Shown: piece after piece, positions 1 to 64,000 of the stretch
Numbering within the stretch: the stretch's first letter is position 1
Layout: every line of letters begins with the position of its first letter
Source of the DNA: Candidatus Cloacimonadales bacterium
GTDB lineage: Bacteria > Cloacimonadota > Cloacimonadia > Cloacimonadales > DAONDQ01
Direction of reading: 5' to 3'
Assembly (NCBI GenBank): GCA_963662275.1
Contig: OY759316.1
Location: 1,440,001-1,504,000, forward strand
DNA: 64,000 nt
The notes under the pieces: generated by a model
What the model was told of the DNA's origin: nothing
Seen by the model: only the letters and a program-made list of their open reading frames with translations
The model's database searches: none
Program-made: the position numbers and the translations under genes

Positions 1-21
1 CTATTTTCGTAAAGTCTGGTT

Positions 22-2160
22 TCATAACGCCACCCCCACTTTCTTCAAAACACGTGACAGAGTATCCACCACATCAGCACGAATATGAATGAATTCATCG
101 ATACCCTGCGATTTGTAGGTTTCCACCATGTCTGTCGGATAACCAGCAAGAATGAGGCAGATATCCGATTTTGCTTTTCGAAGGAGCAGATCTATATGCG
201 GAACAAGTTCCGGGTACATATCATCAGTAGCACAAATACAGACTGCTTCTGCACCTGATTCCAGGGCTGCTTTTACCGCATCTTCTACAGTCGCGAATCC
301 CAACTCTTCAATGACTTTGAATCCGGCAGCAGAGAAGAATCCCTGGGCAAATTCAGCTCGAGCTTTATATTGGGCGATCGTTCCCATCGTTGCCAGGAAG
401 ACAGCCGGACGCTTCCCTGCTGTATAAATATGACGTTCCACTGCAAGACGCATTGTTTCGTAAGGTTTGGAAAGCCTCGTAGGGGCGCATGGCAATACGC
501 CCATCTGCTCTGCTTTATTTTCCATATTTTCGGGCGTATTGTCATGCGCCCCTACGCAATCATTCATGGGCGTACTTCCGCACGCCCCTACTAATATATC
601 TTCATACGGATTGGCAAACATATTGGTACCCACAATCACATCCTTGCGGCTGCGAATATTTTTCTCACGCAGGGCAGCAATGGCTTTTATCTTATCATCT
701 ATAAAATCATGTGCTTTACTCATTCCGCCTTTGCCTTCAATCTCCTGGAACAAAGCCCAGGCTTTTTCTGCGAGCTGGTTTGTCAGTGATTCAATGTACC
801 AAGAACCACCGGCAGGATCTACAAGTGCATCGAGGTGAGTTTCTTCTTTTAAGATCAATTGCTGATTCCGGGCTATATGACGGGAGAATTCATCTCCTTC
901 CCGAATCACAGAATCGAAGGCATCCACATGCAGGCTGTCTGTTCCGCCGAGAATGGCAGCAAACGCTTCAGTTGTAGAACGCAGGATATTTACATACGGA
1001 TCGAAAATTGTTTTATTATATTGTGAAGTTTTTGTATGCATCGTTATCTTCTGGGAATCGGTATGTCCGCCATAAGCTTTGACGATATTTGCCCACAAAT
1101 AGCGTGCAGCACGCAGCTTGGCAATTTCCATAAAGAAATTCGAGCCTATGCAAAACTCAAAGCGGATACGTGACGCAATATCATCTATCTTCATACCTCC
1201 ATCACCCAGGAGAGATATATGATGGTTACTCAATTCTTCAATCTTCTCTACGGCAATTGCAAAAGCTACCGCAAGTTCTTCCACAGCACTGGCACCACGA
1301 TTATGATAAACAGATGTATCCACGGAAATTGCATCCATCTTAGGGGCATGCTTCTTCATCCAATGCACGAACTGTAGCTTCGCTTGTAGCTCCGCCTTAA
1401 GACGGTTGTCTTTCTGCTCTGCCCTGTCATCTGACACCTGACACCCGACACCTGTGATGCTCCCTTCCACATCGTGAAGATTGATTCCATGCTTCTTGCA
1501 CCAATCCTGCAGCAACTCCGCAATCTTCAGCGGAACGCCATCGACCTTGAAATCGATCGCCACTGCTCTCAGGTCAATCCCCTCCAGCAATGCTTCCATA
1601 TCTTCTATCGTATTTAGTTGTAGCACTGCCTTCAGGCGGTTACCCTCTGCTCTGCTCTGCTCTGAAGCTCCCCCCTTGGGAAGTGAATTGTCTGCTCCCC
1701 CCTTGGGAAGGGGGGTAGGGGGGTCTATCTGCTCTGCCATTCTTAATTCTTCATTCTTAATTCTTAATTGCTCAGCAGCAGCAACTCTCACCGATACTCG
1801 ATCTAGCCCCCGCATCAATTCCTTTTTCAACACAGCATTCACTTGCTTTGGGTCGCTGCTGCTGGGAGCCTGCTGCGCTACGTCCCACGCTTTCACCACA
1901 TAACCTAAGGGATCCGTACCGCGAATGAATGAGTCAAAACCGGGCATGGAATCAGTATGTGGTAGATCGGCTGCATCTTCTTCCCGATAGATCGGCTGCA
2001 GATTGATGCCTTCATAAGTCGGAGTGATCATGGCTTTCTCAAATGGTACACCTTTCAATTGCGATTCAACAACTTTACGCCATTCTTCGTAGGAGGGAGG
2101 TGTAAAATCATCAGACAGCCGTAGCGGTTTTAAACCGGGCTGGTCAGTCGAATTTGACAT
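22..2160 (-). CDS. mutA: Methylmalonyl-CoA mutase small (beta) subunit with repeat-derived insertions
   Basis: Motifs FFMEIAKLRAAR, DPYVNILRSTTE, DPAGGSWYIE and a C-terminal B12-binding-like domain lacking DxHxxG; ATG at 2160 follows an AGGAG RBS. Confidence 0.9.
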   Translation of the reverse strand: MSNSTDQPGLKPLRLSDDFTPPSYEEWRKVVESQLKGVPFEKAMITPTYEGINLQPIYREEDAADLPHTDSMPGFDSFIRGTDPLGYVVKAWDVAQQAPSSSDPKQVNAVLKKELMRGLDRVSVRVAAAEQLRIKNEELRMAEQIDPPTPLPKGGADNSLPKGGASEQSRAEGNRLKAVLQLNTIEDMEALLEGIDLRAVAIDFKVDGVPLKIAELLQDWCKKHGINLHDVEGSITGVGCQVSDDRAEQKDNRLKAELQAKLQFVHWMKKHAPKMDAISVDTSVYHNRGASAVEELAVAFAIAVEKIEELSNHHISLLGDGGMKIDDIASRIRFEFCIGSNFFMEIAKLRAARYLWANIVKAYGGHTDSQKITMHTKTSQYNKTIFDPYVNILRSTTEAFAAILGGTDSLHVDAFDSVIREGDEFSRHIARNQQLILKEETHLDALVDPAGGSWYIESLTNQLAEKAWALFQEIEGKGGMSKAHDFIDDKIKAIAALREKNIRSRKDVIVGTNMFANPYEDILVGACGSTPMNDCVGAHDNTPENMENKAEQMGVLPCAPTRLSKPYETMRLAVERHIYTAGKRPAVFLATMGTIAQYKARAEFAQGFFSAAGFKVIEELGFATVEDAVKAALESGAEAVCICATDDMYPELVPHIDLLLRKAKSDICLILAGYPTDMVETYKSQGIDEFIHIRADVVDTLSRVLKKVGVAL

Positions 2161-2418
2161 ATCAATATCTCCTGGAGTTTTTTGGGTAAACTTGATATGC
2201 CTGTTGATTGATGTCAATAATAAAACGGAACGCCGATTTCTTATCGGCGTGCGAGGTGAATTCTTTTCGCTTCTCTTCTCCGAAACGATAAGATATAAAC
2301 TTATTCTAAATCGATGTAAGTCTAGAATCTTGAGTACTATTTGCGAAAATAATGCAAATATCTTGACAAAAATACGGAAACGCATATCTTTTATATGTAT
2401 GTATTCATGGAGGTCAAC

Positions 2419-3690
2419 ATGCTTTTAGAATTCAGAGTTTCTAATTTCCGTTCCTTTTCAGAGGAAGTAGTATTCAGTATGGTTGCTGGTCCTTATAATG
2501 AACTGCCTGATAACACTTTTACAGTAGGGAAATTCACATTATTAAAAACGGCAGCTATCTATGGTGCTAATGCAAGCGGGAAAACAAATCTCATAAAAGC
2601 ATGGAGTTTCTTTAGAGAATTTGTGAAAGAATCTCATAAGGAAATGGATACTCCAAATAGGCAACCTTTTGCTTATAATTCAGAACCCTCAACTATTCCA
2701 ACAACTATGGAAGCAACTCTGCGAATAGATGGGGTTCGATATTGTTATGGCTTTTCATTAGATGATGAAGGAGTCTTAGAAGAACATCTGTTTTCTTATC
2801 CCGTTGGAGTTAAACGAACTCTCATAAAACGCGACAGAAATACACAAATAAAGACATGGATCAATCAGATTGAATTCAAAGAAGGACGTGGCATCGAGTC
2901 CAAAGTACGGGACAAAGCACTATTTCTTTCTGTAACTGCGCAATTCAATGGAGCCATTGCAACAAATGTAATAAAGGGAATTTTAAATGCTATAACTTTG
3001 TACCCTAGCGCAAGTATTACTTCATTATCACTCTCTGTATTTAAACCGGAAAGAATCGATCATGAAAAAACCAGAGAATTTTTAAAATTAGCTGATTCAG
3101 GCATTGATAACTTCAAGTATGATAAGATTGTAGTAAATGATGAACAAAAGTCATCTCGTAGTATGTCATTTAGAGTAAGGGGAAAAGCAGATGGATCGAC
3201 TGAACTCACACAAGAAACTGTAAGCACATATCATAAAAATAATAATGATGAATCAGTAATATTCTCCATGGATGATAATGAGTCAAGAGGAACACAGCGT
3301 ATTTTTGTGCTCTCCTCTCCGATTATTGACGCTTTAAAAGAAGGTTCCGTATTATTCATAGATGAGATAGAAAGTAGTCTGCATCCCTTATTGGCTCAAA
3401 CACTGGTCCAGATGTTTAATTCACCGGTTACAAATCCCAATAACGCACAACTTATATTCACAACACATGATACAAATTTATTGAACCCTGAGCTAATGAG
3501 AAGAGATCAGATCTGGTTTACTGAAAAATCGGAGCATAATAGCACTGACCTGTATTCTTTGTTAGAATTTAAGGGAGTCAGGAAAGAGGCATTCAGCGAT
3601 AAGAAGTATTTAGGAGGTAAGTATGGCGGAATTCCATTCTTATCCATTCATACCTTGGATAAATTTACATCCTCTAAGGTTAGTGAATAA
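2419..3690 (+). CDS. AAA_21 ATPase (RloA/AbiLi-like)
   Basis: N-terminal MLLEFRVSNFRSF, Walker A GANASGKT, ESRGT signature, Walker B FIDEIESSLHP, FTTHD; GGAGG RBS. Confidence 0.88.
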   Translation: MLLEFRVSNFRSFSEEVVFSMVAGPYNELPDNTFTVGKFTLLKTAAIYGANASGKTNLIKAWSFFREFVKESHKEMDTPNRQPFAYNSEPSTIPTTMEATLRIDGVRYCYGFSLDDEGVLEEHLFSYPVGVKRTLIKRDRNTQIKTWINQIEFKEGRGIESKVRDKALFLSVTAQFNGAIATNVIKGILNAITLYPSASITSLSLSVFKPERIDHEKTREFLKLADSGIDNFKYDKIVVNDEQKSSRSMSFRVRGKADGSTELTQETVSTYHKNNNDESVIFSMDDNESRGTQRIFVLSSPIIDALKEGSVLFIDEIESSLHPLLAQTLVQMFNSPVTNPNNAQLIFTTHDTNLLNPELMRRDQIWFTEKSEHNSTDLYSLLEFKGVRKEAFSDKKYLGGKYGGIPFLSIHTLDKFTSSKVSE

Positions 3691-4307
3691 TGAAAAGGCA
3701 ATTGGGAGGGCTGAAACGGAAAACGGAGAGCCGTTATTTTAGGAAGAAAATACTGATTATTTGTTGCGGAGTGCAAACAGAGCCAAATTACTTCAGAGGC
3801 TTTCCTATTCCTCCAGAATATAACGTTGTTATTAACTCTGATGCTGTCGATTCTCTAAATATGGCTAAGAATGCAATTCAAATTATGAAAACGGAAATGA
3901 AGCGATCTTTTGCTTTTACCGAATGTTGGGTAGTATTCGATAAAGATAGCTTTCTGAATGATAATTTCGATAATGCTATCTGGATCATTGAAAAGAATAA
4001 ACTTCATGTTGCATACTCAAACCAGTGCTTTGAATTATGGTACCTTTTACATTTTGAGTTGTTACAATCTAGCCTGAATCGTTCAGATTATTGGACAAAA
4101 GTTACTACATACTTAGGAACAGTGAAATACCAGAAGAATTCTACAGATATGTATGATAGGTTGAAAGACAATCAGGAATATGCAATCAAAAATGCTGAAA
4201 AACTGTTAGAACAACATGAAGGAAAAACCTGTGCTAAAGCCGATCCTTCAACAACTGTGCATTTGCTTGTTCAGCGTTTGAATACGTTGTGGAAGGCACA
4301 AGTATAA
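3690..4307 (+). CDS. RloB family protein (AbiLii-like Toprim)
   Basis: TEPNYF, WVVFDKD, SNQCFELWYLLHF, PSTTVHLLV; start overlaps the ATPase stop (TAATG). Confidence 0.88.
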   Translation: MKRQLGGLKRKTESRYFRKKILIICCGVQTEPNYFRGFPIPPEYNVVINSDAVDSLNMAKNAIQIMKTEMKRSFAFTECWVVFDKDSFLNDNFDNAIWIIEKNKLHVAYSNQCFELWYLLHFELLQSSLNRSDYWTKVTTYLGTVKYQKNSTDMYDRLKDNQEYAIKNAEKLLEQHEGKTCAKADPSTTVHLLVQRLNTLWKAQV

Positions 4308-4310
4308 AAT

Positions 4311-5326
4311 ATGAAACAGATATCATCTAAAAAAAAGCATATAGATAGTAAAAATGAATCTCAATTATTTAGTACCCAGACACATCAATTAGTCAGGAAA
4401 ATTAGAGATTTGATTAATGAGGGTTGGAAGTCAAACCAATATCTATATGAAAATAGGAATATTTCTGGTTGGCACATGCTTTGTAGTGCTATGGATACAA
4501 TTGAAGATACAGATTTAGCTCAGAAAGCTTATCTCTCCTTAATAAATGAAGATAAATCAATTGGCGAAAAGTATCTTATATATATGGAATATTTCAAGTG
4601 CTATATAATCAATCAAACGCAATCAAGTCACTAACAATTTCTTTAGGATATTGTTATATCCTTAATGATTCAATGAAGAAAATTCGTGATATGAGATCTC
4701 TTATAATTGGACATCCGACAGATACCACAATTAGAGAGACAAAGCAGAAGTGTTCTAACGTCATTAATCGTTGGGATATGCAACTTGCAAAATTTCAACT
4801 TATTAAACGAACTTCAAACAAAGCTGGCTCTCAATATGAAAATATTGAGATGTTCAATTTGATACAGCAGCATAATAGCATAATTAATACTTATTTAAAA
4901 GATCTAATAAGACAAATTGAGGACGAAAGAATGAATGAAGCAAAAGAATATCTGAAAGAACGTCTCTCTCAATTTTTTCCAGACGATATAGATTATGGTT
5001 GTGGAGTTATATTTACTGCGATCCATGAACGAAGGGATTTCGCACGGGAACCTTTTGATCTTATAGAATTTAAAACATGTATAATCAAATTGCAAGAATC
5101 CTTGAAAAGGAAAAAGATGTTCAGTTCAGATTGGACAGAGGATACAAACAGGATAATTTATGCTCTTGACGAATTGATTAAGTACTTTTCTAATCCATTG
5201 AACCAAGGAAAAAACAAAGATTATGCACATATTTTTGCATACTTTATTCAAGCAGAAATGAATAGTTTAAAAGAAACTGCATATGATATCGATGAAGAAA
5301 ATGAAGAAATGGCAGAATCGAAATAA
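4311..5326 (+). pseudogene. Hypothetical protein split by a frameshift in a TA run
   Basis: ORFs 4311-4634 and 4598-5326 join as YLIYGIFQVLYNQ if one TA unit is removed at 4577-4585. Confidence 0.65.
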
Positions 5327-6040
5327 GAAAGGACCAATCCTACAAATCTGCAAAACTTTTTAAATTCTATCATGAATATTAACACCTCCTGAATTATAAC
5401 CTGTAATTCAGCACCCAGTTTCTATTAACTCAAATTCCTTGTGGACCATTCAGAATGGAAGATATAAGAATGTAGATTTTAAGAACCTAAAAAATCGCCT
5501 CGACACTCTTCCCACATCTTCCAACCATATCTCATCTCATTCCTCATCCAGCACGTATATTCCACCCATAAATCACAATGGAAACTAAAAACTAGTAACT
5601 AAAAACTACAAGTTGCAGAGAAGAGCTTGAGGAATTACAAAAGAATTAAAAATTAAAAATTGCAGAGCAGGTTTCATAATGTAAGATGTTATATGGAAAA
5701 TGTGAGATTGAAGATGTAGCAGTTTGAAAACGTACAAAAACCAATAGGAGATTAACAGCTTTTCGACTTCATGTGATCTGTATTAGACCAGTATCGGAAC
5801 ACCCTGCGAAATCTCCTACCTGTATCTTGGACGAAAAAGGGTATGAATACTATATCATTACGGTACGAATACGGTTTTTTACCGTAATGCTACCGTAATG
5901 CTACCGTATTGGTACCGTAATGCTCTTGCAGAATTTAAGAGTGAATATTGAAGATTGAAGATTGGCGGAGCAGATTTGAAGAATGGAAGATGAAAAGCAG
6001 ATGAATCCCCGACTAGGTCGGGAATGACATGATTATTAGT

Positions 6041-6781
6041 TTATTTTACTACAAATTCAAGGATTCTTCCAGTTTCAAAAGAGCCATAATGGCGGAATTC
6101 TACAGGTTTATCCCCTTTTTTAATCGTGACTTTCTTTCCACTCATCAAATCTGATATCTTAGCTGTTTTATTCGTGGAATCCCAGACCGCAACGACATCT
6201 TCGACTTTTATGTCGATTTTGAGGTTTGTGGAAAGACTTTCACCATTGACTGCTGTAATAGGGAGCTTTTCAGCGGATAGATCAAGAGGATACGTATATC
6301 TTTCTCTAACCCATAACTTGGTCACAGCATCCGGCTGATCAATATTGATTGTATATATGTGTTCGTATCTCGATTTAACCTGCTGATCAGTTGTAAAATC
6401 ACCCAAGGGGCTAACTGTAGCATTGTATGGTTCACGGTAGACAGACAAACCCAGTTTCGGAGTTTTCGAAATGAGATAAATTGAATAATACTTACTTTTC
6501 TTTTTTTCCATTGCTGCTAATACCTTCCAGGCACTTACACCCTTAAGCTTTTTATTCTCCAAATTTGCCAAAGTTATCTTCTGAGAATCAGTTATTTCGG
6601 TTATTGAGTCTGTGATTCCGAATACTTTAGCATTGGCTGTTTTGATTGCTTGTACCATTTCCACACTTGAAGATTTATTCTTACAACCGGATATTGATAA
6701 AAGTAAGATGATAAATAAGGCAATTAGTAGTACGTGCAGGAATATTGTGTGTTTGTGACAAGTATCAGAAAACATATTCAT
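6041..6781 (-). CDS. Hypothetical lipoprotein
   Basis: Hydrophobic signal ending ISGC (lipobox); GGAG RBS. Confidence 0.7.
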   Translation of the reverse strand: MNMFSDTCHKHTIFLHVLLIALFIILLLSISGCKNKSSSVEMVQAIKTANAKVFGITDSITEITDSQKITLANLENKKLKGVSAWKVLAAMEKKKSKYYSIYLISKTPKLGLSVYREPYNATVSPLGDFTTDQQVKSRYEHIYTINIDQPDAVTKLWVRERYTYPLDLSAEKLPITAVNGESLSTNLKIDIKVEDVVAVWDSTNKTAKISDLMSGKKVTIKKGDKPVEFRHYGSFETGRILEFVVK

Positions 6782-6922
6782 AATTATCTCCAACCCTAAT
6801 TGAATATGTCATTTGTTATTTGTCAAGGGGATTGCAGAAGTGAATAGCGAAAAGGGAGTAGGGAATAGCCCAGAATGAGGTTTGTGGAGATGATTTGTTA
6901 ATTTTTAACACTTGGTGTGATA

Positions 6923-7034
6923 GATGATAGCCCATAGAGTAAGCTATGGGACTTTTAAACATTTGTGCCAGATGATAGCCCATAGCGTAAGCTATGGGGA
7001 AACGTTGAATGGGAAATGTTGATTAAGAGGTGTC
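6923..7034 (-). repeat. REP palindromes (CCCATAGC-GTAA-GCTATGGG family), left arm of the RAYT-associated cluster
   Basis: Hairpins at 6931-6950 and 6979-6998; flanks similar to 11700-11780. Confidence 0.85.
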
Positions 7035-8927
7035 GGAGATGTCCCGAAACTAAATGATAGAAAAATAGCAACTATTAAATATTAATCATATTACTTGACA
7101 TATTGTTATAGGGTGTATTGTTGCCTTTAAAAACTAAGCATAGAGAGAATTATGAATTTCAGAGAGCACAATCCGAATCAGGGGACACTCTATGGACTTA
7201 ATATTGAAGAGAGAATACCTCCCCAGCACATGGTTCGTTATGTTAACGATGTCGTTGAGCAACTGGACTTATCTGAGCTATATACAAGATACTCTGATGA
7301 AGGTACACCTGCTTATCATCCCAAGATGATGTTGAAGATCATTGTATACGCCTATATCAATGGTATTTATACCTGTCGGAAGATAGCTAAGGCTGTTCGG
7401 GAGAACATCAATTTTATCTGGCTGGCAGGAGAACAGGAACCTGATTTCAGAACGATCAACACCTTTGCCTGGACTAAGTGTTCTGATATTCTTATTGATG
7501 TATTTTATCAGGTAGTACTGAAAGCATCATCATTAGGATATCTTGATCTCGACACCTGTTTTGTTGACGGGACGACGATTCACGCAAATGCCGGCAAGAA
7601 TTCCTACATCTGGAAAAGCAATGCGCTTCGTTATCAGGAACTGGTCAAGACACGAGTTGAGGGATTGTTTAAAAAGATCGAGGAATATAATCAGGAAGAG
7701 CAACAGCAATATGGAACCGCTGATCTTCTTGAGCTTGGTGAGCAATTGCATGCGGTTGAATCAGAGAAAACTGCTACAGTCGCATCTGAACAGATCAGAG
7801 ATAGACTGGTCTCAGCAGAAAACAAGCTGAAAGAAGCAATGTCCCGACTACAGAAAAATCATCCGTCAGATACTCGGGCTATCAAGAAAATCAAATCTCT
7901 TTTGCGCGAAATCTCCAAATCAAAGAGCAATGATATAACTAAGCTGGAGAAATATGAGCAACAGCTTGAGATAATTGGAGAAGGACGCAGCAGCACATCC
8001 AAGACTGATAATGATGCCACATTTATGCGATTGAAAAATGGACAGCTGGCACCGGGTTATGTTGCCAGTATCGGAACTTCAGAGCAATTTGTCACAGGCA
8101 TTCACTTATTCAATATCCCTAAAGAAACCGTTGAATTTCCCAATCTCATGGAGCAAATGCATGATGAATTGGGACAATATCCTACCGACGTTGTTGGAGA
8201 TGCTGCCTATGGCACTGCGCTGAATTTGAATTATGCTGCTGAAAAAGAGATAACAAGCTATCTCAAGACCCAGGATTATAAGAGAGATTATCGGGACTCT
8301 CTTCTGACAGGCTTCAGCTATGATGAGGAGCATGATGAGTGGGTCTGTCAATTTAATCGGAGACTGGTCAAAATCAAGGAAGAAGAGACAGAGAAGAACG
8401 GTCCGAAACGAATCGTGAAAACCTATATATGTAATGACTGCAGAGAATGTCCTCACAATAAAAAGTGTATTCCCTACAAGGATAAAACACATAAATCACT
8501 GACCTACGATCCTCATATAGCTCCACTAAAACGTCAGACCGTCAATAATCTGCTTTCTGAAAAAGGCGACAAGCTGAGAAAGCAAAGAGGCATCGAACCG
8601 GAGGCTGTATTTGCTTTCATGAAGTGGAACAGGAAGTTTGAGAGATTTACTGTCCGTTCATTGAGAAAATGCAAGGAACAGTTATCCCTCCTCTTTTTAG
8701 GACATAATATAGGGAAAATGTTTCTGCACTTACAAAATACTGAAGGAAAAGCCTGATGAAGACTCTTCCTACCAGAATTCAAACATGAATTAGGTAAATA
8801 TTACTCCGTTTTTCCTTGTCTTTGCATCGCTTTTCGGAAACTATTGAGTAATTTAGTTTGCCTGTAAAAACAATCACATATTTTACAACAGAAGAAAATA
8901 AAATCATGCTAGTTTCGGGACATCTCC
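7035..8927 (+). mobile_element. IS1182-family insertion sequence, copy 1 (1893 bp)
   Basis: Terminal inverted repeats GGAGATGTCCCGAAACTA at 7035-7052 and 8910-8927; near-identical inverted copy at 40750-42642. Confidence 0.92.
7152..8756 (+). CDS. IS1182-family DDE transposase
   Basis: AYHPKMMLK, PDFRTI, VDGTTIHANA, TDNDATFM, GDAAYG, CxxC..C, EPEAVF. Confidence 0.92.
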   Translation: MNFREHNPNQGTLYGLNIEERIPPQHMVRYVNDVVEQLDLSELYTRYSDEGTPAYHPKMMLKIIVYAYINGIYTCRKIAKAVRENINFIWLAGEQEPDFRTINTFAWTKCSDILIDVFYQVVLKASSLGYLDLDTCFVDGTTIHANAGKNSYIWKSNALRYQELVKTRVEGLFKKIEEYNQEEQQQYGTADLLELGEQLHAVESEKTATVASEQIRDRLVSAENKLKEAMSRLQKNHPSDTRAIKKIKSLLREISKSKSNDITKLEKYEQQLEIIGEGRSSTSKTDNDATFMRLKNGQLAPGYVASIGTSEQFVTGIHLFNIPKETVEFPNLMEQMHDELGQYPTDVVGDAAYGTALNLNYAAEKEITSYLKTQDYKRDYRDSLLTGFSYDEEHDEWVCQFNRRLVKIKEEETEKNGPKRIVKTYICNDCRECPHNKKCIPYKDKTHKSLTYDPHIAPLKRQTVNNLLSEKGDKLRKQRGIEPEAVFAFMKWNRKFERFTVRSLRKCKEQLSLLFLGHNIGKMFLHLQNTEGKA

Positions 8928-8963
8928 TTATATTGTTTTCGATTCAATTGATCCCCCCATCCA

Positions 8964-9059
8964 CCCATAATTTACATTATGGGCTATCATCTTGCATCTG
9001 TGCGGATTTGGACGGTATTGTTCATTCATTGATCCACCCATAGCTGACGCTATGGGCTA
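8964..9059 (+). repeat. REP palindromes (variant CCCATAATTTACATTATGGG and the intron-invaded CCCATAGCTGACGCTATGGG)
   Basis: Hairpins at 8964-8983 and 9037-9056; region matches 11790-11925. Confidence 0.85.
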
Positions 9060-10929
9060 GTACGATAGTGATAGATAGAAATCGGATGGGTGCAAGTCCC
9101 ATTTCAGGCTACGTCATGCCTGGTAGTCTATGTAACTGCTTCATCGTGAGATGGGGTGGGGAGTAACAAATGACGAAACAGCAGTCCGTAGGATAACGAA
9201 CTCGATTCGGCAGGATACAATGTCGAGCTTGCTAGCCTTAAGCGAAGACCAAAATCTTCTGGAATGATGCACTTCGGGTGAACCGGAGTTTCCCCCGGAA
9301 GATGGCAGACAGGCTGAGATGACGTGCAAAAGCCATGTACTGATTGTATCAAGTGACTGGAGACGGAATGTTGTGAAGGTTTCTATCTCAAGCTATGAGA
9401 CCTGCTGATGGGAAGAGACATCAGCAGGAGTCAGAGTGTTCATAGTAGCGATGATATTCAGGACACTATAACCTGAAAGTAGCGAAGGGGCACAGGAAAA
9501 TGAATTTTGAAAGGAGTATTGATGGAAGATCAACGTTCATTATTGCCGAAAACGGCTAAACAAGAACGAGAAATCCCTCCGCAATGGAGTTGGGTGGAAC
9601 CGTCAGTATGGTCTGACAAAATGTTGGCAGCGCTCGAAATGGGCGTCAAAGGTGGAAAATGGTTCAGTCTGATAGACAAGGTATATGCCATGGCAAACCT
9701 TGCATCAGCTTGGAAACACGTGGCATCCAACAGAGGTAGTGCCGGTATCGACAATGTCAGCATCCAGCACTACAAAAGACATGCGCTGGCAAGATTAGTA
9801 CGAACCTCCGAACTGTTGCAAAAGGAAGCGTATCAACCCAATGGAATCAAACGTGTCTGGATAGATAAACCGGGCAGTAAGGAAAAGAGACCTTTGGGCA
9901 TACCGACCGTCACGGACAGAGTAGTACAAACAGCACTGCGCAATGTAATCGAACCGATATTTGAACAGGGATTTGCCGAACACAGTTATGGCTTTCGTCC
10001 CAAACGCGACTGCAAAGATGCTTTAAGACAAGTCGATGGACTTCTCAAGCAGGGATACGTCTTTGTTGTGGATGCAGACCTGAAAGGATACTTTGACAGT
10101 ATACCGCAGGACAAGCTGATGAAGCGTGTAGGAGAAAAGATAGCAGACGGGAAAGTTCTGAATCTTATCAATGACTATTTGAATCAAAAAGTAATGGATA
10201 CAACGTCAACCTGGACACCGGAAACGGGAACACCTCAGGGAGCAGTTATCAGTCCATTACTGGCAAACATTTATCTGAATCCTCTGGACTGGCTTATGGC
10301 AGGCAAAGGCTATAGAATGATACGCTATGCGGATGATTTTGTAGTCATGTGTCAAAGTCGAGAGGAAGCAGAAATGGCTTTATGTACAATAGGCGAATGG
10401 GTTGAAAAAGCAGGTCTGGTTTTGCATCCTGAAAAGACTAAAATACTGGACGCAGAAACGGAAGCGGTGGAATTTTTAGGATACCACTTCTTCAAGGGTA
10501 AAAGATACCCCAGACAGAAGAGTATCAACAAGTTCAAAGACAGCATCCGTAAATGTACCGGACGCAGTAATGCCCACAGCTTACAAACCATAATAGCTAA
10601 AATCAAGCCGATTCAAAGAGGTTGGTTCGAGTATTACAAACACTGTTACAAAACAGTCTTTCCTAACTTGGATGGCTGGGTAAGACACAGGCTACGCAGT
10701 ATCCTCAGAAAGAGGAAAAAGCGCTATGGTATTGCCACAGGAAAAGACAATATCAGGTATCCAAATTACATCTTTGATAATGCTGGGTTTTTCTCATTAA
10801 CCAAAGCCCATCAGGAATTATGTCAATCTCTTAAATGAGAACTCGTTTTCTGGAGAGCCGTATGCGGGAGAACCGCACGTACGGTTCGGAGGGAGGGGAG
10901 CCAGTAATGGATTACTCCCCTACCCCTAT
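9060..10929 (+). mobile_element. Group II intron, copy 1 (1870 bp)
   Basis: Starts GTACG, ends CCCTAT; domain V GAGCCGTATGCGGGAGAACCGCACGTACGGTTC and domain VI with bulged A; removal restores GGGCTA|TCATC. Confidence 0.95.
9522..10838 (+). CDS. ltrA: Group II intron reverse transcriptase/maturase without endonuclease domain
   Basis: RPLGIP, SYGFRP, GTPQGAVISPLLANIYL, RYADD, maturase X domain; no HNH tail; AAGGAG RBS before ATG 9522. Confidence 0.95.
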   Translation: MEDQRSLLPKTAKQEREIPPQWSWVEPSVWSDKMLAALEMGVKGGKWFSLIDKVYAMANLASAWKHVASNRGSAGIDNVSIQHYKRHALARLVRTSELLQKEAYQPNGIKRVWIDKPGSKEKRPLGIPTVTDRVVQTALRNVIEPIFEQGFAEHSYGFRPKRDCKDALRQVDGLLKQGYVFVVDADLKGYFDSIPQDKLMKRVGEKIADGKVLNLINDYLNQKVMDTTSTWTPETGTPQGAVISPLLANIYLNPLDWLMAGKGYRMIRYADDFVVMCQSREEAEMALCTIGEWVEKAGLVLHPEKTKILDAETEAVEFLGYHFFKGKRYPRQKSINKFKDSIRKCTGRSNAHSLQTIIAKIKPIQRGWFEYYKHCYKTVFPNLDGWVRHRLRSILRKRKKRYGIATGKDNIRYPNYIFDNAGFFSLTKAHQELCQSLK

Positions 10930-10969
10930 TCATCTTGCATCCGTGCGGATTTGGACGGATAAGATATTA

Positions 10970-11413
10970 TCATGAATTATGATCATTTATTACCGGATAT
11001 CCATGGGCAATTAAGAATTTGTTGAATTCTTCCTGATAATCGATCTTTTTGTGATGTTCTTCCTGGTTTTGAATGTACTCTTTCACTTGAGGGATATTGG
11101 ATTTGCTAACGCTGAAAATGCCATATCCAATTTGCCAATGAAATTCGCCTTCATATGTTTCATGCATCCATTTGCTTGAATTAGCCTTGATTGTTCTAAT
11201 AAAATCAGAAATACCCATGTCTTTTGGAAGAAGAGCCAGGATGTGGACATGATCTTCGGTGCCATTCATTTGAATGACCTTACCTTGAACGTTACGGATA
11301 ATTCCGGTTATATATTCAAAAAGACGAGTTCGGACTTCCTGATTGAGCCAAGGGTTGCGGTTTTTGGTTGTAAATATGATGTGTGCAGCTACATGAAAAT
11401 ATGAATGCGGCAT
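10970..11413 (-). CDS. tnpA: IS200/IS605-family Y1 HUH transposase, REP-associated (RAYT-like)
   Basis: HIIFTTKNR, DHVHIL (HUH), WQIGYGIFSVS, YIQNQEEHH; no tnpB; REP clusters on both sides. Confidence 0.88.
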   Translation of the reverse strand: MPHSYFHVAAHIIFTTKNRNPWLNQEVRTRLFEYITGIIRNVQGKVIQMNGTEDHVHILALLPKDMGISDFIRTIKANSSKWMHETYEGEFHWQIGYGIFSVSKSNIPQVKEYIQNQEEHHKKIDYQEEFNKFLIAHGYPVINDHNS

Positions 11414-11491
11414 GGTTACCTCCGAGGTTTCCTTTTAATTGTTTCTATCATGAATTAATATGAATCCTATGTCAAATTGTTTTTTTTTGAT

Positions 11492-11930
11492 AGATGATAG
11501 CCATAGCGTTGTACATGTTTGCCAGATGATAGCCCATAGCGTAAGCTATGGGACGGCGAGTAGATTTTTTTAAACATTTGTGCCAGATAATAGCCCATAG
11601 CGTAAGCTATGGGGAAGGAATTCAATGATTTTGCACACGTTGTGTGCCAGATGATAGCCCATAGCGTAAGCTATGGGAAAGGGATTCAATGATTTTTAAC
11701 ACGTTGTGTGTTAGATGATAGCCCATAGCGTAAGCTATGGGGATACGTTGAATGGGAAATGTTGATAACGAGGTGTCACCCCGACGTGGTTTATATTGTT
11801 TTCGATTCAATTGATCCCCCCATCCACCCATAATTTACATTATGGGCTATCATCTTTCATCCGTGCGGATTTGGACGGTATTGTTCATTCATTGATCCAC
11901 CCATAATTTACATTATGGGCTATCATCTGG
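11492..11930. repeat. REP cluster upstream of tnpA: four hairpins in one orientation, two variants in the other
   Basis: Hairpins start at 11533, 11594, 11658, 11722 and 11827, 11900. Confidence 0.9.
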
Positions 11931-12146
11931 CATCCTTGTGGGATTTAAATTTAACAGGATATCGTAACCTGCTTACTCAATAGTGGCAATGACAGGATAT
12001 TTGAACGGAGTTAAGAATAACAGACTTTACTCAATTCATCGGGCTGAAGAATCAATCTATAAGCCTATCCAGAAAAATCTGATTGACACGAAAACTGAAT
12101 CAATGATAAGCGAACTAGAAGAAAATATTACTATTATGGAGGATTT

Positions 12147-13391
12147 ATGTCAGACCAGTTGATATACGGTACCATCGGTTCGCAGGAAGCCATTGAGTTA
12201 GAAGAGAAATATGGAGCACACAATTATCATCCTCTTCCTGTTGTATTAGCCAAAGGACTAGGACCTTTTTTATGGGATCCGGAAGGAAATCGTTATTTTG
12301 ATTTTCTTTCAGCTTATTCGGCTGTCAACCAGGGACATTGCCACCCAAAGATTATTAAGGCACTTTGTGATCAAGCTCAGGAATTAACCTTAACTTCACG
12401 TGCTTTCTTCAACAACAAGCTTGGCGAGTATGAAAGGTTCATCACAGAGTTTTTCAACTATGATATGGTCTTACCCATGAATTCAGGTGCTGAAGCTGTG
12501 GAAACAGCTTTAAAACTTGCCCGTAAATGGGGATACGAAGTGAAGGGTATTGATAAGGATAAAGCGATCTTAATCTTTTGCGAAGGTAATTTCCATGGTC
12601 GTACTCTAGCTGTTGTTTCAGTATCAACCGATCCTGATTGTTATGGAAATTTTGGTCCTTTCATACCTGGCATGATAACAATACCCTACAACGATCCTGA
12701 AGCCTTGAAAGCGGTTTTAGAGAAGCACGGAAAGAATGTTGCCGGTTTCATTGTTGAACCAATACAAGGTGAAGCTGGTGTATATGTTCCAAATGATGGA
12801 TATCTGAAACAGTGTTATGATCTTTGTAAGCAGAATAATGTACTCTTTATCGCAGATGAAGTCCAGACCGGCATAGCCCGTACCGGCAGACTGATCGCAT
12901 GTGATTATGAAAATGTCAGACCCGATATATTAATTCTCGGAAAAGCTCTTTCAGGTGGAGTTCTACCTATTTCTGCCTGTTTGGCAGATCGTGATATTAT
13001 GATGGTGATCAAACCTGGGCAGCATGGTTCTACCTTTGGTGGTTTTCCATTAGCATGTGCAGTGGCGAAAGCAGCTTTGGAAGTAGTTCGGGATGAAAAG
13101 CTAACCGAGCGCTCATTTAGCCTGGGTGAGTTGTTCCGCTCCGAGTTACGCAAGATAGATAATCCCATGATCAAAATTATACGCGGAAAAGGATTGCTCA
13201 ATGCAATCGTCGTTGAGCCAAAAGCTGGTGTCGAAGCTTGGGATGTATGTCTCATGCTGAAAGAACGTGGATTGTTATGCAAACCGACACATAGACATAT
13301 CATCCGCCTGGCACCTCCTTTAACGATCACAGAAGCTGAGTTAATGGAAGCTGCAGATATTATCAAACAAGTATTCCAGGATTTGAAATAA
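12147..13391 (+). CDS. rocD: Ornithine--oxo-acid aminotransferase
   Basis: [43 protein letters not shown]. Confidence 0.95.
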
Positions 13392-13403
13392 ATAATCCAA
13401 ATG

Positions 13404-13426
13404 AGCGGACGAAAGTCCGCTTTTTT
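13404..13426 (+). terminator. Rho-independent terminator after rocD
   Basis: AGCGGAC-GAAA-GTCCGCT followed by a T run. Confidence 0.8.
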
Positions 13427-13445
13427 ATTAAACACGGGAGAATGC

Positions 13446-14252
13446 ATGGAACAAATCATATCAAATTTACATGATCTGTTATTGAGATGGACTTCAACTG
13501 AACGTATCAGTGAAATTCTTCGTTTGATACTGATTATTGTCATTGGTTTTCCTTTTGTTCAATCCGTGGCAAAACTCAGCAGGAAGTTATCAAAGAACAG
13601 GCTGACACCCCAGACAGAGATGCTGATAAACAGGGCAATTCTATACATTGGGTATCTCATTTTGATTGTAACTGTGCTGAATGAACTCGGATTTAAGCTT
13701 TCTGCTTTGTTAGGAGCTGCGGGTATACTAGGTATTGCCATTGGTTTTGCTTCCCAGACAAGTGTATCCAATATCATCAGCGGAGTATTTCTAATCTCAG
13801 AGAAGCCATTTATGGTTGGTGAAGTGATTCAAAGTGGAGAAACCATCGGAACAGTACATTCCATCGACCTTCTTTCAGTTAAATTGCATACATTTGATAA
13901 TCGGTTTGTTCGAATACCCAATGAAGATTTGATTAAAGCTCGTATTTTTAATAATAGCCGTTTACCTATCAGAGCTGTGGAAATCAAAATTACCATACCC
14001 TATAAAGAGAACCTCGGACAGGTTATGAATCTCTTCAAAAAAGAGGCAGAGGCAAATCCACTTACTCTCAAGAAACCAGAAGTACAAATTGCTGCAGAAA
14101 GTATTACCACACAGGGAGTAGTGCTTGTTGTCAGTGCCTGGACTAATACTGAGAATTATGCAAGTCTGAAGACTTCACTCGTAACCAGCATCTATGAATG
14201 TTTTACAAGGGAAAATATCGCTTTCCCATCTCCATCCATGACGATAAATTAA
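13446..14252 (+). CDS. MscS-family mechanosensitive channel
   Basis: GAAGILGIAIGFASQ, KPFMVGEVI, VRIPN. Confidence 0.9.
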   Translation: MEQIISNLHDLLLRWTSTERISEILRLILIIVIGFPFVQSVAKLSRKLSKNRLTPQTEMLINRAILYIGYLILIVTVLNELGFKLSALLGAAGILGIAIGFASQTSVSNIISGVFLISEKPFMVGEVIQSGETIGTVHSIDLLSVKLHTFDNRFVRIPNEDLIKARIFNNSRLPIRAVEIKITIPYKENLGQVMNLFKKEAEANPLTLKKPEVQIAAESITTQGVVLVVSAWTNTENYASLKTSLVTSIYECFTRENIAFPSPSMTIN

Positions 14253-14260
14253 AGGTTGTT

Positions 14261-14944
14261 ATGAAAGATAAATCTGAAGTATTTTCACAATTGAAAGGTG
14301 TCATTTTTGATCTTGATGGTACTTTAATCAATACCCTTGATGATATAGCTGTTACCATGAATGCTGTTTTACGGCAAAATGATATGCCTTCACATCCTAC
14401 AGAAAAATACAAGTTTCTTGTTGGTGAAGGTATCTTTGAATTAACAAAAAAAGTGCTTCCTCCTAAGCAATGGAGTGAACAAAATGCTAAAGAATTTGTT
14501 CAAAGATTCCGTACTTTATATGATCAGACTTGGCATGATAAATCACTTCCTTATCCGGGTATCATAGATATGCTCAAAACGTTGGAAGATAAGGGCATCA
14601 AGATTGGTGTTCTATCAAATAAACCTGATTCCTTCGTGCAAAAGATCATTGCCTGGTTCTTTCCTGATATTCATTTTGTAGGAATTTCCGGTGAACTGGT
14701 AAATATCCCGGCAAAACCTAATCCCCTGCTCGCATTGAAAATAGCCCAGGATATGGAATTGGCAGTTGAACAAATCGCTTTTGTTGGAGATAGTGGTATC
14801 GATATTCAAACAGGTTTAAATGCTGGAATGAAACCTGTGGGAGTTAGCTGGGGATTTAGACCGGTCGAGGAATTGATTTCCACTGGAGCATCCATGATTG
14901 TGAATACTCCAGCAGAAATGATATTCCTATTTGAAAAACCTTAA
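14261..14944 (+). CDS. HAD hydrolase (phosphoglycolate phosphatase-like)
   Basis: FDLDGTL, LSNK, KPNP, VGDSGID. Confidence 0.88.
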   Translation: MKDKSEVFSQLKGVIFDLDGTLINTLDDIAVTMNAVLRQNDMPSHPTEKYKFLVGEGIFELTKKVLPPKQWSEQNAKEFVQRFRTLYDQTWHDKSLPYPGIIDMLKTLEDKGIKIGVLSNKPDSFVQKIIAWFFPDIHFVGISGELVNIPAKPNPLLALKIAQDMELAVEQIAFVGDSGIDIQTGLNAGMKPVGVSWGFRPVEELISTGASMIVNTPAEMIFLFEKP

Positions 14945-17900
14945 TGAATCATAATTGCTTTCTTCACCCAAGTCTGATGATCGCATTCCATCTTAAAGAA
15001 ATAAATACCTGAAGCAGTTTCCCTACCACTAGTATCTTTCCCATCCCATTCCATTGAGTATGTTCCAGCACTTTTATTACCCTTATCCAGGGTTCTAATA
15101 TGCTCACCTTTCACATTGTATATATCCAATCTAAATGATTGTGCTGGTTTTGCCAGATCGTAATGAATCATGGTTTTTCCCATGAAAGGATTGGGATAAT
15201 TCTGACTTAGCTGAGTGATAACAGGCATAATAGGATCGTTGTTAGACGTGATTGCCTGGTTGATGACATTACTTGTATCCCTGTATATAATCTGACCTTC
15301 AAGAGAGTATTCAGCAACAACATAAAATTCATAGTTTCCTGAGCCGAAGAGAACATGCGTATATTGAGTATCTGTGGTGGTATCTGTGAAATTCAGATTA
15401 TTACGTTTGATATGAACCCGATATGAAGTTGGGGCTATTGATCTACCAATAAGCTTTCGTGATATATCACGTCCCAAAGACCATTGAAGTGTTACATGGT
15501 TGCCTGAAATTGTATCTGTTAGATTGAGAATCGGTTGGTAATATTGAAGTACCAAATCATTCAACATAGTATGTTGGGTTGAAATGACTGAAACCGAATC
15601 CAGTTGCGCCCATTGGTAACCAGGTAAAATAGCTACAACGGATGGATATATTCCTTCGTAAGCCGGTAATATATAGTTACCTTGTGCATCAGGATGTACA
15701 GAGTGCTGATCTGGAAGTGCCATTAATTCTACCTGTGTGATATCACCAGTCCCGCCATCCAGGGTAACATGACCTTGAAAATATCCTGGTAAATGATGAA
15801 TACCTCCGACAAAGATATCATCAAGAATGAAGGGTGTAAATTCAATCTGAGCGTGTGGTGAAGCATAAAAACAGATATTCAGGCTCCAAGATTCCAGGGT
15901 TATGGGGAATGATATATTCATGTAGGTGGGAGTATTAACTATAGCTGTATCTGACCAGGCAGTTACCCAAGATGCTTGATCAAAGGAGTACAAACATCCA
16001 TATTCGCAATGCTCATTCAGATTCATATAATTAAACTTAATATTCAATGCTTGGAGGTCATTTCCATTAAGTAATGGAAGTATTAAGTATGAACCATTAT
16101 ACGAACCTGCATCAAAAACAGCTTCTTTACCCTGCGTATGAATATATTGAGCATTCTCGATCGTCACATTCTGCATTGTTAATAAGGGATTCTGCACAGA
16201 TAAACTATCCAGGTTATTCGAAAATAATGGATCTGGAATACCTACAATCAATTCCTGGGTATTCGACCAACTATAACTTCCTGACTGTGCACATACCTGG
16301 TAGTTGCAAATCGACCCTGATGGATAATTCGGAGGTATCTGAATTTGGAAGGATAGCGGAACGACAGTTCCTGATGTAAAATTTACTACATGATTGGCTG
16401 GCAGGATGTTCCATTGTGTCGGGAAGATCGGAAAGACAGATGTTTGTGCGATTGCTATCGCTGAAATATTCTTTAATGATAAATTGAGAGTGACCGTTTC
16501 ACCGGGTTCAGGATACTGATTATTGTTATCCGAAAAAGAAGCACTTATCAGTTGAAGATCTGGTGCATGTGCAACGATGGAGAATTGCAATTCATAGGTT
16601 TTGCTGCCAGCAAGAATGTGCATAGTAAGTGGAATCGAATGCAGATTTGGAACATTCCCTAAGACATGGATTTGTAATGGCTGTGTCGGAGTAGCATCCT
16701 GGTAATAAGAAATCGCCGGTAGGGTTGAATTTGCATTCAGCAAAGTCACATATTGATCAGTTGTCGTTAAAACTAGATTTGATGCAGGCAAGTCATCTTG
16801 ACCTTGATTACGGATAGTCAGATTAATAGTCACAGTTTCTCCAAAATCAGCCTGACTATTGTTATTCCCCGCAGGATCAGAGATTGAAATTGAAGAAATC
16901 ACCGGACGAGGATTCACGGTGATTGGATTGATACTGATAAACCGTAAGGCTGTCTGATTTGCCAAAGGTCTCGCAGATGTTGGATATAAATTGGAATGAG
17001 TATATTGCAATCCAATACTTCCCGTATTATCGCCAATTCCCACGGTTGCATATTCACCATGTGTGAGATAATCCCCGATATAGCTACCTGCATCCACATT
17101 GTTGATAGTTTTATACTGAAAAGTAATGGTATTATCAGATGAAGTTGTGGAATCAGTTGGTGCATCATGAATCCAAGCAGCGAAAGTTTCTATGGAGCTG
17201 GAATTATAGCAGTTTTTCAATCGTGACCATTCAATGATCAACGCATGTAATTCAGGTCGATATTGATAGAATACATTGCCCCCATTAATCGTGAGAAGAT
17301 CATCCCAAAATGGTGCAATAATCGGTTTTGGAACCATTGGACCGGGGATTGACCAGTTCATCCATTCCACACTTCCATTCGATCCGGGCATAATATAACC
17401 ATTACTGCAGATAGTAACATGAGTATATATCTGGCCGTAAAATTTAAAAGAAAATGGCAGTGAAATTGTAGAAAATACTCCGCTGCCGGTTGTGTCATTA
17501 TCGAGAAAATTCAAACCAGTTCCCGTTCCTGCGAGTGTTGGATCAAGTTCAATCCATTGATATGCAGGTGTATAAGCAGAACCAGTATCCCGGCTTTCTA
17601 TACAATAATAACCGTACATATCAGGACCGCTAGGATCATTCAAAGTGGATTGACCTACCTGGATATTAAAGGGAATATCCTGTCCCCATCCGCTATCAGT
17701 ATACATATGAAGCTGAAGAGTGATAATCTGACCATTGATAGCTTCCGTTCCAATTTGAATCTGGTAAGGAATATTCGTTGTATAAGATGTTCCTGCAGGT
17801 ATGGAAGAAATATCCTGGCTGTCTGTGGGGAAGTTGATCATAGTATAGGGAGTCCGTAAACGGGTATGAATTTGTAACCCATTCCACAGACTGAGGTTTT

Positions 17901-20241
17901 GAATCGAAAGCGATAATGGTTTAGTCTCTCCAGGGTTGATAATGTTACCGGAAGTACCAATTTGAACTGTATTGATCAGGAAAAGAAGACCATTTTCCTG
18001 AATACTAAAACTGGAAACATAGGTTTGTGCTCCATCATGTATTGTCAGTTTCATTGGTAAAATAGAACCTTTTGGACAATCTGTAGCTATATGAATTGCA
18101 TAGTTGACTGTAGAGATCCCTTCAGTTCCGGCATTCATTGCTGGGTAAGGGGAACTGGCAGTCTGAATAGTCACAAAGGGATTCTCTGATGAAACGTCGC
18201 CAGTAAGTCCTGTTAATGTATTCGCTGAGTAATTCATCACTTTTATTTGGAAATTTGTCGAAGTCCCAGCTTGGAAAGGTGCATCTACAACTAGATTTCT
18301 ATACTCAGCATTCGCATGGGTAGTTCCAATAGTGATCGTATTCAGAAGTGGTATGTAATGTTGTCTGGTAATCGTAATATTGCATAATCCACTAGTGGCA
18401 TTTGAGTAAGCAAGAATTACATGACCTGTTTCATCTGTATAACCACTGACAAAAATTTCATCTTCTCCTTTTTGCAGACAAACCCAGGCTCCAGAAACAG
18501 GAGAGTTCAGGTTATCACGAACAGTAACGAGCACTGAGCTAGTTCCCGGGGAAGCAGTGAGTGGATAAGAAGCCACCATCGTGTGTGGTGTTTTCAGCCA
18601 TATTTCTGTACTGGGATCGCCCAATAAATTATTAGCCATCAGGTATTGTTTCGTATAATTCTGGGGATTAGAAGGATAATTAGCGATAAGAGCTAACTTT
18701 GAACGGAGTACTGCTTGTCCGGGATTAGAATTATTCTCTTTGTAAAGACCATATGCAAAAGCACCGGTTAAAAGATTGTTGAAACAGGTATGTGTCTCAG
18801 AAGATGGAGCATATACAGCGATAGCACCTTTTGGAGCTGAAGGAGTACCAATTTTCATAAAAGTTTCTGCTTGTGAAATACCTCCTATATTCACATTCGC
18901 ATAATCACCACCAAAACAGGTGATATATGTAATAACAGGGAATTTACCGCCATTTACCAGTGAATTGATATTCTGAATCGAAAAACCGCTGAAATCTCCA
19001 AAACCACGATAATAATATGCACTAACACCCTGGTTAATAGCAGTACTGATTTGGGAAGGATAATTTCCGGTATATAGTTCTGTAAAAGCTTGATTTGGAT
19101 TGTAATCCAGGATCAGGCTTTTGATATACAGCGCTGTTGTTTCTGTTGAAGTACCTGAGTTACGAGAATCACCCACGAGTAAGGTTTTCTCAAACCAATT
19201 ACCGGTTCCTAAATTTAAATCTTTCTCATAGTTGAGTATTCGATTTACCATTGTATTTAATTCAGTTGTACTGGAAAAGCACAATCTACCGATGTATGCA
19301 TCAGGATAATCATCATTACCGGCTAATTTTGTATAATCATTATCACCAACAGTATCAAATTGACTCGGTTGACCAGTGAAGTGATTGACATAGGTCGGGA
19401 TAGATGTAGTTCCAGTTGCATCTCCAACGAGTAAGATATATTCCGGCGGATTCTGCCATGTATTGTAAGCTGTTTGCAAATAATTCTTGATTGCTGTTGT
19501 GGTTGAACCAATATCTAATATGTTAACGGTATGAACTTCATAACCTTTCCGGTGTTTCCAGTCAACGAGTGGTTGTATTGTACTGAGTGAGGATGTGCTA
19601 TTATAAAAGAAGATATAGCTGCCAGGGGTTGTTTCTGATCGTGATGATTCTGAAATAGGGTTCAAAACAAGATCACGAGTAAGATTCATCCAACTTTTTG
19701 AGGAAGGAGGTCTCACCGTGAAGTTCTTTCCTAAGGGTGATGATATGAATGTGATATGTATATTTGCCTTCTTTAATACCCTTGTCAGTCCAGTTTCAGG
19801 ATTATAGAGAAAAGGCTTGATACATAAAGGTGAGATGATTTGATTTCTGCATATTCCAGTTTCACCAATTTCTAAAAACTTTTGGTTTATTGAACGTATT
19901 TTTTGATTGAAATCCGGTTCAGCTTCGTAAAAATTAATTGTTTGTATCGAATCATAGATAGCCGATTCCAATGTTACTTGTGCAATACTACCTTCGGGGA
20001 TGTTTATAAAACGTCCGAATTGTGGCAAGTCAGCAGATGTCTTTACTTCGTTGTCAATTTCTGTATCAGTGAATTTAATTTGCGATAAAGCAGGATGTTC
20101 TCTGGTTGCAGTGATTACATAATCAGGAAGTGTAAATAATATATTGAGTTCCTGACCAGTTGCTCGATCACATTTAAAAACGTCGATTGCATAAGCAGTT
20201 AAGGATAGAAAGAGAATGAGAGATACAAAAAGGTACTTCAT
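14941..20241 (-). CDS. Secreted C25 (gingipain-like) multidomain protein with FlgD-Ig/T9SS-type C-terminal domain
   Basis: Signal peptide, propeptide, EYILLVGD, YIGRL, NLLGDP, C-terminal QNYPNPF...WDGKD..G...SGIYF; AGGAG RBS. Confidence 0.88.
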   Translation of the reverse strand: MKYLFVSLILFLSLTAYAIDVFKCDRATGQELNILFTLPDYVITATREHPALSQIKFTDTEIDNEVKTSADLPQFGRFINIPEGSIAQVTLESAIYDSIQTINFYEAEPDFNQKIRSINQKFLEIGETGICRNQIISPLCIKPFLYNPETGLTRVLKKANIHITFISSPLGKNFTVRPPSSKSWMNLTRDLVLNPISESSRSETTPGSYIFFYNSTSSLSTIQPLVDWKHRKGYEVHTVNILDIGSTTTAIKNYLQTAYNTWQNPPEYILLVGDATGTTSIPTYVNHFTGQPSQFDTVGDNDYTKLAGNDDYPDAYIGRLCFSSTTELNTMVNRILNYEKDLNLGTGNWFEKTLLVGDSRNSGTSTETTALYIKSLILDYNPNQAFTELYTGNYPSQISTAINQGVSAYYYRGFGDFSGFSIQNINSLVNGGKFPVITYITCFGGDYANVNIGGISQAETFMKIGTPSAPKGAIAVYAPSSETHTCFNNLLTGAFAYGLYKENNSNPGQAVLRSKLALIANYPSNPQNYTKQYLMANNLLGDPSTEIWLKTPHTMVASYPLTASPGTSSVLVTVRDNLNSPVSGAWVCLQKGEDEIFVSGYTDETGHVILAYSNATSGLCNITITRQHYIPLLNTITIGTTHANAEYRNLVVDAPFQAGTSTNFQIKVMNYSANTLTGLTGDVSSENPFVTIQTASSPYPAMNAGTEGISTVNYAIHIATDCPKGSILPMKLTIHDGAQTYVSSFSIQENGLLFLINTVQIGTSGNIINPGETKPLSLSIQNLSLWNGLQIHTRLRTPYTMINFPTDSQDISSIPAGTSYTTNIPYQIQIGTEAINGQIITLQLHMYTDSGWGQDIPFNIQVGQSTLNDPSGPDMYGYYCIESRDTGSAYTPAYQWIELDPTLAGTGTGLNFLDNDTTGSGVFSTISLPFSFKFYGQIYTHVTICSNGYIMPGSNGSVEWMNWSIPGPMVPKPIIAPFWDDLLTINGGNVFYQYRPELHALIIEWSRLKNCYNSSSIETFAAWIHDAPTDSTTSSDNTITFQYKTINNVDAGSYIGDYLTHGEYATVGIGDNTGSIGLQYTHSNLYPTSARPLANQTALRFISINPITVNPRPVISSISISDPAGNNNSQADFGETVTINLTIRNQGQDDLPASNLVLTTTDQYVTLLNANSTLPAISYYQDATPTQPLQIHVLGNVPNLHSIPLTMHILAGSKTYELQFSIVAHAPDLQLISASFSDNNNQYPEPGETVTLNLSLKNISAIAIAQTSVFPIFPTQWNILPANHVVNFTSGTVVPLSFQIQIPPNYPSGSICNYQVCAQSGSYSWSNTQELIVGIPDPLFSNNLDSLSVQNPLLTMQNVTIENAQYIHTQGKEAVFDAGSYNGSYLILPLLNGNDLQALNIKFNYMNLNEHCEYGCLYSFDQASWVTAWSDTAIVNTPTYMNISFPITLESWSLNICFYASPHAQIEFTPFILDDIFVGGIHHLPGYFQGHVTLDGGTGDITQVELMALPDQHSVHPDAQGNYILPAYEGIYPSVVAILPGYQWAQLDSVSVISTQHTMLNDLVLQYYQPILNLTDTISGNHVTLQWSLGRDISRKLIGRSIAPTSYRVHIKRNNLNFTDTTTDTQYTHVLFGSGNYEFYVVAEYSLEGQIIYRDTSNVINQAITSNNDPIMPVITQLSQNYPNPFMGKTMIHYDLAKPAQSFRLDIYNVKGEHIRTLDKGNKSAGTYSMEWDGKDTSGRETASGIYFFKMECDHQTWVKKAIMIH

Positions 20242-20518
20242 ATTACTACTCCTACTGAAATCATTAATGACTTTGGATACAGAAAACATTCCAAAATCAA
20301 AAATATTAATATTCTTTTTAACTTGCAACTAAATTATTTAGAATTTCATGTTTGAGACAGGTACAAGATGTCATCAATTCAATTTGCTCGATTTACTACA
20401 GGCGTTTCGATTAATCAATCTGTTCTTAATTCTAACAGAGGAATTCAATATAACTGATTACAATTTGACATAATCTCTAGCAATTGATAACTTACCCAAA
20501 ACAACCAAGGAGATTAAC

Positions 20519-21172
20519 ATGAAAAAGGGATTTCTTATACTAATTATCGTCGTTGGAATAATGATTGTCATTTTTCTGGGAGTTCTTTATTTCTTTAACA
20601 AGGGACCTGATCTTAAAAAATATGAGTACTTAAAAAATCCGATCATTGTTCAAATTCCTTCTCAAAATATGCTTGTCGTTGTAACGAAAGGGGATCCGAA
20701 TGAAATCGCAGGTAAAGCATTTAAGCTTCTTTATAGAGAATATTATTCCCTAGTGGGATTTTCTAAAAATATGAAGCCTGTTGTACCACGAGCACGTTGG
20801 ATGACTGATTTTGATTCTCCAAAAGACCAATGGATGGGGCAATTTGCATTACAAATTCCTGATTCTGTAACGACGTTACGCTCAGTGCCAAACGATGAAA
20901 ACCTCAAACTCTACATTACGACCTGGAATTATGGTACTTGTGCTGAAATTCTTCACCAAGGATCATATGATTCAGAAAGAAGTACGATTAACAAACTGGA
21001 AGATTACATTACAAGCCAAGGTTTTCGTATCACTGGGGCACATGAAGAAGAATATCTGAAAGGACCGGGATTGTTTGGACCCGGTAATCCCAAAAATTAT
21101 TCTACTATCATTCGTTATCCGATTGAAAAGATAAAACTAATCAAGGATGAGAAAGGAAATGGATCAAGATAA
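20519..21172 (+). CDS. Membrane-anchored GyrI-like effector-binding protein
   Basis: N-terminal TM; ILHQGSYD, HEEEYL, TIIRYPI. Confidence 0.75.
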   Translation: MKKGFLILIIVVGIMIVIFLGVLYFFNKGPDLKKYEYLKNPIIVQIPSQNMLVVVTKGDPNEIAGKAFKLLYREYYSLVGFSKNMKPVVPRARWMTDFDSPKDQWMGQFALQIPDSVTTLRSVPNDENLKLYITTWNYGTCAEILHQGSYDSERSTINKLEDYITSQGFRITGAHEEEYLKGPGLFGPGNPKNYSTIIRYPIEKIKLIKDEKGNGSR

Positions 21173-21283
21173 CCAAGGATGAAATACTAGTTTTTAGGAT
21201 TTTGTTTCAGGATATTTCGCTTGACATTCCTTATTCGCTATGGGTAATAGATATTGCATACTGATGAGGGGAGGAATATAATC

Positions 21284-21853
21284 ATGCTAAAAGATTTAGT
21301 TTTAAAAAACCGCAGTTATCGACGTTTCTATGAAGACGAGGAAATAACACGTGAGACATTATTGGAACTTGTCGATTTGGCACGACTGTCACCGAGTGCG
21401 GCAAACCAGCAGCAATTGCGTTACTATCTATCCAATGAGCAAGAGACGAATGATTTTATCTTTTCCTGCTGTTCATGGGCAGGATATATACTAGATTGGA
21501 GTGGACCGAAGAAGGGTGAAAGACCTTCTGCATATATCGTGATATTAGGAAATACACTTTTTAGCCATCATGTCTCTATTGATCTAGGGATTGCAAGCCA
21601 GTCTATTTTATTGGGAGCTGTTGAAAAAGGACTTGGTGGCTGTTGCATTGCTTCCCTTCAACATGATAAACTTCAAATGGGTATGGAGTTTCCTGAAGAT
21701 TTGGAAGTTCTATTGGTTATAGCCCTGGGAAAACCTCTGGAAAAAGTGATCATCGATCCTATGCCTGATGGAGATGATATACGCTACTGGCGGGATAAAG
21801 AAGGTGTGCATCATGTGCCTAAGAAGAGTTTAAATGAGATTATCATAGAATGA
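21284..21853 (+). CDS. Nitroreductase family protein
   Basis: RSYRRF, ARLSPSAANQQ, HHVPKK. Confidence 0.88.
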   Translation: MLKDLVLKNRSYRRFYEDEEITRETLLELVDLARLSPSAANQQQLRYYLSNEQETNDFIFSCCSWAGYILDWSGPKKGERPSAYIVILGNTLFSHHVSIDLGIASQSILLGAVEKGLGGCCIASLQHDKLQMGMEFPEDLEVLLVIALGKPLEKVIIDPMPDGDDIRYWRDKEGVHHVPKKSLNEIIIE

Positions 21854-21926
21854 AATATCGAGCAGGACACCGATCCTGCTGAATATCTGTTATACTGGGT
21901 CAGCCTCTTGCTACAAGTATATAAAC

Positions 21927-21956
21927 AAATGAGCCGTTCAATAGAACGGCTCATTT
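21927..21956. terminator. Bidirectional terminator between convergent genes
   Basis: AAATGAGCCGTTC-AATA-GAACGGCTCATTT. Confidence 0.75.
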
Positions 21957-21976
21957 AACTTATGGACTGATTAGTT

Positions 21977-22849
21977 TTATTTAGTCATAATCACAATGAA
22001 CTTATTCTGTCTGAATGTTTCCGGTTTTGTAACCTGGAGTTTTGTTTGTTTATCATTGACGGGGATAATTTCATATGAGTCAGCATTCTGTGATGACAGA
22101 ATAGATACTTTTTTCATCGTCTGATTGATATTGATTGATTGCTCATTGAGTAGATTTAAGCTGGAAAATTCAGCAGTTTTGTATTTTTTTAATATCCTGG
22201 GTGTTTTACCTATACCCAGGAAACCACCTGTGTTTTCAAGGATGCCTTTGGCAATAAGTTGTTTTTGAGTTCCAATAACATAGTAAACAGTATTGACTAT
22301 TTCGTCCTGTAGTTTCAGGGATTTATCTCTTTCTGAGATTGTAAGATCCCTGGAAGCAATTTCCTCTTTGGAAGTCACTCTTTCAGTTTCCAGTGTACGA
22401 TTCAATTCATTGATTTGATTACTTAAGCTGGCTATTAATTCTTCTTTTTCTGTAAGAGAGATTTTAAGTTTTTCAACTAATTGCTCCAAACCTCGGATCT
22501 TGATGCTGTTATTACTGAGTTTTTTCTCTAAATCGCTTATCCTGGTTTTATATGCCGTCATTTGGGAATTCAACTGGTCTATCTTGTTCATGATTCTGCC
22601 CTTCTTATCGACTACAGCGGAGTCAGGTAATTCAGGATTGCTCGAAATGTCTTTGATTGATTCAGCGCTGATATTATCTAAACTGCTTTGAATATCAGAA
22701 ATGGTCTTCGTTGCATCATCTACATAGGCTGTTATTTCTTCATTTTGTTTCTTCAGTTCATGATTCTTTTGAATGGTTGCGATCAGATATGCCGATACTC
22801 CAACCAAACCAAGTGCAACGATTATTAAGATTATATTTACGGCTTTCAT
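21977..22849 (-). CDS. Membrane-anchored coiled-coil protein (Cbp1-like)
   Basis: N-terminal TM, long heptad coil, NTVYYVIGT...L...GI...GGFLG. Confidence 0.65.
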   Translation of the reverse strand: MKAVNIILIIVALGLVGVSAYLIATIQKNHELKKQNEEITAYVDDATKTISDIQSSLDNISAESIKDISSNPELPDSAVVDKKGRIMNKIDQLNSQMTAYKTRISDLEKKLSNNSIKIRGLEQLVEKLKISLTEKEELIASLSNQINELNRTLETERVTSKEEIASRDLTISERDKSLKLQDEIVNTVYYVIGTQKQLIAKGILENTGGFLGIGKTPRILKKYKTAEFSSLNLLNEQSININQTMKKVSILSSQNADSYEIIPVNDKQTKLQVTKPETFRQNKFIVIMTK

Positions 22850-22924
22850 AATGGCTCCTTAATTTTTCTTATCGATTTCATCGGGATTTGTTTTTCTTGA
22901 ATACAGAGGACAATATAACTGTAA

Positions 22925-23605
22925 TTAGCTCAAACGCATCAATATCTTTTCTCCTATAATCTGTTTTCTTTGTTTTTGATCATCTGTTGGTCTTAATGTA
23001 TTTAAAGATCGTTTTAAAACCGGTAGGGCATAAGTGAGTTCCTCTTCTGCTCCCTGCATATCCATTAAAGTATAGAGTGTGTAGTAAAAAGGAAATCTTT
23101 TCCATTTCCCATGATCATCACGAAGCGACTTAATCGCTTTCAGACTAGACTTTATGTAAAGTTTAGCTTCCGGTTCAGGAATCAGTTTCATGACCCGAAG
23201 AACGGCATCTGTGCATTTTCCGCAACAAAACATGGAAGCTGGATTCTTTCCATAGAAGCCTGTAAACTCTGCAAAAGGAAGGAGGGCATTATGAATCGCT
23301 TTTTGTACAAAATCTTCCTTAATATCCAGCCATAATAAAGCATGAAGAGCTTCCTCTCCAAGTATATGGCGTAACGATGCATTTGAATTCAGTACTTCTC
23401 CGGTAAATACTCTTGTTTCATTTTGCTTATCCGCGGGAGGAATAGCAAACATTCCCCGGTATGAACCTGGTTTTCCCTGTAATGATGAAATCCAGCGAGC
23501 AATTAAGACTTTTTCTTGTTCACTTATTTTCTCTTCCAGCAAGATTTTATCATTCAGATTATGAAGAGTTAGAGCCAAGCTATTCTCATTTAGAATATTC
23601 ATCAT
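22925..23605 (-). CDS. Hypothetical protein
   Basis: 226-aa ORF with AAGGA RBS; CCGKC and RFPFYYTL motifs. Confidence 0.7.
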   Translation of the reverse strand: MMNILNENSLALTLHNLNDKILLEEKISEQEKVLIARWISSLQGKPGSYRGMFAIPPADKQNETRVFTGEVLNSNASLRHILGEEALHALLWLDIKEDFVQKAIHNALLPFAEFTGFYGKNPASMFCCGKCTDAVLRVMKLIPEPEAKLYIKSSLKAIKSLRDDHGKWKRFPFYYTLYTLMDMQGAEEELTYALPVLKRSLNTLRPTDDQKQRKQIIGEKILMRLS

Positions 23606-23734
23606 AATATCCTTTTAAAAGTCTGGTTCCAGAAATTCGTTTTTTAAGCATATCCGTCAAGTTAATATTGACATAAATCCATTTGATTCGGATTGCTAAC
23701 CGTTGAAGAAACATGATTATGATTAGGAGATTCC

Positions 23735-25285
23735 ATGCATTATGCCTTATTGAAACATTGGGTCGAAGAGAATGCTCCCAAGTTGATAGGAAAGATCATT
23801 ACCGGTATGGAGCAATTTGAAGATCAGATGAGAATAACAATTCTCGGGACGCAGGAATCACTTCAATTGAACCTGATGAATAAAGATACATTTGCTTTCT
23901 TCTCAAATAAGCATGACTTGCCATTTCTTCCTACAAAAGACTCAGGTGCCTTTCAAAAACACATCAATGGAAGCACAATTCAATCGGTTGAAATGGATCA
24001 ATCTGACCGCATTATGTACTTTACACTTCACCGCACAGATATGTACCAGGACACGAATCAGTATCGTCTTATCTTTGAAATGATTCCAACTTACCAGAAT
24101 ATCATACTTACACGGCTTGATCATGGGAAGGAAATCGTGTTCGAAGCAATGCGTAAATTCAGCCTGGCTGATAATCCGCATAGGCAGATACTACCCGGCA
24201 GCCCATATATGTTACCACCGAATTTTGGGATACATAATGCGAAGAAGGATATAGGGTTGCCCCCCTCTTTAAAAGGGGTTATTAATCCCGTAGAAAATAA
24301 TGGGCATACAATCTCCCCTCTATTAAGCATTAGAGAGGGATCCGGGGTGAGTAGTGGGGTCAATCTCCAATTCGAATCTCTTTATTATGACACATATCTT
24401 CCCACAAAGAAAACTGATATCCAGCGCAGTATGATCAAGCAGATAAATACAGAAGTCATCAAACTGGAACGAAAATTAGCCAAGCAGGAAGTTGAACTGA
24501 TTTCTGCCAAAGATGAAACGCTCTGGTTTAATTATGCCGAACTGTTGAAAGCAAATTTCTCTCAGATCAAGCCGGGAATGAATTCTCTAGTTGTGACAGA
24601 TTATTTTACAGACGGTTTCCCCGAGATTGAGATACCGTTGCAGGGTGATAAATCTCCACGTATCAATATGGAATATTATGTCAGGAAATACAGGAAAGCA
24701 CGGAATGGCAGAGAAATTATCGAGAAAAATATCAGGGATGGGAAACAGAAGTTAGCTTTATTGTTGGAACGTATTGTGAAGATAAAAGATACGGATTCTT
24801 ATCTGGAGCTACGTTCAGAAATGGGAAAGAAAGGTGAAAGAACATCTCACCAGGTCAAGACTCTATTTCGTCACCTCCTGATCAATGAAAACTGGGAAAT
24901 TCTGATTGGCAGATCAGCAAAGGAAAATGACCTGCTTTCACTTCATACAGCAAAACCTCAGGATTGGTGGTTTCATACCCGTATTTACCAGGGAACACAC
25001 GTCGTCCTGAGAAACTTTAAAAAGCAGGAATTACCTGAAGAACTGAAACTACTCTGTGCCCGACTCGCAGCATATTACAGCAAGGCTAAATCTTCTTCCC
25101 AGGTACCGGTAGATTTTACCCAAATTCGTTATATCCGTAAACCACGTGGCAGTGCACCAGGCTATGTGACCTATTCTCACCAGCATACGGTCTTTGTTGA
25201 TCCCATTAGTTATCGGGAAGCAGCTTTGAAATTGAATAAAGTAGAAAGTACAGGTCATGAACATCCTTCCTTAATGCCCCTCTGA
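23735..25285 (+). CDS. NFACT/RqcH (FbpA-like) ribosome quality-control protein
   Basis: DRIM, NIIL, IGRSAKEND, DWWFH..GTHVV, LAAYYSK, GYVTY. Confidence 0.85.
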   Translation: MHYALLKHWVEENAPKLIGKIITGMEQFEDQMRITILGTQESLQLNLMNKDTFAFFSNKHDLPFLPTKDSGAFQKHINGSTIQSVEMDQSDRIMYFTLHRTDMYQDTNQYRLIFEMIPTYQNIILTRLDHGKEIVFEAMRKFSLADNPHRQILPGSPYMLPPNFGIHNAKKDIGLPPSLKGVINPVENNGHTISPLLSIREGSGVSSGVNLQFESLYYDTYLPTKKTDIQRSMIKQINTEVIKLERKLAKQEVELISAKDETLWFNYAELLKANFSQIKPGMNSLVVTDYFTDGFPEIEIPLQGDKSPRINMEYYVRKYRKARNGREIIEKNIRDGKQKLALLLERIVKIKDTDSYLELRSEMGKKGERTSHQVKTLFRHLLINENWEILIGRSAKENDLLSLHTAKPQDWWFHTRIYQGTHVVLRNFKKQELPEELKLLCARLAAYYSKAKSSSQVPVDFTQIRYIRKPRGSAPGYVTYSHQHTVFVDPISYREAALKLNKVESTGHEHPSLMPL

Positions 25286-25299
25286 GAGAAGTGATATTT

Positions 25300-26049
25300 A
25301 TGCGAGAAAGACAAATAATCACTCGTGGAATTATTCTGAATCGTACTGATTACACTGATACCAGTCTCATCCTGGATGTGTTTTCTGAAGATTTGGGACG
25401 TATTTCTGTCATTGTTAAAGGGGCGAAACGAGAAAAACGACAGGATACAGGTTTCTATAGCCTGATGAATGTCTTGGAGTGGACTTTAATAAGCCAACAA
25501 TCCGAAATGTACATTCTGAAGTCTTCGAATCTCCTGGAAAGTACAGCCATGACTGAACAGTGGGAGACTTTTTCGCTGCAATGCGCTGGACTGGAATTGT
25601 ATCGTTCTATTATGGTGACTCATGAGGAAGCTTCAGAATATTATGAACTATTATATTCATACTTAGTTTTTCTGCCAAAGATAACAGCGAATGGTATTCT
25701 CATTTTTTGGAGATTCTTGCTGAGAGTTTTTCAGAAAATGGGGATAGAATTAAATGTTAAAGCTTGTGCTTTTTGCCGGAAGGAGGATATTCCTCTTCCT
25801 TATTACAATAGTCATCGAAGTGGTTTCGTTTGCCAGGATTGCACATCCAAACTCAATGAACCGTCAATACCTTTAGATTCTCATGCTGCAAATATACTGC
25901 ATTCTCTACCATATATAGGACATTTATTGATTGATATTCAACTATCTAAAAGGGAAACTGCCGAAATACAATCTATCTTTCTTCGTCATTATGAAGATCA
26001 TATGCATCAGAAGCTTTGTTTTAAGAGTCTAATAGATTTGTTAAAGTAA
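25300..26049 (+). CDS. recO: DNA repair protein RecO
   Basis: GIIL..DY.D..LI...FS...G.I..IVKGAK and CxxC...CxxC zinc finger. Confidence 0.9.
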   Translation: MRERQIITRGIILNRTDYTDTSLILDVFSEDLGRISVIVKGAKREKRQDTGFYSLMNVLEWTLISQQSEMYILKSSNLLESTAMTEQWETFSLQCAGLELYRSIMVTHEEASEYYELLYSYLVFLPKITANGILIFWRFLLRVFQKMGIELNVKACAFCRKEDIPLPYYNSHRSGFVCQDCTSKLNEPSIPLDSHAANILHSLPYIGHLLIDIQLSKRETAEIQSIFLRHYEDHMHQKLCFKSLIDLLK

Positions 26050-26073
26050 TTGTGACTATTTGGAAATAATAAA

Positions 26074-26169
26074 GTAGAGACGCCCAACTTGGGCGTCTTA
26101 ATTAAGGATCGAGTTACATCTGCTACAAATACATTGTAAAATAGAGACGCCCAACTTGGGCGTCTCTAT
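26074..26169. repeat. GTAG-type REP pair AGAGACGCCCAACTTGGGCGTCT
   Basis: Copies at 26074-26098 and 26141-26169; third copy at 63469-63497. Confidence 0.85.
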
Positions 26170-26196
26170 TTAGGAGATAAAACAGAGGGGACGAGT

Positions 26197-27507
26197 TTAT
26201 TGGAGAAGAATAAATTTCTTGGTTATGCTGGTATTTGTTGTGTTTAATTTGTAGAAATATACACCTGCACCACATACGTTACCATGAGAATCAATACCAT
26301 TCCATGATACTTCCTGGCTGCCCTGGGAACGAGAGTATTGTTGAACTACTTGTCCACGGGTATTGTAAATGGTTAAAGTTGCTGTTTCACCAGTTTTTAC
26401 GTCAAAACCGATCTTTGTTCCTGAGGCTGCAGTGAAGGGATTTGGATAGGCGTTTCTTAATGCTGTAGCCACAGTAATGGTTGGAGTCGTTGGGTTATCG
26501 ATAGTAGCAGTGATATAATTACTAAAATTGGATTTATTATTGAAATCAACATTCTCCACCCAATAGTAATAGGTTGTACTATTTTCCACTTCGGGGTCAG
26601 TAAAGTTGTAGCTATGTGTCGTAGAAGTATTGGTTCCACTTATGATGGCTTGGTTCAGTTTGAGAGCATTTGAAATATTGGAGTCTGAGGAGCGATAGAC
26701 ATTGAAACCAAGATTATTAGTTTCAGATTCTGTTGTCCATTGCAGGTTCACCAGCATCTGGGAGGTCACGGTAGCGGTAAAGGAACTCATTTCGACAGGA
26801 AGCTCAATTTCATTATATGAAACTAGGAAATTATCAAATCCAGTAATGCGAAAATTTCCTACAGCAAAGTAGGGATAGATCATACCCGCATTTGCAAAGT
26901 CTGGATTTGATCTTCCGCCGATGGAAAATCCATGCAAAGCGTTAATTATGTTACCATTGATGTCCGAACTATTAATGAAAAAAGCCTCTGAAAACTGACC
27001 AGAAAGTTGTCTTTCAAGATAAAACCAAACATAATACCACGCATAAAGTGGTAAATCACCCGTGTCAGAAAACCATGGCATCACTATTGGACTTTCATTA
27101 CTATTTAAAAAACTACCTTCTCCTCCTTGGAAATTCATCCCCATGTATGGAACACCAACGACTTGACAATCAGCAGTTGCGTTATTGATATTGGATGCTG
27201 AAAATCCAATTCCACCATAACCATTATTGAAATCATTATAGAAATAACCTGAAAGAGAGATCGCTTCACCAATTCTCGGTACAGGGCATCCTGTTTTCAG
27301 AGTCCATACATCATTCATACCCAAAGGAATCATTACACCGCCGGTATCGCCCAGACCACCATTAGCCATATTTATTGCCCCTGTTGGAAAACCATCATTG
27401 AATTGGCTGGTCAAGTTGCTTGGGTTGTTGAAATCGACGAGTTTGTCTATTGCCGATAATCCAATCACCAGCAATAACATACAAAAACTGATTAGAACTG
27501 TTTTCAT
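26197..27507 (-). CDS. Secreted protein with FlgD-Ig/T9SS-type C-terminal domain
   Basis: Signal peptide, LPVEMSSF, WTTESETNNLGFNVYR, AYPNPF, GVYFYKL. Confidence 0.85.
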   Translation of the reverse strand: MKTVLISFCMLLLVIGLSAIDKLVDFNNPSNLTSQFNDGFPTGAINMANGGLGDTGGVMIPLGMNDVWTLKTGCPVPRIGEAISLSGYFYNDFNNGYGGIGFSASNINNATADCQVVGVPYMGMNFQGGEGSFLNSNESPIVMPWFSDTGDLPLYAWYYVWFYLERQLSGQFSEAFFINSSDINGNIINALHGFSIGGRSNPDFANAGMIYPYFAVGNFRITGFDNFLVSYNEIELPVEMSSFTATVTSQMLVNLQWTTESETNNLGFNVYRSSDSNISNALKLNQAIISGTNTSTTHSYNFTDPEVENSTTYYYWVENVDFNNKSNFSNYITATIDNPTTPTITVATALRNAYPNPFTAASGTKIGFDVKTGETATLTIYNTRGQVVQQYSRSQGSQEVSWNGIDSHGNVCGAGVYFYKLNTTNTSITKKFILLQ

Positions 27508-27509
27508 TT

Positions 27510-27794
27510 TTAGTCTCCTTTTTTCTTGTTTTTGGTTGAGTCTTTAATACCTACAGACCCCATCGAAACTCTACGATCATAATTTTTCTTGATTGCAAGC
27601 TTGGATTTGCGCAATTGCTCCAATTCCTGATAAACGATATCTTTACTTTGGATATCGAAATCCCTGATAATGTTTTCAAAACTGCAATCTTGATGTTTGA
27701 TGGTAAATCCAAGCAAACCATTACCATCTTTATCATAGGTTTCTATGATTGCGCTTATGTCAACGATATTATTATTTTTTTCTTTTGTTTTCAT
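27510..27794 (-). CDS. Small hypothetical protein
   Basis: 94-aa ORF ending 2 bp before the next gene on the same strand. Confidence 0.45.
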   Translation of the reverse strand: MKTKEKNNNIVDISAIIETYDKDGNGLLGFTIKHQDCSFENIIRDFDIQSKDIVYQELEQLRKSKLAIKKNYDRRVSMGSVGIKDSTKNKKKGD

Positions 27795-28002
27795 AAGCTA
27801 TAATAAAGCAGGAATGGTACCAAAAAAAGGATATTTTAAATATACTGTATCTGTATGATATATGGGTTCTTATGAAATATGGGAAATCAGGAACTGCAAT
27901 AAATTTCAAAATAGCCCTGAAATTATATGAAAGTGAAATTTCATATGAAATTAATTTGCATCTAAAAACGAGATACTTATCTCCCCGGTTTAGCTCATTT
28001 AT

Positions 28003-28184
28003 TGTTACCTGTACGCTGTACGCTGTACCCTGTACCCTGTACCCTGTACCCTGTACCCTGTACCCTGTACGCTGTACCCTGTACCCTGTACCCTGTACCC
28101 TGTACCCTGTACCCTGTACCCTGTACCCTGTACCCTGTACCCTGTACCCTGTACCCTGTACCCTGTACGCTATACCCTACACCC
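28003..28184. repeat. Heptamer tandem repeat (TGTACCC)n, about 26 units
   Basis: Direct inspection. Confidence 0.95.
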
Positions 28185-28189
28185 TTCTG

Positions 28190-29143
28190 CTAGGAGTGAT
28201 TCCGCAGATTCAATTCCATAGGGTGTGGATTGAGGTAATATTGTTCTGCTAAATATGGCTTATCGTACTTTCGGACATAATGATTGATTAGGGTCATCGG
28301 AACGATAAGCGGGTAGTGTTCTGCTTTGTATTTTACTAAGATATCGATTAATTCAGCTTTCTCATCCGAACTCAAATCATTTTTAAAATATCCTAGAATA
28401 TGCAGCATCACATTTTGATGCTTGCTCCTTGTGGCAGGTTTCTTTGTTGCTTGCATCAGCATTTCATAGTAAGTCTGCAACACTTCGGGGAAAGCTAATT
28501 GAGAGGCAAATGCTACATACTTTCCTGTGCTTCTGTACAATTCGATATTATGAGCCATGAATAAAAGCTTATGACGTGTATGAAAAATGATCAGGTCATT
28601 TATTTTAGGATTGGAATTTAATAAATTCTGCCAACGCTTCATGATGAAGATGCGCTCAATAAAATTCTCTCTAAGGATAGGATCTTGCAGCCTGCCCTCC
28701 TCTTCAACGGGTAAATACGGAAAAGCTTTCATGAACTGGTTGGCAAAAATTCCAATGCCTTTTTTTTCAGCGATCCCATGGTTCTCGGGATAGACTTTTA
28801 CTCTTTCCATTCCACTACTGGGAGACCTACTTTTGAACACAAATCCGCATAGCTTCTCATTCCCTAGCTCACGTACCTTCTTTTCACAGAAAGAAAGCAT
28901 TTGATGAGTTAGATTTTTTCCCGTTTTTATTGTTACTAATCTTGGATTTTCAGGATTACCGACAAGATGCATTGCTTCCCTGGGAACAGACAAACCACAT
29001 TCCACTTCAGGACAAACAGGTACATAATCGACATATTTACCCAACTCTTCCACTAGCCAATTGTCATACTTATGCTGTCCATCATAGCGAACTTTATTTC
29101 CTAAAAGACAGGAGCTAATACCAAGTCGTATTTTTTCATCCAT
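28190..29143 (-). CDS. YbgA-like DUF523 + DUF1722 protein
   Basis: ISSCLLGNKVRYDG, VCPEVECGL, KSRSPSSG, EEEGRL.D..LRENF. Confidence 0.9.
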   Translation of the reverse strand: MDEKIRLGISSCLLGNKVRYDGQHKYDNWLVEELGKYVDYVPVCPEVECGLSVPREAMHLVGNPENPRLVTIKTGKNLTHQMLSFCEKKVRELGNEKLCGFVFKSRSPSSGMERVKVYPENHGIAEKKGIGIFANQFMKAFPYLPVEEEGRLQDPILRENFIERIFIMKRWQNLLNSNPKINDLIIFHTRHKLLFMAHNIELYRSTGKYVAFASQLAFPEVLQTYYEMLMQATKKPATRSKHQNVMLHILGYFKNDLSSDEKAELIDILVKYKAEHYPLIVPMTLINHYVRKYDKPYLAEQYYLNPHPMELNLRNHS

Positions 29144-29375
29144 GATTATAACCTCACATTTTAATATAATACATGAACCATATGATAGCAAGAAATTAAA
29201 ATGATTCTACACCTATCCTCACTTCACTTCAATGAACCGTTTCTGCTATTTCCTTGTTTTTTGTAGTAAGCGTTCAAATAGGTTCTGGATTGTCTCAATT
29301 ATAGACATTAGTGTAATAATACTTGACAAAACATGACATTATGTAATCTAATGGACAAAAGGAGCTTGATTAATT

Positions 29376-29846
29376 ATGGAAAAAGATATTCTTAGTATCG
29401 ATGAAACAGCAGAAATGCTCTCAATGCATCCACGAACCATACGCAGATATCTCAAGGCAGGTACATTAAAAGGAACTAAAATCGGCGGTGAATGGCGAAT
29501 ACAAAGATCTGACCTGAAAACAATGCTAGGCAGCCCTGAAGTGATACAAGAGCTAAATACAACTTGGAATAACAGTGTCTCTGATTTTATTGCAGGAAAA
29601 CAGGATATACCTCTCATGGGTTTCCGGATATGCACTGTGATCGACTGTATGTTTTCCGGTTCAGAAGAAGCACAGGAAATCTCTTCATCATTGCTGAGAA
29701 TTGTGAACCAGTATAAGTCAGAAGACGGTGAAGCGCGTTTCCAATATTCTTATGACTCTCAAACCGGGAAGGCACGCTTCATTCTTTGGGGTTCACCGGA
29801 CTACATCATCAAAATGCTGCAAGTTCTACCTGAAAGTAATTCGTAG
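29376..29846 (+). CDS. Excisionase-like HTH_17 DNA-binding protein
   Basis: LSIDETAEMLSMHPRTIRRY..G.L.G.KIGGEWRI. Confidence 0.8.
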   Translation: MEKDILSIDETAEMLSMHPRTIRRYLKAGTLKGTKIGGEWRIQRSDLKTMLGSPEVIQELNTTWNNSVSDFIAGKQDIPLMGFRICTVIDCMFSGSEEAQEISSSLLRIVNQYKSEDGEARFQYSYDSQTGKARFILWGSPDYIIKMLQVLPESNS

Positions 29847-29944
29847 CGCTGCCTTTAGGCGGTTATCTCGTAGCGCTGCCTTTAGGCGATAATCTCGTAG
29901 CACTGCCTTTAGGCGGTAATCTCGTAGCACTGCCTTTAGGCGGT
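29843..29944 (+). repeat. Four tandem 27-bp GTAG-type REP units
   Basis: GTAGCRCTGCCTTTAGGCG at 29843, 29870, 29897, 29924; relatives at 1386, 1620, 48229. Confidence 0.88.
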
Positions 29945-29967
29945 ATCTTATAAAAAAAGGAGGATCA

Positions 29968-30795
29968 ATGTTCCGTTATTTGTTTTTTATATTTCTCATT
30001 CTTTTCTTCATCACAGTACTTTCAGCAGAATCTTCAGCAAGCACTTTTGATTTACACCCCATAACCAAAATGTGGCAAACTGCAAAAACAATGCATCCTG
30101 CCTGGGAGAAACTATATCCAATTTGCATTGCCAGTGGTGATGACTTTTATCTGTACCAGCCTTCTTCCAATGGAACCTGGACGTTGACTAAAACGGAGAA
30201 TCGGTCTGGTCAGGTTCCTAAGGAAATCCGTGCAGCATATCCGGTTGACTTTGCAGATAATCAAATCGTCTGTGTCATCGATCCCAGTGTTTTAGCAAAT
30301 CAAAAGCAGATCATCACCGTATTTCATGAATTTGTTCATTGCTATCAGTTCAATACCTGTGAATTCAGTATTAAGGATTCGCTGCAGGTCAATCAGGATG
30401 CTATGGCACAGAAAAACTGGATGTGGGAGCTGAATTATCCATTTCCTTATGACAATATCAAAGTAACGAAAACCTACCTGACAATGATTGCCGCAGCAAA
30501 ACAAGGAAAAGTTAAGCAAGTGGGCATCCTTCGTGGAAAGCTTCGCTCTCTTCTTACAAAACAGGAATGGGAATACTTATCCTGGCAGGAATTCAAGGAA
30601 GGAACAGCCAGATATTTGCAGAATGAGTTAAATGCCAAATACGGTTACCCCAGGGCTACATCTTCACATCAAAAACCACTAAATCGTGTGATCTTCTATG
30701 AAGGAGGAGACTATATGATTCGCATGCTTCTCAAATCCAATCCGGATATGATTAATGATCTTCCTGCGCTGTGGATCGCATTATATACAAAATGA
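29968..30795 (+). CDS. Secreted hypothetical protein, possible HExxH metallopeptidase
   Basis: Signal peptide; FHEFVH and EGTARY. Confidence 0.65.
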   Translation: MFRYLFFIFLILFFITVLSAESSASTFDLHPITKMWQTAKTMHPAWEKLYPICIASGDDFYLYQPSSNGTWTLTKTENRSGQVPKEIRAAYPVDFADNQIVCVIDPSVLANQKQIITVFHEFVHCYQFNTCEFSIKDSLQVNQDAMAQKNWMWELNYPFPYDNIKVTKTYLTMIAAAKQGKVKQVGILRGKLRSLLTKQEWEYLSWQEFKEGTARYLQNELNAKYGYPRATSSHQKPLNRVIFYEGGDYMIRMLLKSNPDMINDLPALWIALYTK

Positions 30796-31153
30796 AAACA
30801 TGATACGAGATGGAGCCATGGTTAACAATCCTTCCATTAACGGCTTTACAAACCGTGTTACGATTCTGCTCTGCTAATTCTGTAATTCTCATGAATTTCT
30901 CTTCGAACTTCGCACTTATAAAATGAGCTGGGTTTCATCTAGGCATTATCTAGGGATCATCTAGGGATCATCTAGACTTTTTTAGATTTTCCTTAGGTTT
31001 TCATTAGTTCGTGATTAGCTTCTATTTCGTTGATTTTCTCGTTGTGATTCAAGAGCCAATTGGGTGGGGTATGAGTGGAATATAATTACTCACATTTCGA
31101 CTTCGCTCAATGACCGAGTAATCACTCGATGAACCGATTGTTGGGTACTGAAA

Positions 31154-31238
31154 CAACCGGTTAAACCCGGAGCTACCAAGTACAACCGGCTAAACCCGGA
31201 GCTACGCTAATGAATCAACCGGTTAAACCCGGAGCTAC
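31154..31238 (-). repeat. Three GTAG-type REP units GTAGCTCCGGGTTTARCCGGTTG
   Basis: AACCGGYTAAACCCGGAGCTAC three times on the + strand. Confidence 0.8.
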
Positions 31239-31290
31239 CACTCTGAGCTAGTACCTAACACCTAGAACCTAGCACCTTCTGCAAATTTCC

Positions 31291-31336
31291 TTGACATCTT
31301 TCCTATATTTATAAACATATGCGTATATGTTCATAT
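31291..31336 (+). promoter_or_regulatory. Putative promoter with ArsR/SmtB operator palindrome
   Basis: TTGACA at 31291; inverted repeat AACATATG-CG-TATATGTT upstream of the repressor. Confidence 0.55.
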
Positions 31337-31354
31337 ATCAATAAGGAGAGAAGA

Positions 31355-31726
31355 ATGGTGTTGATCGAAGAGACTGAACTTTGTTCCTGCCACCAGGAAA
31401 ACCCTGATTTAGTACAAAAAGTACGTGAGCAATTAGCTTCTACCAATGAAATAGATAAGATGGCTGAATTCTTTAAGATGTTTGCAGATACTTCCCGTTT
31501 GAAGATCATCCTTTCATTGCTTAACAATGAGCTTTGTGTCTGTGACCTTGCTTCTGTAGTGCAGATGAATCAATCGGCAGTCTCTCATCAATTGCGTGTG
31601 TTGAAGTTGCTCAGGCTTGTGAAGTCACGTCGCGATGGAAAGGTGATCTATTACTCGTTAGATGATGAGCATGTGCATGATATTGTGGCGTTGGCAAAAA
31701 CACATTTTGAAGAGGGATCATGGTAA
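31355..31726 (+). CDS. ArsR/SmtB metal-responsive repressor
   Basis: ELCVCDLA, SAVSHQLR, YYSLDDEHV. Confidence 0.92.
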   Translation: MVLIEETELCSCHQENPDLVQKVREQLASTNEIDKMAEFFKMFADTSRLKIILSLLNNELCVCDLASVVQMNQSAVSHQLRVLKLLRLVKSRRDGKVIYYSLDDEHVHDIVALAKTHFEEGSW

Positions 31727-33819
31727 AGAAGGAATACAAGCTGGAAGGTCTTGCGTGCGGTTCCTGTGCAGCCAAGATCGAAGGGCATATGAATAAACTG
31801 GATTCTGTTGCCCAGGCGCAGGTGAATCTGATGACCCAGACACTGACTCTTTATTACAATGAAGATGACAACCACATGCAAGATGAGCAGATAAAGAAGA
31901 TCGTACTGGGTTATGAACCGGATGTGATCGTTGAGAAACTTAATGATAAACGCAGTAAGGATGAAACAGCAAAGGAAGCTCGTCTTTCGAATTATATTTT
32001 CTGGCTGGGTATGTTCCTATCAGCTATTTCCTATATTCTCATGTGGATGGGCAAAGATATCCTCATTCTCTATATCGCTGCGTATGCAGCATTAGGCTAC
32101 AAGATCGTTTGGACAGCTCTCATCAATATCGTGAAGGGCAGATTACTGGATGAAAAGTTCCTCATGACCTTTGCCACCATTTCCGCCTTTGGTTTGGGAC
32201 AGTATCCGGAAGCAGTAGGCGTCATGCTGTTCTACGAAATTGGGAACAGGCTGGAAGGCTTGGCAGTCCAACGTTCTAAGCGTTCCATCACTTCTTTATT
32301 GGATTTGAAGCCTACCATCGTTCATAAGATGGAAGGACAAGCAATTTTGGATACTCTTCCAGCCCAAGTCAGTGTGGGGGAGAGGATACTGGTGAAACCG
32401 GGGGAACGTATTCCTTTGGACGGTGTTATCCTGAAAGGTGAGACCTATCTTGATCAATCAGCCATCACTGGTGAATCCATTCCTGTCTTCATGGGTATCG
32501 GTGCAGAAGTGCTGAGTGGAAGTGTGAATTTGAACACTGCCATAGAAATGAATGTCACGAAAGTCTTTGAAAATTCCTTTGTTTCCCGTATCCTGACTAT
32601 GGTGCAGGATGCTTCAGGACGGAAAAGTCAAAGTGAGAACATGATTCACCGTCTTGCCATTTATTATACACCAATCGTAGTGGGGCTAGCCATTCTACTA
32701 GCCATCTTACCGCCAATAATATTACAGGAAGCCTTTCATATTTGGTTTTACAGGGCTTTGATCTTTTTAGTAATATCCTGCCCTTGCGCCTTAGTTGTCT
32801 CTATACCCTTAGCTTTCTTTGGCGGTATAGGTGCTGCTTCACGTCATGGCATCCTGATCAAGGGTGGAAATTACCTGGAAGCGTTACGCCAAGTGGATAC
32901 AGTTGTCTTTGATAAAACTGGTACTCTTACAACCGGTAAGCTTCAAATACGAAATATTGCCCCCATCCAAGGCATTTCTGAACAACAATTACTGGAAACC
33001 GCAGCTTATGCTGATTCCTATTCCAATCATCCTATCGCCAAGTCTATTCGTAATGCATATGGTAAGGAAATTAAGACCAATGAAATCGAATCTTATGAAG
33101 AGATACCCGGATTAGGCACTGTGGCAGTTTGGGATCAAATACGCATTCTTGCAGGAAATGAGAAACTGTTGGCAAAAGAAGGGATCAAGTTACCCGCTGT
33201 TAATGTTTCAGGTACACTCGTTCATATTGCTGCTGGAGGAAATTACCTTGGTTCTATCGAAATCGGAGATGAATTACGAGCCAACGCTGCTGAAGTAATT
33301 ACCAACCTGAGAAAGGACGCTGTCAGTCGTATCATTATACTGAGCGGTGACAGGAAGGATAATGTAAATCAACTGGCAAAGCAGCTCGGTTTTGATGAAT
33401 ACTTTGCTGAGTTATTACCACAGGATAAACTTGCTAAAATGGACGAGATTGTTAATCATGCAAAGGGGAAGGTTGCCTTTATCGGTGATGGTATCAATGA
33501 TGCCCCTGTTCTCATGCGTGCTGACATCGGCATTGCGATGGGCGGTATCGGTTCTGATGCTGCCATTGAAGCAGCGGATGTCGTTTTTATGCGTGACGAT
33601 TTGAAAAGAATGTTGGTTTCCCGAAGAATCTCGAATTATACAAATAAGATCGTCTGGCAGAATATATATTTTGCATTGGGAGTGAAGGCAGCTATTATGG
33701 GACTTGGAACTTTCGGTTATACAAACCTTTGGGGAGCTGTTTTTGCTGATGTGGGTGTAGCCTTGCTTGCTGTTTTGAATAGTATTTTGATTCTGAGGAA
33801 TAAAAAGCTGGAATCGTAA
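31720..33819 (+). CDS. cadA: Cd/Zn/Co P1B-type ATPase
   Basis: N-terminal CGSC HMA domain, TGES, SCPCAL, DKTGTLT, GDGINDAP. Confidence 0.92.
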   Translation: MVKKEYKLEGLACGSCAAKIEGHMNKLDSVAQAQVNLMTQTLTLYYNEDDNHMQDEQIKKIVLGYEPDVIVEKLNDKRSKDETAKEARLSNYIFWLGMFLSAISYILMWMGKDILILYIAAYAALGYKIVWTALINIVKGRLLDEKFLMTFATISAFGLGQYPEAVGVMLFYEIGNRLEGLAVQRSKRSITSLLDLKPTIVHKMEGQAILDTLPAQVSVGERILVKPGERIPLDGVILKGETYLDQSAITGESIPVFMGIGAEVLSGSVNLNTAIEMNVTKVFENSFVSRILTMVQDASGRKSQSENMIHRLAIYYTPIVVGLAILLAILPPIILQEAFHIWFYRALIFLVISCPCALVVSIPLAFFGGIGAASRHGILIKGGNYLEALRQVDTVVFDKTGTLTTGKLQIRNIAPIQGISEQQLLETAAYADSYSNHPIAKSIRNAYGKEIKTNEIESYEEIPGLGTVAVWDQIRILAGNEKLLAKEGIKLPAVNVSGTLVHIAAGGNYLGSIEIGDELRANAAEVITNLRKDAVSRIIILSGDRKDNVNQLAKQLGFDEYFAELLPQDKLAKMDEIVNHAKGKVAFIGDGINDAPVLMRADIGIAMGGIGSDAAIEAADVVFMRDDLKRMLVSRRISNYTNKIVWQNIYFALGVKAAIMGLGTFGYTNLWGAVFADVGVALLAVLNSILILRNKKLES

Positions 33820-33860
33820 AATGGGTCTGTTGTATAGAATAGGAATGTTGAATCGACCTT

Positions 33861-34025
33861 TCCTCCCTCCCTTTAACCAAAGGGAGGGAAGTCAGACAAG
33901 TCATTTCTTCCTTTCCTTTAACCAAAGGGAGGGAGGTCAGACAAGCCATTTCTTCCTTTCCTTTAACCAAAGGGAGGAAGGTCAGACAAGTCATTTCTTT
34001 CTTCCTTTTATCCAAAGGGAGGAAA
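33861..34025. repeat. Four tandem 42-bp units with a CCTTT-AACC-AAAGG hairpin
   Basis: Direct inspection; related hairpin at 62461-62485. Confidence 0.85.
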
Positions 34026-34052
34026 GCCAGCTAAGTCATATAAAGAGGTATT

Positions 34053-34397
34053 ATGTGGTATTTTATTCTTAAAGTGTTCATCTCCGCTATCATTATTGCC
34101 CTGATCTCCTGGATTTCCCAGAAGAGTACTTTATGGGGTGGTATACTGGCTTCTGTGCCCCTGACATCGCTGTTGGCTATTCTCTGGTTATTCAGGGATA
34201 CTCATGATTTAGAAAAGATATCCAATCTCTGCAAGGACATTTTCTGGCTTGTTCTTCCATCCCTGGCATTTTTCCTGATCCTGCCCTACCTGATCAAACT
34301 TAAAGTGAATTTTGGTTTAGCTATGAGTATATCCATTGTTATTGTTGTTATTCTCTATTATCTGACTATCTTGATTTTGAAAAGGCATGGAGTGTGA
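34053..34397 (+). CDS. DUF3147-like membrane protein
   Basis: Four TM segments; GGILASVPLTSLL, FWLVLPSL. Confidence 0.7.
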   Translation: MWYFILKVFISAIIIALISWISQKSTLWGGILASVPLTSLLAILWLFRDTHDLEKISNLCKDIFWLVLPSLAFFLILPYLIKLKVNFGLAMSISIVIVVILYYLTILILKRHGV

Positions 34398-34400
34398 ATC

Positions 34401-34886
34401 ATGATATCAATCATCGCAGCTATGGATAAAAACAGGTTAATTGGAAAAGACAATCGTATACCTTGGAAGATTCATGAAGATCTTATCTATTTTCGAAAAA
34501 CTACCATGGGGCATACCGTAGTCATGGGCAGAAAAACGCATGAATCACTGGGAAGACCTTTAGACGGACGGGCGAATATAGTGCTTACAAGACAGAAGAA
34601 TTATCATTGTACAGACTGCATGGTTTTGCATTCTGTCCAGGAAGTGCTCGATATGTTTTCTGATGAGGAAGTGTTTATTATTGGCGGTTTTGAAATATTC
34701 AAGGCATTCCTTCCTTATGTGAAACGGATGTATCTGACTAAGATAGATAAAGCTTATGAAGGGGATATCTGGTTCCCTGTATATGACGAAAAAGAATGGG
34801 TATTGGAATCTTTTGAAAATCATGTAACAACGGATAATACTCAAACAAACTTTGCTTTTCTGGTTTATTCAAAGAAGGAAATTTAA
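34401..34886 (+). CDS. folA: Dihydrofolate reductase
   Basis: IGKDNRIPW, VMGRKT, PL.GR.NIVL, IIGG, GD.WFP. Confidence 0.95.
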   Translation: MISIIAAMDKNRLIGKDNRIPWKIHEDLIYFRKTTMGHTVVMGRKTHESLGRPLDGRANIVLTRQKNYHCTDCMVLHSVQEVLDMFSDEEVFIIGGFEIFKAFLPYVKRMYLTKIDKAYEGDIWFPVYDEKEWVLESFENHVTTDNTQTNFAFLVYSKKEI

Positions 34887-35164
34887 CTACAAACTCACTC
34901 CCGACTTCTCTCTTGGACATAAGTTAGAAAATATACAGTCTTTCCCTACCGATCTTCTACTATCTGGAAATGAATGGATTTATTTGAAAGCTAAGGATTT
35001 GGAGTTCAATTTCCCGAGCAAAACTATCAGTAACCACCTAGCTAAAAGGGAAATTGGACTTCAAACCGATCTTTCATTCTCGGCAGTGAAACTCGTTTTC
35101 AGGGAAGTTCATATTGTGTTACTTTAGGGGATTGAGATTGAGAGCATACCTTTTATTGGTAAAA

Positions 35165-35274
35165 TAAAAAAGGGAGAGATAAAATCTCTCCCTTAACTCT
35201 GTGAATATGAGTTCTGAGCCATTCGGGATGGCTGTTCCTTCAACCGCGTTGAAGGAGCGAGTCTCTCATTCATT
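35165..35274 (-). ncRNA. Putative small RNA, paralogue A
   Basis: Promoter-like TTGCTT/TATCTT, internal hairpins and intrinsic terminator; homologous to 35338-35447. Confidence 0.5.
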
Positions 35275-35337
35275 TAATAAGATAATAGAATTTCTGGAAA
35301 AGCAAAGAAATTATTTCTATTTAATAGATTTAGAATT

Positions 35338-35447
35338 AAAAAAAAGGGAGAGGTTTCTCTCCCTTAGCTTAATGAATTTATGCAGTTCTGTATATTTGGG
35401 TGGCTGTTCCTTCAACCACAGTTGAAGAATCAAGTCTCTCATTCATT
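35338..35447 (-). ncRNA. Putative small RNA, paralogue B
   Basis: Same promoter, hairpin and terminator layout as 35165-35274. Confidence 0.5.
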
Positions 35448-35805
35448 AATAAGATAATCCATTACCTGTAAAAAGCAAGGAAAACAACATGTAACATAAT
35501 AAGCATTTCCCATCATAGACATGATTGGATATGCTGTTGAACAAGCTCAAGTAGCAGGGTGATTTTGAATATGTATTTGGAAATTGCTTTTTGAAGATTT
35601 CTTGGGTTGAATTGGATTTTTACAATTTTAGCAGAGTCTTTTACCAATGGAAGAGATGATTTTCTTTTCAGAAGTTATCAAATCACTTTGAGATCAGACT
35701 TTTTGTGTATGGGCTGATATTGTTTTCAAGTATTTTAGCAAATTGCCTGTAATATTTCGGTTGTTTCTATAATTTAGGCAAGACAATCCCGTCGGTAAAA
35801 TTAAC

Positions 35806-36948
35806 TTACAGTTTACCGCCATCAAAGCAATTTGCCAAAAACAACAGCGACCAAGGCGGTGATCTTGGTTTTCCGGTAATTGAAGCATGCTGTGTCATCT
35901 TTGATTTGCAATTAGGGCAGAGGTCTTTTTCAAATTTGGGAATTACAAAAGTTTTAGCTGTCTGATTCTTGTCATTAGAATCGGACTTTGCTGGGAAAAA
36001 GCTGTTGACCATCTCCCAGACAGATTTTGCCGCCGGACTGAGAAATCCGTAGTATCTGATTTTCTGAAATCCCTGCGGCAGAACATGCATCAGGAACTTA
36101 TTGATAAACTCCACGGAGTCGACGCTTTTAAAGGCGAATTTAGCTGAACCTGCCGGCTTGTATTTAAAGGTTACCAGCCCGTCCTTTTCCCAAAGGATGC
36201 GATTGTTGGTGATGGCGGTCCGATACACATAATTGGCCAAATAAGTCAGAGCCTCCCGACCTTTTCCGACGGGTCGGGAGTCTGTGACAAACTCTTTTTG
36301 CTGCCAGACTAGCGGGGATATCCGACCAAACAGATGCTGATTTTCCAGTCGAAGCAAATCACGGAATTTTGCCCGGTAAATCACCGAAAGAGCTTTGACC
36401 GGAATCAGGAACTTATTGCCTGCTTTTTGCCATTCCTTTCGTTCTTTATTCCAAGCTCCGCCGGGGACTATATAATGAATATGAGGATGATATTCAAGCT
36501 GCCTTGTCCAGGTATGAAGTACCCCGGTAAAGCCTGAAACGCCACCGGCATATTTGGGATCTGAAAGCAATGTCTTTAAGGCTTCAGATGATGCTTTGAA
36601 CTGAAGATCATAAAGCAGTTTCTGATTTGACAGGCATGTTTTGTGCAGTTCCCGGGGTATGGTGAAAGTTACCATGAAGTACTTAACCGGCAGCAGTTTG
36701 GCAAGCTGCTTTTCCAGCCATTTCGCTGAATCATTACGGCCACACTTCGGGCAGTGACGGTTTTTGCAGGAATGATAGGAATAATGCAGTTCCGCACATT
36801 CCTGGCATAAATAGACTTCTCCGCCCAGTTCAGGTGTCCGGCAAAGGAGAATATCTCTGATCGCTCTTAAATGGCTTTCCGGTGACTGGTTTCCATATTT
36901 TTCCAGATACTCGGACAGGTTGTTTTTGAGAATCCTGCTAAAATCCAT
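35806..36948 (-). CDS. IS91-family Y2 rolling-circle transposase
   Basis: CRT..LGG, HSCKNRHCPKC, LHTW, YHPHIH (HUH), YLANY, IRYYGFL. Confidence 0.92.
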   Translation of the reverse strand: MDFSRILKNNLSEYLEKYGNQSPESHLRAIRDILLCRTPELGGEVYLCQECAELHYSYHSCKNRHCPKCGRNDSAKWLEKQLAKLLPVKYFMVTFTIPRELHKTCLSNQKLLYDLQFKASSEALKTLLSDPKYAGGVSGFTGVLHTWTRQLEYHPHIHYIVPGGAWNKERKEWQKAGNKFLIPVKALSVIYRAKFRDLLRLENQHLFGRISPLVWQQKEFVTDSRPVGKGREALTYLANYVYRTAITNNRILWEKDGLVTFKYKPAGSAKFAFKSVDSVEFINKFLMHVLPQGFQKIRYYGFLSPAAKSVWEMVNSFFPAKSDSNDKNQTAKTFVIPKFEKDLCPNCKSKMTQHASITGKPRSPPWSLLFLANCFDGGKL

Positions 36949-37821
36949 TTACATCTTATTCATCAGTTCATTGATGATTTTACATGACTGCTCTCGGGAA
37001 ACGTTAGTCAAATGCACGTATACCATGGTCGCTCTAAGACTTTCGTGCCCGAGCAAGTCTTTGATGATGATGATACTGACACCTGCTTCCAATAAATGTG
37101 TGGCATAAGAATGTCTGAGTGTATGACAGGTTACATGCTTAGGGATGCGTGTCTCCTTTAAGGCTGACTTCAGAGCTGACCGAAGAGTTTGGACAGAAAT
37201 CTGGTTCGAGGTTGTCATTCTGTTAATATCAGCCTGTCTGGTGCTTCTGCTCGGGAATAAAAGCTGTCTGTTCTGATGGGTTTTCCAATATTCCCGGAGT
37301 TCCTGATACAATTTTTCAGGCAGAGGTATTGACCTGTCTTTGTTGCCTTTGGATTGCCTTACCGTGATGGTCATCAATTCCCGGTTGATATCGGCTATTT
37401 TAATCTTGACTGCTTCCGAAATCCTTAATCCGCATTGATAGGTAAGAGTCAGTAAGAGTCGATAATCATAAGTATGAATGCGGGAGATAAGCATTCTAAC
37501 TTCGTCTGTGGTCAGAATCACAGGAAGTTTGTGCTCAATCTTTGCCTTAAAAAAGGTAAAATCCTCTTGCCTGAAACCAACAACATGGATGAAAAAAAAT
37601 CTGATGCCATAATAGGCTGATTTTAAACTCTGAGGACTATAATTCTTGACGTTATGCAGGTAGACAAAATATGTTCTTACCTGTTCAATAGATAGTGTGC
37701 CGGGGTCTTGACCATAATATGATGCTAAAGAAGTGACTTGTCTGATGTAATTGTATTTTGTCTCTCGGGACACGCCTCGAAGATCAAGGCACTCTAAAAA
37801 GCGAACTTCGTATGATTCCAT
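36949..37821 (-). CDS. Tyrosine recombinase/integrase
   Basis: GLRISE, KGNKDR, HTLRHSYATHLLE, LLGH, T..Y. Confidence 0.93.
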   Translation of the reverse strand: MESYEVRFLECLDLRGVSRETKYNYIRQVTSLASYYGQDPGTLSIEQVRTYFVYLHNVKNYSPQSLKSAYYGIRFFFIHVVGFRQEDFTFFKAKIEHKLPVILTTDEVRMLISRIHTYDYRLLLTLTYQCGLRISEAVKIKIADINRELMTITVRQSKGNKDRSIPLPEKLYQELREYWKTHQNRQLLFPSRSTRQADINRMTTSNQISVQTLRSALKSALKETRIPKHVTCHTLRHSYATHLLEAGVSIIIIKDLLGHESLRATMVYVHLTNVSREQSCKIINELMNKM

Positions 37822-37972
37822 ACTTACCTCCAGTTAATTTTGGGGGTAAGTATGCTTTTAGTGAGGGTTCAGTATATCAATAGTTTAAATGCATGAAACA
37901 CGAGTTTACTGCGAACGGTACTGCTGCTTGCAGCTTCGTTCAACAAGATGCAATCATATGTAACAACCAATC

Positions 37973-38027
37973 GTAGCACGAACAGTCTAGTCTGTTTTGT
38001 GAGAGTTTCGTCCCGAACTTGAAACGG
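37973..38027 (+). repeat. Dispersed GTAG-headed repeat
   Basis: GTAGCAC..ACAGTCT.GTCTGTTTTGTGAGAGT.TCGTCCCGAACTTGAAA also occurs at about 48076-48130. Confidence 0.75.
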
Positions 38028-38170
38028 ACTGCAGAAGATTCCAGGTTTCAAAACTAATGCTTATTCAAACAGAATTAATATGGAACAGACAATCGATATT
38101 TAATCACTTGACAACAATTTAATGAAAATGAAATTTAGTAAATTCATTATATCAACATGGAGGTAATTTC

Positions 38171-39127
38171 ATGAGAACATCTCTTCTCTTCATAGTCTTA
38201 TGTTTCGTTCTTGCCGGATGTGCAACGATGAAACAAGAGACACCTCAACCTGTTCAGAACATAGATCAGGTTAAACAGAATCAACCTAATCCTCCTGCTC
38301 CCAAGAGCGAATACACATTAAAGCGTAAGATTGCCATTGCCAGGTTTACAAATGAAACAAGAACCGCCAACAGCTTTTTAACTAGTGGCACAGAAATTAA
38401 GGATAAATTGAGTAAACAGGCGACGGATATCCTTTCCACAAAACTGGCTATGACAGGTAACTTCATCCTGATAGAAAGACAGGATACGGTTGCATATTTA
38501 AATGAGCAACGAGTTTCCAATATAGAGCGATTGCAGATTCCTGCAGATTATATGATTGTAGGTTCTATCACGGAATTTGGAAGAAAAGTCAACGGCGATG
38601 TTGGTTTGATTGGTAGAACGAAGAAGCAGACTGCTTTTGCGAAAGTATCATTAAGGATTATCAATACTAAGACAGGAATTGTCATTTATGGTGAAGAAGG
38701 TTCCGGTGAAGCTACTTCAGAAGTGGGAACGGTTCTGGGCATGGGTTCGCAAGCCGGATATGATGAAACTCTGACGGATAAGGCAATAGATACAGCAATC
38801 ACCAGCGTGATTCAGAACCTACTGAATAAATTGTATGATCAGCCATGGAAATCCTATATTCTTTCCAACGATAATAATGTCATTTATATCTCGGGAGGCG
38901 CGAAACAGGGTATTAAGGTTGGCGATGTATTTCAAATCATGAAGAGTGGTAAGATGGTGAATAATCCGCAAACGAACATACCTGTTGAATTACCTGCAAC
39001 GAAGATTGGAAGTCTTAAAGTAGTGAATTTGATTCCTGGTGAAGAGTTGACTGAACTATCCGAGTGCCAGGTTGTAGATGGCAGCCTGGCTAATGTTGAC
39101 ATCAAATCATTATTTATCAGCAAATAA
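38171..39127 (+). CDS. CsgG/HfaB family lipoprotein
   Basis: Lipobox LAGC; KIAIARFTNE, F.LIER, GSITEFGR. Confidence 0.85.
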   Translation: MRTSLLFIVLCFVLAGCATMKQETPQPVQNIDQVKQNQPNPPAPKSEYTLKRKIAIARFTNETRTANSFLTSGTEIKDKLSKQATDILSTKLAMTGNFILIERQDTVAYLNEQRVSNIERLQIPADYMIVGSITEFGRKVNGDVGLIGRTKKQTAFAKVSLRIINTKTGIVIYGEEGSGEATSEVGTVLGMGSQAGYDETLTDKAIDTAITSVIQNLLNKLYDQPWKSYILSNDNNVIYISGGAKQGIKVGDVFQIMKSGKMVNNPQTNIPVELPATKIGSLKVVNLIPGEELTELSECQVVDGSLANVDIKSLFISK

Positions 39128-39136
39128 GGAGAGAAA

Positions 39137-39448
39137 ATGAAAGGGCTATACTTGATCCTGGTCTCCAGCATCGTAATTCTACTGCTCTGCTCATGCAGCG
39201 TTACGAAGATAAATAACTCTTCGACAGTAAAAGCTGACTTAGGGTATATACACATTACCGGCAATGTAGAGGGGATAAGCGTTTATATCAATAATGTTGA
39301 GCAAGTCCTGGTATATAAGCACAACTCGGCTCTAATACAGGTTCCTGCCGGGAATTATGAATTGAAAATAACGAGAGCTAACTCCACCCTAGTGGATCAA
39401 AAAATCATCGTATCCATATCAAATACAACGGAGGTAATTGTTCCATGA
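39137..39448 (+). CDS. Small lipoprotein, PEGA-like
   Basis: Lipobox LCSC; VYINN, PAGNYELKI. Confidence 0.65.
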   Translation: MKGLYLILVSSIVILLLCSCSVTKINNSSTVKADLGYIHITGNVEGISVYINNVEQVLVYKHNSALIQVPAGNYELKITRANSTLVDQKIIVSISNTTEVIVP

Positions 39449-39795
39449 GAAAACTAAGATTCATCATTTTAGGTATCGTTGTCCTGTCATTCGCAGGTTG
39501 TGCCACTCAAACACAGTTATATTATTATGGTGATTATTCCCATAAGTACTACAACATGGTTAAAAAACAGGATGATGCAAGTAAGCAAGGCTTTATCAAA
39601 ACATTGGACAACATTATCAGTAAATCCCAAAAACAGGATAATTCTCCTGTTCCCCCAGGTATCTATTGTGACTATGGGATGATGATGGTAGGTCAGTCCA
39701 GACCTGATGAAGCGCAAAAGTATTTTAATCTTGAGAAAAGCCATTGGCCTGAATCAGCTCCTTTGATGGATTACTTGATTCAATTATATAAGTAA
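39445..39795 (+). CDS. DUF4810 family lipoprotein
   Basis: FAGC, LYYYGDY, VPPG, F..EK..WPES. Confidence 0.82.
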   Translation: MRKLRFIILGIVVLSFAGCATQTQLYYYGDYSHKYYNMVKKQDDASKQGFIKTLDNIISKSQKQDNSPVPPGIYCDYGMMMVGQSRPDEAQKYFNLEKSHWPESAPLMDYLIQLYK

Positions 39796-39806
39796 TAGGA
39801 GAAAAG

Positions 39807-40496
39807 ATGAAAGACCGTTTATTGATCTGCCTTGTAGTACTGTTCATATTATTTCTTACAGGATGCGCTACAGTTAAAACAAAAACCATGCAGGATATCT
39901 ACCCCAAAATGTATTCAAACAGACCTGCATCCATATTGATATTACCTCCCATGAATAAATCTACAGCCTCTGAAGCTAAGGAGTATTTCTCATGCTCCTT
40001 GGCTGAACCCCTTGCACAAATGGGATATTACCCCATGCCAGTGGAAGCTATTTTTTCAGTTCTGAAGCAGGAAGGATTGTACGATACAGAATCGATCAGC
40101 CCGGCTGTTTTGGCGAATCTTAGAAAATACTTCGGGGCAGATGCCGTGCTTGTAACAACTATCGATACCTGGCAGAAATCATATGTTGGTTTAGCTGGAA
40201 GTCTGACCATTGGAGCGACATACGAAATACTAGATACACAGACTGCTGAAAAGCTGTGGGATTTTCACGCAAACATAGTCGTTTCACTGACATCATCAAG
40301 TAACAACTTATTGGGACAACTAGTCGAAACAGCCATCAAAACAGCAGTCGAAGACTACTTTTCAAATGCTCAAAAAGCCAATAATTATACTTTTTATCAT
40401 TATCTTCCAAGCGGAAAACATCACTCCAAAGTTAATGCCGATGGCATAAATATTGTTCCTGCATCTAAAAGCGCTATCATCCGAATATCCAAATAA
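39807..40496 (+). CDS. DUF799/GNA1162 family lipoprotein
   Basis: LTGC, P.SILILPPMN, PLA..GYY, FGADAVL. Confidence 0.85.
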   Translation: MKDRLLICLVVLFILFLTGCATVKTKTMQDIYPKMYSNRPASILILPPMNKSTASEAKEYFSCSLAEPLAQMGYYPMPVEAIFSVLKQEGLYDTESISPAVLANLRKYFGADAVLVTTIDTWQKSYVGLAGSLTIGATYEILDTQTAEKLWDFHANIVVSLTSSSNNLLGQLVETAIKTAVEDYFSNAQKANNYTFYHYLPSGKHHSKVNADGINIVPASKSAIIRISK

Positions 40497-40749
40497 GGAA
40501 CTAAGAAATAGACTGATCTTATAGAAATGCAGTATTCTCCCCCCTAACGAGGGGGGAGTTTTTGAACCCTTAAACCATTCTGCCATTGAATTACTAGGCG
40601 GTATACTAAGGAATCCTTTCAAATGCTTGTGTTACCACAACGAAAAGCAACAGTAAAGACGCTTTTTAACCAGTTGAAGTAAAAAAATGATCTGGAAATA
40701 ATGAAAGACATCTGAAACGAATGACTAAATATTGAAAGTCCTGAACACC

Positions 40750-42642
40750 GGAGATGTCCCGAAACTAGCATGATTTTATTTTCTTCTGTTGTAAAATATG
40801 TGATTGTTTTTACAGGCAAACTAAATTACTCAATAGTTTCCGAAAAGCGATGCAAAGACAAGGAAAAACGGAGTAATATTTACCTAATTCATGTTTGAAT
40901 TCTGGTAGGAAGAGTCTTCATCAGGCTTTTCCTTCAGTATTTTGTAAGTGCAGAAACATTTTCCCTATATTATGTCCTAAAAAGAGGAGGGATAACTGTT
41001 CCTTGCATTTTCTCAATGAACGGACAGTAAATCTCTCAAACTTCCTGTTCCACTTCATGAAAGCAAATACAGCCTCCGGTTCGATGCCTCTTTGCTTTCT
41101 CAGCTTGTCGCCTTTTTCAGAAAGCAGATTATTGACTGTCTGACGTTTTAGTGGAGCTATATGAGGATCGTAGGTCAGTGATTTATGTGTTTTATCCTTG
41201 TAGGGAATACACTTTTTATTGTGAGGACATTCTCTGCAGTCATTACATATATAGGTTTTCACGATTCGTTTCGGACCGTTCTTCTCTGTCTCTTCTTCCT
41301 TGATTTTGACCAGTCTCCGATTAAATTGACAGACCCACTCATCATGCTCCTCATCATAGCTGAAGCCTGTCAGAAGAGAGTCCCGATAATCTCTCTTATA
41401 ATCCTGGGTCTTGAGATAGCTTGTTATCTCTTTTTCAGCAGCATAATTCAAATTCAGCGCAGTGCCATAGGCAGCATCTCCAACAACGTCGGTAGGATAT
41501 TGTCCCAATTCATCATGCATTTGCTCCATGAGATTGGGAAATTCAACGGTTTCTTTAGGGATATTGAATAAGTGAATGCCTGTGACAAATTGCTCTGAAG
41601 TTCCGATACTGGCAACATAACCCGGTGCCAGCTGTCCATTTTTCAATCGCATAAATGTGGCATCATTATCAGTCTTGGATGTGCTGCTGCGTCCTTCTCC
41701 AATTATCTCAAGCTGTTGCTCATATTTCTCCAGCTTAGTTATATCATTGCTCTTTGATTTGGAGATTTCGCGCAAAAGAGATTTGATTTTCTTGATAGCC
41801 CGAGTATCTGACGGATGATTTTTCTGTAGTCGGGACATTGCTTCTTTCAGCTTGTTTTCTGCTGAGACCAGTCTATCTCTGATCTGTTCAGATGCGACTG
41901 TAGCAGTTTTCTCTGATTCAACCGCATGCAATTGCTCACCAAGCTCAAGAAGATCAGCGGTTCCATATTGCTGTTGCTCTTCCTGATTATATTCCTCGAT
42001 CTTTTTAAACAATCCCTCAACTCGTGTCTTGACCAGTTCCTGATAACGAAGCGCATTGCTTTTCCAGATGTAGGAATTCTTGCCGGCATTTGCGTGAATC
42101 GTCGTCCCGTCAACAAAACAGGTGTCGAGATCAAGATATCCTAATGATGATGCTTTCAGTACTACCTGATAAAATACATCAATAAGAATATCAGAACACT
42201 TAGTCCAGGCAAAGGTGTTGATCGTTCTGAAATCAGGTTCCTGTTCTCCTGCCAGCCAGATAAAATTGATGTTCTCCCGAACAGCCTTAGCTATCTTCCG
42301 ACAGGTATAAATACCATTGATATAGGCATACACAATGATCTTCAACATCATCTTGGGATGATAAGCAGGTGTACCTTCATCAGAGTATCTTGTATATAGC
42401 TCAGATAAGTCCAGTTGCTCAACGACATCGTTAACATAACGAACCATGTGCTGGGGAGGTATTCTCTCTTCAATATTAAGTCCATAGAGTGTCCCCTGAT
42501 TCGGATTGTGCTCTCTGAAATTCATAATTCTCTCTATGCTTAGTTTTTAAAGGCAACAATACACCCTATAACAATATGTCAAGTAATATGATTAATATTT
42601 AATAGTTGCTATTTTTCTATCATTTAGTTTCGGGACATCTCC
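40750..42642 (-). mobile_element. IS1182-family insertion sequence, copy 2 (1893 bp)
   Basis: Same inverted repeats as copy 1; at least three synonymous differences seen. Confidence 0.92.
40921..42525 (-). CDS. IS1182-family DDE transposase
   Basis: Protein identical to 7152-8756. Confidence 0.92.
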   Translation of the reverse strand: MNFREHNPNQGTLYGLNIEERIPPQHMVRYVNDVVEQLDLSELYTRYSDEGTPAYHPKMMLKIIVYAYINGIYTCRKIAKAVRENINFIWLAGEQEPDFRTINTFAWTKCSDILIDVFYQVVLKASSLGYLDLDTCFVDGTTIHANAGKNSYIWKSNALRYQELVKTRVEGLFKKIEEYNQEEQQQYGTADLLELGEQLHAVESEKTATVASEQIRDRLVSAENKLKEAMSRLQKNHPSDTRAIKKIKSLLREISKSKSNDITKLEKYEQQLEIIGEGRSSTSKTDNDATFMRLKNGQLAPGYVASIGTSEQFVTGIHLFNIPKETVEFPNLMEQMHDELGQYPTDVVGDAAYGTALNLNYAAEKEITSYLKTQDYKRDYRDSLLTGFSYDEEHDEWVCQFNRRLVKIKEEETEKNGPKRIVKTYICNDCRECPHNKKCIPYKDKTHKSLTYDPHIAPLKRQTVNNLLSEKGDKLRKQRGIEPEAVFAFMKWNRKFERFTVRSLRKCKEQLSLLFLGHNIGKMFLHLQNTEGKA

Positions 42643-42824
42643 TTAAATTATTCTCAATTTATTGACATTGACTGGGCTATTATCTGCCATCCATGCAGGA
42701 TTCGGAAGTATTTTCTGTTTATTTCCACCCACCCATAGCTGACGCTATGGGCTATCATCTTGCATACATGTGGGAATTGTTCATTCGTTGATGCTCCCCC
42801 ACCCATAGCTGACGCTATGGGCTA

Positions 42825-44694
42825 GTACGATAGTGATAGATAGAAATCGGATGGGTGCAAGTCCCATTTCAGGCTACGTCATGCCTGGTAGTCTATGTAA
42901 CTGCTTCATCGTGAGATGGGGTGGGGAGTAACAAATGACGAAACAGCAGTCCGTAGGATAACGAACTCGATTCGGCAGGATACAATGTCGAGCTTGCTAG
43001 CCTTAAGCGAAGACCAAAATCTTCTGGAATGATGCACTTCGGGTGAACCGGAGTTTCCCCCGGAAGATGGCAGACAGGCTGAGATGACGTGCAAAAGCCA
43101 TGTACTGATTGTATCAAGTGACTGGAGACGGAATGTTGTGAAGGTTTCTATCTCAAGCTATGAGACCTGCTGATGGGAAGAGACATCAGCAGGAGTCAGA
43201 GTGTTCATAGTAGCGATGATATTCAGGACACTATAACCTGAAAGTAGCGAAGGGGCACAGGAAAATGAATTTTGAAAGGAGTATTGATGGAAGATCAACG
43301 TTCATTATTGCCGAAAACGGCTAAACAAGAACGAGAAATCCCTCCGCAATGGAGTTGGGTGGAACCGTCAGTATGGTCTGACAAAATGTTGGCAGCGCTC
43401 GAAATGGGCGTCAAAGGTGGAAAATGGTTCAGTCTGATAGACAAGGTATATGCCATGGCAAACCTTGCATCAGCTTGGAAACACGTGGCATCCAACAGAG
43501 GTAGTGCCGGTATCGACAATGTCAGCATCCAGCACTACAAAAGACATGCGCTGGCAAGATTAGTACGAACCTCCGAACTGTTGCAAAAGGAAGCGTATCA
43601 ACCCAATGGAATCAAACGTGTCTGGATAGATAAACCGGGCAGTAAGGAAAAGAGACCTTTGGGCATACCGACCGTCACGGACAGAGTAGTACAAACAGCA
43701 CTGCGCAATGTAATCGAACCGATATTTGAACAGGGATTTGCCGAACACAGTTATGGCTTTCGTCCCAAACGCGACTGCAAAGATGCTTTAAGACAAGTCG
43801 ATGGACTTCTCAAGCAGGGATACGTCTTTGTTGTGGATGCAGACCTGAAAGGATACTTTGACAGTATACCGCAGGACAAGCTGATGAAGCGTGTAGGAGA
43901 AAAGATAGCAGACGGGAAAGTTCTGAATCTTATCAATGACTATTTGAATCAAAAAGTAATGGATACAACGTCAACCTGGACACCGGAAACGGGAACACCT
44001 CAGGGAGCAGTTATCAGTCCATTACTGGCAAACATTTATCTGAATCCTCTGGACTGGCTTATGGCAGGCAAAGGCTATAGAATGATACGCTATGCGGATG
44101 ATTTTGTAGTCATGTGTCAAAGTCGAGAGGAAGCAGAAATGGCTTTATGTACAATAGGCGAATGGGTTGAAAAAGCAGGTCTGGTTTTGCATCCTGAAAA
44201 GACTAAAATACTGGACGCAGAAACGGAAGCGGTGGAATTTTTAGGATACCACTTCTTCAAGGGTAAAAGATACCCCAGACAGAAGAGTATCAACAAGTTC
44301 AAAGACAGCATCCGTAAATGTACCGGACGCAGTAATGCCCACAGCTTACAAACCATAATAGCTAAAATCAAGCCGATTCAAAGAGGTTGGTTCGAGTATT
44401 ACAAACACTGTTACAAAACAGTCTTTCCTAACTTGGATGGCTGGGTAAGACACAGGCTACGCAGTATCCTCAGAAAGAGGAAAAAGCGCTATGGTATTGC
44501 CACAGGAAAAGACAATATCAGGTATCCAAATTACATCTTTGATAATGCTGGGTTTTTCTCATTAACCAAAGCCCATCAGGAATTATGTCAATCTCTTAAA
44601 TGAGAACTCGTTTTCTGGAGAGCCGTATGCGGGAGAACCGCACGTACGGTTCGGAGGGAGGGGAGCCAGTAATGGATTACTCCCCTACCCCTAT
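42825..44694 (+). mobile_element. Group II intron, copy 2
   Basis: Same boundaries and length as 9060-10929. Confidence 0.95.
43287..44603 (+). CDS. ltrA: Group II intron reverse transcriptase/maturase
   Basis: Protein identical to copy 1. Confidence 0.95.
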   Translation: MEDQRSLLPKTAKQEREIPPQWSWVEPSVWSDKMLAALEMGVKGGKWFSLIDKVYAMANLASAWKHVASNRGSAGIDNVSIQHYKRHALARLVRTSELLQKEAYQPNGIKRVWIDKPGSKEKRPLGIPTVTDRVVQTALRNVIEPIFEQGFAEHSYGFRPKRDCKDALRQVDGLLKQGYVFVVDADLKGYFDSIPQDKLMKRVGEKIADGKVLNLINDYLNQKVMDTTSTWTPETGTPQGAVISPLLANIYLNPLDWLMAGKGYRMIRYADDFVVMCQSREEAEMALCTIGEWVEKAGLVLHPEKTKILDAETEAVEFLGYHFFKGKRYPRQKSINKFKDSIRKCTGRSNAHSLQTIIAKIKPIQRGWFEYYKHCYKTVFPNLDGWVRHRLRSILRKRKKRYGIATGKDNIRYPNYIFDNAGFFSLTKAHQELCQSLK

Positions 44695-44834
44695 TCATCT
44701 TGCATACATGTGGGAATTGTTCATTCGTTGACGCTCCCCCACCCATAGCTTACGCTATGGGCTATCATCTTGCATACATATGGGAATTGTTCATTCGTTG
44801 ACGCTCCCCCACCCATAGCTGACGCTATGGGCTA

Positions 44835-46704
44835 GTACGATAGTGATAGATAGAAATCGGATGGGTGCAAGTCCCATTTCAGGCTACGTCATGCCTGGTA
44901 GTCTATGTAACTGCTTCATCGTGAGATGGGGTGGGGAGTAACAAATGACGAAACAGCAGTCCGTAGGATAACGAACTCGATTCGGCAGGATACAATGTCG
45001 AGCTTGCTAGCCTTAAGCGAAGACCAAAATCTTCTGGAATGATGCACTTCGGGTGAACCGGAGTTTCCCCCGGAAGATGGCAGACAGGCTGAGATGACGT
45101 GCAAAAGCCATGTACTGATTGTATCAAGTGACTGGAGACGGAATGTTGTGAAGGTTTCTATCTCAAGCTATGAGACCTGCTGATGGGAAGAGACATCAGC
45201 AGGAGTCAGAGTGTTCATAGTAGCGATGATATTCAGGACACTATAACCTGAAAGTAGCGAAGGGGCACAGGAAAATGAATTTTGAAAGGAGTATTGATGG
45301 AAGATCAACGTTCATTATTGCCGAAAACGGCTAAACAAGAACGAGAAATCCCTCCGCAATGGAGTTGGGTGGAACCGTCAGTATGGTCTGACAAAATGTT
45401 GGCAGCGCTCGAAATGGGCGTCAAAGGTGGAAAATGGTTCAGTCTGATAGACAAGGTATATGCCATGGCAAACCTTGCATCAGCTTGGAAACACGTGGCA
45501 TCCAACAGAGGTAGTGCCGGTATCGACAATGTCAGCATCCAGCACTACAAAAGACATGCGCTGGCAAGATTAGTACGAACCTCCGAACTGTTGCAAAAGG
45601 AAGCGTATCAACCCAATGGAATCAAACGTGTCTGGATAGATAAACCGGGCAGTAAGGAAAAGAGACCTTTGGGCATACCGACCGTCACGGACAGAGTAGT
45701 ACAAACAGCACTGCGCAATGTAATCGAACCGATATTTGAACAGGGATTTGCCGAACACAGTTATGGCTTTCGTCCCAAACGCGACTGCAAAGATGCTTTA
45801 AGACAAGTCGATGGACTTCTCAAGCAGGGATACGTCTTTGTTGTGGATGCAGACCTGAAAGGATACTTTGACAGTATACCGCAGGACAAGCTGATGAAGC
45901 GTGTAGGAGAAAAGATAGCAGACGGGAAAGTTCTGAATCTTATCAATGACTATTTGAATCAAAAAGTAATGGATACAACGTCAACCTGGACACCGGAAAC
46001 GGGAACACCTCAGGGAGCAGTTATCAGTCCATTACTGGCAAACATTTATCTGAATCCTCTGGACTGGCTTATGGCAGGCAAAGGCTATAGAATGATACGC
46101 TATGCGGATGATTTTGTAGTCATGTGTCAAAGTCGAGAGGAAGCAGAAATGGCTTTATGTACAATAGGCGAATGGGTTGAAAAAGCAGGTCTGGTTTTGC
46201 ATCCTGAAAAGACTAAAATACTGGACGCAGAAACGGAAGCGGTGGAATTTTTAGGATACCACTTCTTCAAGGGTAAAAGATACCCCAGACAGAAGAGTAT
46301 CAACAAGTTCAAAGACAGCATCCGTAAATGTACCGGACGCAGTAATGCCCACAGCTTACAAACCATAATAGCTAAAATCAAGCCGATTCAAAGAGGTTGG
46401 TTCGAGTATTACAAACACTGTTACAAAACAGTCTTTCCTAACTTGGATGGCTGGGTAAGACACAGGCTACGCAGTATCCTCAGAAAGAGGAAAAAGCGCT
46501 ATGGTATTGCCACAGGAAAAGACAATATCAGGTATCCAAATTACATCTTTGATAATGCTGGGTTTTTCTCATTAACCAAAGCCCATCAGGAATTATGTCA
46601 ATCTCTTAAATGAGAACTCGTTTTCTGGAGAGCCGTATGCGGGAGAACCGCACGTACGGTTCGGAGGGAGGGGAGCCAGTAATGGATTACTCCCCTACCC
46701 CTAT
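44835..46704 (+). mobile_element. Group II intron, copy 3
   Basis: Same boundaries and length; begins 140 bp after copy 2. Confidence 0.93.
45297..46613 (+). CDS. ltrA: Group II intron reverse transcriptase/maturase
   Basis: Protein identical to copy 1. Confidence 0.93.
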   Translation: MEDQRSLLPKTAKQEREIPPQWSWVEPSVWSDKMLAALEMGVKGGKWFSLIDKVYAMANLASAWKHVASNRGSAGIDNVSIQHYKRHALARLVRTSELLQKEAYQPNGIKRVWIDKPGSKEKRPLGIPTVTDRVVQTALRNVIEPIFEQGFAEHSYGFRPKRDCKDALRQVDGLLKQGYVFVVDADLKGYFDSIPQDKLMKRVGEKIADGKVLNLINDYLNQKVMDTTSTWTPETGTPQGAVISPLLANIYLNPLDWLMAGKGYRMIRYADDFVVMCQSREEAEMALCTIGEWVEKAGLVLHPEKTKILDAETEAVEFLGYHFFKGKRYPRQKSINKFKDSIRKCTGRSNAHSLQTIIAKIKPIQRGWFEYYKHCYKTVFPNLDGWVRHRLRSILRKRKKRYGIATGKDNIRYPNYIFDNAGFFSLTKAHQELCQSLK

Positions 46705-47092
46705 TCATCTTGCATACATGTGGGAATTGTTCATTCGTTGACGCTCCCCCACCCATAGCTTACGCTATGGGCTATCATCTTGCATACATATGGGAATTGT
46801 TCATTCTTTGACGCTCCCCCACCCATAGCTTACGCTATGGGCTATCATCTTGCATACATATGGGAATTGTTCATTCGTTGACGCTCTCCCACCCATAGCT
46901 TACGCTATGGGCTATCATCTTGCATACATATGGGAATTGTTCATTCGTTGACGCTCCCCCACCCATAGCTTACGCTATGGGCTGATCATCTGGCATCCCA
47001 TCGCTCACGATATAGGTTTGAATTTTAGATTGACATCATAGCATAAATATGGAATAAATTGTTTAATCATTCTCAGAAAAGGGAAGCATGAT

Positions 47093-48079
47093 ATGAGCAC
47101 ATCAGATCATAAGCGAAAGCTTAAAATACCTGTTTTGTCGGCTTTTATCATCATGTTCGTGATATTTTCGGCGATGACGTATCAGCACAGGGTTCAGATG
47201 AATCGGAAAGCGAAAGCGATCTATTCCAGGAAGGACATAGCCTATGCTAGAGGTAATAATCTGTACCTTCTGAACATTACAACGGGTGATTCCACCTGTA
47301 TTCCTGCCAATGGTATCGTTGCCTCGCCCACATTCGATAATAGCGGAAGGAATGTCTATTTCCTGAGCAATACGGAATCCGGTGCTGAAAACAATCACTT
47401 TGTTACCTGCAATATCTTCAAATATGATATCGATGCAGGAAAACTAAGCCAGGTGACCAGTAAGCGATTCGATAACCTCTGGCTTGAACTTCCCACTCAT
47501 TTGAATCTATTTTTTGACAAGTCTGATGTGCTGTTTTTGACGATGTTTGACCTGGAAAACGTGCAGATGTTTCAAATCGATACAAAGCAAAATCAATTGC
47601 AGGTATATGACAGCGAGCAAGCTCTTGAAAGCAGAACTGTTTGCTCTGATTCGCTGACATTCAATGGAACAGTCATCGTGAATCGGAAAACAGAAGGCAT
47701 CTATGAGCTTGTTCTGCAAAAGAGCGATGGAACACTGACACGACTATCCCATACAGTGCTATATAAAAGAGATTCGGAGTTACTTGATGAGAAAGCACGC
47801 TTTGTCCTATCTCCAGATCGGAAGTCACTCGTATTCGCAATTGTGACTGAAATGGGGGATTTCTTGCACGGTCCGCTATTCTCAGTGGATTTGGATGGCA
47901 AGCATCAGACACACCTCCTGGAAGACGGTTTCGACAGAATTGCGATCCAGGAAACATACTGGATTTCCGGCAGTTCTTTCCTCTATATCGATGACAACGG
48001 AAATCTGATGTCGGTAAATGTCATAGGGGAGAAGAAGCTTATTAGGAAACATGTTTCTGCTTTTACCGCAAAGCAGTAG
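47093..48079 (+). CDS. TolB-like beta-propeller protein
   Basis: N-terminal TM; SPTFD..GRNVYF and LSPDRKSLVF (PD40-like). Confidence 0.65.
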   Translation: MSTSDHKRKLKIPVLSAFIIMFVIFSAMTYQHRVQMNRKAKAIYSRKDIAYARGNNLYLLNITTGDSTCIPANGIVASPTFDNSGRNVYFLSNTESGAENNHFVTCNIFKYDIDAGKLSQVTSKRFDNLWLELPTHLNLFFDKSDVLFLTMFDLENVQMFQIDTKQNQLQVYDSEQALESRTVCSDSLTFNGTVIVNRKTEGIYELVLQKSDGTLTRLSHTVLYKRDSELLDEKARFVLSPDRKSLVFAIVTEMGDFLHGPLFSVDLDGKHQTHLLEDGFDRIAIQETYWISGSSFLYIDDNGNLMSVNVIGEKKLIRKHVSAFTAKQ

Positions 48080-48413
48080 CACAGACAGTCTTGTCTGTTT
48101 TGTGAGAGTGTCGTCCCGAACTTGAAATGGGATGCGGAGTGAAAGGGAATAGGAAATGATATGGAAGAGACTAGATACCAGGGGCTAGAGTCTAGGAGTT
48201 AAAATAGGATTGAAGATTGGCAGAGAAGAACCGCCTGAAGGCAGCGCTACTGAAGGTGGAAGAACGCATCCTGTGCTGACTGCTGGATCGGAATCAAGGG
48301 AAGTTCGAAGTACGAAAGGAAGTAGGGTTCAATAAAAGTTAAACAGCATGTATATCTTGACAATACTGGGCTATAATGAGTTCTACGAATATTCATCCCT
48401 TTAAGGAGTAATT

Positions 48414-49094
48414 ATGTGTAGAACCAGTATTTTTCAAATCCTATTCATCCTGATATTCTCAATTTTCATTTCCAATCTCCTGGCAGACCAAGCCAACCAG
48501 CAAAAAATGGAAGCTCAATTCCGTGATGAAACCGGATTCGAAGGCACGATCAAGTGGTGGAATAGTGATGATACAATGAAAGAACTGGAAGGCTATTTCC
48601 CCGATATGCCAATTTCAATGGATCTCGAGTGGGATGATAATGCTGCAAATGCTAATGAGATATTTCTTAGTTTAGTTCCTTATTCAGGTTTGAAGAAGGA
48701 AGACTTTTTTCCTATTGTTAATGGTGCTGACTTTTATAACTTTAATCAGAAATTGAATGGAAGGAAAATGAGCAATTATGGTGCTATCGAATTTTGCATG
48801 ATGGGGGATGGTAATATCTTCATCAGTGCAAGTACGATCCTGAAAGTGAATGCTCCACTCAATCCAAAACTGACAGTCGATGAAGCTTATACAAAATTTA
48901 CTCAAGTTGCTGTTCCTGCCGACATCATTCCTCAATCTGACATGAAATGTGAATTAACCTATATAGTACCTTCCACCTATGTGGATAATCCTGATATGAA
49001 GCCTACGGAATACCTTTTAACCTGGCTGATGATGGCTTATGATAAATGGTATTATATTGATGCAATAACAGGAAAACTGGTGAAGAAAAATTAG
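48414..49094 (+). CDS. Secreted protein with PepSY-like C-terminus
   Basis: Signal peptide; YYIDAITGKLV; paralogue of 62722-63399. Confidence 0.65.
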   Translation: MCRTSIFQILFILIFSIFISNLLADQANQQKMEAQFRDETGFEGTIKWWNSDDTMKELEGYFPDMPISMDLEWDDNAANANEIFLSLVPYSGLKKEDFFPIVNGADFYNFNQKLNGRKMSNYGAIEFCMMGDGNIFISASTILKVNAPLNPKLTVDEAYTKFTQVAVPADIIPQSDMKCELTYIVPSTYVDNPDMKPTEYLLTWLMMAYDKWYYIDAITGKLVKKN

Positions 49095-49104
49095 GCTTGC
49101 AGAA

Positions 49105-49209
49105 GCGGACAGGGTACAGGGTACAGGGGACAGGGTACAGGGGACAGGGTACAGGGGACAGGGTACAGCGTACAGCATACAGGGTACAGGGGACAGGGTA
49201 CAGGGGACA
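49105..49209. repeat. Heptamer tandem repeat (GGGKACA)n, 15 units
   Basis: Same family as 28003-28184 on the opposite strand. Confidence 0.95.
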
Positions 49210-49288
49210 GGGAAGAGAAGAGTTGTCGTTCTTCCGAACGCGCCTACAGGTTTTCTATTATTAAATCTCTTTGAAATCAAAACACTTC

Positions 49289-49335
49289 TTGACAGATTGT
49301 TCTTCTTTATTAAATAAACATACATGAATGTATGT
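49289..49335 (+). promoter_or_regulatory. Promoter with AcrR-like operator
   Basis: TTGACA at 49289; palindrome ACATACA-TGAA-TGTATGT at 49318-49335 resembles AcrR half-sites. Confidence 0.6.
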
Positions 49336-49348
49336 AAAGAAGGGAATA

Positions 49349-50017
49349 ATGAGAAGAACAAAGATTGAGACTGAAGAAACCAGGAAAGCAATCCTAAGTG
49401 CAGCCTTGATTACTTTCAGCAAAAAGGGATACGATAATACAACCCTGGAAGAGATCGCAGATGTTGCCAATTTGACACGAGGAGCAGTTTACTGGCATTT
49501 CAAAAACAAAGAAGATTTGCTGAATATTCTATTGGAAGAATATGAGGGATCCTTGTTATTGAGAATCCAGGGATTCCTGAAAGACAGGAAGTTGAAGAAG
49601 ATGTCATTGAGTGAGAGAGCTTTATTGTGGATTACTCTTTGGGTAGAGACAATGGTGTCGGAAAGGAATCTATTCAGAACACGGGCGGTTTATAACATAC
49701 ATTATCCAGAAAGAATGTCAGAAAAACGCAAAGAGACTAATATACAACTCATGGAATCCGTGAAAGCGATATTTCTTCCGAAATTGGATGAAATCAAGAA
49801 TCCAAATAGGGAAGAAGCATTGTTCTTTGTGATTATGGTCATTGATACATCTTCTGCCTATAAAATCATTCTTGAAGAGATGCATGACCATCTGCTGCCG
49901 GGGATAAACAGTCAAATGCTGATCTGTGAATATCATCAGTTATTCAATTCCTATCTAGGTTTGGATCACGTTTCAGTAAAAGCTGGCATTTCAACAGTCA
50001 AACGAGATGTGAAATGA
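49349..50017 (+). CDS. TetR/AcrR family regulator
   Basis: MRRTK..TEETR, TTLEEIA..ANLTRGAVYWHFKNK. Confidence 0.92.
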   Translation: MRRTKIETEETRKAILSAALITFSKKGYDNTTLEEIADVANLTRGAVYWHFKNKEDLLNILLEEYEGSLLLRIQGFLKDRKLKKMSLSERALLWITLWVETMVSERNLFRTRAVYNIHYPERMSEKRKETNIQLMESVKAIFLPKLDEIKNPNREEALFFVIMVIDTSSAYKIILEEMHDHLLPGINSQMLICEYHQLFNSYLGLDHVSVKAGISTVKRDVK

Positions 50018-51804
50018 ATGCAGGTGGTTTTCTGATTATTTTTATCTTATTGGTATTTTTTTCAAGCGGATATTGTCAAAACTCTGACAGCATAACTGTC
50101 TTCAAAGATGTAAATCTGATTCCTATGACATCGAATATAGTTATTCCTCATCAGACAGTCATCATCGAAGGAAAAAGAATCAGGGAAATCGGGAATATGG
50201 GTTCAGTACGAATACCAACTCATGCTCAGATAATAAATGGCGAAGGCAAATATCTGATGCCTGGTTTAGCCGATATGCATGCTCATTACCTGGCAGATTA
50301 TGAACGTGATAGTTTCTTCAATCTATTTCTAAAAAATGGTGTTACAACGGTCAGGCTTTTTCAGAGTTTTCCCAATGATTCAGTACTTGTCTGGAAAGAT
50401 AAGATCACCAGGCATGAGCTATTAGGTCCCACGCTGTTTACATGCGGAATGATGTTTAATGGTCCAGAGCTTCCAGCCAGCTCGATTCTAACTTCCAAAC
50501 GGAATTATGATTTCATCAAAATTTATGGGGATTTATCATCTGAAGAGTTCAAAGATGTCATGAAGATCGCCAGGCAGGAGAAGATCTATACGATTGGTCA
50601 TATACCATTCCTGGTAGGATTAGATAGTTTCATCCGGGAAGGGATGAATGAAATTGCCCATGCAGGTGAGCTTGATTATGAGCTTGTTGATTTCCCCAAA
50701 CGTACTTCACTTCGTCCTATGTTCGGTTATGTGATCGATCGCTGGGTGAAGCAGTTTTATCAGACCAATCTGACACCAGGGCAATATCTCCAGCTTAAAG
50801 ATTTAGAGATGAATGCTATTGTGGCAAAAGTGAAAGCATCAGGCATGTTTGTTAATACCACTTCAGTCGTTCCCAAGATCATTGTGGAACAGCTTTACGA
50901 AAAGGATAAATTCATGCAAAGACCGGAATTGAAATATATGATCAGAAGCTTCATGACTGATTACAGGGCAGGGCAGAACACTTACACACTGCAAATGGCT
51001 CAAATTCATAAAAAACACAAGAAAATCATGAAAGGAGATGATGGAAGAAAGTTCATTGAAGTTTTCTACAAAATGAACCTGCTCTTTGTAAAGAAACTGC
51101 ATGAAGCCGATGTACCTCTCCTATTGGCTACTGATACACCGGCAGAAGTAGTTGCAGTTGTACCCGGTTACTCTGTGCATGAAGAAATGCAAATCTATGT
51201 TGGAAACGGATTCGCTCCCTATGAAGCAATCAAAACAGGTACTTTCAATGCAGGAAGAGCCGTCGAGGCAATGACTGGAACAAATAGCATAGGGACGATA
51301 GAAATAGATAAACAAGCTGATTTGATTTTGACGAATTCTAATCCTCTTGATGATATAGCGAACATCAGGGATATTCAGGGTATTATGGTGCAGGGACGCT
51401 GGCTTTCCAAAATATCTTTAGACTCGCTGGAAGTGATCATGAAAACATCTATTACTGATGCTTTGATGGATGTAGCCAGGAAGAAACCGGGCGTGGAAAA
51501 TCTGATAAATAAGTATCAGGAAATCAAAGCAGATTCACTTAAATACTATGCTGTCCTGGAATCTCCATTAAACGAATTGGGCTATAAACTATGCAATCTG
51601 AAGAGATTTGAAGAAGGGATAGAAGTGTTCCGAATCAATACCATTGAGTTTTCCAATTCCTGGAATGCGTTTGATAGTTTAGGAGAGGCATACATGCGAG
51701 CCGGTAATAAAACACTTGCCATCGAAAACTATGAAAAATCGATTATACTGAATCCTAATAATGAATATGGAAAAGCTGTCCTGAAGAAAATAAAACGTAA
51801 GTAG
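50014..51804 (+). CDS. Secreted amidohydrolase with C-terminal TPR
   Basis: LMPGLADMHAH, GVTTVR, ATD, ADLIL..NPL; TPR NAFDSLGEAY. Confidence 0.85.
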   Translation: MNAGGFLIIFILLVFFSSGYCQNSDSITVFKDVNLIPMTSNIVIPHQTVIIEGKRIREIGNMGSVRIPTHAQIINGEGKYLMPGLADMHAHYLADYERDSFFNLFLKNGVTTVRLFQSFPNDSVLVWKDKITRHELLGPTLFTCGMMFNGPELPASSILTSKRNYDFIKIYGDLSSEEFKDVMKIARQEKIYTIGHIPFLVGLDSFIREGMNEIAHAGELDYELVDFPKRTSLRPMFGYVIDRWVKQFYQTNLTPGQYLQLKDLEMNAIVAKVKASGMFVNTTSVVPKIIVEQLYEKDKFMQRPELKYMIRSFMTDYRAGQNTYTLQMAQIHKKHKKIMKGDDGRKFIEVFYKMNLLFVKKLHEADVPLLLATDTPAEVVAVVPGYSVHEEMQIYVGNGFAPYEAIKTGTFNAGRAVEAMTGTNSIGTIEIDKQADLILTNSNPLDDIANIRDIQGIMVQGRWLSKISLDSLEVIMKTSITDALMDVARKKPGVENLINKYQEIKADSLKYYAVLESPLNELGYKLCNLKRFEEGIEVFRINTIEFSNSWNAFDSLGEAYMRAGNKTLAIENYEKSIILNPNNEYGKAVLKKIKRK

Positions 51805-51845
51805 CCAAGGAATGAAATCAGTGATTTTGAATAAGTAGTGTGAAA

Positions 51846-51880
51846 GATGTCAGCCCATAGCGTGAGCTATGGCTATTATC
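51846..51880. repeat. Isolated degenerate REP of the RAYT-associated family
   Basis: CCCATAGC-GTGA-GCTATGG followed by CTATTATC. Confidence 0.7.
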
Positions 51881-52095
51881 TTCCATCTCGCGAGATTAGC
51901 TCTGAACTAATACCTAGTAACTAAAACCTAGAACCTAGAACCTTATTTGTTTTATTCATTGACAACTATACATTTCACATTATTATAACATTATTGATTG
52001 TGTTTTGAGAAATGGAAATCCTTTGTAAAATATGATGAGTATATAAATTAACAAATAATAGGAGACGAAGTATAGGTTGTTAAAGGAGGTGTTCA

Positions 52096-55000
52096 ATGAA
52101 ATATCCTGTATTATTCTTCTTATTTACACTCTTAGTCTTACCTTCCTTCTTAAATGGAGTTTTTCTTACTAATATTCCCACAACTGTAACACAACCCGAT
52201 GGTACTAAACTGGAACTACTTGCCTCCGGTGATGAATTCAGTAATAAACTGCTTGACAGCAATGACTACACGATCATGCAAAATAAGAAAGGCTGGTATG
52301 TGTATGCTATACCTGATGGTAAAGGATGCCAACCATCAAGCTATATTGTCGGGAAGGACAATCCTGTTAAATTAGGACTCAAGACCGGATTATGGCAGGA
52401 TCCTGCAATTTCCAGGGCACGAGCTAAAGCTCGGTGGAATGAACTGCAGCACAACGGTCAAAGGGTCAATAACACAGGGACGATTAATAACATCGTTGTC
52501 TTCATTCGCTTCAGCAATGATACGGAGTTCCCAATTACAACTACGTATACAGATTACAACGCTATATATAATAGTGTCGCAACGAATGCATCCTCGATGA
52601 TCAATTATTTCAAGGAAATTTCCAGCAATTCTCTGACTGTGAATTCCCATCTTTATCCCAATCCCAATGGCAGCCTTATTGTTTCCTACCAGGATTCTCA
52701 TACCCGTGAGTATTATCTACCTGAAAGTGAAACTAACCCAGGCGGTTACGGATGGTTCTTTGATCAAAGAGATAGGGAGCATACTCTGCTTAAGAACTGC
52801 ATCAATTGGCTGGATTCCCAGCATATTGTTTCGCCATTTATTAACTTGGACAATGATAGCGACGGAAAGGCGGATAATGTCAGTTTTATCGTCAGAGGCG
52901 CTTCCGGACCATGGAGTTCAATACTTTGGCCTCACAGGTGGCAACTGACCAACTATGACGTTTATCTCAATGGAAAACAAGTGTATGATTATAATTTCGA
53001 TATGGAAGACCAAGCTAATGTCGGAACTTTTTGCCATGAGATGTGTCATACCCTGAGCTTTCCCGATCTCTACCATTATTCTGATGGAGGGACAGATCTT
53101 CTTCATCCGGTTAGTCCTTGGGATGTGATGGCACTAACCGCCAATCCTCCTCAGCATCCTCTTACATATATGCTGCATAAATACGGACATTGGGGACCGA
53201 GTCCAACAGGTATTGCATATGCGGGTACCTATTCTCTCACATCAACAGAAGTCTCAATTTATAATGCATATATAATTGCCTCCAATAACGAACATCAAGC
53301 ATACTACCTGGAATATAGAAAGAAAAGGGGAGTCTTTGAAAGTTCAATACCTGCATCAGGAATGATTATCTATCGAATAGATAACGAAGAAGAAGGCAAT
53401 GATGATGGACCTCCTGATGAAGTCTATGTCTATTGTCCGAATGGAACACCTTCCGTCGCTGGCAGCATAAATCAAGCTGCCTTCAGTAGTTATTATGGAA
53501 GAAGTGCTTTTCACCAATATACAAATCCAACACCGTTCCTGGAGGATGGTAGCCAGGGAGGGCTAATTATCACAGATATATCAGATATTCTTTCAGATAC
53601 TATGACTTTCAAGCTTCGGGATTCTATTCCAAAAACGTGGAAAGGAACAGCTTCGGGAGATTGGAACAATGCAGCAAATTGGGTGAATGGATTGCCATTA
53701 TCTACCGATGACTGTGACATCCCGACAGGCTGTCCGAACTATCCAAATTCATCGATTTCCCTAATCTCGTGTCATAATCTGTTTGTGTCGATAGATGCGA
53801 GTTTAATAATCGGTTACCTTAGTGTGTACATCCAGGGGAATTATGACACTCATGGGAATACGAACTTCAACAGCAGTAGTAGTCTCAATGTTACAGGCTC
53901 TACGATTTGGGATTCTTACTCACGTGTCATATCTACAAATCCCTCTTTCACCGTTCATGCTTCAGGCGACATGGAATTCAGAGATGGTTCGTTTGTCAAT
54001 TTCACCCAGGGAACGGTTGTGTTTGAGGGAGGTACAGGAAGTGTTTTGACAATTAATGCGGAAACATACTTCAATCACCTAAGTGTGAACAAGTCTTCAT
54101 CCTGGTTGTCGGTCAATTCTTTATGCACAGATACTCTCAAAGTGTATGGAGATTTCCACAATTATAACGGTAGTATTTTTTATTACAATTCAGCTTATAG
54201 TTTTATGCTGAAAGGCAATTACACCAACGATACTGGAGGTCATTGCTATCATGATAACGGAAAGATACTATTCTATAGTGCTTCAAATCAAAATATTACT
54301 AATCCTGATATCTACAGTTATTTCAATGATGTAACGATAGATGAATTTTCGATTCAAATAGTTAGGCTCATGTCTTCTATTCGAATTCATGGAAATGTTC
54401 AAATACTGAATGGTAGTTTTGACAGTAATGATCATGATATCTATGTGGGAGGAGGGTGGTATAATACACAAGGACCTACTCACTTCAATGAGGGAAGCGG
54501 GAAGGTATATATCAATGGCACTATTGACCAAAGCTTCAATAGTGAGACATTCAATTCACTTGTCCTTAATAAAAGCAGCGGAACCCTCATTATACCATCA
54601 GGGCAGACGGTAATATGTTATAGTTATCAGTGGTCTGGTGGAGCATATAGGGTTGATGGAGGAAATTTCCAGGTGCAGAATCTCTATGATAATGGAATAT
54701 TCGGAGATATTACACTGAACTCAGGCACCATAGATTATTCCCAGGATGGAAGCCAATATGTTGACCTACGTTGTACTTTAACAATCCATAATGGTAATTT
54801 TATCGTCCATGGCGGTCTTGGTCCTGCCTGGCTACCCTATATTGATGCTCTATCCCTGACAATGACAGGAGGAGTGCTTGATTTCACTGATGTGGGTGTA
54901 TATTTGCCGAATGACTACCCTTTGAATTGGAATGTCAGTGGTGGTACCATACGTACACCATATGATATAAACGTAGAAAGAAGTGATTTTGTATCTACTG

Positions 55001-57648
55001 GTGGGATGTTCGAAATGTATGGCAGCTCATCAACTACAATCGCAGTTGATCATAGCAGTAATCTTTTTGACTTGAAAATCAATAAATCATCTCGATCTAC
55101 TGATAACTTCAAGTTACCTTTAGCTTTGAGGACACGAGATGGCAGCATGAGAACCATCACTAGGAACGCTGATGTTGTTTGTACAGCACCATTACATTTA
55201 ACCGGATCGTTTACCCAGGAAGCAGGGGTTTTTACAGCACCATCAACCATTTTGATTGGAGGAGATTGGACTTCAAATGTAAGTGCTGACAACTTTATCC
55301 CGGCAGAAGGAAGGGTTACCTTTAACGGTAGCGGGACTCAATATATTACAGGAAACGTAGATTTCGACCTGGTTGTTCTGAATCAGAGTGGACAGATCAT
55401 AATTCCAAACAACACTTCTTACGTAACCTGTCGTACTTTTACAGTGTATGCTGGAGGAGTATTTGTGCAGAATGGAGGTATTTTTACTGCCTATGATCTA
55501 ACCCAGGACGGCATATGGGGGAATTATACAGCTCGAAGTGATGGAACCATCAACCTTTACCAGGATAGTGGACAGTGGATTGACCTGGATGGCAATTTCT
55601 ATATCTGGGGTGGAACGATCAACGTTTACGGTGGTTCAGGTACCTGTATGTTTGCCTATTCAAATGATGCGAGCTTTTTCATGCATTCCGGGAGAGTCGA
55701 TTTCAAAAACCAGGGTGTTCTTCTTTATAATAACTATAATTATCTGGATTGGACAGTGGAAGGGGGAACATTTAAAGTAGCAGACTGCTTCCAGAGTTAT
55801 TTACCTGATATTCAATTCGAGGGTGGAACCCTTGAATTCACAGGGACAGGATACTCGGAATTGCACTTGGATACAAATAATAGTCTGTATGAAGTTAAGA
55901 TCAACAAATCATCATCCAAAGTATCCGCTCGAAATATTGAAACAGTTGACACTCATACCATGATACCTGGACGAACCAAACCTCACATCAATCAAAGGAC
56001 ATCCGGTGTCTATGCATCATCTGCAATTCATGTGACAGAAAATTTGAATATTCTGAACGGTACTTATGATACTAACGGTTACCATCACACGGTGGATGGA
56101 AACATTGATAACTGCGGAACACTGGCAATAAATACGAATTGTCAAGTGGACTGCGGTAGTAATCTAAACTGGTACACAGGAGCAAGATCTGATATGAGTA
56201 CAGGTACAATCAATTGCAGCGGTGATTTGCTGATTCAAAGCGGTGCTTATTTTAATCTCACGGAATCTTCCATCAATATGCGGGCACCTGCTTCAGCTTC
56301 CATCACCATCCAGGAACAGACTGCTGTCTTTGGCGAATTGAATTTCGATGGTACTACCCCGGATGCATATTATTCTATCAGTGAATATTCGACAGATTCC
56401 TTGAAAGTAGCAGGTGATTTAAATATCATGGGAAACCAGATCGTAGATTTGGGAACTCACAGCGCAATCGTTGATGGTTCCGTTTATATCGCACCATCCG
56501 GGATGCTCTACATAGGCAATAACGGATTTTTGAGCAATCTGGATACGATCATGGATGAAGGAACCCTGTATATGACAGAAGGAAAGCTGATACTTGGTAA
56601 TGCGTTCATAGTAAGCAGCACAGGAGCTTTAAGCACCCTTGGTTCTAATGACCAGAATGCGTTGATTACATCCAACGGAGGTAATTATTCATTCGACATT
56701 AACAGCGGTGGTTCAATCTGTGCTTTATTTACCATATTTGAAGGAATGGGATGGCAGGGGATCAATTTACATGAAGGTTCACTGTTAGCTGAAGGATATT
56801 CATTCTCGCATTGTACATTCAGGAATGGCACACCCTGGGGTACACTATTATCGATGAATAATTCCCAGGATGTCGAGATTTCCGAAGCAGTTTTCCCGAG
56901 CAATACCTGGTATGGCTCCAATAATGTCTCCAAATATAATGACACAGGTAGTGTTACTATGACCAATGCCACTGGTGATTTTGCAGGCTCGGATTATGAA
57001 TATGATCCTTATGATAGGATCAATTGGCAGGATGTGGGTTATCCTGACCTCATTGTAACCAGGCTTTACTATACATCCGGATATCCCTACGTATGTGACT
57101 CAGTTTACGTCACAGTCGTAGTGGAAAATACTTCGTCAATTCCTATAGACACTTCATTCAGGATTGATATGTACTATAATCCTCCTGAACTACCAGGAGT
57201 GGAAACACCAGGAGATCAGTGTCATATCTTTGATGCAATCGGTGCTAATGGAAGTGTCAGTTGGTCATTTCCCTCTGTCAGCAATGATATATCAGAATAC
57301 TGGTATTCCTATTGCAGAGTCGATCGAATTAATGCCATCACTGAATCAGATGAAACAAACAACATAACCTTGCCACTTGAGTTGTTATGGTGGAATTTAC
57401 CCGCTATCGATAACCTTAATATTACGTATAGTACAGATAATATGATCGAACTGACATGGTCTTATCCAGTATGGGCAACTCGATTCAATATCTATAAGGA
57501 TACTGATCCCAATGGAACATTCGAATCACTTGCAGGGAGTTCCACAGATGGATATTATTTGGAAGCACCTTCTTCTGACAGGTATTTCTACATGGTTAAG
57601 GCAGAAAGAGTAGGAAGTTCGAAGTATGAGGTACGAAGCTCGAAGTAG
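52096..57648 (+). CDS. Secreted M6 (immune inhibitor A-like) metalloprotease with beta-rich repeats and CARDB-like domain
   Basis: QPDG...GDE propeptide, LWPH, CHEMCHTLSFPDLY, WDVM, ESDETNN. Confidence 0.88.
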   Translation: MKYPVLFFLFTLLVLPSFLNGVFLTNIPTTVTQPDGTKLELLASGDEFSNKLLDSNDYTIMQNKKGWYVYAIPDGKGCQPSSYIVGKDNPVKLGLKTGLWQDPAISRARAKARWNELQHNGQRVNNTGTINNIVVFIRFSNDTEFPITTTYTDYNAIYNSVATNASSMINYFKEISSNSLTVNSHLYPNPNGSLIVSYQDSHTREYYLPESETNPGGYGWFFDQRDREHTLLKNCINWLDSQHIVSPFINLDNDSDGKADNVSFIVRGASGPWSSILWPHRWQLTNYDVYLNGKQVYDYNFDMEDQANVGTFCHEMCHTLSFPDLYHYSDGGTDLLHPVSPWDVMALTANPPQHPLTYMLHKYGHWGPSPTGIAYAGTYSLTSTEVSIYNAYIIASNNEHQAYYLEYRKKRGVFESSIPASGMIIYRIDNEEEGNDDGPPDEVYVYCPNGTPSVAGSINQAAFSSYYGRSAFHQYTNPTPFLEDGSQGGLIITDISDILSDTMTFKLRDSIPKTWKGTASGDWNNAANWVNGLPLSTDDCDIPTGCPNYPNSSISLISCHNLFVSIDASLIIGYLSVYIQGNYDTHGNTNFNSSSSLNVTGSTIWDSYSRVISTNPSFTVHASGDMEFRDGSFVNFTQGTVVFEGGTGSVLTINAETYFNHLSVNKSSSWLSVNSLCTDTLKVYGDFHNYNGSIFYYNSAYSFMLKGNYTNDTGGHCYHDNGKILFYSASNQNITNPDIYSYFNDVTIDEFSIQIVRLMSSIRIHGNVQILNGSFDSNDHDIYVGGGWYNTQGPTHFNEGSGKVYINGTIDQSFNSETFNSLVLNKSSGTLIIPSGQTVICYSYQWSGGAYRVDGGNFQVQNLYDNGIFGDITLNSGTIDYSQDGSQYVDLRCTLTIHNGNFIVHGGLGPAWLPYIDALSLTMTGGVLDFTDVGVYLPNDYPLNWNVSGGTIRTPYDINVERSDFVSTGGMFEMYGSSSTTIAVDHSSNLFDLKINKSSRSTDNFKLPLALRTRDGSMRTITRNADVVCTAPLHLTGSFTQEAGVFTAPSTILIGGDWTSNVSADNFIPAEGRVTFNGSGTQYITGNVDFDLVVLNQSGQIIIPNNTSYVTCRTFTVYAGGVFVQNGGIFTAYDLTQDGIWGNYTARSDGTINLYQDSGQWIDLDGNFYIWGGTINVYGGSGTCMFAYSNDASFFMHSGRVDFKNQGVLLYNNYNYLDWTVEGGTFKVADCFQSYLPDIQFEGGTLEFTGTGYSELHLDTNNSLYEVKINKSSSKVSARNIETVDTHTMIPGRTKPHINQRTSGVYASSAIHVTENLNILNGTYDTNGYHHTVDGNIDNCGTLAINTNCQVDCGSNLNWYTGARSDMSTGTINCSGDLLIQSGAYFNLTESSINMRAPASASITIQEQTAVFGELNFDGTTPDAYYSISEYSTDSLKVAGDLNIMGNQIVDLGTHSAIVDGSVYIAPSGMLYIGNNGFLSNLDTIMDEGTLYMTEGKLILGNAFIVSSTGALSTLGSNDQNALITSNGGNYSFDINSGGSICALFTIFEGMGWQGINLHEGSLLAEGYSFSHCTFRNGTPWGTLLSMNNSQDVEISEAVFPSNTWYGSNNVSKYNDTGSVTMTNATGDFAGSDYEYDPYDRINWQDVGYPDLIVTRLYYTSGYPYVCDSVYVTVVVENTSSIPIDTSFRIDMYYNPPELPGVETPGDQCHIFDAIGANGSVSWSFPSVSNDISEYWYSYCRVDRINAITESDETNNITLPLELLWWNLPAIDNLNITYSTDNMIELTWSYPVWATRFNIYKDTDPNGTFESLAGSSTDGYYLEAPSSDRYFYMVKAERVGSSKYEVRSSK

Positions 57649-57750
57649 AAGAGCAGAACAGATAATTTAGCTGAACCTACCTATGCTGCACAGGAAGGGG
57701 GAGTCAATGCTGTCTGTTATTAGATATGCAGGTTAATATCACATCATTAT

Positions 57751-59396
57751 CAGGCATCCCCCCGTAATTTTCTTAACAATTAGTTTAGAAGCGTTTATAG
57801 TAACAGTCAAACGTTTTGCCGACTTTGAAAATCTGTTTAACATCACTGGTTGGTCAAAACTCCTAAACAGAAACTAGTGCAATTTGTAATTTACGGTAAA
57901 CAGAAGAGTTGTGTTTTCACGGTAAAAGCAAAAAGCAGGTATTTTAATAAAACTTATAAAATTATGTGAGAAAATAAGATAACTATATAGAATGTCCATA
58001 ATAAAACTGTACAAAAAAAGTGTCTCCGATCTTTTGTTCAAGCACTAAACCAAACCTAAGAAGGAGACACCCATGATTAATAAGAAGCAAATCAAAACCA
58101 GAGAAACCTTGCAAGTAAAATTGTTACAATTTCTGAATAATTTTAGAGAAACGCAATCTCTACCTGTGTATAAGTTCATACAGGATATCTGCTTAGGGAT
58201 ACTGAAAAGTAAATCTGTAATTATGCTCCAAATAGCGAAACAGCTAAATGAACCAATCACGGTTAAAAAGCTCTGCGAACGTTTCACCCGACATTTGAAT
58301 AAGAAGCCCTTAGGAGATAAGCTGCAAGCGGAAATAATTAGGCATCAGTGCCAGGGTTTTGATGATGAGACAGGCATCATAGTTGATGAAAGTGATATCG
58401 TAAAAACCAAAGCCAAAAAGATGGAGGGATTGCAGAAGGTGCGTGATGGCAGCACCGGCAGTCATGATCAGCAGGGCTATGCATTGCTGAATATAATTGC
58501 CTATCAGGCAGGCAGTACAGGCTATGAGATAAAACCCATCAGTTCAGACCTGATAGCCCGAAACATGGAATTGGATAGCGTCTCTCAGATCATGGAAGAC
58601 CGGCTAGTGGGGATTATTCTTGCAAGTGGTAACCGTGGAGTAACTATTTTCGACCGTGGCTTTGACAACCGAAATCTATTCAGCTTTCTGCATGAACATG
58701 GACTAAGCTATATCATCAGATCAACAGGTGAAAGAAGTCTTATCATGGATGGCTGCGAACAGAACTTCATGGCAGTGGCAAAGACAGTGAAACTCGATCA
58801 TACATTCAATCTGCAAGAATCAGGACAACAGATAAAATGTGGTTTAACGCGGGTGAAGCTGCGTTTGAATCCTTACCCTGTAAAATACCCTGATACTACA
58901 GATGCCTGGCTTATTGTTGCACAGTTCAGTCCCGATGCTAGTGGCAGACAGGGATATTTCTATTTCATCTGCGACTTTCCGACACAACCTTATCTGACGG
59001 AAAATGCTATCATGGAGAAGGTTTTGCGGATGTATCGCATACGCTGGAAAATCGAAGAGGTCCATCGCCATATCAAGCAGGAATATGGTTGGGAAAAGAT
59101 ACAACTGAAATCATATACCCGTCTGAAAAACATGAACCAGCTGCTTCTGCTAGCTATGTGCTACCTGTATTCTCTGAAAAAGTATGCTGGCGTATTTTTA
59201 GATGCCTTCCCAAATCTTATGAAATACTCAAATAAACAGTGGAAGCAGATATATGACTTTGTGTATTATCGTCTGTCAATGCTGATAGAGATGTGTTTTG
59301 CCACCGTGACAAGGTACAGGCTCAATCCTTTTGCAGGAAAATGGCTGGATAATCAGCAGCTAAAAATACCTGGTTTGAAAAACGGGGGGATGTGAG
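57751..59396 (+). mobile_element. IS4-superfamily insertion sequence with 15-bp direct repeats
   Basis: Inverted-repeat core CATCCCCCCGT at both ends; ATATCACATCATTAT at 57736-57750 and 59397-59411. Confidence 0.88.
58073..59395 (+). CDS. DDE transposase (IS4 superfamily)
   Basis: IVDESD, FDRGFD, YRIRWKIEEVHRHIKQ (YREK). Confidence 0.9.
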   Translation: MINKKQIKTRETLQVKLLQFLNNFRETQSLPVYKFIQDICLGILKSKSVIMLQIAKQLNEPITVKKLCERFTRHLNKKPLGDKLQAEIIRHQCQGFDDETGIIVDESDIVKTKAKKMEGLQKVRDGSTGSHDQQGYALLNIIAYQAGSTGYEIKPISSDLIARNMELDSVSQIMEDRLVGIILASGNRGVTIFDRGFDNRNLFSFLHEHGLSYIIRSTGERSLIMDGCEQNFMAVAKTVKLDHTFNLQESGQQIKCGLTRVKLRLNPYPVKYPDTTDAWLIVAQFSPDASGRQGYFYFICDFPTQPYLTENAIMEKVLRMYRIRWKIEEVHRHIKQEYGWEKIQLKSYTRLKNMNQLLLLAMCYLYSLKKYAGVFLDAFPNLMKYSNKQWKQIYDFVYYRLSMLIEMCFATVTRYRLNPFAGKWLDNQQLKIPGLKNGGM

Positions 59397-59477
59397 ATAT
59401 CACATCATTATGACTTGACAATAAATTATTACTTCTCAATAAATTGAAACTTGATTTAACAAATATCAGGAGTAATA

Positions 59478-60176
59478 ATGGATACATATACTGATTCCAT
59501 AAAAGCATTTATGGCTATGCAAATGGAAGAACAAATCGCTGAAAGTACATTAGCTTCTCTTGAAACAAATGAGATGCTGAAACTACTCTATCATTACAAT
59601 CTTGATCAGGCTATAAAGAAAGCAATTGTGAATTATCTAGTGAAGAATCGTGTTGAAGATGAAAGTGAAAATCAGGATCAAGATACAACTAATTGGGTGA
59701 ATCCTGAACAATATCGAACGTTATCTGAAAAAGAACAGTTATCTGAAGCTGTTCTCTCTTCCATCAAGGAAAGTGATCTTGTTACAATACTAATTGACCT
59801 TGAGATTTCAGATAACGTGAGAGATATGATCTATCATCGGTTAATTTCTAACATCAGACAAACTTCCGAAACCGAACCAGTTTCAGACAACATCTCATCC
59901 TATTCAAATACAGACAGGATGTATCCTGTATTGAATATGATATCTACAATTTTTAAAGTTGCTGCTGGGCTGATCATATTGATTGGAATCATCATTGTGA
60001 TAGTAACAACAAAAGCAGGATATAGTAGCCTGTTATCAGCATCTGCAATCCTGTTCTATGCCGTGATTATCGCAATCGTTGTATATGCCTTCGCTGAGAT
60101 GATCAAAGTGATGACTGATATCTCTTCAACATCTTTCCAAATCTTGAATCAATTAAAACAAAATGAGAAGAAATAG
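59478..60176 (+). CDS. Hypothetical protein with two C-terminal TM helices
   Basis: 232-aa ORF with AGGAG RBS. Confidence 0.7.
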   Translation: MDTYTDSIKAFMAMQMEEQIAESTLASLETNEMLKLLYHYNLDQAIKKAIVNYLVKNRVEDESENQDQDTTNWVNPEQYRTLSEKEQLSEAVLSSIKESDLVTILIDLEISDNVRDMIYHRLISNIRQTSETEPVSDNISSYSNTDRMYPVLNMISTIFKVAAGLIILIGIIIVIVTTKAGYSSLLSASAILFYAVIIAIVVYAFAEMIKVMTDISSTSFQILNQLKQNEKK

Positions 60177-60607
60177 GTTTAAGATTAGTTAAGAGCAGTG
60201 ATATGTGCCAAAATGACTGAGCTAATTCTATTTGGTATTAAGATTCTGTGGAAAAACGAAGACAACCAATCTTGGACTCAAGGTTGCTATTATGCTTTTT
60301 CCCCTGAGTCATATTAAATAATATGATAGCAATAATATGATCATTTTCTAAAGCAATAGAATAATATACAAGATAATACATAATTAAGTTGACAAGTTGG
60401 TAGGAATTTATTATATAATTTACATAAGAATAAAAAATATTGAACATTTGTTTAATCAATAAGCATGTGTTCGGCTTCCTAATAAATCTGTTCAGGACAC
60501 ATGCAGCTCTTAACATCTGAATAATTGTACGGTAATCGATGAAGGTCGTCGAACTTTCATCCACAAAGTTTCCGGATTCATGAATTGGATATTCAAAAGG
60601 AGCTGAA

Positions 60608-62419
60608 ATGCGCTTGACTTTACTTTTATCAATCTTAATCGTAGCCCAGATGCTGTTTTCTTTGACGAATGTTCCGAGCGGTAACGTCTCTGGAACCTAT
60701 ACTCTTAGTGGTTCACCCTATATGATCAATGGCGATATTACGATTCAAAATGGACAGACCCTAACCATCAATCCAGGGGTACAGATCATTTTCAGTGGCC
60801 TCTATAAACTTAAAGTAGATGGCAGGATTGTGGCAATTGGAACTGCGGTGGACAGCATCAAATTCACCACAACAGGTACATCAACTAAATGGAAGGGAAT
60901 CAGGTTTTACAATACTTCTGCAACAAATGACACTTCCTTTTTTAATTACTGCATTTTAGAAAATGGTGATGCGTCAGGAAACGCTCTATCCATTGATAAT
61001 TCAGGTGGAGCGTTATGTACAACAGCTTTTTCCAAGTTGCATATTGAACATTGCAGATTTAGTAACAATTCTGCTTCAGTCTCTGGAGGAGCTTGTTTTT
61101 TTGACCAAACAGACCTAATTATCAAGAATTGCATATTCAGTTATAATTCTGCCTCCAGCAGCGGGGGAGGTCTAACCAGTACAAGTTCAAATGTTCCCTA
61201 TACAGTAAATAAGATACGAATTTACAATTCAGCTTTCAATCACAATTACGGCGGTTGGGGAGGAGGAGCATATATCCAATCATCCACGGAAAGTATCGTT
61301 CAAAATTGTACAATTGATGCTAATAGCTCCTATAATGGTGGTGGGATCATGATCAAGGATTCACAGGATTGTTTTATCAGGAACTGTACCATTACCAAAT
61401 GCATAAGCAATAATCGGGGCGGTGGAATAAACGGAACAGCTAGTACCATCACAATCTCAGACAATTCAATTTCAGGATGTTATTTCACAGATAACTGGGA
61501 TAATCCCAGTGGAATGGGAATAGCCTTGGAAGCAGGCGGACCCTATATTGTGAATCGTAATAAAATATTCAATAATTTAGCTGATCCTTCCTTTGCAGCC
61601 CAGGGAGGAGGTATCCGTTGTTTGAATTGTATTTATGAAATTGTGAACAATGCCATTTTCAATAATGGAGCTTCCGTTGGTGGAGGGTTGATGCTAAATA
61701 ACTATGGTGCCTTATCTGTAAACTGTAAACTCTGGAATAACACGATCGTGAATAATGCTTCTGCGGGAGCTGGTGCAATGAGTGTTATGGGATATGTAGA
61801 TGTTAGGAATAATATCATCTGGGGTAATACCTGCAATGACGGTTACCAGATAAGAATTACAAATGATGGAACGAATTTGATCTTTGCTTATAATGATATT
61901 CAAAATGGTTTAGCCACTTTTTCTGTACCCAGTTCACCTAACTGGAATTCAACCACCCAGTATGTCAATAATATCTCCGCAACACCTCAATTTATTGGTG
62001 CTACTAGTGGGTCAGGGACAGGCTATGAAGGGTCAGGTGCCAACTGGCAGATTCCTGTCACTTCACCATGTAGAAACTCTGGCGATCCTGCTATCAATAT
62101 GGGAACTTATACAACTGATTTACTTGGTAATACGCGAATTGACGAAGATAGAATTGATATTGGAACCTACGAATATCAGAATCCACTCAATGCACCTAGA
62201 TCCATGCAAATCACTCGTTCAGGTAGTAATGTGATCATACGGTGGGATCCAGTGACAATTGCAACGGGATATGCCCTCTATAGTTCAACGAATCCTTATT
62301 CAGGCTTTACTTTGCTGGATAATACACCATCTCACTTCACTTTGGTAAGCGGTAAAATTCAATGGACGGGTGCTATCTCTACTTCCAGGAAGTTCTTTGA
62401 AGCAAAGGCAGTACAATAG
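60608..62419 (+). CDS. Secreted right-handed beta-helix protein (choice-of-anchor Q-like)
   Basis: Repeated N.A..GG units; SPC...G, DLLGNTRI...IDIGTYE. Confidence 0.82.
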   Translation: MRLTLLLSILIVAQMLFSLTNVPSGNVSGTYTLSGSPYMINGDITIQNGQTLTINPGVQIIFSGLYKLKVDGRIVAIGTAVDSIKFTTTGTSTKWKGIRFYNTSATNDTSFFNYCILENGDASGNALSIDNSGGALCTTAFSKLHIEHCRFSNNSASVSGGACFFDQTDLIIKNCIFSYNSASSSGGGLTSTSSNVPYTVNKIRIYNSAFNHNYGGWGGGAYIQSSTESIVQNCTIDANSSYNGGGIMIKDSQDCFIRNCTITKCISNNRGGGINGTASTITISDNSISGCYFTDNWDNPSGMGIALEAGGPYIVNRNKIFNNLADPSFAAQGGGIRCLNCIYEIVNNAIFNNGASVGGGLMLNNYGALSVNCKLWNNTIVNNASAGAGAMSVMGYVDVRNNIIWGNTCNDGYQIRITNDGTNLIFAYNDIQNGLATFSVPSSPNWNSTTQYVNNISATPQFIGATSGSGTGYEGSGANWQIPVTSPCRNSGDPAINMGTYTTDLLGNTRIDEDRIDIGTYEYQNPLNAPRSMQITRSGSNVIIRWDPVTIATGYALYSSTNPYSGFTLLDNTPSHFTLVSGKIQWTGAISTSRKFFEAKAVQ

Positions 62420-62721
62420 GAAAATTAAAAATTAAGAATTGCAGAGCAGACTAGTCTGGTTCCCTCCCTTTGGATAAAGGGAGGGGTAGGGGAGAGTTTG
62501 ATTCTGCTCTTTTCTTTTCCTATCAGCTATAAGCTTCTTCAAGAGGGAGAGCTAGTTTTGCATCTTTTGGACTCCAGGTCGTTTCTGATACTTTTGTCCA
62601 CATAGTCTAATCCCTAATTTTTAATTCTTAATTTTAATTCTAATTCTGTCACTCTTCTCTTGACGTAAAACACCTCTATCTGTAACATATTATCTATCAT
62701 TATAGTTATTCTTGAGGTGTT

Positions 62722-63399
62722 ATGCATCAACGTTATCTATTAGGATTACTGCTTATCATTTTGATGGTCTCATTTGTACCCGATCTATTTGCCGACCAAG
62801 CTAAACAAGAGAAATTAGAAGCAGCTTTCTGCGCTGAGTATAAGTTCGATGGCATCATTACTTGGTGGAATGATGACACACCCCAAAGTTTGGAAGGTCT
62901 ATTTGATTATATGATGCTTTCTACTTATGATACATATGAAGATAGTAAATTCATTATTGAAGATATTTTTGATAGCTTACTGCCCTATATTGGCTTGGAA
63001 GAAGAGGACTTTTTCCCTGTTGAAGTGGGTGAAAATTTCTATACACTGAAGCAGAAGTTAAATGGCAGATCCATTGATGATTATGGTTATATCAAAATGG
63101 AGGTTACAGATCAGGCAGTTTTGCTTTCGGTCTATACTCTTTCTAATGCCAAAGCTCCCAAAGATCCTTCATTAACAGCCGATGCTGCTTATGCCAATTA
63201 TAAGAAGATGGCTCAGCCAGATGACATTGTTCCTCAATCAGAAGCTACCATTAATCTAACTTACTATGTCTTGCCTTCAGACATTGATTATAAGATTCAA
63301 AAACCTACAGAACTAAGCTTAGTTTGGAATATCAAAGGCAAAAACAATACATACCGCATTGATGCTATGACTGGGAAGCAAATAGGAAGGGTGGAATAG
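62722..63399 (+). CDS. Secreted protein with PepSY-like C-terminus
   Basis: Signal peptide; YRIDAMTGKQI; paralogue of 48414-49094. Confidence 0.65.
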   Translation: MHQRYLLGLLLIILMVSFVPDLFADQAKQEKLEAAFCAEYKFDGIITWWNDDTPQSLEGLFDYMMLSTYDTYEDSKFIIEDIFDSLLPYIGLEEEDFFPVEVGENFYTLKQKLNGRSIDDYGYIKMEVTDQAVLLSVYTLSNAKAPKDPSLTADAAYANYKKMAQPDDIVPQSEATINLTYYVLPSDIDYKIQKPTELSLVWNIKGKNNTYRIDAMTGKQIGRVE

Positions 63400-63508
63400 A
63401 AATTATTAGATAATTGGAGTGGTGATGGATACGAATCATGTTTCTCTGAAAGCATATGTAGTGTTTGAGTAGAGACGCCCAACTTGGGCGTCTCTACCGG
63501 AGTTAATA

Positions 63509-64000
63509 TCACTGTCTCTTGTTGAAACCAAATTTGATAAGATCCGATCTCAATCTCTCTTCTTTATGGATACGCTGTTTACGCCTTGAATTTAGGACAT
63601 GGAGTTCTTCCTGGAGTCTAAGAAATGAATTCAGGCGTTTTTCATCCAGCTCCCCATTTTCAGTCGCTTCCCGAATAGCACAGCCTGGCTCAGTACCATG
63701 ATTACAGTTACGGAAACGACACTCTTCAGCCAGTTCTTTGATATCTTCAAAGGTCTTGTTCAGGCTTACTTCTGTACCAATGATCTTAATATCACGCAGC
63801 CCCGGATTATCGATGAGGATTCCCCCTGAAGGGATGATGATCAATTCACGATGGGATGTCGTGTGTCTTCCCCTCCCGTCAGCGATTCGTGACTCAGCCG
63901 TAAGTTGCTTCTCTTCTCCCAGGATAGCATTCAGAATAGTCGACTTGCCCACTCCTGATGAACCTATCAGAGATATTGTCGTTCCAACAGACACATATTC
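63509..64000 (-). CDS. rsgA: Ribosome small subunit-dependent GTPase A (5' end outside the window)
   Basis: GSSGVGKST, GRHTT, IDNPGLR, CRFRNCNH..EPGCA. Confidence 0.93.
   Translation of the reverse strand, partial: EYVSVGTTISLIGSSGVGKSTILNAILGEEKQLTAESRIADGRGRHTTSHRELIIIPSGGILIDNPGLRDIKIIGTEVSLNKTFEDIKELAEECRFRNCNHGTEPGCAIREATENGELDEKRLNSFLRLQEELHVLNSRRKQRIHKEERLRSDLIKFGFNKRQ

Follow-up and report, generated by a model that had tools for sequence, protein, structure and literature searches.

A group II intron lineage related to class C (IIC) introns and probably specialised on the hairpins of REP units

In the genome of a Candidatus Cloacimonadales bacterium [GCA_963662275.1] we analyzed a stretch of 64,000 nt (contig OY759316.1, positions 1,440,001–1,504,000, forward strand), referred to below as the window, in which three copies of one group II intron lie at the same site of a REP repeat, the first of them next to a gene for a RAYT (REP-associated Y1 transposase). 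Introns of the IIC type are the only group II class that recognizes the shape of DNA, namely a hairpin, while the others read a long sequence, and the known IIC targets are terminators and integron attC sites. We found that the intron is a member of an IIC-like, hairpin-targeting lineage specialised on REPs.

The intron and the sites of its copies

Copy 1 is a complete group II intron with an RT/maturase ORF. The following features were revealed (all coordinates are those of the window; the slash in motifs below marks the splice site):

9060..10929, plus strand: intron copy 1, 1870 nt, GTACG...CCTAT, 100% identical to five other genomic copies
9140..9292, plus strand: core region of domain I resembling the class C (IIC) domain I model (RF02001, 31.9 bits, E 3.8e-4)
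9522..10838, plus strand: RT/maturase ORF, 438 aa, YADD motif (Pfam RVT_1 7.8e-40, GIIM 2.7e-17)
10855..10887, plus strand: domain V, 33 nt, AGC triad, 4-bp distal stem, 5-nt loop, E/F type
10888..10929, plus strand: domain VI; in the RF00029 alignment an A bulges out 8 nt before the 3' splice site
42825..44694, plus strand: intron copy 2 (RF00029 match, sequence identity)
44835..46704, plus strand: intron copy 3 (RF00029 match, sequence identity)
10853-10929, 44618-44694 and 46628-46704: Rfam matches to RF00029

The domain V/VI core scored 63.6 bits in all three window copies (Rfam gathering score 40), and the copies are identical to each other across the whole 1870 nt. Only RVT_1 and GIIM were detected in the ORF; Pfam finds nothing past GIIM and the reading frame stops about 36 aa downstream, in agreement with the first-pass annotation, which had described the protein as devoid of an endonuclease domain.

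In total, the genome contains six identical full copies, and a 5' fragment that covers residues 1-272 at 98% identity; three of the full copies and the fragment are located outside the window. All seven occupy a REP unit of two hairpins and sit 3 nt past the first of these, at G-Y-T-A/T, and all seven junctions are base-exact. The three window copies share the site CCCATAGC-TGAC-GCTATGGG-CTA, followed by TCATC, just as had been noticed at first. The other copies extend the range of targets to three REP families: one full copy lies in the same family as the window copies, another full copy and the fragment lie in the CGCCGGAT...GCG-TTA family, and the last full copy lies in a CGCCGGGC-type family. 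The outer flanks of the insertions are unrelated, and the occupied sites have a common layout of an 8-bp hairpin with a 4-nt loop followed by YTA. When the flanks of an insertion are joined, they form an intact REP unit, as judged by comparison with empty units. Three copies had at one stage been assigned to non-REP hairpins; this assignment was dropped, the hairpins in question being further REP families.

Judged from the GC skew, six of the seven copies are co-oriented with replication and one, at C1:756158, runs against it; the classical IIC intron of the same genome is co-oriented in 11 of 11 copies. Among strict GGCTA sites, 4 of 24 followed by T are occupied and 0 of 18 followed by another base, which are weak counts for a role of T at position +1. 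A search of a relative from the same genus (G004) gave no copy of the intron. The assembled contigs of four runs contained neither the spliced junction nor an empty allele, while the flanks of other copies appeared there as loose ends.

REP families and RAYT genes of the genome

The REP units and the RAYT gene of the window are arranged as follows:

8964..9015, plus strand: unoccupied variant REP unit (P1 hairpin, CTA/T, linker, P2 hairpin) with the appearance of an empty target
9037..9056, plus strand: P1 hairpin of the REP unit holding copy 1 (8-bp stem, TGAC loop), end of the 5' exon
10930..10958, plus strand: 3' exon, the remaining REP unit (T at +1, linker, P2 hairpin 10939-10950)
10970..11413, minus strand: RAYT gene (Pfam Y1_Tnp 8.6e-29)
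11533..11741, minus strand: four inverted REP1 units on the far side of the RAYT gene (GTAA loops, the reverse complement of TTAC)
11900..11945, plus strand: REP unit above the Acido-Lenti-1 threshold (RF01687, 37.9 bits, gathering score 37)
42732..42824, plus strand: two 70-bp REP units, the second of which carries copy 2
44742..44834, plus strand: pair of REP units separating copies 2 and 3, with the first one unoccupied
46752..46981, plus strand: four more units of the tandem array: three with unoccupied GGGCTA/T, then one with GGGCTGA

The P1 hairpin in front of copy 1 has a DNA fold energy of -8.4 kcal/mol and ends 3 nt ahead of the splice site. The 3' part of the neighboring unoccupied unit differs from the 3' exon of the intron by one mismatch, and RF01687 matches positions 8964-9008 with 26 bits. 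The hairpin pattern has 16 matches in the window (0.01 expected), and strict hairpin-YTA sites number 202 genome-wide and fall into families.

The link with RAYTs is seen at two loci. The RAYT gene of the window stands between REP1 units of opposite orientation, and a second RAYT gene (C1:3137270) adjoins the second target family of the intron; in total the genome contains four full-length Y1 genes, two of them flanked by target families. The initial proposal of homing into RAYT-associated REPs is borne out by all seven copies and by the flanks of both these RAYT genes, and it proved to hold more widely than was claimed, namely for relatives in four other genomes (see below).

The preferred family of the intron corresponds to the Rfam motif Acido-Lenti-1 (RF01687), which is reported to occur near group II introns. 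Ten genomic matches to it exceed the cut-off. Among the matches listed, 11 of 17 have the CCCATAGC hairpin and the other six have the same layout with different stems. The YTA+N tail reads NTAR on the opposite strand: several families of the genome studied have GTAG there (e.g., 29 of 29 GGGTCTGC units), as does G019, a genome with relatives of the intron, and the families occupied by the intron have ATAG or ATAA. For GTAG-type REPs, a GTAG tag left unpaired at one palindrome end has been described (Di Nocera, 2013; PMC3733652).

Mobile elements that use REPs have been described before. The first-pass annotation had known of no description of such an intron, which is not quite right: one table row in Tobes and Pareja (2006; PMC1525189) gives a group II intron of P. 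putida KT2440 with two of nine copies associated with REPs. There, however, REPs hold a minority of copies, whereas here they hold every copy and the whole lineage lies at REP-type hairpins, at a fixed base. The same paper names insertion sequences that target REPs (ISPpu9, ISPpu10, and IS1397); for them, as for the intron, REPs serve as intergenic landing sites that are safe and renewable, but these elements are DNA transposons. It should be mentioned that a REP-targeting IS is also present in the genome studied here.

Pairing with the 5' exon and relatives in other genomes

Two short regions of copy 1 are relevant to the choice of the site:

9227..9243, plus strand: EBS1 stem-loop with a GCTT/AAGC stem; EBS1 is TAGCCT at 9233-9238
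9054..9059, plus strand: IBS1 GGGCTA, which reaches from the base of the P1 stem into the CTA tail of the unit

At copy 1 they form five Watson-Crick pairs and one G-U pair. The helix measures 5–6 bp with the cognate REP and 4 bp in the two further families. In all members of the lineage EBS1 is found in the homologous loop and in the same register. Comparison of nine intron variants revealed that EBS1 covaries with the 5' exon: cognate combinations formed 4.67 of 5 pairs and the 72 non-cognate combinations 2.26 of 5, and none of 10000 permutations reached the observed pairing. The candidate EBS1 proposed at the outset in this stem-loop is thereby confirmed. A further compensatory case is UAGGG paired with CCCUA in G019. 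The pairing is not perfect throughout, an internal mismatch within the first three pairs being present in two of the nine variants (L002/L003 and L004/L008), and C replaces A at position -1 in two of the six G019 copies.

Upstream of IBS1 the 5' exons have nothing in common except a hairpin of varying sequence, and the region of domain I expected to hold EBS2 is variable or deleted among relatives. On this comparison EBS2 appears to be absent; the initial inspection had found none either. A search for EBS3 gave no column of the 5' alignment that covaries with the first base of the 3' exon.

The 5' exons, whose tabulation had been proposed as a check, were compared for the genomic copies and for part of the homologues, of which there are roughly 120 close ones. 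In 11 other genomes, relatives of the intron gave 18 insertions whose 5' junction could be read, and every one of them, like the seven copies of the intron itself, comes after a hairpin, at a distance of 2–7 nt from hairpin to splice site. These sites comprise 11 loci from genome contigs, six G019 copies, and one G010 fragment; in the F-like relatives L011-L013 the 5' boundary could not be fixed. In four of the relatives' genomes the hairpin itself was searched for, and in each it was a dispersed or tandem repeat (copy numbers 19 and 6, 5 and 34, 55; reversed-pattern controls 0). All four genomes encode RAYT-like genes.

Class placement, mechanism and significance

The class of the intron was approached through its RT and its ribozyme parts. 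Since the coordinates in Table S1 of Waldern et al. are imprecise (GTGYG stands at the listed start in only 10 of 23 labelled introns), annotated ORFs were used for the tree and the 10 introns as exon controls. With four labelled class C and two class F proteins as references, the RT clade comes out next to class C, as its sister (support 90/93). The first-pass annotation, which had asked for such a placement, held the intron to be non-IIC. This stands in so far as the RT lies outside the four sampled class C proteins, nesting in class C is rejected, and domain V is unlike that of IIC introns; it does not stand in that the RT is their sister, although a clade with class F is compatible with the data as well, and in that domain I comes near RF02001. 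Likewise, among the features cited as non-IIC, the 33-nt domain V with its 4-bp distal stem holds, while the GTACG start and the AGC triad are both found in class C: the class-labelled 5'-end files contain 26 matches to GTACG, mostly from class C, and AGC occurs in a class C sublineage and in the terminator-targeting intron of this very genome.

The intron has much in common with bacterial class C introns (B.h.I1, GsI-IIC, E. rectale IIC), whose RT clade is the nearest one: an RT without endonuclease domain, a single short EBS1 without EBS2, a presumed single-base contact to the 3' exon, intergenic sites, a replication orientation bias, a domain I that comes close to RF02001, and insertion downstream of a DNA hairpin. 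An 11-nt epsilon-prime bulge with a conserved AGGAA is characteristic of IIC introns; in the lineage studied here this motif is replaced, a conserved GUGGRGAGYAAC standing where RF02001 has UCUGAAGGAAgc. The distance from the hairpin is 3 nt here and 2–7 nt in relatives, versus 3–11 nt in class C, whose introns follow terminators "or other inverted repeats" (Toor, 2006; PMC1702495). Unlike the classical targets, which are terminators, the hairpins used here belong to REP units and have no T run; in this genome the classical IIC intron, with 10-11 copies, is found downstream of terminators made of a hairpin and a T run. Further differences are an IBS1 of 5–6 bp at the cognate site versus 3–4 bp, and the position of the RT outside the sampled class C clade. 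The IIC domain V has CGC instead of AGC and a distal stem shortened by 2 bp (Toor, 2006; PMC1702495), whereas the one found here has 33 nt, AGC, and a 4-bp distal stem. With class F and class E (IIB-like) introns the lineage shares a 13-nt distal stem-loop of the GCGG-GARAA-CCGC type, the lack of an endonuclease domain, and, in some of them, GTACG starts. They differ in that they retrohome to specific sequences by means of EBS1 and EBS2, and RF02003 and RF02005 are not among the domain I matches listed for the intron.

Can it be a divergent member of class C with an atypical domain V, set apart by sequence drift only? We regard this as rather unlikely, although much speaks for it. IIC RTs are its top PDB matches (210-216 bits), its RT is their sister in the tree, its identity to class C (35-39%) comes near that between class C sublineages (38-41%), and the fit of domain I to RF02001, the hairpin targeting with one short EBS1 and no endonuclease domain, and the occurrence of AGC and GTACG within class C all agree with it. 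Nesting with either class C sublineage was, however, rejected in AU tests (p 0.005 each, for groups named after the tree was seen), the distal stem of domain V has 4 bp as in classes E and F and not 3 bp as in labelled class C introns, and the AGGAA bulge motif is missing from its place. Moreover, the window intron stays under the gathering score of RF02001, the model that matches labelled class C introns (31.9 versus 32 bits), as do four of the five lineage members scanned (L001, L002, L006, and L007; L016 reached 46.8 bits). The opposite view, a non-IIC (IIB-like, class F-related) intron that gained hairpin and REP targeting independently, appears improbable. Domains V and VI of E/F type favor it, a clade with class F was not rejected (p-AU 0.19), and in pairwise comparison the RT scores as high against the F-like L011 (41%, 256 bits) as against the closest class C protein. 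Against it, the best tree joins the RT to class C, and the domain I match listed is the class C model, RF02003 (class F domain I) being absent from the matches listed to E 1, though the listing omits a lower-scoring overlapping match from the same clan, which could be RF02003; in addition, in the two labelled class F introns with GTGYG at their listed start, no hairpin adjoins the splice site. The intron is best placed in an RT and ribozyme lineage of its own, sister to class C, which on the evidence of its sequence would combine an IIC-like domain I with domains V/VI of E/F type. Since the RT groups as a sister of class C and domain I fits the class C model best, hairpin targeting is most simply a trait common with IIC, and a separate origin is not needed.

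The same copies might also have spread at the DNA level, by unequal crossing-over in REP arrays or by the RAYT moving the intron along with REPs. REPs are mobile or recombinogenic in their own right, and copies 2 and 3 stand within one 70-bp tandem array at a spacing of 2010 bp, for which reason these two may stem from one insertion followed by unequal crossing-over. As an account of all copies, this explanation is very hard to sustain: the others lie in unrelated flanks and in three REP families with no duplication of the outer flanks, the junctions are exact to the base in every case, the copies are 100% identical while the REP units around them differ, and EBS1 and its target vary in step from one genome to another. 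We consider it likely that the intron is an active retroelement whose RNP reverse-splices into DNA at REP units, and that it belongs to a lineage of its own with members in REP-like repeats elsewhere.

The target of this retroelement would consist of three parts: a DNA hairpin, namely the P1 stem-loop of a RAYT-associated, GTAG-type REP; 4–6 nt that directly follow and overlap the hairpin base (IBS1, G-G-C-U-A or G-Y-U-A), probably read by the EBS1 loop UAGCC(U) of domain I; and T as the first base of the 3' exon. With such a target the intron would enter between YTA and the next base and so split the REP unit into P1, which becomes the 5' exon, and the linker with P2, which become the 3' exon. 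As the RT has no endonuclease domain, the primer for cDNA synthesis presumably comes from replication forks, on single-stranded DNA in which the REP can fold into a hairpin. Fork priming on single-stranded DNA is the known mechanism of IIC introns.

A broader reading can be put forward tentatively, as one that is somewhat less likely than not: the intron would represent an unnamed class-level lineage, sister to IIC, with a hybrid ribozyme and a lineage-wide life inside RAYT-maintained REPs. Because it would read the hairpin and the conserved tag that the RAYT itself needs, its target would be kept intact and multiplied by another element. A close parallel is offered by IIC-attC introns, class C introns that insert at integron attC sites (Zimmerly and Semper, 2015; PMC4424553). 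They too are an IIC-type sublineage specialised on the repeated, folded recombination site of another element, but that site is the bottom-strand hairpin of integron attC and not a RAYT-associated REP; the two are likened here by their habits.

The findings add REPs as a third systematic target class of IIC-type introns. One lineage occupies REP-type repeats in five genomes, its EBS1 loop being retuned to the repeat tail of each host, and this natural series of compensatory changes can serve the study of how recognition of a hairpin is combined with that of a short helix. A branch beside class C with a domain V of standard length and AGC type may likewise reveal which of the IIC peculiarities are tied to hairpin targeting. 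At these loci two mobile systems, RAYT/REP and a retroelement, are stacked on one site. If the reading of a class-level lineage is true, the intron would be a retroelement parasitic on the repeats of a domesticated transposon, and both the nature of the Rfam motif Acido-Lenti-1 and its occurrence close to group II introns would be explained.

Copies of the intron and their insertion sites

The host genome, a single contig of 4.38 Mb with 39% G+C (its own coordinates carry the prefix C1; all others are window positions), contains six full copies of the intron, mutually 100% identical across 1870 nt, and one intron 5' fragment (nt 1–272, 98% identity). The relevant features of the window are as follows:

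8964–9015: unoccupied repeat unit with an intact site
9060–10929, + strand: group II intron copy 1, complete, 1870 nt, GTACG start and CCTAT end
9522–10838, + strand: intron ORF, 438 aa, with RVT_1 and group II maturase domains
10970–11413, − strand: Y1 (IS200-like) transposase gene (RAYT)
42825–44694, + strand: intron copy 2
44835–46704, + strand: intron copy 3

The domain V/VI core of the intron matches Rfam RF00029 (63.6 bits; gathering score 40). As reported in the first-pass annotation, there is no endonuclease domain, the ORF having nothing after RVT_1 and the maturase domain.

That annotation also placed all window copies after CCCATAGC-TGAC-GCTATGGG-CTA and before TCATC, and this site was confirmed; the window has 16 matches to the hairpin pattern, compared with an expectation of 0.01. 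Three genomic copies follow CGCCGGAT...GCG-TTA and CGCCGGGC...GTG-TTA and were considered as insertions outside REPs (short palindromic repeats). This was rejected because these hairpins turned out to form further repeat families with the same architecture: an 8-bp stem (carrying a single bulged base in some units), a 4-nt loop and YTA, then a ~10-nt linker and another small hairpin. Therefore, all insertions in the host (7/7) occupy an identical position in one REP superfamily, 3 nt past the first hairpin, and the intron divides the unit between its two hairpins. Besides the unit at 8964–9015, intact empty sites are present in several units of a 70-bp tandem array (42732–46981).

Three intron 5'-end remnants of ~105 nt with 77–79% identity (C1:514287–514391, C1:2539099–2539203 and C1:3889056–3889162) belong to an older relative. 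The two remnants examined lie after a different hairpin repeated in tandem (AACCGCGTAAATGCGGAG...), suggesting that an earlier wave of insertion entered another repeat family.

The REP units are also met by an IS with a DDE_Tnp_1_6 transposase (ORF 7152–8756; ends near 8900–8935 and 42630–42655; also from C1:926490 onward). Its terminal sequence GGAGATGTCCCGAAAC abuts REP units in several places, in one case 9 nt downstream of an intron copy (C1:924613), and elsewhere in the genome several REP units continue directly into this end. The element has the appearance of a REP-targeting IS with landing sites in common with the intron.

Target repeats in the host and in related genomes

The target repeats are REPs. 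Read on the opposite strand, their YTA+N tail becomes an NTAR tag located at the base of the palindrome, and the canonical GTAG tag, a mark of RAYT-associated REPs (Di Nocera, 2013, PMC3733652), is found in several families of the host, e.g., in 29/29 GGGTCTGC units. The latter all end in CCCCTA|C and are all empty. Four full-length Y1 transposase genes are encoded in the genome. To the left of the window RAYT gene lie units of REP1, the preferred family of the intron, in + orientation, one of them carrying the intron; to its right are four REP1 units in inverted orientation. The RAYT gene at C1:3137270 adjoins units of the second target family. Both arrangements bear out the earlier proposal that the targets are RAYT-associated REPs.

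The cognate family corresponds to Rfam Acido-Lenti-1 (RF01687), which a 2026 preprint called "of unknown function". The model has 21 matches in the host genome, 10 of them above the cut-off, including window 11900–11945; 11 of the 17 matches inspected have the CCCATAGC hairpin and the remaining six share its layout with different stems. In the host (e.g., at 11900–11945 and 8964–9008), Acido-Lenti-1 is a two-hairpin REP unit of the family flanking a RAYT gene. A CUAC tail, equivalent to GTAG on the opposite strand, is also present in the RF01687 seed rows examined.

Among relatives in other genomes, 18 insertions had a readable 5' junction (11 loci from genome contigs, six copies in genome G019 and one fragment in G010). 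All 18 follow a GC-rich hairpin that has no T run behind it, and the splice site lies 2–7 nt past the hairpin. Insertion after hairpins belongs to the lineage. In G001, G002, G003 and G019, the genomes in which they were counted, these hairpins occur as dispersed repeats and frequently form ~70-bp tandem arrays or inverted pairs; RAYT-like proteins are encoded in all four. In G019 the insertion point, hairpin-CTA|C, falls within the canonical GTAG tag.

Table. Copies of relatives' hairpin patterns.
First pattern: G001, 19 copies; G002, 6 copies; reversed-pattern control, 0
Second pattern: G002, 5 copies; G003, 34 copies; reversed-pattern control, 0
Third pattern: G019, 55 copies; reversed-pattern control, 0

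At one locus (L009:1870–2029) the 3' end of a lineage intron directly abuts the 5' end of another copy, and at another (L006:798–873) a different group II domain V/VI ends 35 nt upstream of a lineage intron, with the target hairpin between them.

Exon recognition and class placement

The EBS1 candidate of the first-pass annotation (TAGCCT, 9233–9238, in a GCTT/AAGC stem-loop) was confirmed by pairing across relatives. Its position coincides with the loop of the class C domain I model, and in an alignment of the 5' regions of ten relatives, all from other genomes, the homologous loop paired with the final bases of each intron's own 5' exon.

Table. EBS1 loops and 5' exon ends (L, relatives' loci).
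Window intron: UAGCC; GGCUA
L001: AAUAU; GUAUU
L005: GGAAC; GUUCC
L006: UAGAU; AUCUA
L007: CUGUC; GACAG
L014: GAGC; GUUC
L016: UAUCC; GGAUA

Cognate pairing reached 4.67 of 5 positions (nine distinct variants) versus 2.26 of 5 for 72 non-cognate combinations, and the observed cognate value was attained by 0/10000 permutations; the L002/L003 and L004/L008 variants each have an internal mismatch. In the G019 relative (68% identical, six copies) UAGGG stands opposite CCCUA. Within the host, EBS1 forms 5–6 pairs with the REP1 tail and 4 with the tails of the other two families (GCGUUA and GUGUUA), which fits the location of four of the six full copies in REP1.

The first 3'-exon base (+1) is T in all six full host copies; in 18 relative copies with a 3' junction read it is C in 15, T in two and G in one. 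Strict hairpin sites ending in GGCTA are occupied in 4/24 cases with T at +1 versus 0/18 with other bases, which is only suggestive of a preference for T. One host REP family, CCCAGGAA...TTCCTGGG, has 18 units, 16 of which end in GGGCTA, a perfect IBS1; all are empty, with G, A or C at +1. EBS3 was not located, as no column of the 5' alignment covaried with the +1 base. In relatives, the domain I segment expected to hold EBS2 is variable or deleted, and the exons share nothing upstream of IBS1 except the hairpin, whose sequence varies.

Rfam domain I models, each of which mapped to one labelled class (RF02001, C; RF02003, F; RF02005, E; RF01999, D; RF02004, B; RF02012, CL1), gave RF02001 as the match listed for the window intron (31.9 bits; gathering score 32); the lineage member L016 reached 46.8 bits. 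Domain V (33 nt, AGC, 4-bp distal stem) has the form of labelled class E and F introns and differs from typical class C. The AGGAA bulge motif, a IIC feature according to Toor (2006, PMC1702495), is replaced in the lineage by a different conserved motif. Two arguments of the first-pass annotation for a non-IIC intron do not hold: the GTACG start is common in class C, and the AGC triad is shared by a class C sublineage and by the host's terminator-targeting intron.

The latter is a second family of ~2.1 kb (10–11 copies, e.g., C1:723449–725561, outside the window), of which ten copies are 97–100% identical and one, with a stop codon, 94%. Unlike the window intron at its REP sites, its copies directly follow hairpin-plus-T-run terminators. 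It has a GTTTG start and a domain V (AGC, 3-bp distal stem) of the short IIC form, and its RT groups with a labelled class C intron from a D. psychrophila plasmid.

For the RT phylogeny, class-labelled references were taken from Waldern et al. (2020, PMC7306698; supplementary 5'/3'-end alignments and plasmid-borne introns of Table S1, from 19 plasmid stretches). The maximum likelihood tree (LG+G4, 30 rows) left out the truncated or duplicate ORFs of L003, L004, L008, L010, L014 and L015, as well as the fused L018, an incorrect L005 ORF and two near-identical references; L016, L017 and L019, which had no ORF of at least 330 aa, were likewise absent from it. The lineage (six rows, support 100/100) fell outside the sampled class C clade (four rows including the host's second intron, 99/98), as the non-IIC proposal would have it, but as its sister (90/93). 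Classes B, CL, D, E, F and ML each formed a separate clade. Constraining the lineage with either class C sublineage was rejected (p-AU 0.005 each); constraining it with class F and F-like rows was not (p 0.19). The window RT is 35–39% identical to class C and 33–36% to class F, compared with 38–41% between class C sublineages, and its best solved-structure matches are IIC RTs (210–216 bits) versus 149 for a CL RT and 128 for LtrA.

Mode of spread and precedents

IIC-like retrohoming offers the simplest explanation. In this process the RNP would recognize a folded DNA hairpin, the short IBS1 and one 3'-exon base and reverse-splice into single-stranded DNA; because the RT lacks an endonuclease, cDNA priming would be supplied by replication. 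With the origin at about 4.16 Mb and the terminus at about 2.15 Mb, as judged from GC skew, 6/7 intron copies and 11/11 copies of the second, classical IIC family are oriented with the replication fork, which is consistent with such retrohoming. Spread at the DNA level could account at most for window copies 2 and 3, which lie 2010 bp apart in a single tandem array and could represent two insertions, or one insertion followed by unequal crossing-over. In this array the occupied units have a TGAC loop and the empty ones mostly TTAC; the TGAC unit at 42732 is empty.

The first-pass annotation knew of no description of such an intron. Our search of a limited set of papers likewise found no description of a group II intron lineage specialized on REPs, apart from partial precedents: in Pseudomonas putida KT2440, 2/9 copies of a group II intron are already listed as REP-associated (Tobes and Pareja, 2006), and Toor (2006) names "other inverted repeats" among IIC contexts. 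In Zimmerly and Semper (2015, PMC4424553), the IIC targets named are terminators and attC sites, and further classes are noted as unpublished. We rate the hairpin targeting described here as of the IIC type and known in kind, but found in a neighboring lineage with a different domain V and systematically aimed at REPs.
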